From Bacilli bacterium (GTDB lineage Bacteria > Bacillota_I > Bacilli_A > RF39 > UBA660), in contig JAFTYN010000143.1 in assembly GCA_017461465.1 (NCBI GenBank), positions 1-33,624 on the forward strand: a stretch of DNA of 33,624 nt, given 5' to 3'. This document shows, in pieces, positions 1 through 33,624 of this stretch; the stretch's first letter is position 1; each line of letters starts with the position of its first letter. Position numbers and translations under genes: made by a program. The notes beneath the pieces are model-generated. The model saw nothing but the letters and a program-made list of their open reading frames with translations. It had not been told where the DNA came from and searched no databases.

Positions 1-141
1 GCAGTAGCTCAACTTTTAATAACAGTTTTATCTTGCTTTTTACTAAGTTTTATATCTGGAATTTGGGGATTTATTGAAAGTATTTTAATACTTTGTGGAA
101 ATGTTCAAGTAGATGGTAATGGCAATCCTTTAAAGGATTAA
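1..141 (+). CDS. 3' end of a TM2-domain-like small membrane protein (partial; 5' end lies outside the window)
   Basis: Frame 1 is open from base 1 to TAA at 139-141. It reads AVAQLLITVLSCFLLSFISGIWGFIESILILCGNVQVDGNGNPLKD. The hydrophobic helix followed by a W-x-x-I-[DE]-x-I-L-I-L tail resembles TM2-domain C-termini. Confidence 0.45.
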   Translation, partial: AVAQLLITVLSCFLLSFISGIWGFIESILILCGNVQVDGNGNPLKD

Positions 142-144
142 TTA

Positions 145-513
145 ATGAAAAGATTAAAACACACATTTGTATTAGGTATCTTTGCTATAATATTTTTATT
201 ATTTTATGTCTTTGAAATTTCATGGGATTGCCCTATAAAAAAGTATTTACATTTTGCTTGTCCTGGATGTGGTTTAACGCGCTCAATAAGGGCATTATTA
301 AATTTTAATTTGATGGACTCAATTAAGTATAATCTTTTAGGAATTCCTTTAGTAATTTCAATTATTATAATTTCAATATTTTTAATAAAAGATATTATAA
401 ATAATACTAATAAAGTAGAAAAAAAAGTTTACACAATTTTTGAAAAAAATTATAAAATTATTTTGATAATTCTTGTAATAATAACTATTATAAATAATAT
501 AAATGGTGTATAA
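145..513 (+). CDS. DUF2752-family membrane protein
   Basis: The CP(x9)FACPGCGLTRS motif after an N-terminal TM helix is the DUF2752 signature, and further TM helices follow. AAGGA lies 7 nt upstream of the ATG. Confidence 0.75.
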   Translation: MKRLKHTFVLGIFAIIFLLFYVFEISWDCPIKKYLHFACPGCGLTRSIRALLNFNLMDSIKYNLLGIPLVISIIIISIFLIKDIINNTNKVEKKVYTIFEKNYKIILIILVIITIINNINGV

Positions 514-547
514 ACAGTGGTTAAATCCACTGTTTTCTTTTTTCTTG
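514..547 (+). terminator. Rho-independent terminator
   Basis: Stem ACAGTGG (514-520) pairs with CCACTGT (527-533), loop TTAAAT, followed by a T-rich run. Confidence 0.7.
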
Positions 548-573
548 ACATCTTTCTTAAGAACCTTTACAAT
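545..573 (+). promoter_or_regulatory. Sigma-A-type promoter for rny
   Basis: TTGACA (545-550), exact 17-nt spacer, TACAAT (568-573), about 55 nt upstream of the rny start. Confidence 0.6.
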
Positions 574-629
574 AGAATTGGATGAAATAATTTAGTATAT
601 TTTATCTAAAACAATAGATGGAGGTTTAT

Positions 630-2183
630 ATGAATGAAACAGTGTTCTCCATTTTACTTGTTTTGGTAGGAATTTTTTTAGGGATAATTATATTTATTAT
701 CATTAATTATATTAGAGGAATTAGAGTTAATCAAAAAGCTGACAATATGTTAGAAAAGGCTAAAAAAGAAGCTGATAAGATAAAAAGAGATTATATATTA
801 GAAGCTAAAGAAGAGGCTCAAAAGATAAAAATAGATACTGATAAAGAAATTAAAGAGAAAAAAGCTGAATTAAAAGAATCTGAGGAACGTTTGCTTACTC
901 GTGAAGGAAATATGGATCGTCGTGACCAAACTTTACAAAACCGTGAGCAAATGCTTGAAGAAAGAGAAAATAATATAATTAATAAACAAAGAGATTTAGA
1001 GCACGAACAAGAAAAAGTGGAAGAGATTAAAAAAGAGCAAATCCAATTGTTAGAGAAAATAGCAGGTTATTCTAAAGAAGAAGCTAGAGAACTTGTTATG
1101 AAACGTGTAGAAGAAATGATGAGCTTAGAAATAGCATCATATATTAAAGATAAAGAAAGTGAAGCAAAACTTGAAGTTGATAAGAAAGCAAAATCACTTT
1201 TAGTATCTTCTATGCAAAAATATGCATCTGATGTTTCAAATGAACAAACAGTTACTGTTGTAGCGCTTCCAAATGATGATATGAAAGGTCGTATTATAGG
1301 TAGAGAAGGTAGAAATATTCGTACTATTGAATCAGTTACAGGTGTAGATTTAATTATTGATGATACTCCTGAAGCAATAGTTGTTTCTAGTTTTGATCCA
1401 TTGCGTCGTGAAATTGCTAGAATTACTATAGAAACATTAGTAAAAGATGGTAGAATCCATCCAGCTAGAATTGAAGAAGTATATGATAAGACAGTAAAAG
1501 AAATGCATAATAAAATTATTGAACTTGGAAACGAAGCTTTATTTGAATTAGGAATTACAAAAATGGATCCTGAATTAATAGAGTTATTAGGGAAATTACA
1601 CTTTAGAACTTCATATGGTCAAAATGTTTTAAGACATTCAGTTGAAGTTGCTCAATTAGCAGGTATAATGGCTGCTGAATTAGGCGAAAATGTAACACTT
1701 GCTAAAAGAGCAGGTATCTTACATGATATTGGTAAAGCAATAGATCATGAAGTAGAAGGTTCACATGTTGATTTAGGTAGTGAAATAGCAAGTAAATATA
1801 AAGAAAATAAAGTTGTTATTAATGCTATTGAATCACATCATGGTAATAAAGAAGCAACTAGTGTTATATCAGAATTAGTTGCTATTGCGGATGCTTTATC
1901 AGCAAGCCGTCCAGGAGCTAGAAATGATTCACTAGAAAATTATGTAAAAAGATTACAAGACTTAGAAGCTATTGGAAAAGATATAAATGGTGTACAAAGT
2001 ACATATGCTATTCAAGCTGGTAGAGAACTTAGAGTAATAGTTAAACCAGAAGAAATAGATGATTTAGGTAGCTTTAAAGTAGCGCGTGATATTAAAGAAA
2101 AAATTGAATCAGAACTTCAATACCCTGGTACTATAAAAGTTGTAGTTATTCGTGAAACAAGAGCAACAGAAGAAGCTAAATAA
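630..2183 (+). CDS. rny: Ribonuclease Y
   Basis: N-terminal TM helix, long Lys/Glu coiled coil, KH domain ([15 protein letters not shown]) and HD domain (RHSVEVA...LHDIGKA...ESHHG). The ATG at 630 has GGAGG 5 nt upstream. The tracked ORF opens at 618. Confidence 0.95.
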
Positions 2184-2197
2184 TGCTTCTTTTTTTG
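2171..2197 (+). terminator. Weak rho-independent terminator overlapping the rny stop
   Basis: AGAAGC (2171-2176) pairs with GCTTCT (2185-2190), then a T7 run. Confidence 0.5.
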
Positions 2198-2244
2198 TTT
2201 GACTAATATATTAAAAAATGTTAATATTATACTAGGTGATGAAG

Positions 2245-2688
2245 ATGTTTAAAAAGGGTAAAAAAAATAAAGAAGAAAAAGTTAATATGAAAAAAAGTAC
2301 TGTTATTATTATTGAAGTAGTAGTAGCAGTAGTAGTTTTATTAGTAGCGTTAGGAATTAAATTTTTAGTTACTAATAAAGAAAATAAAAATATTGTTAGA
2401 TTAGAAGATCAATTAATTGAAAATATTTCATTTACAGATTTTATACTTGAATATAAAGACGGTAAAAGTGTTATAGATGTTACTTTAATTAATTATACTG
2501 AAGAACCAATTGATGTTAATAAATTAACAATCAAATTATACGCTAAAGATAATTCAAAAGTATCAGAAATAGAAATTCCATTCCCAGATTCAACAGGAAG
2601 ATTAGAAACCAACCAAAGAACACAAGCACATAATGAAACTGAAATGGATTTAAGAGGTATTTCTAAAGTAGAATATATAGTAGAATAA
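2245..2688 (+). CDS. Hypothetical membrane-anchored protein (one N-terminal TM helix plus an extracytoplasmic domain of about 100 aa)
   Basis: ORF 2236..2688. The ATG at 2245 lies 6 nt after AGGTGA. A Lys-rich N-terminus is followed by the hydrophobic helix VIIIEVVVAVVVLLVALGIKFLV. I recognise no family. A candidate promoter TTGACT (2199-2204)-17 nt-TAATAT (2222-2227) lies upstream. Confidence 0.6.
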   Translation: MFKKGKKNKEEKVNMKKSTVIIIEVVVAVVVLLVALGIKFLVTNKENKNIVRLEDQLIENISFTDFILEYKDGKSVIDVTLINYTEEPIDVNKLTIKLYAKDNSKVSEIEIPFPDSTGRLETNQRTQAHNETEMDLRGISKVEYIVE

Positions 2689-2690
2689 AA

Positions 2691-2717
2691 AAAGATGTTT
2701 CGTTAAGAAACATCTTT
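2691..2717. terminator. Bidirectional terminator between convergent genes
   Basis: AAAGATGTTTC (2691-2701) pairs with GAAACATCTTT (2707-2717), an 11-bp perfect stem, flanked by an A-run upstream and a T-run downstream. Confidence 0.75.
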
Positions 2718-3410
2718 TTATGTAAATAGTAACAATATAATTTGCATTGACATTGATATACCATTATGGAATAAGTGTAATCCCATTGGAACAAATATAT
2801 TATCTGATTTATAAAAAGTATATGCAAATATAAATCCTGGTATAGAATATGGAATTATATAAAGTAAATCAACAGCAGTTTTAAAAAGTGGAATTACATG
2901 GAATGAACCAAATACTAACCCAGATAATAATATAAATAAATATTTATTTTTAAACATAGCTCTAAAAGATAATCTAAATGCAAATTCTTCAATTATCGGA
3001 GCAAGCATAACACTAAGAATAAATACATATACTGGCATTTCAGTAAACATTTCATTAATAACATCTTGATTATTTGGACCTGTCCCTTTAAAAAATAACA
3101 TTATAATACCATTAGATAATACCATAAGACCATACATTAAAAACCAGTATTTAAAATATTTTTTAAAATATTCTTTATGATTTTTCTTTAAATTTTTAAA
3201 ACACTTTATAATATAATCTTTAAATAATAAGAATATAGATAAAATAATAATTAATTCAATAACAATAGTATAAGTAGCAGTTACAAATTTAGATAAACTT
3301 TCAATATCAATACCCAAAAGTAAGAATGGTAAAGCTTGAAGTTCTGTAACTAAAAAATATATAAGAAAGGCACTAATACCTTTTAAAGCAAGATTCTTAT
3401 CTTTTTTCAT
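2718..3410 (-). CDS. CPBP-family intramembrane glutamic endopeptidase (CAAX protease/Abi-like)
   Basis: Polytopic membrane protein carrying the three CPBP motifs: IIEEFAFR (EExxxR), FGSFH (FxxxH) and HLFHN (HxxxN). GGTGA RBS. Confidence 0.85.
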   Translation of the reverse strand: MKKDKNLALKGISAFLIYFLVTELQALPFLLLGIDIESLSKFVTATYTIVIELIIILSIFLLFKDYIIKCFKNLKKNHKEYFKKYFKYWFLMYGLMVLSNGIIMLFFKGTGPNNQDVINEMFTEMPVYVFILSVMLAPIIEEFAFRLSFRAMFKNKYLFILLSGLVFGSFHVIPLFKTAVDLLYIIPYSIPGFIFAYTFYKSDNIFVPMGLHLFHNGISMSMQIILLLFT

Positions 3411-3459
3411 ATAATCACCATTATAATTATATCAAAAATATTATCATTTAGTTATATTT

Positions 3460-3490
3460 TTGTTCTATTTTATAAAAAATGTGCTATAAT
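3460..3490 (+). promoter_or_regulatory. Extended -10 promoter for the rimP-nusA-infB operon
   Basis: TGTGCTATAAT, with TATAAT at 3485-3490 and TG at 3482-3483. The -35-like TTGTTC at 3460-3465 is weak, with a 19-nt spacer. Confidence 0.5.
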
Positions 3491-3505
3491 ACATATAGCT
3501 GCAAG

Positions 3506-3540
3506 AGAGAGTGGGGTTGATTCCCCACTCTTTAATGTAA
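3506..3540 (+). promoter_or_regulatory. GC-rich leader hairpin with an interrupted U-tract (candidate attenuator)
   Basis: AGAGTGGGG (3508-3516) pairs with CCCCACTCT (3523-3531), loop TTGATT, then TTAATGTAAT, immediately before the rimP RBS. Confidence 0.45.
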
Positions 3541-3553
3541 TATGGAGGTAAAA

Positions 3554-3808
3554 ATGAGTATAGAAGAAAAAGTTACAAATCTTATTAAATCAACAATTGA
3601 AGAAAATGGTTTTAAACTTGATAAGGTAGAATATGTGAAAGAAGGTAGAACATATTTTCTTCGAATTATAATTGATAAAGATGGGGTAGTTGATGTAGAA
3701 GATACTGTAAAAGTATTTCATTTAGTTAGTCCGATGTTGGATGAAGATGATCCAATTGAAGATGCTTATTATTTAGATGTTTGTTCAAAAGAGAAGGGAA
3801 AAGAATAA
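3554..3808 (+). CDS. rimP: Ribosome maturation factor RimP, N-terminal domain only (84 aa)
   Basis: It sits directly upstream of nusA. The sequence ...EENGFKLDKVEYVKEGRTYFLRIIIDKDGVVDVEDTVKVFHLVSPMLDEDDPIEDAYYLDV matches the RimP N-domain pattern. It stops where the SSPG motif and C-domain normally begin. GGAGG lies 5 nt before the ATG at 3554. Confidence 0.75.
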   Translation: MSIEEKVTNLIKSTIEENGFKLDKVEYVKEGRTYFLRIIIDKDGVVDVEDTVKVFHLVSPMLDEDDPIEDAYYLDVCSKEKGKE

Positions 3809-3809
3809 A

Positions 3810-4880
3810 ATGAATAGTAAAGAATTTTTAAATGCTGTTGAATTATTAAAAAAAGAAAAAAATATTCCAGAAGATACAATTTATGAAGCTATGGAACTTG
3901 CTTTAACTAGTGCTTATAAAAAACATTTTCAATCTCTTGATAATGTTAGAGTAGAGATCGATAGAAAAAAAGGTGATATCAAAGTATTTTCTTTCATTAC
4001 AATTGTAAGTGATGATGATTTTGAAGATGAAAGATATCAAATGATTTATGAAGAAGCTATTAAAGAAATACCTGATATTCAAATAGGTGATACTATTGAA
4101 ACAGAAGTAACTCCAAAAGATTTTGGACGTGTTGCAGCTGCTACAGCTAAACAAGTTGTTGTACAAAAAATTAGAGAAGCTGAAAGAAATATAATAATTG
4201 AAGAATTTGGTGATAAACAAGATGAAATGGTTAGTGGATTAGTTGCTATGGAAGACCAAAGAAATTATTATATTGACTTAGGAAAAACTCAAGGAATTTT
4301 ACCAAAGAGCGAAATTATACCTGGTGAAGAAATTAAGATGGGCTCAAATATTAAAGTTTATATAACTAAAGTAGAAAGCAATAGTAAAGGACCACTTATT
4401 TTACTTTCTAGAAATCATTATGGTTTTGTTAAAAGATTATTTGAACTTGAAATTCCTGAAATTAATGAAGGTTTAGTACTTGTTTATAGTGTAGCTCGTG
4501 AAGCTGGTGTACGTACTAAAATAGCTGTTTATTCAGAAGATAGTAATGTAGATGCAGTAGGAGCTTGTATTGGTGAAAAGGGAACTAGAATTGCTAATAT
4601 CTTAAGAGAATTAGGCAATGAAAAAGTAGATATTATTCCTTATGATAAAGAAGCATCTAAGTTTATTGAAAATGCTTTAAGTCCAGCTAAAGAATTAAAA
4701 GTATTTGTTACAGATGAAAAAAATAAGGAAGCTTTAGTTATAGTTAATAAAGATAATTTATCTTTAGCAATTGGTAAAAAAGGATTAAATGTTAAACTTG
4801 CATCAAGATTAACTAAATTTAAAATTGATGTTAAAACATATGAACAAGCTAAAGAATTAGGAATCAATATAGTTGATTAA
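3810..4880 (+). CDS. nusA: Transcription termination/antitermination factor NusA
   Basis: MNSKEFLNAVELLKKEKNIPEDTIYEAMELALTSAYKK is a NusA N-domain. It is followed by an S1 domain and two KH domains (ACIGEKGTRI, LAIGKKGLNVKLA). The ATG at 3810 lies 1 nt after the rimP stop. The tracked ORF extends upstream to 3777. Confidence 0.95.
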   Translation: MNSKEFLNAVELLKKEKNIPEDTIYEAMELALTSAYKKHFQSLDNVRVEIDRKKGDIKVFSFITIVSDDDFEDERYQMIYEEAIKEIPDIQIGDTIETEVTPKDFGRVAAATAKQVVVQKIREAERNIIIEEFGDKQDEMVSGLVAMEDQRNYYIDLGKTQGILPKSEIIPGEEIKMGSNIKVYITKVESNSKGPLILLSRNHYGFVKRLFELEIPEINEGLVLVYSVAREAGVRTKIAVYSEDSNVDAVGACIGEKGTRIANILRELGNEKVDIIPYDKEASKFIENALSPAKELKVFVTDEKNKEALVIVNKDNLSLAIGKKGLNVKLASRLTKFKIDVKTYEQAKELGINIVD

Positions 4881-4894
4881 TAAGGAGGAATAAT

Positions 4895-5149
4895 ATGAAA
4901 AAAATTCCAACAAGAACATGTATAATAACAAAAGAAAAACTACCAAAACAAGAATTAATAAGAGTTGTTAGAACTCCAGAAGGAAGTGTAGTTGTTGATA
5001 CTACTGGTAAGTTAAATGGAAGAGGGGCTTACTTAAAAAAAGATTTAGCAGTTTTCGAAAAAGCTAAAAAGTCTAAAGTGTTAGATAGACACTTAGAAGT
5101 TTCAGTAGATGATAGCTTATATGAAGCTCTAAATGATTTATTAAAATAA
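4895..5149 (+). CDS. ylxR: YlxR/DUF448-family RNA-binding protein
   Basis: RTCIITKEKLPKQELIRVV...GRGAYL is the YlxR signature. It occupies the conserved position between nusA and infB. AAGGAGG RBS. Confidence 0.9.
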   Translation: MKKIPTRTCIITKEKLPKQELIRVVRTPEGSVVVDTTGKLNGRGAYLKKDLAVFEKAKKSKVLDRHLEVSVDDSLYEALNDLLK

Positions 5150-5167
5150 AGAAAAGAGGTGTTATTT

Positions 5168-7282
5168 ATGATGAGTGTATTTGAATACGCTGAAGACATG
5201 AATAAAACAGTTAGTGAAATATTAAAAAAATGTAAGGAACTTGGTATTGATGCATATGAAGAAGAAGATATGTTAGATGATGAAGCTATTACATTACTTG
5301 ATAATGTTTTTGCTAATGAAGAAGAAACAACCTACGAAGAAAACTTAGAAGACATAGAAGTTGTTGTTGATAATCAAGTTATTGATAATGATAAAGTTAT
5401 AAATAAACAAAAATTAAAGAAGAAAACGGATAATGCTAAAAAAACTAATGTAAATGCAAAAAAAGAATTTGCTAATAAGAAAAAAGAAATGTATAAGAAT
5501 AAGGAAAAACTTATGTCTAATACATCAACTTTAAATGAAAATATTATTGTTTACAAAGAAAATATGACAGTTAGTGAACTTGCTAGCTTATTAAATGTTA
5601 GTGGTACTGAATTAGTAAAAAAATTATTCTCTCTAGGTGTAATGGCTACACTTAATAATTCTATTAGTTATGAAAACGCTGAAATATTAGTTTTAGATTA
5701 TGGTAAAGAATTAAAGAGTGAAGAAACAACAAGTGTAGTTAACTTTGAAAAATTAGAAATAGTAGATGATGAAAAAGATTTACTTCCAAGACCAGCAGTG
5801 GTAACAATAATGGGACATGTTGATCATGGTAAAACTACTTTACTTGATACAATTAAAAATACTAATGTTGCTGAAGGTGAAGCTGGTGGTATTACCCAAG
5901 CTATAAGCGCATATCAAGTAAATTATGAAGGAAAAATAATTACTTTTATTGATACTCCAGGACATGCTGCATTTACAGAAATGCGTGCAAGAGGAGCAGG
6001 AATTACTGATATAGTTATAATTATAGTAGCAGCAGATGATGGTGTTATGCCACAAACAAAAGAAGCAATAGATCATGCTAAAGCTGCAGGTGTACCTATT
6101 TTAGTTGCTATTAATAAAATAGATAAACCTGATGCTAATCCAGATAGAGTACTTCAAGAATTAGCAGAATATGGATTAACTCCTGAAGAATGGGGCGGAG
6201 ATACTATTGTAACTAGAATTTCTGCAAAACAAGGTATCGGCATTCCAGAACTTTTAGAAAACATTCTATTAGTATCAGAAATGGAAGAATATAAAGCTAA
6301 TCCAAATAGATATGCTGTAGGAACTGTTATTGAAGCTAGACTTGATAAGTCATTAGGACCTGTAGTAAGTGTTCTTGTACAAAATGGTACATTACGTTTA
6401 GGAGATCCTGTAGTCGTAGGACATGCAGTAGGTAAAGTTCGTACTTTAAAAAATGATAAAGGTCAAGATTTAACTGAAGCTATTCCATCTATGCCAGTAG
6501 AGATAACAGGTTTAAATGAAACACCTTCTTCTGGTGATAGATTTATGGCTTTTGAATCAGAAAAAGAAGCTAAGAAAATAGCAGAACAAAGAAAAGAACA
6601 AGCTAAAGCTCTAGCAAACGCACCAAAACAAGCTGTAAGTTTAGATGATTTATTTGCACAAATTCAAGAAGGAAATAAAGAAATAAATGTAATAATTAAA
6701 GCAGATGTTAATGGTAGTGCAGAAGCTGTTAAAAACTCACTTGAAAAAATAGAAGTAGAAGATGTTAGAGTTAAAGTTATTAGAAGTAGTGTAGGTGCTA
6801 TCACTGAAAGTGATATAGTTCTTGCAAAAGCTTCAAACGCTATTATTATAGGTTTTAATGTAAGACCAAATAATCAAATTAAAGATAAAGCTAAAGAATC
6901 TGGTGTAGATATTCGTTTATACAATATTATTTATAAAGCAGTAGAAGAAATGGAAGCTGCTATGAAAGGTATGTTAGATCCAATTTTTGAAGAAAAAGTA
7001 CTTGGAACTGCAGAAGTAAGACAATTATTTAAATTTTCTAAAGTTGGTATTATAGCAGGATCATATATTACAGATGGTATTGTAAAACGTGATGCTAAAG
7101 CAAGAATTATAAGAGATGGTGTTGTAGTGTTTGATGGTAGTATTAATTCTTTACAAAGAGGTAAAGATGCTGTTAAAGAAGTTAAAAAAGGACTTGAATG
7201 TGGTATTACTATTGAAAACTACACAGATATAAAAGTTTCAGATGTTATAGAAGCATATGAAATGGTTGAAGTAAAAAGATAA
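5168..7282 (+). CDS. infB: Translation initiation factor IF-2
   Basis: G domain motifs [17 protein letters not shown] and NKID, plus the IF-2 C-terminal domains. The ATG at 5168 lies 6 nt after AGAGGTG. Confidence 0.95.
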
Positions 7283-7306
7283 CTAGAATTTACATTCTAG
7301 TTTTTT
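7283..7306 (+). terminator. Rho-independent terminator after infB
   Basis: CTAGAAT (7283-7289) pairs with ATTCTAG (7294-7300), then T6. Confidence 0.8.
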
Positions 7307-7375
7307 CTTTTTCTTACAAATATTTACTTTTAAGTTTAAACATAGTAAAATATAAATAGAATAGGTGGTGTATGT

Positions 7376-8476
7376 ATGATAAATAGTTTAGATATGAAAG
7401 AAGTATCAAAAATATCATATAATGCAGATACAAGAAAAGAAGTTTTTAGATTTGATATTATATATCGTGATGGAAGAACTGAAAGTAAAGAAATACCGCT
7501 TTATGTATTTGACTTAGAAGCAAATAAAAAAGTAGTAAATAGTGACGCTATTAATATAGCTAATTTTGTAACGGAATCTTCAAAAAAAATAAATGCTGCT
7601 AATGATAAAAAAGTAGAACCTACAAAAGAAGAAAATAAAAAAGAAGATGTTCCTTCTAATACTGAAGAAACTATAGAGCAAATGGCTGTAACTCCAGTAA
7701 AAACAGAAGTTAAAGTTACTCAACCATTCTCAGAAAGAAAATTAGATACTCTAAATAATATATTAAAAGCAAAAGTAAGAGCGGAATTATCAGAAGAAGA
7801 ACTTCAAAGCGAATTACAAAAACTTTCTCGTCAGTATGATGTTTCAAGTAAAAGTATGGAAGTTTTATATAAAAAAGCTCAGTTAGAGGTTCGAAAAGAT
7901 AATGCAGAAGCAATAGCTAGAAAAAAATTAACTGGCAGAAAAATTCCTTCTAAATTTCAAGCAAGAAAGAATGAAAAAATAGAAGTAACTGATATAAGAA
8001 AACAATCTTTATATAATAGAAAAAGTTATATAGAAAGATCAAAAGATTTAGTTATTCCAGAATTTAAAGAAGATTGGATAAGATATATAAATGAAAATCA
8101 TCGTCAGCCAGTACATATTTATGGTGCTGTTGACATCATGGTTATGATTAATAATGGTACTAATATAAGAGAAATACATAAGTACTTAGATAATCTTCAT
8201 AATTCTGCAACTAACGCTAGTATGGCGCTTGATTTATTAGAAAAATATTCACCATATGGAAAAGAATTATCTAAAAAATGTCGTAAATATAGAATGTCTA
8301 GACCAGAAAGATTAAAGAATTTTGTTTTAGATAAAACTTCATTATTTGTGGAAAAAGTAGATGAAAAAGATTCTAATCAAGCAATAGAAGAATTAAAAGC
8401 ATTAAGATCAAGTCTTAAAGAAATGGAAGAAATACAGTTAACAACATTAACAGAAGAAAATAGCAAGACTATGTAA
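7376..8476 (+). CDS. Hypothetical protein, 366 aa, Lys/Glu-rich with predicted coiled-coil stretches
   Basis: Long ORF with AGGTGG 7 nt upstream of the ATG, bracketed by terminators on both sides. I recognise no family motif. Confidence 0.7.
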   Translation: MINSLDMKEVSKISYNADTRKEVFRFDIIYRDGRTESKEIPLYVFDLEANKKVVNSDAINIANFVTESSKKINAANDKKVEPTKEENKKEDVPSNTEETIEQMAVTPVKTEVKVTQPFSERKLDTLNNILKAKVRAELSEEELQSELQKLSRQYDVSSKSMEVLYKKAQLEVRKDNAEAIARKKLTGRKIPSKFQARKNEKIEVTDIRKQSLYNRKSYIERSKDLVIPEFKEDWIRYINENHRQPVHIYGAVDIMVMINNGTNIREIHKYLDNLHNSATNASMALDLLEKYSPYGKELSKKCRKYRMSRPERLKNFVLDKTSLFVEKVDEKDSNQAIEELKALRSSLKEMEEIQLTTLTEENSKTM

Positions 8477-8499
8477 AGAGAGGTAAACTCTCTTTTTTG
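8477..8499 (+). terminator. Rho-independent terminator
   Basis: AGAGAG (8477-8482) pairs with CTCTCT (8488-8493), then T5. A third AGAGAG copy plus T6 at 8510-8521 could form a second, overlapping hairpin. Confidence 0.75.
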
Positions 8500-8548
8500 T
8501 TTATTATTAGAGAGTTTTTTGATATAATACAAGTGTGAGGTGGATAAT

Positions 8549-8902
8549 ATGAGTATAAAAATAGATAGAATTGCAAGTAATTTAGTTAAAGAAATTAGCT
8601 ATATACTTATGACTGAAGTAAAGGATCCAAATGTTAAATTTGTAACAGTAACAGATTGCAAGGTAACTAACGATTTATCTTATGCTAAAGTATATGTTAC
8701 TATGTTAAATAATGAGTTTAAAGAAGAAACTATGAATGCTCTTAAAAGTGCAAGTGGTTTTATTAGACATGAATTGATGGATCGTGTTGAAATAAGACAT
8801 ATTCCAGAATTAGAGTTCGTATATGATGAATCTATTGAATATGGTAAAAAAATAGAGAATATTATTGAAAAAATTAATGAGAAAGAAGAAAAAGATAACT
8901 AA
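8549..8902 (+). CDS. rbfA: Ribosome-binding factor A
   Basis: RIASNLVKEISYILMTEVKDPNVKFVTVTDCKVTNDLSYAKVYVT matches the RbfA pattern. GAGGTGG lies 5 nt before the ATG at 8549. An extended -10, TGATATAAT, lies about 25 nt upstream. Confidence 0.9.
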   Translation: MSIKIDRIASNLVKEISYILMTEVKDPNVKFVTVTDCKVTNDLSYAKVYVTMLNNEFKEETMNALKSASGFIRHELMDRVEIRHIPELEFVYDESIEYGKKIENIIEKINEKEEKDN

Positions 8903-8968
8903 AATTATCTTTTTTTTACTATTTTATGGTATTATGTAGTTAATGGTTAATAGATGTGAGGGATGTAC

Positions 8969-9907
8969 ATGGAACTAATAACAATAATAGTACCTATCTA
9001 TAATGTAAAACCATATTTATCAAGATGTATAGAAAGTATCATTAATCAAGATTATAAAAAGTTAGAAATTATACTTGTTGATGATGGTTCTAATGATGGT
9101 TCAAGTGAACTATGTGATGAATATGCAAAAAAAGATAAAAGAATAAAAGTAATTCATCAAAAAAATAGCGGAATAAGTATTGCAAGAAATGTCGCTACTG
9201 ATTTAGCAAAAGGCAAATATATAGCCTATGTAGATAGTGATGATTATATAGAATTAGATTACATAAGCTATTTATATAAATTAATTAAAGACAACAAAGC
9301 AGATATTTCAGCATGCGCGCATAATAAACATCGTTATATAGAAGCTGTTTATGAAAAAGATGAATTATATCCTGCACTATTAACTAGTAAAATTGCATTT
9401 TCTTCATGGTCCAAATTAGTAAAGACTTCAGTTATGAGAGATAACAATGTATATTTTCCGGATAATGAAATATATGAAGATCAAAAATGGATATATAACC
9501 TACTTAATTACACTAATAGGGTAGCAGTAGGGTCATTATCTAAATACCATTATACATATAGACCTAATAGTATATTTAATACTAATACAACTAAAAATAA
9601 AGAGTCTTTAGTTCAAAGATTATGTGAAATGCATGAATTTATAAAAGAAAATCACTCAGAATATTCCGATTTATCTTATATACGTTATTTAAGAGAACTA
9701 ACATATAATTTTTTATCATTCGCAAGAGTAAAAGAATTAAAAGAGTTAAGAAAAAAAATGTATAAACTAATAAAAAAAGATAGAAATAAAATAATACTAA
9801 AAAAAGAAGTTAACTTATTTCTAAGACTAGAGTTATTAGTAAGCTATTTTGGATGGCATATATTTAGTCTTTATAATTATATTTTATTTCCTGTATATAA
9901 AGGATAA
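8969..9907 (+). CDS. Family 2 (GT-A) glycosyltransferase
   Basis: IIVPIYNVKPYLSRCIESIINQDY...LVDDGSNDGS...YVDSDDYI are the canonical GT2 N-terminal motifs, including DxD. Confidence 0.85.
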   Translation: MELITIIVPIYNVKPYLSRCIESIINQDYKKLEIILVDDGSNDGSSELCDEYAKKDKRIKVIHQKNSGISIARNVATDLAKGKYIAYVDSDDYIELDYISYLYKLIKDNKADISACAHNKHRYIEAVYEKDELYPALLTSKIAFSSWSKLVKTSVMRDNNVYFPDNEIYEDQKWIYNLLNYTNRVAVGSLSKYHYTYRPNSIFNTNTTKNKESLVQRLCEMHEFIKENHSEYSDLSYIRYLRELTYNFLSFARVKELKELRKKMYKLIKKDRNKIILKKEVNLFLRLELLVSYFGWHIFSLYNYILFPVYKG

Positions 9908-9909
9908 TT

Positions 9910-10851
9910 ATGACAGAAAAAATAAGTGTAATTATATCAGTATATAATACCAAAAAGTATTTAAAAAAGTGTTTAGAAAGTATTATAAAAGATGATTATA
10001 AAGATTTAGAAATATTAGTAATAGATGATCATTCAGAAGAAAGTTCTTTTGATTTAATAGAAAAAATAAATGATAAGCGAATAAAATATATATATAAAGA
10101 AAAAAATGTTGGACTTTCAATAATAAAACAATATGGTTTAGATATTGCGAAAGGTAAATATGTTATTTTTATTGATAGTGATGATTATATTGAAAAAAAT
10201 TCAATAAAAAGAATGTATGATAATATAAAAAAATACAAAGCTGATATATCAATATGTGACATGGTATATGTATATCCTAAAAAAAAGTATAAATTTACTA
10301 AAAATAAAGTAGTAAAATTATTTAATAGAAAAGAAGCTATGAAAGCATTATATTTAGATAGAGGTATAACTTTCTCTTTATCTAATAAATTGTTTAAAAA
10401 AGAATTATTTAAATGTTTATATATAAATGATATAAAACTAGCAGAGGATAATAACATTATTTATAAGGTTTTTGATAGGGTTAATAAAGCTGTTTATGAT
10501 CCATTTGGAGGATATTATTATGTTCAAAGAAAAGATAGTGTTTCTCATCAATCAAAGATAGATAATTATAGAATTAAAAGTAATAAGAAAGCTATTTCTT
10601 TTCTAGAAAAAAGATACCGAGATACTTATTGTTATGGAATTAATATTTATATATTATCTTTAATGGGGGCGTACTCTAGAACAAGTGATAATAAATATTA
10701 TGAAGAAATAAAGAATTATAAAAAAAGTATGAAGTTTAGTGCTTTATCTTTTGAAAGAAAAATTCAATTTATTATACTAATAATTAATAAAAAACTATAT
10801 TTAAAAGTAATGAATAAATATTATAGCTATGTAAATAAAAGATATAATTAA
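9910..10851 (+). CDS. Family 2 (GT-A) glycosyltransferase, paralogue of the preceding gene
   Basis: ISVIISVYNTKKYLKKCLESIIKDDY...VIDDHSEE...FIDSDDYI. The start lies 2 nt after the upstream stop. Confidence 0.85.
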   Translation: MTEKISVIISVYNTKKYLKKCLESIIKDDYKDLEILVIDDHSEESSFDLIEKINDKRIKYIYKEKNVGLSIIKQYGLDIAKGKYVIFIDSDDYIEKNSIKRMYDNIKKYKADISICDMVYVYPKKKYKFTKNKVVKLFNRKEAMKALYLDRGITFSLSNKLFKKELFKCLYINDIKLAEDNNIIYKVFDRVNKAVYDPFGGYYYVQRKDSVSHQSKIDNYRIKSNKKAISFLEKRYRDTYCYGINIYILSLMGAYSRTSDNKYYEEIKNYKKSMKFSALSFERKIQFIILIINKKLYLKVMNKYYSYVNKRYN

Positions 10852-10907
10852 TAATATTTACAAATTATAGTTAATGTGGTAAACTACTTGAAGTTGGTGG
10901 TGATAAT

Positions 10908-11090
10908 ATGGTTAAAATCAATTATATATCATCTAGTTTTAAACTAAATAGTAATTTACAAGGTAAAGTAAAACCTATTTCTAAAATTTCTAAAACGAAA
11001 GATAAACCAAAGGATGAGAATAATAATTATCTTTATGCTTTCATGAAGGAATTAGAAGAAAAAGGGAAACATTTTGATAAAAGAATTTGA
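10908..11090 (+). CDS. Small Lys-rich hypothetical protein (60 aa)
   Basis: GGTGGTGA RBS 4 nt before the ATG. The sequence is low-complexity and hydrophilic, with no recognisable family. The stop overlaps the first bases of the T-box leader. Confidence 0.4.
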   Translation: MVKINYISSSFKLNSNLQGKVKPISKISKTKDKPKDENNNYLYAFMKELEEKGKHFDKRI

Positions 11091-11284
11091 TAGTGATAAA
11101 TAATAGTAGTTATTAATCTAGTAATTAGAAAATTAGTGGTGATGAAAACTAATCAAGGATTATTAATGAAGTTACATATTTTGAATCAAATACGTTAACT
11201 GCGTTAAAGTTTGAGTGCATAGATTTCTATGAAATAAGGTGGTACCGCGTATATACGTCCTTATATTTATAGGAATCTTTTTTT
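11086..11284 (+). promoter_or_regulatory. T-box riboswitch leader, probable Tyr (UAC) specifier
   Basis: Elements seen:
- conserved T-box sequence AAGGTGGTACCGCG at 11236-11249
- stem I with a GA/K-turn region (TGATAGTGA), an AGAAA bulge and a distal loop GGTGATGAAA
- UAC followed by A at 11173-11176, just 5' of the lower-helix 3' strand
- a weak terminator hairpin at 11258-11274 followed by T7. Confidence 0.85.
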
Positions 11285-11294
11285 GGAGGTAAAT

Positions 11295-11933
11295 ATGGAA
11301 AATATAAAAAGAATTATATTTGATTTAGATAATACTCTAGTGCTTTGGAAGGATGAATATACTAGTGCACTAAAAAAAGCTATAAAAGATCATGATGTTA
11401 AATGTGATTATAGAGATATTGATGCAATACTTGAAAGCCAAGAAAAATTACATGAAGTTCTTACAAAAGAACAGTTCTTAGAAGATATTAATAATGGTTG
11501 TAATCTTAACTTAACAATAGAATTTATAGATAGTATTTTAGAATATCAAAAAGAATTAGTTGTAAAAAATGATACTGATTTAATTGAAACAATAGAGTAT
11601 TTAAGTAATAAATATGAACTAGTGCTTTTAACTAACTGGTTTAAAGACACGCAAAAGGGAAGATTAGAAAATGCTGGAATTCTAAAATATTTTAAAGAAG
11701 TACATGGTGGAGATGAAGGAAGAATTAAACCGCATAAAGATAGTTTTAAAAGAGCAATAGGAAATCATACTAAAGAAGAATGTATTATGATAGGAGATAG
11801 TGACTATCATGATATACAAGGAGCTTTAACATTTGGTATCAAAGTTATTAAATGCGATTATAAAGATGAAGTAAAAGAAAAATTAGATTATCCAGTTATA
11901 AAAAATATAAGGGAATTAATGGATTTATTATAG
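11295..11933 (+). CDS. HAD-superfamily hydrolase (phosphatase-like)
   Basis: Four HAD motifs are present: I FDLDNTL, II LLTNW, III KPHKDSF and IV IGDSDYHDIQGA. GGAGG lies 5 nt before the ATG at 11295. Confidence 0.85.
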   Translation: MENIKRIIFDLDNTLVLWKDEYTSALKKAIKDHDVKCDYRDIDAILESQEKLHEVLTKEQFLEDINNGCNLNLTIEFIDSILEYQKELVVKNDTDLIETIEYLSNKYELVLLTNWFKDTQKGRLENAGILKYFKEVHGGDEGRIKPHKDSFKRAIGNHTKEECIMIGDSDYHDIQGALTFGIKVIKCDYKDEVKEKLDYPVIKNIRELMDLL

Positions 11934-11941
11934 GAGGATTT

Positions 11942-12700
11942 ATGGAATTAAATAGTTATATTGATCATACAAATCTAAAAAAGGATGCTTTAATTGAAGA
12001 TATTGAAAAATTATGTGAAGAAGCTATGAAATATCATTTTGCTTCTGTATGTGTATATCCATATTTTGTTAAAGCAGTTTCAGAATATTTAAAGGGATCT
12101 AACGTTGAAATTTGTACAGTAGTAGGTTTTCCTAATGGTATGAATACTACTAATGTAAAAGTATATGAAGCTATAGATGCTATTGAAAATGGAGCAACTG
12201 AAATAGATATGGTTATTAATATTTCTGCTTTAAAGAATAAGGAATATGATTATATTAAAAATGAAATAGAAGAAATAAGAGATGCTATTGGTGGTAAGAC
12301 ACTTAAAGTTATCATTGAAACATGTTTACTAACAGATGAAGAAATAGTAAAAATGACAGAAATATGTAATGATACTTTTGTTAATTTTATTAAAACATCT
12401 ACTGGATTTGATAAAGAAGGAGCAAAAGTTGAAGATATAGAACTTATTAATAAACATAAAGGAGCAGTACTTGAAATAAAAGCTTCTGGTGGTATTAGAG
12501 ATATTGAAACAGCTGAAGCTATGATAAAAGCCGGCGCTACTAGAATTGGAACTAGTAGTGGAGTAAAATTAATGAATATAGAAGAAAAGGAAGAAAAAGA
12601 ATGCAACTGTAATCATGAAAAACATAACTGTAAATGTAATCATGAACACAAACATGAACATCATGAATGTAAATGTAAAAATAAAGGTGAGGAGGAATAA
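11942..12700 (+). CDS. deoC: Deoxyribose-phosphate aldolase with a His/Cys-rich C-terminal tail of about 40 aa
   Basis: IDHTNLK...ASVCV...VVGFPNG...EIDMVIN...KVIIET...FIKTSTGF...KASGGIR is the class I DERA pattern, including the Schiff-base Lys context. The tail reads IEEKEEKECNCNHEKHNCKCNHEHKHEHHECKCKNKGEEE. Confidence 0.9.
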   Translation: MELNSYIDHTNLKKDALIEDIEKLCEEAMKYHFASVCVYPYFVKAVSEYLKGSNVEICTVVGFPNGMNTTNVKVYEAIDAIENGATEIDMVINISALKNKEYDYIKNEIEEIRDAIGGKTLKVIIETCLLTDEEIVKMTEICNDTFVNFIKTSTGFDKEGAKVEDIELINKHKGAVLEIKASGGIRDIETAEAMIKAGATRIGTSSGVKLMNIEEKEEKECNCNHEKHNCKCNHEHKHEHHECKCKNKGEEE

Positions 12701-12701
12701 T

Positions 12702-13928
12702 ATGAAATTATTTGATGAATTAAAATGGCGTGGACTTATAAAAGATATTACTAGTCCAGAACTAGAAGAAAAACTTAATGCTGGTGGAATGACTTTTTAT
12801 ATAGGAACTGATCCAACTGCAGATTCTATGCATATTGGTCATCTATCTAGCTTCTTAATTTCAAAAAGATTAGCAGATGCAGGTCATCATCCAATCCTTC
12901 TAATTGGAGGCGCAACTGGAAGAATTGGTGATCCTAGACCAACAAGCGAAAGAGAAATGAAATCAATTGAAGAAATTGAAAAAAATATAGTAGGACTTAC
13001 TAAACAAGCTAAAGATTTATTTGGATTTGAAGTTGTAAATAACTATGACTGGTCTAAAGATATAAACTTTATGGATTTTTTAAGAGATTATGGAAAATAC
13101 TTTAATGTTAATTACATGCTTGATAAAGATATCATAAGAAGAAGATTGGAAACAGGGATAACTTATACTGAATTTTCATATATGATTATGCAAGCTTTAG
13201 ATTTTTACCATTTATACAAAACAAAAGGATGTACACTTCAAGTAGCAGGTTCTGATCAGTGGGGAAATATAACAGCAGGTGTAGATTTAATTAGAAAAAA
13301 AGCAGGAGCAGAAGCTTATGCATTTACTATGCCACTTGTAACAGATTCAACAGGTAAAAAATTTGGCAAGAGTGAAGGAAATGCACTATGGCTTGATAAA
13401 AATAAAACATCAAGTTATGAAATTTATCAATTTTTAATAAATGCAGAAGATAGCAAAATCATAGATTATTTAAAAATATACACATTCTTATCTAAAGAAG
13501 AAATAGAAAGAATAGAAAAAGAACACTTTGAAAAACCAGAACTTCGTTTAGCACAAAAAGAACTTGCTAAGGGAGTAATCACATTCTTACATGGTTCTGA
13601 AGAATATGAAAAAGCAGTTAAAATAAGTGAAGCTTTATTTAGTGGTAATATTAAAGAATTATCTTTAAAAGATATTAAAGAAGGATTCAAAGATGTACCT
13701 ACTATCGAAATAAAAGAAGAACAAACATTAATAGATTTATTAGTTAATAATAATATATGTTCATCAAGAAGAGAAGCAAGAGAATTTTTAAATGCTGGTT
13801 CAATAACTATAAATGGTGATAAATTTACTGATGAAAATATGATGATAACTAAAGAAATTGCTATTGAAAAAGAAGTATTAGTAGTAAGAAGAGGTAAGAA
13901 GAAAAACTACCTAGTTAAATTTATTTAA
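12702..13928 (+). CDS. tyrS: Tyrosine--tRNA ligase
   Basis: HIGH motif (SMHIGHL), KMSKS-type motif (KFGKSEG) and a C-terminal S4-like domain. The ATG at 12702 lies 6 nt after GGAGG and 1 nt after the deoC stop. Confidence 0.95.
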   Translation: MKLFDELKWRGLIKDITSPELEEKLNAGGMTFYIGTDPTADSMHIGHLSSFLISKRLADAGHHPILLIGGATGRIGDPRPTSEREMKSIEEIEKNIVGLTKQAKDLFGFEVVNNYDWSKDINFMDFLRDYGKYFNVNYMLDKDIIRRRLETGITYTEFSYMIMQALDFYHLYKTKGCTLQVAGSDQWGNITAGVDLIRKKAGAEAYAFTMPLVTDSTGKKFGKSEGNALWLDKNKTSSYEIYQFLINAEDSKIIDYLKIYTFLSKEEIERIEKEHFEKPELRLAQKELAKGVITFLHGSEEYEKAVKISEALFSGNIKELSLKDIKEGFKDVPTIEIKEEQTLIDLLVNNNICSSRREAREFLNAGSITINGDKFTDENMMITKEIAIEKEVLVVRRGKKKNYLVKFI

Positions 13929-13955
13929 AATGACTTTTATAAGTCATTTTTTTTG
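13929..13955 (+). terminator. Rho-independent terminator after tyrS
   Basis: AATGACTT (13929-13936) pairs with AAGTCATT (13941-13948), then a T-run. Confidence 0.85.
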
Positions 13956-14001
13956 TTATTTTGGTATAACTAAAAGTCATACCCCTAAAGAGGATTTTTT
14001 A

Positions 14002-14030
14002 TAGACATTTATCACCTTTTATACTATAAT
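14002..14030 (+). promoter_or_regulatory. Sigma-A-type promoter for lon
   Basis: TAGACA (14002-14007), 17-nt spacer, TATAAT (14025-14030). Confidence 0.6.
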
Positions 14031-14056
14031 AAGTGGCGATTTGGGAGGGAGGCAAC

Positions 14057-16378
14057 ATGATGAAAAAAGACTTACCAGTTATCCTTTTAAAAGGCATTAT
14101 TTTGCTTCCAAATAACGAACTTAAATTTGAGATAGATGGCGAAACAAGTAGAAATATTATAGATATAGCAGAGATGTTTCATAATAATAAAATACTTGTT
14201 GTAAGTCAGTTTAATCCATTAGAAGAAGCTCCTAAAATATCGGAATTACCAAAAATAGGTGTTATTGCTAAAATAACGCATAAAATGGAACTACCTAATG
14301 GAAAAATAAGAATGATATTAAAAGCACAAACACGTGCAAGAATATATGAATATTTAAATAGTAAAATTGATAGCGGGATACTTGAAGCAATTATTAGTGA
14401 ATTAGAACCTAATGAGATTGATGAAAGTGAAAATGAATTATTAATAAAAAAATTAACAAAAGAAATAGAAAACTATATAAGAAAAGTTCCTTATATGAGT
14501 AATAGCTTTGTTAATGAAATGAATAACTGTAAAAGTTTAGATAAAATGACAGATATTATAGCTCCTAATTTGCCAATAGAGTTTAGTAGATTAGTAATGT
14601 ACTTAACTGAAATATCTTCAGTAGTGCGTATGGAAATGATTCTAGAAGATATTTATAAAGAAATAGAAATGGTAAATATTGAAAATGAACTTGATATGAA
14701 AGTTCGTTTAGAACTAGAACAAAATCAAAGAGAATATTTATTAAAAGAAAAAATAAAACATATGAAAGAAGAACTTGGTGAAGCACCTTTAAAAGAAACT
14801 GAAATAGATGAAATAAAAGATAAAATATCTAAATTAGAATTAACACCAAGTATGAAGCAAAAAGTAGAAAAAGAAATTAGAAAATATGAAACACTTCCAA
14901 TAACAAGTCCAGAACTTAGCATGTGTAAATCTTATATTGATTGGATTATAGATTTACCTTGGAATAACTTTACAAAAGATAATGATGACTTAAAAAAAGC
15001 AAGAAATATTTTAGATGAATCTCATTTTGGTTTAGAAGAAGTAAAATTAAGAATCATAGAATATTTAGCAGTAAAACAAACTACTAACAGTTTAAAAGGA
15101 CCAATAATTTGTTTAGTAGGTCCACCTGGAGTAGGTAAAACATCACTTGCATCTTCAATAGCAAAAGCAGTTAATCGTAATTTTGTTAAGATTTCAGTAG
15201 GTGGTATTCATGATGAAGCAGAAATAAGAGGACATAGAAAAACTTATTTAGGTGCAAACCCAGGTAGAATTATTATAGGAATGAAGAAAGCAAAAAGTTC
15301 AAACCCAGTATTCTTAATAGATGAAATAGATAAGATTACAGCTGATATCAAAGGAGATCCAGCAAGTGCTTTATTAGAAGTATTAGATCCTAGCCAAAAT
15401 AAGAACTTTAGTGATAATTTTATTGAAGAAGATTATGATTTATCTAATGTTATGTTTGTAGCAACTGCTAATCATGTAGAAAATATTCCAGAAGCCTTAA
15501 AAGATAGATTAGAGATAGTAGAACTTTCTGGATATACAGAACTAGAAAAAATTGACATAGCAAAAAAATATTTAATACCTAAAATTTGTGAAGAACATGG
15601 AATAGTAAAGCAAAGTATATTTTTTGAAGAAGATGCAATTATAGAAATTATAAGAAGTTATACAAGAGAAGCTGGTGTACGTGAACTTGAAAGACAAATC
15701 TCAAAAATTGTAAGAAAAATAGTAACTTCTATAGTGACAACAAAGATTAAAGTTGGTAAACTAAATATTACAAAAGATAATTTGAATAAATATTTGGGGT
15801 TACCAAAATATCATTTAATTTCTAATAATGAAAGTGTAGTAGGTGTAGTAAATGGTCTTGCATATACTAATTATGGTGGAGATACTATTCAAATAGAGGT
15901 AAACCATTATAAAGGTACAGGTAAGTTAGAATTAACAGGCTCACTTGGAGAAGTTATGAAAGAATCAGCTTCTATAGCACTTTCTTATATAAAAGCTAAT
16001 TATGACAAATTTAATATAAATTATGATGAAATAATTAATAGTGATATACATATTCATGTTCCTGAAGGTGCGGTACCAAAGGATGGTCCAAGTGCAGGCC
16101 TTGCTTTAACAACAGCGCTAATTAGTTCATTTACAAATTTAAAAGTAAGTTCTAGAATAGCAATGACAGGTGAAATAACATTAAGAGGTTTAGCACTTCC
16201 AATAGGTGGTCTAAAAGAAAAAAGTATAGGAGCAAATAGAAAAGATATAGAAACAGTATTTATACCATTTGGTAATATTGGAGATTTAGAAATTATTCCT
16301 GATGAAATTAAAAATAAAATAACTTTTATCCCAATTAAAGACTATATAGAAATTTATAATTATCTTAGAAAGGATTAA
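14057..16378 (+). CDS. lon: ATP-dependent protease Lon (LonA, endopeptidase La)
   Basis: Lon N-domain, AAA+ Walker A GPPGVGKTS, Walker B FLIDEIDK and the protease Ser in PKDGPSAG. A GGGAGGGAGG RBS precedes the ATGs at 14057 and 14060. Confidence 0.95.
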   Translation: MMKKDLPVILLKGIILLPNNELKFEIDGETSRNIIDIAEMFHNNKILVVSQFNPLEEAPKISELPKIGVIAKITHKMELPNGKIRMILKAQTRARIYEYLNSKIDSGILEAIISELEPNEIDESENELLIKKLTKEIENYIRKVPYMSNSFVNEMNNCKSLDKMTDIIAPNLPIEFSRLVMYLTEISSVVRMEMILEDIYKEIEMVNIENELDMKVRLELEQNQREYLLKEKIKHMKEELGEAPLKETEIDEIKDKISKLELTPSMKQKVEKEIRKYETLPITSPELSMCKSYIDWIIDLPWNNFTKDNDDLKKARNILDESHFGLEEVKLRIIEYLAVKQTTNSLKGPIICLVGPPGVGKTSLASSIAKAVNRNFVKISVGGIHDEAEIRGHRKTYLGANPGRIIIGMKKAKSSNPVFLIDEIDKITADIKGDPASALLEVLDPSQNKNFSDNFIEEDYDLSNVMFVATANHVENIPEALKDRLEIVELSGYTELEKIDIAKKYLIPKICEEHGIVKQSIFFEEDAIIEIIRSYTREAGVRELERQISKIVRKIVTSIVTTKIKVGKLNITKDNLNKYLGLPKYHLISNNESVVGVVNGLAYTNYGGDTIQIEVNHYKGTGKLELTGSLGEVMKESASIALSYIKANYDKFNINYDEIINSDIHIHVPEGAVPKDGPSAGLALTTALISSFTNLKVSSRIAMTGEITLRGLALPIGGLKEKSIGANRKDIETVFIPFGNIGDLEIIPDEIKNKITFIPIKDYIEIYNYLRKD

Positions 16379-16380
16379 TT

Positions 16381-17157
16381 ATGTTTAAAAGAAAAATAAC
16401 AGTTCCGACATATACAGAAGAAGACTTACAAAGATATTTAAATAAGAAACGTTTAGAGTGTGTAGTCTTTACAGGTATAAAAGATATAAATATGGATGAA
16501 GAAGGAATTAAATATTTACATTCACAAGCATTTTTTGACGAATTAACAAATTTAGTAGCGCGTAATACACTAAAAGAATTTTTAAATCCTAACATAAAGA
16601 AAAGTATTTATGATTATTTATGGTATTTAAGAGAGAATAAACAAACAAGTTCTAAAACAGAAAGAGAAATATTAATAGAAGATATTAATGAAATGATATC
16701 AGCTTTAAATTCTGCTGGTTCAAGAGGAGCATTTGATTTTTATAAAAGAGAATATATTAAAAGATGTGCTTTAAAAGAAGGAAAATTAACTAGTTTTGTA
16801 TTAGATGAAGAAAGATTATCTCCAATGATAGAATTAATAGAATATTCATTGGCAGCAGATTATGATATTATTTCAGGAATACTTATAGATGATGAAATAA
16901 CTTTTAGAGAAGATGTAGTTTCAGACTGTTTAATAGATCATTATACAATTAATACATTAAATGCTCTATTTAAAGAATTTCCAGCCTTATATAGTAATAA
17001 AGAATTTTTAGAAAGAGCTAAATTTATATTAATAAATTCTAAGAATTTAATTGAAGGAGTAGACTGTGATTATGAACTTTCACCTGATGATGAAATAGAT
17101 AAAGAACTTCCAGTTAGAACAGATAAAACTTTAATTAAATTAAATAGTATAAAGTAG
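16381..17157 (+). CDS. Hypothetical protein, 258 aa, start 2 nt after the lon stop
   Basis: Long ORF with typical codon usage, tightly coupled to lon. No GTPase or other motif recognised. Confidence 0.7.
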   Translation: MFKRKITVPTYTEEDLQRYLNKKRLECVVFTGIKDINMDEEGIKYLHSQAFFDELTNLVARNTLKEFLNPNIKKSIYDYLWYLRENKQTSSKTEREILIEDINEMISALNSAGSRGAFDFYKREYIKRCALKEGKLTSFVLDEERLSPMIELIEYSLAADYDIISGILIDDEITFREDVVSDCLIDHYTINTLNALFKEFPALYSNKEFLERAKFILINSKNLIEGVDCDYELSPDDEIDKELPVRTDKTLIKLNSIK

Positions 17158-17181
17158 ATAAGTATATTATCTACTTTTTTT
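17154..17181 (+). terminator. Rho-independent terminator
   Basis: GTAGATAA (17154-17161) pairs with TTATCTAC (17168-17175), then T7. Confidence 0.8.
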
Positions 17182-17206
17182 AATATACTTTTATAGGAGG
17201 AATAAT

Positions 17207-17791
17207 ATGAAAAAAATAATACCATTTAAAAAAGAAATACCATTTAATAATATCCATGAGATATTAAGTATTTCTTTAGAGCATAACCTTAAGAAAAATA
17301 CAAATAATTTTATAACAGGAGAATTTGTTATATCAGGAGATTATCGTATGACTGATATAAGTGTTAATACAGAAAATTTTGAATTCAAATTACCTTTTGA
17401 TATTGAATTAGATGAAAAGTATATTATTGATAATGCTGTAATAGATATAGATGATTTTTATTATGAAATATTAAATTCTAATACCCTTGTCATTAATATT
17501 GATGTTTTATTAGATAGAATAGAAGAAAAAGAAGAAGTAATAGAAATAATGCCAAAAATTGAAAAAGTAGAACCTATTAAAGTTGAAGTAGAAGTTCCTG
17601 AAGTAAAAAAAGAAGAAAAAATAATAGATGACAAGGATTTTGTAACATATAAAATATATATTATTAAAGAAGGAGATGGAGTAGAAAATATATTAAAAAA
17701 TTATAATGTATCAAGAGAATTACTAGAAGAATACAATGATTTAAATGATCTTAAAATAGGAGATAAAATTATCATTCCTGTAGATGAATAA
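17207..17791 (+). CDS. spoVID: SpoVID-like sporulation protein with a C-terminal LysM domain
   Basis: The N-terminus (...HEILSISLEHNL...ITGEFVISGDYRM) resembles the SpoVID N-domain. It is followed by an acidic linker and a C-terminal LysM (YKIYIIKEGDGVENILKNYNVSRELLEEYNDLNDLKIGDKIIIP). An overlapping ysxE-like gene follows, as in the B. subtilis spoVID-ysxE operon. Confidence 0.65.
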   Translation: MKKIIPFKKEIPFNNIHEILSISLEHNLKKNTNNFITGEFVISGDYRMTDISVNTENFEFKLPFDIELDEKYIIDNAVIDIDDFYYEILNSNTLVINIDVLLDRIEEKEEVIEIMPKIEKVEPIKVEVEVPEVKKEEKIIDDKDFVTYKIYIIKEGDGVENILKNYNVSRELLEEYNDLNDLKIGDKIIIPVDE

Positions 17792-18674
17792 TATAAACGA
17801 AGTATTAAAAAAATATTCAATAAAGCCTATAAAATATCAAAAAAAGGGTAATACTTTATTATTAGAAACAAAAGAAAATAAATATGTATATAAAGAAAAC
17901 TCGAATAATATAGATATTTATAGTTATTTAAATTCAAGAAGTTTTAATTATTATCCTAAAGTAATTACAGATAAATTAGACTCTTTTGAAATAACAAAAT
18001 ATGAAGAAGAAATAAACATGCCTAAAGAACAAAAGATTTTAGATATGATTTCATTAGTTAGTCTTCTTCATTTTAAAACAAGTTATTTTAAAGAGATAGA
18101 TAATAATGATTATCTAACATTATATGAAGATTTAAACAATAATATAGCGTATTTATATAGTTATTATAGTGATTTAATATCTTTAATTGAATCAAAAATA
18201 TTTATGTCACCATCAGAATATTTACTTGCTAGAAATATCTCAAAAGTATTAATTAGACTAGATATATTAAGTGAGGAAATAAATCTGTGGTTTAATCTTG
18301 TTAAAAACAAAGAAAAATTAAGACAGGTTATATTACATAATAATTTAGATTTAAGTCATTATATAAAAAATACAAATGAATTTTTAATAAGCTGGAATAA
18401 ATCCAAAATAGGGATGCCAATATTTGATTTATATAAATTTTATATAAGAAATACTGAAGTAGATTTAATAGATATATTAGATATATATGAAAGAAATTAT
18501 CCTCTTTTAATAGAGGAAAAAGAATTGTTATTTATTTTAGTTAAAATGCCCTCTATTATAGTACTTGATAAAGATGAATACACAAATACTACTAATGTAA
18601 GAAAGTTTATAGATTACATAGATAAAACAGAAAAACTTATTTTACCAAATAGTCATGATTATAGACCAAACTAA
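17784..18674 (+). CDS. ysxE: CotS/YsxE-family spore-coat protein (kinase-like fold, catalytic motifs apparently degenerate)
   Basis: The N-terminal pattern VLKKYSIKPIKYQKKGNTLLLETKENKYVYKE...YSYLNSRSFNYYPKVI is typical of the CotS family. ILHNNLDLSH and ISWNKSKIGMPIFDLYKF stand where HGDxxxxN and IDFD are expected. It overlaps the spoVID stop by 8 nt. Confidence 0.6.
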   Translation: MNNINEVLKKYSIKPIKYQKKGNTLLLETKENKYVYKENSNNIDIYSYLNSRSFNYYPKVITDKLDSFEITKYEEEINMPKEQKILDMISLVSLLHFKTSYFKEIDNNDYLTLYEDLNNNIAYLYSYYSDLISLIESKIFMSPSEYLLARNISKVLIRLDILSEEINLWFNLVKNKEKLRQVILHNNLDLSHYIKNTNEFLISWNKSKIGMPIFDLYKFYIRNTEVDLIDILDIYERNYPLLIEEKELLFILVKMPSIIVLDKDEYTNTTNVRKFIDYIDKTEKLILPNSHDYRPN

Positions 18675-18821
18675 TATAAGCCAGAAAATAAAACACATAA
18701 AAACATTAAATCTTGTAATTATAAAAAGAGTTAATATTAATTGATAAAATAATAATATTCCAAAAATAAACATAATTATAAGCCACTTACTACCATGAAA
18801 AAAATTTCTATTATTACACAT
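18642..18821 (-). CDS. Candidate unannotated small hydrophobic protein (59 aa, two predicted TM helices)
   Basis: My own translation of the minus strand reads MCNNRNFFHGSKWLIIMFIFGILLFYQLILTLFIITRFNVFMCFIFWLILVWSIIMTIW. AGGTGA lies 4 nt upstream of the ATG. It is one codon too short for the ORF track, and its 3' end overlaps the ysxE 3' end by about 33 nt. Confidence 0.3.
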   Translation of the reverse strand: MCNNRNFFHGSKWLIIMFIFGILLFYQLILTLFIITRFNVFMCFIFWLILVWSIIMTIW

Positions 18822-18865
18822 GTTATCACCTATAATATTATATGTAAGTATTAAATATAGTGAAT

Positions 18866-18898
18866 AAACAATAGATATTTCTATTGTTTTTGCTTTTT
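18866..18898 (+). terminator. Rho-independent terminator with no adjacent + strand CDS
   Basis: AAACAATAGA (18866-18875) pairs with TCTATTGTTT (18880-18889), a 10-bp stem, loop TATT, then TTGCTTTTT. It lies about 190 nt after the ysxE stop. Confidence 0.65.
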
Positions 18899-18941
18899 AA
18901 ATGGTTTATAATATACTATAGAGTAAGAATAGGTGATATAG

Positions 18942-21900
18942 ATGTTAAATAAATTAAAATTAAATCAAAAAGGGCTAGCAATATCAGGTATTTTATATTC
19001 AATACTTGTTTTATTTCTTATACTATTATTTAGTATTCTAGCACTTTTAGCATCAAGTAAATACACTTTTGATAAATTAAAAAATGATGTAATAGATAAA
19101 TTAAGTGAAAATACTGAAACAGAAACTTTATCTAGTTGTTTTACTTTTGATTCATCAACAGGAACAATTCTAGATTATAACGCAGCATCTTCTTCATGTC
19201 CTAAAGCTGTTGTTATACCAGAAACAATAGATGATGTAGCAGTTAAATATATAGGTTCAAAAGCATTTAAGAGTAAAGGCTTAACTAGTGTAGATTTTAG
19301 TCAAGCTATATATTTAAAAGAAATAAAAGGTGGATCATCAGATACTGGTGCTTTCGCATCTAATAGCATTACTAAAGTAAAATTTGGTACACTTTTAAAT
19401 TTTACAACTTTTGGTGGCTATGATTTTTATAATAATCAAATTGCTGGAACTTTAGATTTAAGGGGGTTACCTAATATTAGTAAACTTCCTACTAAAATTT
19501 TTGCAAGTAATAAAATAACAGGAATTGATTTTTCAAATAATAAAAAATTAACAGAAATAGGAAGTGGAGCTTTCTATCAAAATAAATTAGCAGGAGAGTT
19601 AGATTTGACTGCTTTAAAAAAATTAAAAACAATCGGAGAAGGAGCTTTTTCCGCTAGTTACTCTTCTGGATACAATGCTCTTACTTCAGTTAAATTAGAT
19701 GGATTAACTAACTTAACAACAATTAGTAAAACAGCATTTTATAATAATGCTCTAACTGATTTTGATTTTACAAAACTTCCTTCATTAACTACTATTGGTT
19801 CTTTTGCATTTTCTCAAAATAACTTAACTAAAGCAGATTTTAGCAATAATGCTAATTTAACAACAATTAGTGAAGAAGCATTTTATGATAATGCTATAAA
19901 AACATTAACATTCAGAAATAATCTTAAATTAACAAGTATAGGAGAGCAAGCATTTTATTCAAATGCCATTGAAGGGGTATTGGATTTAACAGGTGCTCCT
20001 AATGTATCTTTATCAGCTGCATCTATATTTACTTATAATCAAATAACAGGTGTCAAATATAATGGTACTATATTAGGACAACAAATATTTGCAAGTAATA
20101 ATTTTACATCTATAGATTTTAATTTAATGCCAAATTTAACTGATATATATGCTAGAGCATTTTTATCCAATAATTCTCTAACAACAGTTAATTTAGAAGT
20201 ATTAAAAAGATTAAAAACAATAGGTTCAGGAGCTTTTGGGCACTGTTCACTTACTTCTATAAAGTTTCCTAATACTCTTACTTCAATAGAATCTTATGCA
20301 TTTTATAGTAATGCAATAGAGGGTGTATTAGATTTTTCTAATATAGAAGGGTCATTAACTATTGGTACTTTAAGTTTTTATGATAATTTATTAACTAATG
20401 TCAATTTACCAAGTTCATATACCTTAAATGGTGGAGCTTTTAATAAGAATAATTTTTCAGCTGAAAGAGCTCACTATACCCAAAAGAAAACTCGAACTTT
20501 AGAAGATGGAACTACACATGAATATATAGAATTAGTTAGTTATGCTAGTAATAACGCTGATGAAGTAACAGTTCCAGCAGAAGTAGAATCCATTGGTGAT
20601 TATGCTTACCATGGTGGTGGGATTAAAAAAATAAATTTACATAGTGAAATATTTAAGATTGGAAATTACGCTATAGGTGGTAATGACTTAGGAGATGTAA
20701 TAGATTTATCTGTTTCTCCTAAAATAGAAACTATAGGTACATATGCATTTCAAGGAACTTATAGTTTAGGTTCTTCTGTTTCAAATAGTTCCACAGGTAC
20801 ATCAAGTAATTCTATGAGTTATTATAATCATAGTACAAGTTTTTCAACTTCTATTAGTAATACTTCTGGTTCAGAAGGAAAACAATTAATATTAACAGGT
20901 TTAAATAAATTAGAATCTATTGGAGAACGTGCATTTTATTCAAAAGGAATTTCAACTATAACAGGTTGGGAAGATTTAACTGCGTTAGAAACAATTGGAC
21001 AATATGCTTTCGCTTCTAATTATGTAGCAACTTTAGATTTTTCAGTATTAGCAAGCCTAACATCTATTGGAGACTATGCATTTCAAAATAATACTAAGTT
21101 AACTTCTGTTAATTTTAATGGTGCAACTTCACTAACAAGTATTGGATCATATGCATTTTCTGGTTGTACAGCCTTATCAACAGTAGATTTTACAAATCTA
21201 CCAGCTTTAACTACAATTAACAGTTATGCATTTCAAAATGCTCCTATTACTTCAGATATAGATTTTGCTAATAGTGCGAATTTAAGTTCACTATCAAATT
21301 ATGCATTTTATGGAAATAGGTGTGCGAGAACTATCAATCTTGCCAATACGGCTTTAACTTCAATATCAAGTTATGCATTTCATACAGGAACAACGGGAAA
21401 AACGACTACAGCTAAAATAATTCTTCCTACAAATGCTCAAGTGATTAATGGTCGTGCATTTTATGGGCTTAATGCTAATGAAATAATTTGGTCATCTAAC
21501 ATTAGAACTATAAGTGATTATGCATTTTATTACAATGGTTTAACAGAATTAACTATTCCATCAACAGTTACTACAATAGGAAATTACGCATTCATGAGTA
21601 ATGACTTAGTAACATTAGTTATTCCAAATAATGTTACTAGTATAGCAACGCAAGCTTTTGCAAATAATCAAATAACAAATTTAACATTACCTTCAACAAG
21701 TGTTAGCTATGGTGCAAATGTTTTTGAAAATAATAAGTTGACTACTTTGGATTTATCAGCATCTGGTTTAACTGTGGTAGCATCAGGAATGTTCAAAAAT
21801 AATTTGATTACTAACCTTACTTTAGGAAGTCGCATTACTAATATTAAAACTGAAGCATTTTATGGTAATAGAATGTCTGAAATTACAATTCCTGTAAATG

Positions 21901-22910
21901 TAACGACTATTGGAAATAATGCATTTAAACAAACTGCCTCATATCCTTGGGAAAATGTAATCATTGAATACAATGATACAATAGTAGAGCAACGTTTCGT
22001 TGCTAATTGGAATAAAATTGGTTGGCCAATAGAATTGATGCCTGGTCTTGATGAAATAGAAACTGTTTTATTGACAAACGAACCTAACAATTTTGAATTT
22101 AATGAATTTTTATATGTTGTCAAAGCAGAAACTCCTGGGCAATACAAATTAGAAGTATGGGGAGCACAGGGAGGAACTTATAGTAGTTATAAAGGTGGAA
22201 AAGGTGGATATTCTACAGGAATTTTAAATATTACTGAACCTACAGATATATATATTTACGTAGGTGGACAACCTAGTACTAATAGTACTAGCAGTACGGT
22301 AACTGAAGGTGGATATAATGGTGGAGGAGCAGGAGCAAATAGAATTTACTCTGGTGTATCTACATATGGTCAAGGTGGCGGAGGCGCTACTGATATTAGA
22401 ATCGGTTCAACTTCACTATATGCACGAGTAATTGTTGCCGGTGGTGGTGGTGGCTCTGCTTCTGATTCATCAGAAACTACTAAATTTGGAGGCGGTATTA
22501 CAAGTGGTAGTCCAAGTTCATCTTACACTGCTAACCAAGTTAAAGCAGGTACAGGAGGAAGTTTCGGTCAAGGAGCTGCAGTAACTTCAAGTGGTTTAAA
22601 TTATAAATATAGTTCTGGCGGCGGCGGTGGTGGCTGGTACGGCGGTGGTGCTGCTACTGAGTATACAGATAATGACGAGAATTATAGAGGTTATAATGGC
22701 GGTGGTTCAGGTTGGGTATATACAGAAGAAAACTTTAGTACATGGCAATCAGGAAACGCTACAGATGCTGCTAATTGGTTGTTACCAACAAAATATTATT
22801 TAACTTCAGCTACTACTATTCCAGGTAATGAAGATTTCACATCACCAACTGGCGAAACTGAAACAGGTCATTCTGGTAATGGTTATGCAAGAATAACTTA
22901 TATAGGTTAA
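18942..22910 (+). CDS. Giant surface protein: N-terminal pilin-like/signal-anchor helix, about 35 BspA-type leucine-rich repeats, C-terminal ALK/LTK-like glycine-rich domain
   Basis: 1322-aa ORF with AGGTGA 5 nt before the ATG.
- N-terminus: LNQKGLAISGILYSILVLFLILLFSILALLA.
- Repeats of the form I-G-x-x-A-F-x-x-N-x-L-T-x-[VI]-x-[FL] recur through most of the protein.
- C-terminus: YKLEVWGAQGG...GGYNGGGAG...GGGGATDIRIG...RVIVAGGGGGS...SSGGGGGGWYGGG...YNGGGSGW.
- There is no LPXTG motif. Confidence 0.9.
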   Translation: MLNKLKLNQKGLAISGILYSILVLFLILLFSILALLASSKYTFDKLKNDVIDKLSENTETETLSSCFTFDSSTGTILDYNAASSSCPKAVVIPETIDDVAVKYIGSKAFKSKGLTSVDFSQAIYLKEIKGGSSDTGAFASNSITKVKFGTLLNFTTFGGYDFYNNQIAGTLDLRGLPNISKLPTKIFASNKITGIDFSNNKKLTEIGSGAFYQNKLAGELDLTALKKLKTIGEGAFSASYSSGYNALTSVKLDGLTNLTTISKTAFYNNALTDFDFTKLPSLTTIGSFAFSQNNLTKADFSNNANLTTISEEAFYDNAIKTLTFRNNLKLTSIGEQAFYSNAIEGVLDLTGAPNVSLSAASIFTYNQITGVKYNGTILGQQIFASNNFTSIDFNLMPNLTDIYARAFLSNNSLTTVNLEVLKRLKTIGSGAFGHCSLTSIKFPNTLTSIESYAFYSNAIEGVLDFSNIEGSLTIGTLSFYDNLLTNVNLPSSYTLNGGAFNKNNFSAERAHYTQKKTRTLEDGTTHEYIELVSYASNNADEVTVPAEVESIGDYAYHGGGIKKINLHSEIFKIGNYAIGGNDLGDVIDLSVSPKIETIGTYAFQGTYSLGSSVSNSSTGTSSNSMSYYNHSTSFSTSISNTSGSEGKQLILTGLNKLESIGERAFYSKGISTITGWEDLTALETIGQYAFASNYVATLDFSVLASLTSIGDYAFQNNTKLTSVNFNGATSLTSIGSYAFSGCTALSTVDFTNLPALTTINSYAFQNAPITSDIDFANSANLSSLSNYAFYGNRCARTINLANTALTSISSYAFHTGTTGKTTTAKIILPTNAQVINGRAFYGLNANEIIWSSNIRTISDYAFYYNGLTELTIPSTVTTIGNYAFMSNDLVTLVIPNNVTSIATQAFANNQITNLTLPSTSVSYGANVFENNKLTTLDLSASGLTVVASGMFKNNLITNLTLGSRITNIKTEAFYGNRMSEITIPVNVTTIGNNAFKQTASYPWENVIIEYNDTIVEQRFVANWNKIGWPIELMPGLDEIETVLLTNEPNNFEFNEFLYVVKAETPGQYKLEVWGAQGGTYSSYKGGKGGYSTGILNITEPTDIYIYVGGQPSTNSTSSTVTEGGYNGGGAGANRIYSGVSTYGQGGGGATDIRIGSTSLYARVIVAGGGGGSASDSSETTKFGGGITSGSPSSSYTANQVKAGTGGSFGQGAAVTSSGLNYKYSSGGGGGGWYGGGAATEYTDNDENYRGYNGGGSGWVYTEENFSTWQSGNATDAANWLLPTKYYLTSATTIPGNEDFTSPTGETETGHSGNGYARITYIG
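19240..21960 (+). repeat. Tandem array of degenerate units of about 66-75 nt encoding BspA-type LRRs (inside the 18942..22910 CDS)
   Basis: My manual count gives about 35 IGxxAF-type units. AFYSNAIEGVLDL occurs twice at the protein level, but the two DNA copies have diverged. Confidence 0.8.
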
Positions 22911-22916
22911 TTAATA

Positions 22917-22950
22917 AAAAGTATATAATTTAGTTTATATACTTTTTTTA
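22917..22950 (+). terminator. Rho-independent terminator after the giant gene
   Basis: AAAAGTATATA (22917-22927) pairs with TATATACTTTT (22936-22946), then a T-run. Confidence 0.8.
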
Positions 22951-22991
22951 TTATTTAGTATATAATTAATTTAGAAAGTAGGGAGTTATTT

Positions 22992-23378
22992 ATGCCAAAA
23001 TTTATATGTGATAAATGTAAAAATGAATATACTGGAAATTACTGTCCAACATGTGGTGATAAAAGAACTAAAAAAGATGAAGAAAGAATAACAGATGGTG
23101 AAATATTAGCTGATGTACTTAGTGATGCATCGAAAACAGTAAGTAAAAGTGTTAAAAAGATTAGTAAGAGAGTATTAGTTGGCTCTATATTCTTATTAGT
23201 ATCTTTTGGTCTTTTATTTATGGGAGCATACTATAAATCTAAAGAAAATGATGACTATAAAAATTTGACTTATAAATATGTTGTTAATTCTAATTATTTT
23301 AGTGGTTATATGAGTCTATCAGGTGCATTCTTAATAAGTTCTATTTTAATTTTTGTGTCAGATAAAAAGAAAGACTAA
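22992..23378 (+). CDS. Zinc-ribbon membrane protein (128 aa)
   Basis: N-terminal CDKC...CPTC (CxxC-x(10)-CxxC) zinc ribbon, followed by two hydrophobic helices. Confidence 0.7.
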   Translation: MPKFICDKCKNEYTGNYCPTCGDKRTKKDEERITDGEILADVLSDASKTVSKSVKKISKRVLVGSIFLLVSFGLLFMGAYYKSKENDDYKNLTYKYVVNSNYFSGYMSLSGAFLISSILIFVSDKKKD

Positions 23379-23388
23379 CTTTCTTTTT
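23364..23388. terminator. Hairpin shared by convergent genes, with both stop codons in its loop
   Basis: AAAAAGAAAG (23364-23373) pairs with CTTTCTTTTT (23379-23388). The loop ACTAA contains the TAA of the + gene and the TAG complement of sigK. A T-rich tract follows only on the + strand. Confidence 0.55.
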
Positions 23389-24073
23389 TATTTTTTATAA
23401 ATTCTCTTAAAATTTTAGTGATAGCTCTTTTTTCTATTCTTGATACATAACTTCTCGAAATTCCAAGCTCTTTAGCTATTTCTTTTTGTGTTAGTTCATC
23501 CTTGTCATCTAAACCATATCTTTTAATAAGTATTTCTTTTTCTCTTTTTGTTAAATATTTAAAATAAGTTTTCATAAGTTTAATATTATCTTTCTTATGT
23601 ATATCAAGTGCATAATCAGGTTTAGGAGTTTTTAAAATATCTAAAAGACTTATTTCATTACCTTCTTTATCAAAACCTATAGATTCGTTTATGCTAATAT
23701 TTTTAGAATTTTTTTTATCACCCCTATAAAACATTAATATTTCATTTTCAATACATCTTGCTACATAAGTAGTAAGCTTTATTCCCTTATTTGTTTTATA
23801 TGAATCAATACCTTTAATTAGACCAATCGTTCCAATACTAATTAAATCATCTATATCTTCTTTATTGGTATCATACTTTTTAACTATATGTGCTACTAAC
23901 CTTAAATTATGTTCTATTAAAATATTTCTAGCATCTTTATCACCACTTAGCATTAACTCAATATATTTTTGTTCATCATCAGTTTCAAGTGGTTCAGGAA
24001 AGATATTATTGGAATAAGATAAAGAAAATAATGAAAAATCTTTAAAGAGTATAGATAATATTTTTTTTAACAT
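23375..24073 (-). CDS. sigK: Sporulation sigma factor SigK, uninterrupted, with an N-terminal pro-sequence
   Basis: SLSYSNNIFPEPLETDDEQKYIELMLSGDKDARNILIEHNLRLVAHIVKKY...DLISIGTIGLIKGIDSY...ARCIENEILM...GISRSYVSRIEKRA closely tracks B. subtilis sigma-K (YVKNNAFPQPL...LIEHNLRLVAHIVKKF). The ATG at 24073 lies 5-6 nt after GAGGTG. The tracked ORF starts at a GTG at 24085. Confidence 0.9.
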   Translation of the reverse strand: MLKKILSILFKDFSLFSLSYSNNIFPEPLETDDEQKYIELMLSGDKDARNILIEHNLRLVAHIVKKYDTNKEDIDDLISIGTIGLIKGIDSYKTNKGIKLTTYVARCIENEILMFYRGDKKNSKNISINESIGFDKEGNEISLLDILKTPKPDYALDIHKKDNIKLMKTYFKYLTKREKEILIKRYGLDDKDELTQKEIAKELGISRSYVSRIEKRAITKILREFIKNKKES

Positions 24074-24184
24074 ATTACACCTCACTAAAATATATGTAAT
24101 TTTTAGTAATTTATTTTGGATTAATATGTTATAATTTATAGTAGATGGTTAAATCATAAGAAGTATAGAAGTAGGAGGGTTATA

Positions 24185-25171
24185 GTGAAGAAATTACTTT
24201 TATTATTACTTGTAATTATGATATTTGTAACAGGATGTGGAAGACCAACAATTGAAGAAGTTGCTACTAATATAGAGGTTGCCAAAAATTATGAAGCAAC
24301 TGTTAATTTGAAAATAGATGGAAAATTTGAAAATGAGGTAATTGATTATACTAGAGAAAAGTATATTACAGTAGATAATATTAATTCGGCAGTTAAAGTA
24401 AAAGCTATTGTTAATTTAAATGATTATAAATCTCACGAAGTTTATTATATAAAATCTAATGGCGAAAATTTAAGTATATATAAGAAAGCAAATGGTTTTT
24501 ATAATTATAGAGAAGAAAAGAAAGATATGAATTCTATTTACTATATAACAGCGTTCATTAATAAAAACTCTTCGTATCAATTTATAGATAATAAAAACGG
24601 ATTAACTCATTATGTAATTACTCTTAACAAAGAAAGAGTAAAAGATTTTTTAAGTTCATATTATGATGTTGAAGTATTAAATGGATTAGATTATCAGATA
24701 AAAGATAGTGCTAAAATAAATATATATGTGAATAATAAAACGAAATGCATAGATTCTTTAAATGTTGATTTTAGTAATATTATAAAATTTACTAATTTAT
24801 CTTCATACGAACTTGATAAATTTTATCTAGAAATAAATTATGATAAATTCAATGAATCAGGAGACATAAAAATACCAGATGAATATTTAAATAATGCGAT
24901 CGATGTAAATATTATTGATGCATATACATCTGCTGAAAAATATGTAAAAAAAGTTAATGAATTAAATCTTAGTGACAAAACAACTAGTTATAAGAATACT
25001 AAATTAATTTATTTAGGTGAAGAGCCAACAAGTGTAAACTTTGTAATTGCCAAAGGAAAAGTTATAAGTGGAGACATTATTTATGATAACTATAAATTCA
25101 AAATAGAATCGGGAGAATTATTACACCCAAGTAAGGTTATTATATTAGAAGAAGAGAGTGTAAAGGAGTAG
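24185..25171 (+). CDS. Lipoprotein of unknown function (328 aa)
   Basis: Signal peptide with the lipobox MKKLLLLLLVIMIFVTGC. GTG start 5 nt after AGGAGGG. An extended -10 TGTTATAAT lies upstream at about 24130-24138. Confidence 0.8.
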   Translation: MKKLLLLLLVIMIFVTGCGRPTIEEVATNIEVAKNYEATVNLKIDGKFENEVIDYTREKYITVDNINSAVKVKAIVNLNDYKSHEVYYIKSNGENLSIYKKANGFYNYREEKKDMNSIYYITAFINKNSSYQFIDNKNGLTHYVITLNKERVKDFLSSYYDVEVLNGLDYQIKDSAKINIYVNNKTKCIDSLNVDFSNIIKFTNLSSYELDKFYLEINYDKFNESGDIKIPDEYLNNAIDVNIIDAYTSAEKYVKKVNELNLSDKTTSYKNTKLIYLGEEPTSVNFVIAKGKVISGDIIYDNYKFKIESGELLHPSKVIILEEESVKE

Positions 25172-25190
25172 TGTAAATCTACTTCTTTTT
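25165..25190 (+). terminator. Weak rho-independent terminator
   Basis: GGAGTAG pairs with CTACTTC (one G-U pair), then TTTTT. Confidence 0.45.
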
Positions 25191-25191
25191 C

Positions 25192-25220
25192 TTGTTTAAA
25201 AAATGGAAATGTTATATAAT
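25192..25220 (+). promoter_or_regulatory. Sigma-A-type promoter
   Basis: TTGTTT (25192-25197), 17-nt spacer, TATAAT (25215-25220). Confidence 0.55.
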
Positions 25221-25308
25221 AGAAAACAAGTAACATTTAATACGGTATAAAAATAAAAAATAGTATTAATTATGTGAAATGTATGATAAAATGAGAATGG
25301 TGATATTG

Positions 25309-25722
25309 ATGGATGAACTAAGGGGTTCTTTTGAGGCAATTGCTGAAAACGAAAATATCAGCGATGCTTTGAAAGAAAATTTAAAAGAATTAATTACAGT
25401 CTTTCATCGAACTTTTAACGAAGTTGATTTAACCAACTTTAATGAAAGAATAAAAAGATTGAAAATTAAAAAGGGAAGTAAATATATTACAAAGGATGCT
25501 TGTGAATACAATCCTAAAGAAAATGTATTATATTTAAATGAAACAAAATTACAAGAAGTAGATGCAAAACATGAATTGATGTTTGCAATTCTTACAATTA
25601 TTACAGCAAAAGATAATTTTTATGGTTTTGACACAAATGGAAAGTTAAAAGCACTTAATATTGGTGTTACAGAAATGATTACTAATTTTTTAGTTGGAAA
25701 TGATGGTGAGAATTATGAGTAG
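25309..25722 (+). CDS. Hypothetical protein (137 aa from the ATG at 25309)
   Basis: ORF 25279..25722. GGTGA lies 5 nt before the ATG at 25309. It contains a degenerate HExxH-like KHELMF. No family recognised. Confidence 0.6.
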   Translation: MDELRGSFEAIAENENISDALKENLKELITVFHRTFNEVDLTNFNERIKRLKIKKGSKYITKDACEYNPKENVLYLNETKLQEVDAKHELMFAILTIITAKDNFYGFDTNGKLKALNIGVTEMITNFLVGNDGENYE

Positions 25723-26128
25723 AGTACGTGATAAATCTTTAGCGCTTACAAATATTGCATTAAGTGGAATCCCTGTAGATGAAATTTTAAATGCGTATTT
25801 TAATAATGATGGTGAAACTATATTACGAAAAGTAACTATGAGTGCTAAAGACCCTGAAAAAATGTTTCATGCTTTAGAACAATTTGATTATGAAACTACA
25901 AATGAACAAGTATTATCTATGCAAAGTAATTTTGGAGATATTCAAACAAAAATAGTAGAACAAGTTATTACAGAAGAAAATGCTGACTATATAGAGGCTA
26001 ATTTAATTAATGATCCAAGAGTAATTGGAGAAACTAATTGTCCTAATATTTCAGCAGCAAGAAAAGTAGTAGCAAACTTTAAAGCACAAACTTTAAGTGC
26101 TGATTATGCAAAATCAAAAGCAGCATAA
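25715..26128 (+). CDS. Hypothetical protein (137 aa from the ATG at 25715)
   Basis: ORF 25694..26128. GGTGAG lies 4 nt before the ATG at 25715, and ATGAGTAG overlaps the upstream stop. No family recognised. Confidence 0.6.
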   Translation: MSRVRDKSLALTNIALSGIPVDEILNAYFNNDGETILRKVTMSAKDPEKMFHALEQFDYETTNEQVLSMQSNFGDIQTKIVEQVITEENADYIEANLINDPRVIGETNCPNISAARKVVANFKAQTLSADYAKSKAA

Positions 26129-26147
26129 AAAAATATAGAGGTGAATC

Positions 26148-27803
26148 ATGGAAGAATATAAGAGATTAGCTAATATTATATTCCCTGATATAACACTAAC
26201 AGTAGAAGATTATGAAAAAAAATATCCTGCTAGGAATTTAAAAGATGGAGCTATCGTAACTAGATATGCACCAAGTCCTACAGGATTTATTCATATTGGA
26301 GCTTTACTTGCTAGTTTTACAGGAAGTATATTTGCTAAACAATCAGAAGGTGTATTTTATCTTCGTATTGAAGATACTGATACCAAAAGAACTATAGATG
26401 ATGGTATTAACACTATCATTAATGGATTAAAAGAATTTGATGTTACATTTGATGAAGGGCCAACTGACGAAAATAATGAGTCAGGTAACTATGGACCATA
26501 TATTCAAAGTCAAAGAGGAGATATTTACAAAGCTTTTATTAAGCATTTGATTATGGAAGGTAAAGCTTATCCTTGCTTCTGTTCTGAAGAAGAAATGGCA
26601 GAATTAAGAGAATATCAAACTAAGAAAAAAATGCGCATAGGTTACTATGGTAAAAGTGCAAAATGTAGATATTTAGCACCAGAAGAAGCAATTGAAAGAA
26701 TTGAAAATGGTGAAAAATATGTTATAAGATTAAAATCACCAGGTAACTTTGAAAATAAAATTAGATTTAATGATATTATTCGTGGTCAAATTGAAATGCC
26801 AGAAAACGATATTGATATAGTTATTATGAAAGGTGATGGCCTTCCAACATATCATTTTGCTCATCTAGTAGATGATCATTTAATGAGGACTACTCATGTA
26901 ATAAGAGGAGATGAATGGTTACCATCACTTCCACTTCATGTTCAATTATTTGAAATGTTTGGTTTTGAACCACCTAAATATTGTCATATTTCACCACTTA
27001 TGAAAAATGATAATGGTGGGGTAAGAAAACTTTCAAAGAGAAAAGATCCAGAATGTGCTATGAGTTATTATCATGAACTTGGTGTTCCTAAAGAAGCAGT
27101 TATGCTTTATTTAGCAACAGTAACTAATAGTAACTTTGAAGAGTGGTATTTACAAAATAAAGATAAAGAAATTGAAGATTTTAAATTTACTTTTGATAAA
27201 ATGAATAATAGTGGGGCATTATTTGATTTAGATAAACTTACTAACTTATCTAAAACATTCATAAGCTCATTAAAAGCAGAAGAACTTTATGATAGATGTG
27301 CTAAATATTATGAAGAATATGATAAAGATTTCTATAATTTATTTACAAAAGATAAAAAATACTCAATTGATATGCTTAACATTGAAAGAGAAACACCAAA
27401 ACCTCGTAAGGATTTAGGTTGTTATGGAGATGTTAAAAAAGAATTCTGGTATATGTATGATGAACTATTTAATTCAGCTGAATTAAACTATGAATTTAAA
27501 AATATAACAGATAAAGAAGAAATTAACAAAATTCTTGATTTATATATGGAAAAATATTATGATCCAAAAGATGATAATTCAGTTTGGTTTGGAAAAATGA
27601 AAGAATTATGTGATGAACTAGGGTATGCATCTGATATGAAAGCTTATAAGAAAAATCCAGAAGCATTCAAAGGTAATGTTGCAGATGTTTCAATGGTTAT
27701 TCGTGTAGCTCTTACATCTAAATCAATGACTCCAGATTTACATGAAATAATGGCAATTTTAGGAGTAGAAAGAATTAAAGAAAGATTTAGTAAATTAAAA
27801 TAA
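26148..27803 (+). CDS. gltX: Glutamate--tRNA ligase (long bacterial-type form, 551 aa)
   Basis: RYAPSPTGFIHIGA (HIGH-class motif), LRIEDTDTKR, Cys cluster CFC...C, HFAHLVDDHLMRTTHVIRGDEW and KLSKRK (KMSKS). Confidence 0.9.
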   Translation: MEEYKRLANIIFPDITLTVEDYEKKYPARNLKDGAIVTRYAPSPTGFIHIGALLASFTGSIFAKQSEGVFYLRIEDTDTKRTIDDGINTIINGLKEFDVTFDEGPTDENNESGNYGPYIQSQRGDIYKAFIKHLIMEGKAYPCFCSEEEMAELREYQTKKKMRIGYYGKSAKCRYLAPEEAIERIENGEKYVIRLKSPGNFENKIRFNDIIRGQIEMPENDIDIVIMKGDGLPTYHFAHLVDDHLMRTTHVIRGDEWLPSLPLHVQLFEMFGFEPPKYCHISPLMKNDNGGVRKLSKRKDPECAMSYYHELGVPKEAVMLYLATVTNSNFEEWYLQNKDKEIEDFKFTFDKMNNSGALFDLDKLTNLSKTFISSLKAEELYDRCAKYYEEYDKDFYNLFTKDKKYSIDMLNIERETPKPRKDLGCYGDVKKEFWYMYDELFNSAELNYEFKNITDKEEINKILDLYMEKYYDPKDDNSVWFGKMKELCDELGYASDMKAYKKNPEAFKGNVADVSMVIRVALTSKSMTPDLHEIMAILGVERIKERFSKLK

Positions 27804-27844
27804 AAAGGCATTTTGTCTTTTTATTTTATAAAAAAGCAAAAATA

Positions 27845-27873
27845 TTAACAAAAAATTTATTTTGTGCTATAAT
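27845..27873 (+). promoter_or_regulatory. Sigma-A-type promoter for the pheST leader
   Basis: TTAACA (27845-27850), 17-nt spacer, TATAAT (27868-27873), with an upstream TGTGC extended -10 context. Confidence 0.65.
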
Positions 27874-27879
27874 ATAAAC

Positions 27880-28102
27880 GTTTACAGCTGTGAAGAGAAG
27901 TAGTAATAAATTAAGTTATTAGTAGAGAACTTGTGGTTGGTGAAAACAAGCAATAACCATTTATGAATTCGTCTTGGAGCTTTATAAAAGAAAATTTATG
28001 ACGGTGATGCGTTATAGTCTTTAAGATTAACTATTATTAGTTAATGAATTAAGGTGGTACCACGTCATTTAATCACGTCCTTATCTAGGATGTGATTTTT
28101 TT
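27880..28102 (+). promoter_or_regulatory. T-box riboswitch leader, Phe (UUC) specifier
   Basis: Elements seen:
- K-turn region GTGAAGAGAAG
- AGAGA box
- distal loop GGTTGGTGAAA
- GAA-UUC-G at 27965-27971
- T-box sequence AAGGTGGTACCACG at 28051-28064
- terminator ATCACGTCCT (28072-28081) paired with AGGATGTGAT (28087-28096), then T7. Confidence 0.9.
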
Positions 28103-28119
28103 ATTTAAGGAGGAATAGT

Positions 28120-29163
28120 ATGAAAGATTTAGAAAAAATATTAGAAGAATTACAAAGTAAAATAGTAAATGTTTCTAGTATGAATGAACTAAATGATTTA
28201 AGAGTTGAGTATCTTGGAAAAAAAGGTAGTATTAGTATGCTTTCATCAAAAATAGCAGAATTACCAGTAGAAGAAAAAAAGACTTTTGGGGCAGAACTTA
28301 ACAAAGTTAAGATGACTGCTAATGAATTAATTGATTCTAAGAAAAATGAAATAGAAACAAAAGAATTAAATGAAAAACTTGCTAATGAAAAAATAGATAT
28401 TAGTCTGCCTAGCACAAAAGTTACTGTAGGTGCACCTAATATTCTTGAAAAGGTAATTGAAGATTTAGAAGAATTATTAATGTCTATGGGATATGATGTA
28501 GTAGAAGGACCTGAAGTTGAAAAAGATTTATATAACTTTGAACTTCTAAATTTACCTAAGGGTCATCCTGCTAGAGATGCTCAAGATACATTCTATATAA
28601 CTGATGAAACTATACTTTTAAGAAGTCAAACTTCACCAGTTCAAATTAGAACAATGCTTGCAAATGAAGAAAAAACACCAATTAGAATTATTTGTCCTGG
28701 TAAGACATATCGTCGTGATGATGATGATGCAACACATTCTCATCAATTTACACAAATGGAAGGATTATTAGTAGATAAAAATATATCTTTAGCAAACTTA
28801 AAAGGTACTTTTGATATTATTGCTAAAAGATTATTTGGCGAAGATAGAGAAACAAGATTCCGTCCATCATTCTATCCATTTACAGAACCATCAGTAGAAC
28901 TTGATATTAGCTGTTTTAATTGTGGTGGTAAAGGATGCAATATTTGTAAAGGAACTGGATGGATTACAGTAGGTGGAGCAGGTATGGTTCACTATAATGT
29001 TCTTAAAAACTGTGGATATGATCCAGAAGTATGGACTGGTTTTGCTTTTGGATTTGGTATTGAAAGATTAACAATGCTTAAATATGGTATAACAGACTGT
29101 AGAACATTCTATACAAATGATTTAAGATGTGCAAATATCTATGATAGAAAGGATGTGGAATAA
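28120..29163 (+). CDS. pheS: Phenylalanine--tRNA ligase alpha subunit
   Basis: N-terminal coiled coil and class II core (HPARD, FRPSFYPFTEPS, GFAFGFGIERL), plus the Firmicute CxxC...CxxC insert. Confidence 0.97.
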   Translation: MKDLEKILEELQSKIVNVSSMNELNDLRVEYLGKKGSISMLSSKIAELPVEEKKTFGAELNKVKMTANELIDSKKNEIETKELNEKLANEKIDISLPSTKVTVGAPNILEKVIEDLEELLMSMGYDVVEGPEVEKDLYNFELLNLPKGHPARDAQDTFYITDETILLRSQTSPVQIRTMLANEEKTPIRIICPGKTYRRDDDDATHSHQFTQMEGLLVDKNISLANLKGTFDIIAKRLFGEDRETRFRPSFYPFTEPSVELDISCFNCGGKGCNICKGTGWITVGGAGMVHYNVLKNCGYDPEVWTGFAFGFGIERLTMLKYGITDCRTFYTNDLRCANIYDRKDVE

Positions 29164-29164
29164 T

Positions 29165-31540
29165 ATGGCTATTAGTATGAATTGGGTAAAAGACTATGTT
29201 GATTTAGAAGGCGTAGACTTAAAAGATTTAGCAAATAAAATAACTAAAGCAGGTGTTAATGTTGAAGGTATTATTTCAAATAAAATTGATAATTTAGTTA
29301 TTGGTTATGTTGAAGAATGTGAAATGCATCCTGATTCAGATCATTTACATGTTTGTAAAGTTAACTTAGGAGATAAAGTTACACAAATAGTATGTGGTGC
29401 ACCTAATGTTAGAAAAGGATTAAAAGTTATAGTTGCATGTCCTGGAGCAGTACTACCTGGCGATTTTGAAATTAAGAAAAGTACAATTCGTGGTGTAGAA
29501 TCAAATGGAATGATATGTGCTTTATATGAATTAGGTTTAGAAGAAAAAACAGATGAAACTTATAGTAAAGGTATTGAAGAATTAAATGATGATGCTATAG
29601 TTGGTGAAGATCCAATTAAATACTTAGGACTTGATGATACTATTTATAATTTAGATTTAAATCCAAATAGAAATATAGATTGTACTAATCATATCGGTTT
29701 TGCTTATGAAGTAGCTAGTGTACTTGGTAAAAAAGTAACTATGCCAGATGTTAGTACTAATCCTATTAAAGATTCAATTAAAGGTAAGTTCACAGTAGAA
29801 GTAGATACTGAAAATTGTACTTTATATAATGCTAAATTAGTAAAAGATGTTGTTATTAAAGAATCACCAGATTTTATTAAACAACGTTTAGTAGCAGCAG
29901 GTATGAGACCTATAAATAATGTTGTAGATATTTCTAACTATGTAATGCTTGAATATGGTCAACCACTTCATTTCTTTGATAAAGATAAATTAGGAGATAA
30001 AATTGTTGTAAGAATGGCTCATGAAAATGAAAAGACAATAACTCTTGATGGCAAAGAAAGAACATTAAATGAAAAAGATGTTGTAATTACGGATGGTGAA
30101 AAAACAGTTTGTATCGCTGGTGTAATGGGTGGAGCAAATACTGAAGTAGATAATAATACTAAAAATATTTTAATAGAAGCTGCTATATTTAATCCATTTA
30201 ATATTAGATATACATCAATTGGATTAGATTTAAGAAGTGAAGCATCACTTAGATATGAAAGAGGTTTAAATTATGAGTATACTTCTTTAGCACTTGAAAG
30301 AGCTTGTCATTTACTTGAAAAATATGCTGATGGTAAAGTATTAAGTGATACAATCACAGTAGATAATGTTAAAAAAGTAGTAAAAGAAGCAACAGTAACT
30401 TTAGATGATGTGAATAACTTACTTGGTATGGAATTAACTACTAAAGATATGGAAAATTCTTTAAATAATTTAGGATTTAGTTATGAAAAGACAGGAAATT
30501 CTTATCTAGTAACAATTCCAAATAGAAGACTAGATGTAGAAGCTAATAGTGCAGACTTAGTTGAAGAAATAGGTAGACTTTATGGATATGATAATATTGA
30601 AAGTAAATTACCAATCGGACCTACTAAACCAGGTAAATATGTAGGAAATGTTGCTTTTAGAAAACTTGTTTCAAAAAGATTAAGAAGTCTAGGTTTAAAT
30701 GAAACTAGAACTTATACTCTTATAAGTGAAGAAGAAAATAAATTATTTGATTATAATAGAGGAAATTTAATAAAACTGCCAAATCCAATGAGTAGTGATA
30801 AAGTAATAATAAGACAATCTATTCTTCCATCTTTATTAAAAGTAGTAGATTATAATAAAGCACGTAATGTTAAAGATATTTGTATTTATGAAATTGCAAA
30901 TGTTTATTATAATGAAATGGATGAAGATACTAAGATTGCTATTGCTATGAGAGGTAATTATTTAGTAAATAATTGGAGTGGTGTAAAAGTAAAAGTTGAT
31001 TTCTATTTACTAAAAGGTATAGTAGAAAACATTTTAGATTATTTAGGATTTAAAAATAGATATAGCTTTGTAGTAAATGAAATTAATAGTATGCATCCAG
31101 GTATGAGTGCTGAAATTTTACTTGATAGAGAACCAATTGGTTTCTTAGGAAGAGTACATCCGAATGTTAAAAAAGATGATATCTTTGTTGCAGAATTTAG
31201 TTTAAATAAATTGACATCTAAAAATGTTAAACCAATTAAACATAAAGAACCATCAAAATATCCTGAAATAAATAAAGACTTAGCATTTGTAGTTAAGAAA
31301 GAAGTAACTGTTGGTGAATTAATGACGCAAATTAAAAAATCAGGTGGTAGACTTCTTACAGATATTGATGTATTTGATGTTTATGTAGGAGAAAATGTAA
31401 AAGAAGATGAAAAATCAATAGCATTCTCACTTACATTTGCAGATCCAACAAGAACATTAAATGATGAAGAAGTAATGCAAGTATTTAATAAAATAATTAA
31501 TGATGTAGAAACAAAAATGAATGCAAAATTAAGAGGATAG
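29165..31540 (+). CDS. pheT: Phenylalanine--tRNA ligase beta subunit
   Basis: MAISMNWVKDYV..., tRNA-binding OB domain, then B3/4, B5 and FDX-ACB domains. The start lies 1 nt after the pheS stop. The tracked ORF extends upstream to 29129. Confidence 0.97.
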   Translation: MAISMNWVKDYVDLEGVDLKDLANKITKAGVNVEGIISNKIDNLVIGYVEECEMHPDSDHLHVCKVNLGDKVTQIVCGAPNVRKGLKVIVACPGAVLPGDFEIKKSTIRGVESNGMICALYELGLEEKTDETYSKGIEELNDDAIVGEDPIKYLGLDDTIYNLDLNPNRNIDCTNHIGFAYEVASVLGKKVTMPDVSTNPIKDSIKGKFTVEVDTENCTLYNAKLVKDVVIKESPDFIKQRLVAAGMRPINNVVDISNYVMLEYGQPLHFFDKDKLGDKIVVRMAHENEKTITLDGKERTLNEKDVVITDGEKTVCIAGVMGGANTEVDNNTKNILIEAAIFNPFNIRYTSIGLDLRSEASLRYERGLNYEYTSLALERACHLLEKYADGKVLSDTITVDNVKKVVKEATVTLDDVNNLLGMELTTKDMENSLNNLGFSYEKTGNSYLVTIPNRRLDVEANSADLVEEIGRLYGYDNIESKLPIGPTKPGKYVGNVAFRKLVSKRLRSLGLNETRTYTLISEEENKLFDYNRGNLIKLPNPMSSDKVIIRQSILPSLLKVVDYNKARNVKDICIYEIANVYYNEMDEDTKIAIAMRGNYLVNNWSGVKVKVDFYLLKGIVENILDYLGFKNRYSFVVNEINSMHPGMSAEILLDREPIGFLGRVHPNVKKDDIFVAEFSLNKLTSKNVKPIKHKEPSKYPEINKDLAFVVKKEVTVGELMTQIKKSGGRLLTDIDVFDVYVGENVKEDEKSIAFSLTFADPTRTLNDEEVMQVFNKIINDVETKMNAKLRG

Positions 31541-31556
31541 TTATATCCTCTTTTAA
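31531..31556 (+). terminator. Rho-independent terminator after pheT
   Basis: AAGAGGATA (31531-31539) pairs with TATCCTCTT (31544-31552), then TTTAATTT. Confidence 0.7.
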
Positions 31557-31557
31557 T

Positions 31558-31585
31558 TTGACTATTTTATTATTAATGCTATAAT
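31558..31585 (+). promoter_or_regulatory. Sigma-A-type promoter with extended -10
   Basis: TTGACT (31558-31563), 16-nt spacer ending in TGC, TATAAT (31580-31585). Confidence 0.6.
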
Positions 31586-31609
31586 ATATGGCGGATTTTG
31601 GGTGAAAAT

Positions 31610-33124
31610 ATGAAAACAATAGAAAAATTATATAGTAAATTAAATAATAGACTTAATAAACTTGAAGATGATGGAGAAGGGCTCCCGACAAATAGTCTAG
31701 AAGAAGAAATAGAAAGCCTAGTTTTAACACAAGATTTAAGTTTAGATGAAATTTTAATGCAACCTTTTGTGGTCAAATCTGCGACAAATAAAGAATTATA
31801 TGAGAAATTAAGTAAGAAATATACTAAGATGAGTTATAAAAGGTATTTAGAATTTTTACGTAATTTAAGTAAAGATGAAATAATAGAATATCTAATTACT
31901 AATATAAAATATACTTCTTACAATAACTTTTTTGAAAAATCTTGGATGGATAGTTTTATTAAGTATAAAATTAATAGAAATATATGTCCTGGATTAATTT
32001 CAAAACTTATAAAACCACTTAAAGAATTGGAATTTAAATTATTCTGTGACTGTTTACTAAAAAAGAAAGCAGCTGAACATAATATTACAATTAAAAGTAA
32101 TCCAGTCGGATTAGTTGAGTACATGACAGAATTAAAGAATAAAGGTAAAAAAGTAACTTTAGTAAGAACTATGGAGTACTTACAAACTGCAGGAAGTTAT
32201 AATTTAGAAAGTACAATTAATATAAATACTACAACTTTATCATTAGCAAAATTATTGTCACTAGATTTAACTTTTAACATTCAGTTACTTCAAGTTATAT
32301 ATCATGAATTTATGCATGCTAAAGATGAAAATTTAATTACTAACGTTCAACCATTTTTAACTCAATCATTATATAAAATGGCAAAGACTAGATTAATATT
32401 ACTTAAAGCTCCTGGGGTTTATAGTACTAACCATGATCATTTTGAAGTAGAAATATCTGCAACTGAAAAAGCGTGCCAAGAATTGATTGATGATTTAGAA
32501 AAACTAGATATTAAACATAAAGATTATTATAAAGAAAAGTTAAGTGAAAAATTATCAGAAGTAACTTTAAGAAGATATAATGAATTATATGATTTGAATG
32601 ATGATTTATTTGATAAATTGTTGCAAGAAAATCCGGATTACATTAAAGCTATTCCGATGCTAAGTTATGAGTATGAAAAGAAAACAGGAAAAAGAAAAGA
32701 AATACCAGAATTAATTATTGAAAAAATGCGTTTTAAAGCAGGATTAGAAAAAAGAATTAAAACTGAAAGAGCATTTAACATGGATATAAGTTATTATGTT
32801 AATTCTCTGACTGAAGAAGAAATAGATAAATTATTTGATGAAATGATATATCGCAAAATTAAATCTTACTCATTAGTAGAATTTACAGATTTAATAAATA
32901 GTTATTCAACATCGATGGCAACAGCAGAAATAAAAAGAGTAATCGAAGAAAAAGAAGAAGAATTAAATAACAAAATATCTGCGTTATCTATAATCGCATA
33001 TGGTGATTTTGAATATAGAAGTAGTTTATCTAATAAGATTAAAGAATTAGAAAAATTAAAGAAGTACAAAGACATTGTTAGTAAGAAGCTTAATGATAAT
33101 GTAAAAATAAAAAGAAGAGATTAA
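31610..33124 (+). CDS. Hypothetical protein with an HExxH motif (about 504 aa), possible zinc metallopeptidase-like protein
   Basis: IYHEFMHAKDE is an HExxH motif, and NHDHFEVE lies about 45 residues downstream. The termini are coiled-coil-like. The ATG at 31610 lies 4 nt after GGGTGA. No family recognised. Confidence 0.7.
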   Translation: MKTIEKLYSKLNNRLNKLEDDGEGLPTNSLEEEIESLVLTQDLSLDEILMQPFVVKSATNKELYEKLSKKYTKMSYKRYLEFLRNLSKDEIIEYLITNIKYTSYNNFFEKSWMDSFIKYKINRNICPGLISKLIKPLKELEFKLFCDCLLKKKAAEHNITIKSNPVGLVEYMTELKNKGKKVTLVRTMEYLQTAGSYNLESTININTTTLSLAKLLSLDLTFNIQLLQVIYHEFMHAKDENLITNVQPFLTQSLYKMAKTRLILLKAPGVYSTNHDHFEVEISATEKACQELIDDLEKLDIKHKDYYKEKLSEKLSEVTLRRYNELYDLNDDLFDKLLQENPDYIKAIPMLSYEYEKKTGKRKEIPELIIEKMRFKAGLEKRIKTERAFNMDISYYVNSLTEEEIDKLFDEMIYRKIKSYSLVEFTDLINSYSTSMATAEIKRVIEEKEEELNNKISALSIIAYGDFEYRSSLSNKIKELEKLKKYKDIVSKKLNDNVKIKRRD

Positions 33125-33138
33125 CTCTTCTTTTTTTA
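33112..33138 (+). terminator. Rho-independent terminator with the stop codon in its loop
   Basis: AAGAAGAG (33112-33119) pairs with CTCTTCTT (33125-33132), then a T-run. Confidence 0.8.
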
Positions 33139-33170
33139 TATCTACTGAATAAAATTATAATGGTGGTAAT

Positions 33171-33425
33171 ATGAATCATATTATAAATTTTAAAAGCATA
33201 ATTTTTGAAAAAAATTTTAGATTTTGTTATCAAAATAACAATTTAGAAATAACTAATTATGAGAGTATACCATTATTTAATTTTGAAGAAATAGATATTA
33301 AATATAATAATGGAATGATGATAATATATGGTGAAAATTTAGTAATTTCTAAATTAGAAAAAGATGAATTATTAATTACAGGTAATATAAATAATATAGA
33401 AATAAGGAAAAGAATTGATAAATAA
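33171..33425 (+). CDS. yqfC: Sporulation protein YqfC
   Basis: An 84-aa protein with the YqfC-like pattern ...LEITNYESI..F..EEI.I.....MIIYGENLVISKLEKDELLITGNINNIEI. A yqfD-like gene follows directly. Confidence 0.75.
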   Translation: MNHIINFKSIIFEKNFRFCYQNNNLEITNYESIPLFNFEEIDIKYNNGMMIIYGENLVISKLEKDELLITGNINNIEIRKRIDK

Positions 33426-33624
33426 AGTAACCGTAAGAGTAAGTGGTAGAAAAATAGAAAGATTTATTAAAAGATTATTAGATAACAAAATTTATATAGA
33501 AAATTTAAGAAAAATTGGTAAAGATGAAATTTTAGTAGATATTAATCTAAATGAATATAAAAAAGTTAAAAAAATCAAAAGTATATATAAAATTAGAATA
33601 ATAAAACACAAAGGATTAAAAAGC
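33415..33624 (+). CDS. yqfD: Sporulation protein YqfD (stage IV), 5' partial, running off the window
   Basis: The frame is open from TTG at 33415 to the window end and reads (L)INKVTVRVSGRKIERFIKRLLDNKIYIENLRKIGKDEILVDINLNEYKKVKKI. This matches the YqfD N-terminal pattern and overlaps the yqfC stop. Confidence 0.65.
   Translation, partial: MINKVTVRVSGRKIERFIKRLLDNKIYIENLRKIGKDEILVDINLNEYKKVKKIKSIYKIRIIKHKGLKS

Follow-up and report, generated by a model that had tools for sequence, protein, structure and literature searches.

The window, i.e. the whole stretch of 33,624 nucleotides that was analyzed, contains an open reading frame at 18942-22910 which starts with ATG on the forward strand and encodes 1322 amino acids plus a stop codon, exactly as originally predicted. 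The gene, its parts and its flanking signals are as follows:

18884..18912, + strand: promoter-like TTGTTT - 17 nt - TATAAT, read from the sequence, with the -10 box at 18907-18912
18931..18936, + strand: ribosome-binding site AGGTGA, read from the sequence, 5 nt 5' of the ATG
18942..22910, + strand: coding sequence (ORF list; full-length orthologues at 35-97% identity in conserved synteny)
18942..18974, + strand: leader, residues 1-11, MLNKLKLNQKG (alignment A1; 143 family representatives)
18975..19115, + strand: residues 12-58, hydrophobic segment (LAISGILYSILVLFLILLFSILALLASS) leading into an amphipathic helix (alignment, AlphaFold, profile)
19131..20759, + strand: first BspA/TpLRR block, residues 64-606, ~20 repeats (Pfam LRR_5, AlphaFold, repeat HMM)
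20760..20891, + strand: Ser/Thr/Tyr-rich insert, residues ~607-650 (alignment A1)
20892..21941, + strand: second LRR block, residues 651-1000, ~15 repeats (Pfam LRR_5, LRR_8, repeat HMM)
21942..22079, + strand: Trp-rich cap/linker (YPWENV...RF..NW..IGWP), residues 1001-1046 (alignment A1)
22080..22907, + strand: C-terminal glycine-rich domain (GRD; ALK_LTK_GRD, PF12810), residues 1047-1322 (Pfam, AlphaFold, Foldseek)
about 22912..22953, + strand: AT-rich hairpin then T-run, a plausible intrinsic terminator (RNA fold)

The original prediction gave the gene its own promoter and a strong terminator. The TATAAT is present, but its partner TTGTTT matches the -35 consensus at three of six positions, the pair is absent from the consensus-scan list, and, since this AT-rich stretch yields no more sigma-70-like matches than expected by chance (24 observed versus 31.3 expected), the promoter is unproven. 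The A-U hairpin folds with -11.9 kcal/mol (z = -3.93; 0 of 200 shuffles fold as well) and is followed by a T-run, but a G+C-based terminator scan did not detect it.

The gene had also been placed alone between sporulation genes, spoVID and ysxE upstream and sigK downstream. The assignment of sigK is solid (307 bits, above cut-off), while those of spoVID (24.5 of 169.9 bits) and ysxE (84.8 of 263.6 bits) fall below the curated cut-offs. A conserved 59-aa minus-strand ORF (18642-18821) separates the gene from the ysxE-like gene, and a 128-aa zinc-ribbon/TM ORF sits between it and sigK, but the order itself is syntenic: lon - hyp - spoVID-like - ysxE-like - [gene] ... sigK is kept in the orthologue loci at 36-66% identity, with Rnf genes intervening before sigK in two of them (L001 and L006). 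A more distant relative has, at this position, a shorter protein combining the N-terminal module with a GRD. The order lonA...spoVID-ysxE-valS is an old and conserved one in Bacillota, seen for instance in B. subtilis, and adjacency to sporulation genes can therefore be inherited. We found no link between the function of the protein and spores; the sporulation-gene neighborhood is conserved gene order.

The N-terminus, described earlier as pilin-like, contains one hydrophobic segment, and AlphaFold predicts one helix there, spanning residues 10-55. It follows a prepilin (class III)-type pattern, with a short basic leader, an invariant Gly at -1, Phe, Met or Leu at +1 and ~25 hydrophobic residues. 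Among 143 representatives of the family sharing this module, Gly at -1 and Tyr at +8 are present in all, Lys at -2 in 129 (90%), the +1 residue is Phe in 105, Met in 27 and Leu in 4, and +5 is Gly or Ser but never Glu. The window protein is atypical in its 11-aa leader (family leaders are mostly 5-8 aa long) and in its Leu at +1, a rare variant. Residues 12-58 resemble pilin alpha-1, except that +5 is Gly and not the Glu of pilins, and G11 is a putative prepilin-peptidase-type cleavage site, with cleavage after it. As judged from sequence, the motif agrees with class III signals as defined in the literature: a leader ending in Gly or Ala, then 20-25 hydrophobic residues, with Glu5 there "often, but not always" (PMC10191384). 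The prepilin models N_methyl PF07963 and TIGR02532 do not match the module even at E ≤ 10, and in the AlphaFold model the helix leads not into a pilin-type beta-sheet head but, ~8 residues on, into the LRR cap, which begins at residue ~64. The 143 representatives have no conserved A-x-A site. The N-terminus is the best-conserved region of the protein and is 100% identical in orthologues whose GRD identity is 38-51%.

A profile of the N-terminal module returned 1139 protein clusters from uncultured Bacilli, in which it is always N-terminal, at residues 1-55. The family to which the helix belongs is large and has no description in the domain databases. ALK_LTK_GRD is the cargo in 33 of 106 members scanned, a surface Ig-like domain in 14 and a ConA-like lectin domain in 8; DUF6273, DUF285, F5/8-C and CBMs also occur, and all of these cargo types are extracellular or binding-type modules. 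Other genes of the family adjoin sigH/secE-nusG, infB or valS, or sit within glycolysis genes. A canonical prepilin (KGFTLVE; N_methyl E 2.2e-8) bears a GRD 65% identical to that of the window protein, so that either N-terminus can be exchanged for the other as the carrier of one cargo. In related MAG contigs, canonical KGFTLIE prepilins lie within 2-6 kb of N-terminal-module genes, and canonical prepilin genes are found near such genes in loci L009 and L010. No prepilin peptidase or filament-assembly genes were found in the window or in any fetched orthologue-clade locus.

The repeats are of the BspA/TpLRR class, as had been recognized from their consensus: Pfam LRR_5 matches with 389 bits (cut-off 27.7, E 3.8e-118) in 8 multi-repeat stretches. 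Counted by eye, the array has 35 units of ~22-25 aa, of which 20 precede and 15 follow the Ser/Thr-rich insert. An HMM of one repeat, made with 12 clean units, recovered 30 segments, some of them weak, so the earlier count of roughly 35 is fair. The first block includes an N-terminal cap with conserved Cys66 and Cys86, and the AlphaFold model of residues 64-330 (pLDDT mostly >90) has one short strand per ~24 residues. The insert, the Ser/Thr-rich break of the original prediction, is at the same position in all orthologues and poorly conserved in sequence; it is possibly a hinge or a glycosylated loop. In the second block, the best LRR_5 stretch is residues 877-998, and LRR_8 also matches. The linker that follows contains invariant W1003, R1018, F1019, W1023, G1027, P1029 and P1034 (alignment A1). 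No LPXTG, choline-binding, SLH or LysM family was matched in the protein, in line with the absence of such anchors noted earlier.

The C-terminal module had been likened to the glycine-rich domain of ALK/LTK, and both profile and structure searches bear this out. Pfam ALK_LTK_GRD matches residues 1064-1321 with 165.7 bits (cut-off 24.5, E 2.4e-48) and spans profile positions 6-243 of 243. The AlphaFold model of the domain (pLDDT 95.2, pTM 0.93) returned 21 Foldseek matches in the PDB at E ≤ 0.001, all of them ALK/LTK GRD/TG structures (E 1e-8 to 1.6e-5; next match E ~0.9). The fold similarity is partial, since the TM-scores are only 0.38-0.45, with 14-18% identity.

The closest homologues of the domain are encoded directly 3' of ~720-aa tail-fibre genes in phage structural modules. 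The best viral match has 56% identity and TM 0.89, and PHROG families and BFVD entries annotated "virion structural protein" and "minor tail protein" are also matched. The GRD is 60-66% identical to phage-tail-associated proteins and to the canonical prepilin fusion, versus 36-51% to the GRDs of its own orthologues, with the exception of P0001, a 97% identical protein. Identity to the orthologue P0002 falls towards the C-terminus, from 100% in the N-terminus through 95% in the first and 75% in the faster-diverging second LRR block to 54% in the linker and 51% in the GRD. This greater proximity to phage and prepilin-fused domains than to those of orthologues points to the GRD being a swappable specificity tip.

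We found no characterized protein with a pilin-like helix, LRRs and a GRD; the homologues are all unnamed or "hypothetical", in agreement with the earlier statement that no function had been established for this architecture. Each part is of a known type, except for the undescribed family of the N-terminal helix. The pairing of LRRs and GRD has precedent, in opposite domain order, in the 12 TvBspA-GRD proteins (subfamily #168) of Trichomonas vaginalis, and Noel et al. (2010, PMC2843621) had already noted this GRD in Clostridium (C. difficile) prophages as well. By their published description, the Trichomonas proteins too combine BspA/TpLRR repeats with PF12810 and are predicted surface or secreted proteins of a mucosal microbe, but they are eukaryotic and much shorter, with an N-terminal GRD followed by 16-20 LRRs, and have a signal peptide or C-terminal TM rather than an N-terminal pilin-like helix. 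The LRR_5 match is shared with BspA/TpLRR adhesins such as Tannerella BspA, streptococcal HupY/LrrG and the 4FS7-type proteins, and PDB LRR_5 structures were matched by profile. However, those adhesins use Sec signals with LPXTG, lipoprotein or T9SS anchors and have no GRD, and the HupY/LrrG model matches below threshold (232 of 1250 bits), which places the window protein outside the HupY equivalog.

The ALK/LTK structures (PDB 7LRZ, 7N00, 7NWZ, 7NX0, 7LIR) belong to the same Pfam family, and among solved structures they alone are related in fold. In ALK/LTK the domain is extracellular and binds ligand; in the window protein it is predicted to be extracellular too. The window protein shares this domain with the receptors but is not their orthologue: it has no kinase, EGF-like, MAM or LDLa domain, and an ALKAL-type ligand is not expected for it. 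GRDs are common among phage tail proteins, and metagenomic Caudoviricetes "glycine rich protein" sequences of the same domain family are 60-66% identical. [quoted passage not shown] The polyglycine adhesin gp38 of phage S16 may be compared by analogy. As parts of the virion, the phage proteins are 300-500 aa long, and that of Pam3 is trimeric via N-terminal helices, whereas here the GRD is the last domain of a 1322-aa protein that is chromosomally encoded in a syntenic position and also has a membrane helix and an LRR stalk.

On balance, we lean towards a surface-displayed modular binding protein, probably an adhesin, of an uncultured low-G+C gut/rumen Bacillota (Bacilli-like), since an export signal coupled to binding-type modules would fit such a role. 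The N-terminal segment would serve as a prepilin-like signal of the class III type, with the basic leader of 11 residues left in the cytoplasm and the ~27-residue hydrophobic helix inserted via Sec, C-terminus outside. A prepilin peptidase would probably remove the leader after Gly11, and the helix would then keep the protein in the membrane. An uncleaved signal-anchor would account for surface display equally well. Since the helix, like filament-capping minor pilins, has no Glu5, the protein could alternatively form the tip of a short type IV filament.

This last possibility is a sharper version of the preferred reading, and we regard it as tentative: a true filament subunit, a Glu5-less modular minor pilin processed by prepilin peptidase, would be incorporated first, at the tip, into a type IV pilus or Com-like pseudopilus that pushes the LRR-GRD module through the cell wall. 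The leader, Gly -1 and +1 pattern agrees with prepilin-peptidase determinants, tip complexes are capped by a subunit without Glu5 (PMC10191384), as in GspK/PilK-type tip pseudopilins, and modular pilins, onto which adhesin or lectin modules have been grafted, are widespread, with a predicted place at the tip (PMC8179133). Like S. sanguinis PilB and PilC, the window protein has a carrier helix, a short Gly-ending leader and a bulky binding module, and lectin-type cargo occurs in modular pilins and in its family alike; the same GRD on a canonical prepilin and the prepilin genes of L009 and L010 point the same way. However, the IPR012902/N_methyl signature is unmatched, there is neither a pilin head for docking onto other minor pilins nor an assembly gene nearby, the ~1260-aa ectodomain far exceeds known modular pilins, and the family, at more than 1100 clusters of diverse cargo with several in a genome, is large for tip subunits.

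The original prediction allowed for a spore-surface as well as a surface adhesin, and of these two the spore half has gene order alone behind it. Mother-cell expression driven by sigma-E or sigma-K and display on, or insertion around, the developing spore would suit the conserved lon-to-sigK order and the shorter module-GRD protein in the same slot of the distant relative. We consider it improbable: relatives occupy many unrelated housekeeping contexts, the adjacency may be inherited, Rnf genes (in L001 and L006) and the convergent small ORF intervene, and no sporulation-type promoter was identified. Coat proteins, moreover, are assembled from the mother-cell cytoplasm without membrane-insertion signals, unlike this protein. 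Slimmer still is the chance of a released effector with a cleaved Sec signal, its GRD being a toxin or lysis-associated factor directed at other cells, an idea raised by Noel et al. for GRD proteins beside holin genes in phiCD119-type C. difficile prophages (PMC2843621). No catalytic or toxin families were matched, the family has no conserved A-x-A site, and a signal peptide that is discarded would not be expected to be conserved more strongly than the remaining sequence, as the ~27-residue hydrophobic segment is. In addition, the phage GRD genes found here directly follow tail-fibre genes, and the solved tail fibre has the GRD as its distal tip (PMC9608196).

As a surface-displayed binding protein, the molecule would present ~35 BspA-type LRRs in two blocks, with the Ser/Thr-rich hinge between them, as an elongated solenoid that keeps the C-terminal domain at a distance from the membrane and might also bind ligands. 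The GRD, related in fold to the ligand-binding domain of ALK/LTK and in family to phage tail-fibre-associated proteins, would be the specificity module, most likely for a glycan or surface structure of the host or of other microbes, and as a cassette it may have been swapped between lineages and with phage genes.

The open reading frame predicted at 18942-22910 is real, and its 1322-aa product comprises an N-terminal helix, two LRR blocks and a C-terminal glycine-rich domain (GRD). The gene lies in the following setting:

Further upstream: rny, nusA, infB, two GT2 glycosyltransferase genes, deoC
7376-8476, plus strand: 366-aa ORF after infB, without an NCBIfam match, followed by a 120-aa ORF
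8963-10851, plus strand: two adjacent family-2 glycosyltransferase genes, after the 120-aa ORF
Upstream: tyrS, lon, an unassigned 258-aa ORF, a LysM protein gene (weak SpoVID match), a gene for a weakly YsxE-like protein
18642-18821, minus strand: 59-aa, very hydrophobic ORF (MCNNRNFFHGSKWLIIMFIFGILLF...), between the ysxE-like and target genes
18868-18899, plus strand: inverted repeat CAATAGA-TATT-TCTATTG, then TTTTTGCTTTTT, just 5' of the promoter-like site
18907-18912: promoter-like TATAAT
5 nt before the ATG of the target gene, plus strand: ribosome-binding site AGGTGA, read in the sequence
18942-22910, plus strand: target gene
22992-23378, plus strand: 128-aa ORF with an N-terminal CxxC...CxxC zinc ribbon and C-terminal TM segments
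Downstream: sigK (minus strand; 307 bits, over the cut-off), gltX

The expression signals proposed for the gene fared unevenly. The TATAAT is present, but consensus matches in this AT-rich DNA (~25% G+C across the window) fall below chance, with 24 found and 31 expected. The proposed strong terminator corresponds to a nearly pure A-U hairpin downstream of the gene (-11.9 kcal/mol, z = -3.9), but a G+C-based terminator scan was negative. The inverted repeat at 18868-18899 may, from its sequence, be the terminator of the upstream operon. G+C content is raised to 0.367 at 22001-23000; because this largely reflects glycine codons, it was not counted as evidence of transfer. Over the LRR region (19001-22000), GC skew is close to zero (0.05, 0.11, -0.03) and AT skew is ~0.02-0.04, while the flanking genes have GC skews of ~0.25-0.35 and AT skews of ~0.13-0.2. 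This drop may come from the Thr/Ser/Asn-rich composition of the repeats or from a separate gene history.

Both proposed domain assignments hold at the level of family. The repeats belong to the BspA type (Pfam LRR_5, PF13306; 389.3 bits against a cut-off of 27.7, E 3.8e-118, 8 multi-repeat stretches), and the count of about 35 is borne out by inspection, which gives 35 units, while a single-repeat HMM finds 30. The units are ~22-25 aa long and of the IGxxAFxxNxLTxVxF type, and a Ser/Thr/Tyr-rich insert (residues ~607-650) splits the array into blocks of 20 and 15. AlphaFold models residues 64-330 with pLDDT mostly >90 and a strand every ~24 residues; the units are thus predicted to fold as a solenoid, as expected of members of this class. 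Weaker Pfam matches were to LRR_8 and LRR_EndoS. An NCBIfam scan returned sub-threshold matches only: membership of the HupY/LrrG equivalog (NF047961) was rejected, as the score of 232 bits is well under the cut-off of 1250. The reported absence of a cell-wall anchor stands, with no such family matched in the protein, and PADLOC defence-system models matched neither it nor three neighbouring proteins.

The ALK/LTK-type glycine-rich domain has been studied chiefly as a vertebrate cytokine-binding domain. Residues 1064-1321 match ALK_LTK_GRD (PF12810) over profile positions 6-243 of 243, with 165.7 bits against a cut-off of 24.5 (E 2.4e-48). AlphaFold models residues 1030-1322 with confidence (pLDDT 95.2, pTM 0.93), and DSSP assigns the model ~14 strands together with long, confident Gly-rich stretches that are neither helix nor strand. 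These features are compatible with the polyglycine-II helix lattice on a TNF-like beta-sandwich that characterises the family. The 21 best Foldseek matches in the PDB (E <= 0.001) are all ALK/LTK GRD/TG structures, invertebrate ALK included (E 1.3e-8 to 1.6e-5, probability 1.00), with TM-scores of just 0.38-0.45 and 14-18% identity; the next PDB match has an E of 0.9. A phmmer search of PDB sequences with the GRD as query gave no matches, and a profile from A2, one of our alignments, returned LRR structures only. The latter is uninformative on the GRD because LRR columns from full-length orthologues contaminated A2. ALK/LTK receptor tyrosine kinases carry, after the GRD, an EGF-like domain, a TM segment and a tyrosine kinase. 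The target protein, by contrast, stops at the GRD, and its Pfam matches are limited to LRR families and that domain. Orthology to these receptors was rejected, since the kinase and other receptor domains are missing.

The N-terminus defines a sequence family of its own. The target protein starts with MLNKLKLNQKG, then LAISGILYSILVLFLILLFSILALLASS, and the positive charges are confined to the leader. The best-conserved stretch in the orthologue alignment is residues ~6-47, KLNxKG[LMT]AISGILYSILVLFLxLLFxILxLLASxKYTFDKLK; in orthologues with 38-51% identity in the GRD, this region shows 100% identity. Residues 1-105, used as query in a word-index homologue search, brought up three fragments only. 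An exhaustive search of 1.84 billion representative proteins with a 58-position profile gave 1139 matches at E <= 0.001, of which 141 reached E <= 1e-10, invariably at the N-terminus of proteins 44 to 1966 aa long. Among 143 family representatives, the leader is mostly 5-8 residues and ends in Gly-1 in 143/143, preceded by Lys-2 in 129. The +1 residue is Phe in 105, Met in 27 and Leu in 4. Ala+2 and Ser+4 are also part of the pattern; Tyr+8 occurs in all 143 and Phe+14 in 138, while position +5 is Gly in 90 (as in the target protein), Ser in 46 and Glu in none. In the AlphaFold model one helix spans residues 10-55, followed by a low-confidence linker at 52-59 and the LRR cap from ~64. Cluster look-ups for informative names yielded only "hypothetical protein [Bacilli bacterium]".

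In other MAGs, the module also starts 428-445-aa proteins encoded between a sigH-like gene and secE-nusG, a 253-aa protein encoded after infB, and a 556-aa repeat protein. In L009, a fetched locus of a relative, a gene for a module-bearing protein occupies the slot after infB.

A Pfam scan of 106 module-bearing proteins shows that every cargo domain is of an extracellular or binding type and that the GRD is the commonest, with several copies in some proteins.

Table. Cargo domains of 106 module-bearing proteins (Pfam scan)
ALK_LTK_GRD: 33/106 proteins
Bact_surface_Ig-like: 14/106 proteins
Laminin_G_3: 8/106 proteins
DUF6273: 7/106 proteins
DUF285: 3/106 proteins
F5/8 type C: 3/106 proteins
LRR_5: 2/106 proteins
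CBMs: single cases

We then weighed what kind of N-terminus this is. A class III signal has a short hydrophilic leader with a terminal Gly or Ala and, after it, a helix-forming run of 20-25 hydrophobic residues; Glu5 occurs "often, but not always", and a subunit lacking it caps filament tips (PMC10191384). The target protein has this layout of leader, Gly and hydrophobic helix, and lacks the Glu+5 of type IV pilins. Its sequence pattern favours removal of the leader by a prepilin peptidase. A cleaved Sec signal peptide was rejected on account of the excessive length and conservation of the hydrophobic segment. The N_methyl prepilin signature (IPR012902; PF07963 / TIGR02532) did not match the N-terminus at E <= 10, nor any of 106 family members; the positive control P0126, a canonical KGFTLVE prepilin with a C-terminal GRD, scored 2.2e-8 and 4.7e-6, respectively. 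The helix stops at residue 55 in the AlphaFold model, which contains no pilin head (beta-sheet on alpha-1C), and no prepilin peptidase or filament-assembly genes were found in the window or the fetched loci. The missing head domain and machinery genes, in the loci read, count against a full pilin role. Modular pilins are defined by an N-terminal IPR012902 module joined to an extra functional domain (Raynaud et al. 2021; PMC8179133). The target protein shares with them an extra binding module but not the defining signature, and it may work like a modular pilin, although it falls outside the group so defined.

Pairs of canonical ~145-153-aa prepilin genes (KGFTLIELLAVI...) occur in two loci of relatives, L009:16116-17015 and L010:7590-8643, directly 3' of valS. 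These genes (KGFTLIE) sit 2-6 kb from genes with the variant N-terminal module. In B. subtilis the prepilin peptidase gene comC is also near valS.

The combination of LRR_5 and GRD was found in eleven database proteins only (P0001-P0011, 97% to 35% identity), from metagenomic contigs and Bacillota/Bacilli MAGs; all other homologue matches have LRRs alone. The order tyrS - lon - hypothetical gene - spoVID-like - ysxE-like - [gene] is kept at 66% and at 36-39% identity, with Rnf genes inserted before sigK in the more distant orthologue loci. In the clade at 36-39% identity, the gene directly 5' of the orthologue encodes a 283-aa paralogue that has the N-terminal module and LRR_5 repeats only (L001:7045-7896, L003, L005); the window lacks it. 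In still more divergent loci (L017:8170-10698 and L018, flanking proteins 29-51% identical), the slot is filled by a PASTA/polysaccharide-deacetylase gene and a gene for a 398-aa protein made up of the N-terminal module, an Ig-like domain and a GRD, without LRRs. Because this protein holds the slot in a distant relative, the LRR array looks like a later, clade-specific expansion of an older protein of N-terminal module and GRD.

Divergence along the protein is mosaic when it is compared with the orthologues P0002/P0003:

Table. Identity of regions of the target protein to P0002/P0003
N-terminus: 100%
LRR block 1: 95-96%
LRR block 2: 75%
Linker: 54-61%
GRD: 51%

GRDs of the other orthologues are 36-45% identical to the target GRD. 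The latter thus resembles GRDs associated with phages or fused to a prepilin more closely than it does the GRDs of the orthologues, the 97%-identical P0001 excepted. A constant base with a variable, exchangeable C-terminal end is the pattern that would be expected of a specificity module.

The nearest GRDs by sequence (60-66% identity) belong to 300-510-aa proteins with PF12810 alone, some named Caudoviricetes, and to one canonical prepilin, P0126. Two phage-type GRD genes start 14 nt 3' of ~720-aa tail-fibre genes (Phage_fiber_2, XkdV_N), in structural modules that also encode baseplate-type or peptidoglycan-binding domains. Three PHROG families (function not assigned) match the GRD at E 1e-24 to 1e-31, and a Foldseek search of predicted viral structures gave 39 matches at E <= 0.001. 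A metagenomic siphovirus protein ranks first among them (56% identity, TM 0.89, rmsd 1.7 Å); they also include cyanophage proteins labelled "virion structural" or "tail collar", a minor tail protein of a mycobacteriophage and proteins of giant viruses. The phage link is drawn from metagenomic proteins, PHROGs and BFVD, and a tblastn search of GenBank phage records with the GRD gave no match at 1e-5. In the solved tail fibre of cyanophage Pam3, the distal end is a TNF-like plus glycine-rich domain, likened by the authors to C. elegans ALK and proposed as the receptor-binding tip (PMC9608196). Literature searches returned no paper on an ALK-type GRD in phage receptor-binding proteins and nothing relevant on PF12810.

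The P0126 gene (L012:2942-4426) lies between gap and pgk among glycolysis genes on a spo0A-bearing Bacillota contig, and no pilus genes were seen near it in L012. Some relatives (P0124, P0125, P0271, P0276, P0340, P0377) carry two to five or more tandem GRDs; the N-terminal module is present in some of these proteins and missing from others, and P0377 has a length of 1966 aa. GRDs of relatives are also joined to LamG, F5/8-C and a large HPAFTFG-motif domain without a Pfam match.

The location of the gene among sporulation genes had suggested a spore-surface role. No sporulation protein family in Pfam or NCBIfam matched the target protein, and linkage of the family to sporulation genes is inconsistent: proteins with the same N-terminal module are scattered among unrelated housekeeping genes. 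The order lonA ... spoVID-ysxE-valS is that of B. subtilis and an old Bacillota arrangement. Because the gene order matches this arrangement and family members lie in unrelated contexts, a sporulation role is unsupported, and a spore-coat protein was rejected in view of the export signal and the inconsistent family context.

Two small ORFs flank the gene. The 59-aa ORF has its own AGGTGA-type ribosome-binding site and is convergent with the ysxE-like gene, overlapping its 3' end. As it is conserved in place at 55-100% aa identity in seven loci (L001, L002, L003, L005, L006, L017, L018), it is probably a real gene for a small membrane protein. The 128-aa ORF is convergent with sigK, overlapping its end by 4 nt, and adjoins sigK in L001-L003, L005 and L006 (50-98% identity); it therefore travels with sigK and not with the LRR-GRD gene.

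We rate the target protein as most likely a modular surface adhesin or pilin-like carrier, and conclude that it is exported. The N-terminal helix would sit in the membrane with the C-terminus outside, the ~35-repeat solenoid would hold the GRD outward from the membrane, and the GRD would provide binding specificity. The helix may enter a filament as a Glu5-less cap, like modular pilins (PMC8179133). It is possible, though we hold it doubtful, that the module (xNKG, then F/M/L-A-I-S-G/S-I-L-Y-S-I-L-x-L-F...) marks a class of Glu5-less prepilin-like carriers, so far unrecognised, in uncultured gut Bacilli. Such a class would serve as a dedicated display system for a large repertoire of exchangeable binding modules, the phage-tail-type GRD foremost, and would be either a new branch of type IV filament subunits or a membrane stalk processed by a peptidase.

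The LRR and GRD families are known, and twelve Trichomonas TvBspA-GRD proteins already combine the two, in reverse order; the paper describing them also finds the GRD common to C. difficile prophages (PMC2843621). None of these proteins has an established function. What appears to be new is the N-terminal module family, which is in neither Pfam nor NCBIfam, its frequent fusion to GRDs, and the evidence of GRD movement between phage tail genes and host surface proteins.

Should the protein be simply an LRR adhesin anchored in the membrane, it would belong to a common class and be ordinary in all but its great size. If the carrier class is real, the target protein is its largest LRR-extended member, and at least 1100 protein clusters from uncultured gut/rumen Bacilli share an N-terminal signal that prepilin models miss, so that IPR012902-based surveys would undercount pilins and modular pilins. 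The ALK/LTK-type GRD would be a common binding cassette moving among phage tail proteins, canonical pilins and host surface proteins, with bacteria and phages sharing one pool of receptor-binding cassettes. This would provide a bacterial setting for asking what the GRD fold binds and how its specificity loops evolve. A surface tip domain common to the bacterium and to phage tail-fibre-associated proteins would also raise questions of cell-cell recognition, receptor competition and phage-host gene exchange.
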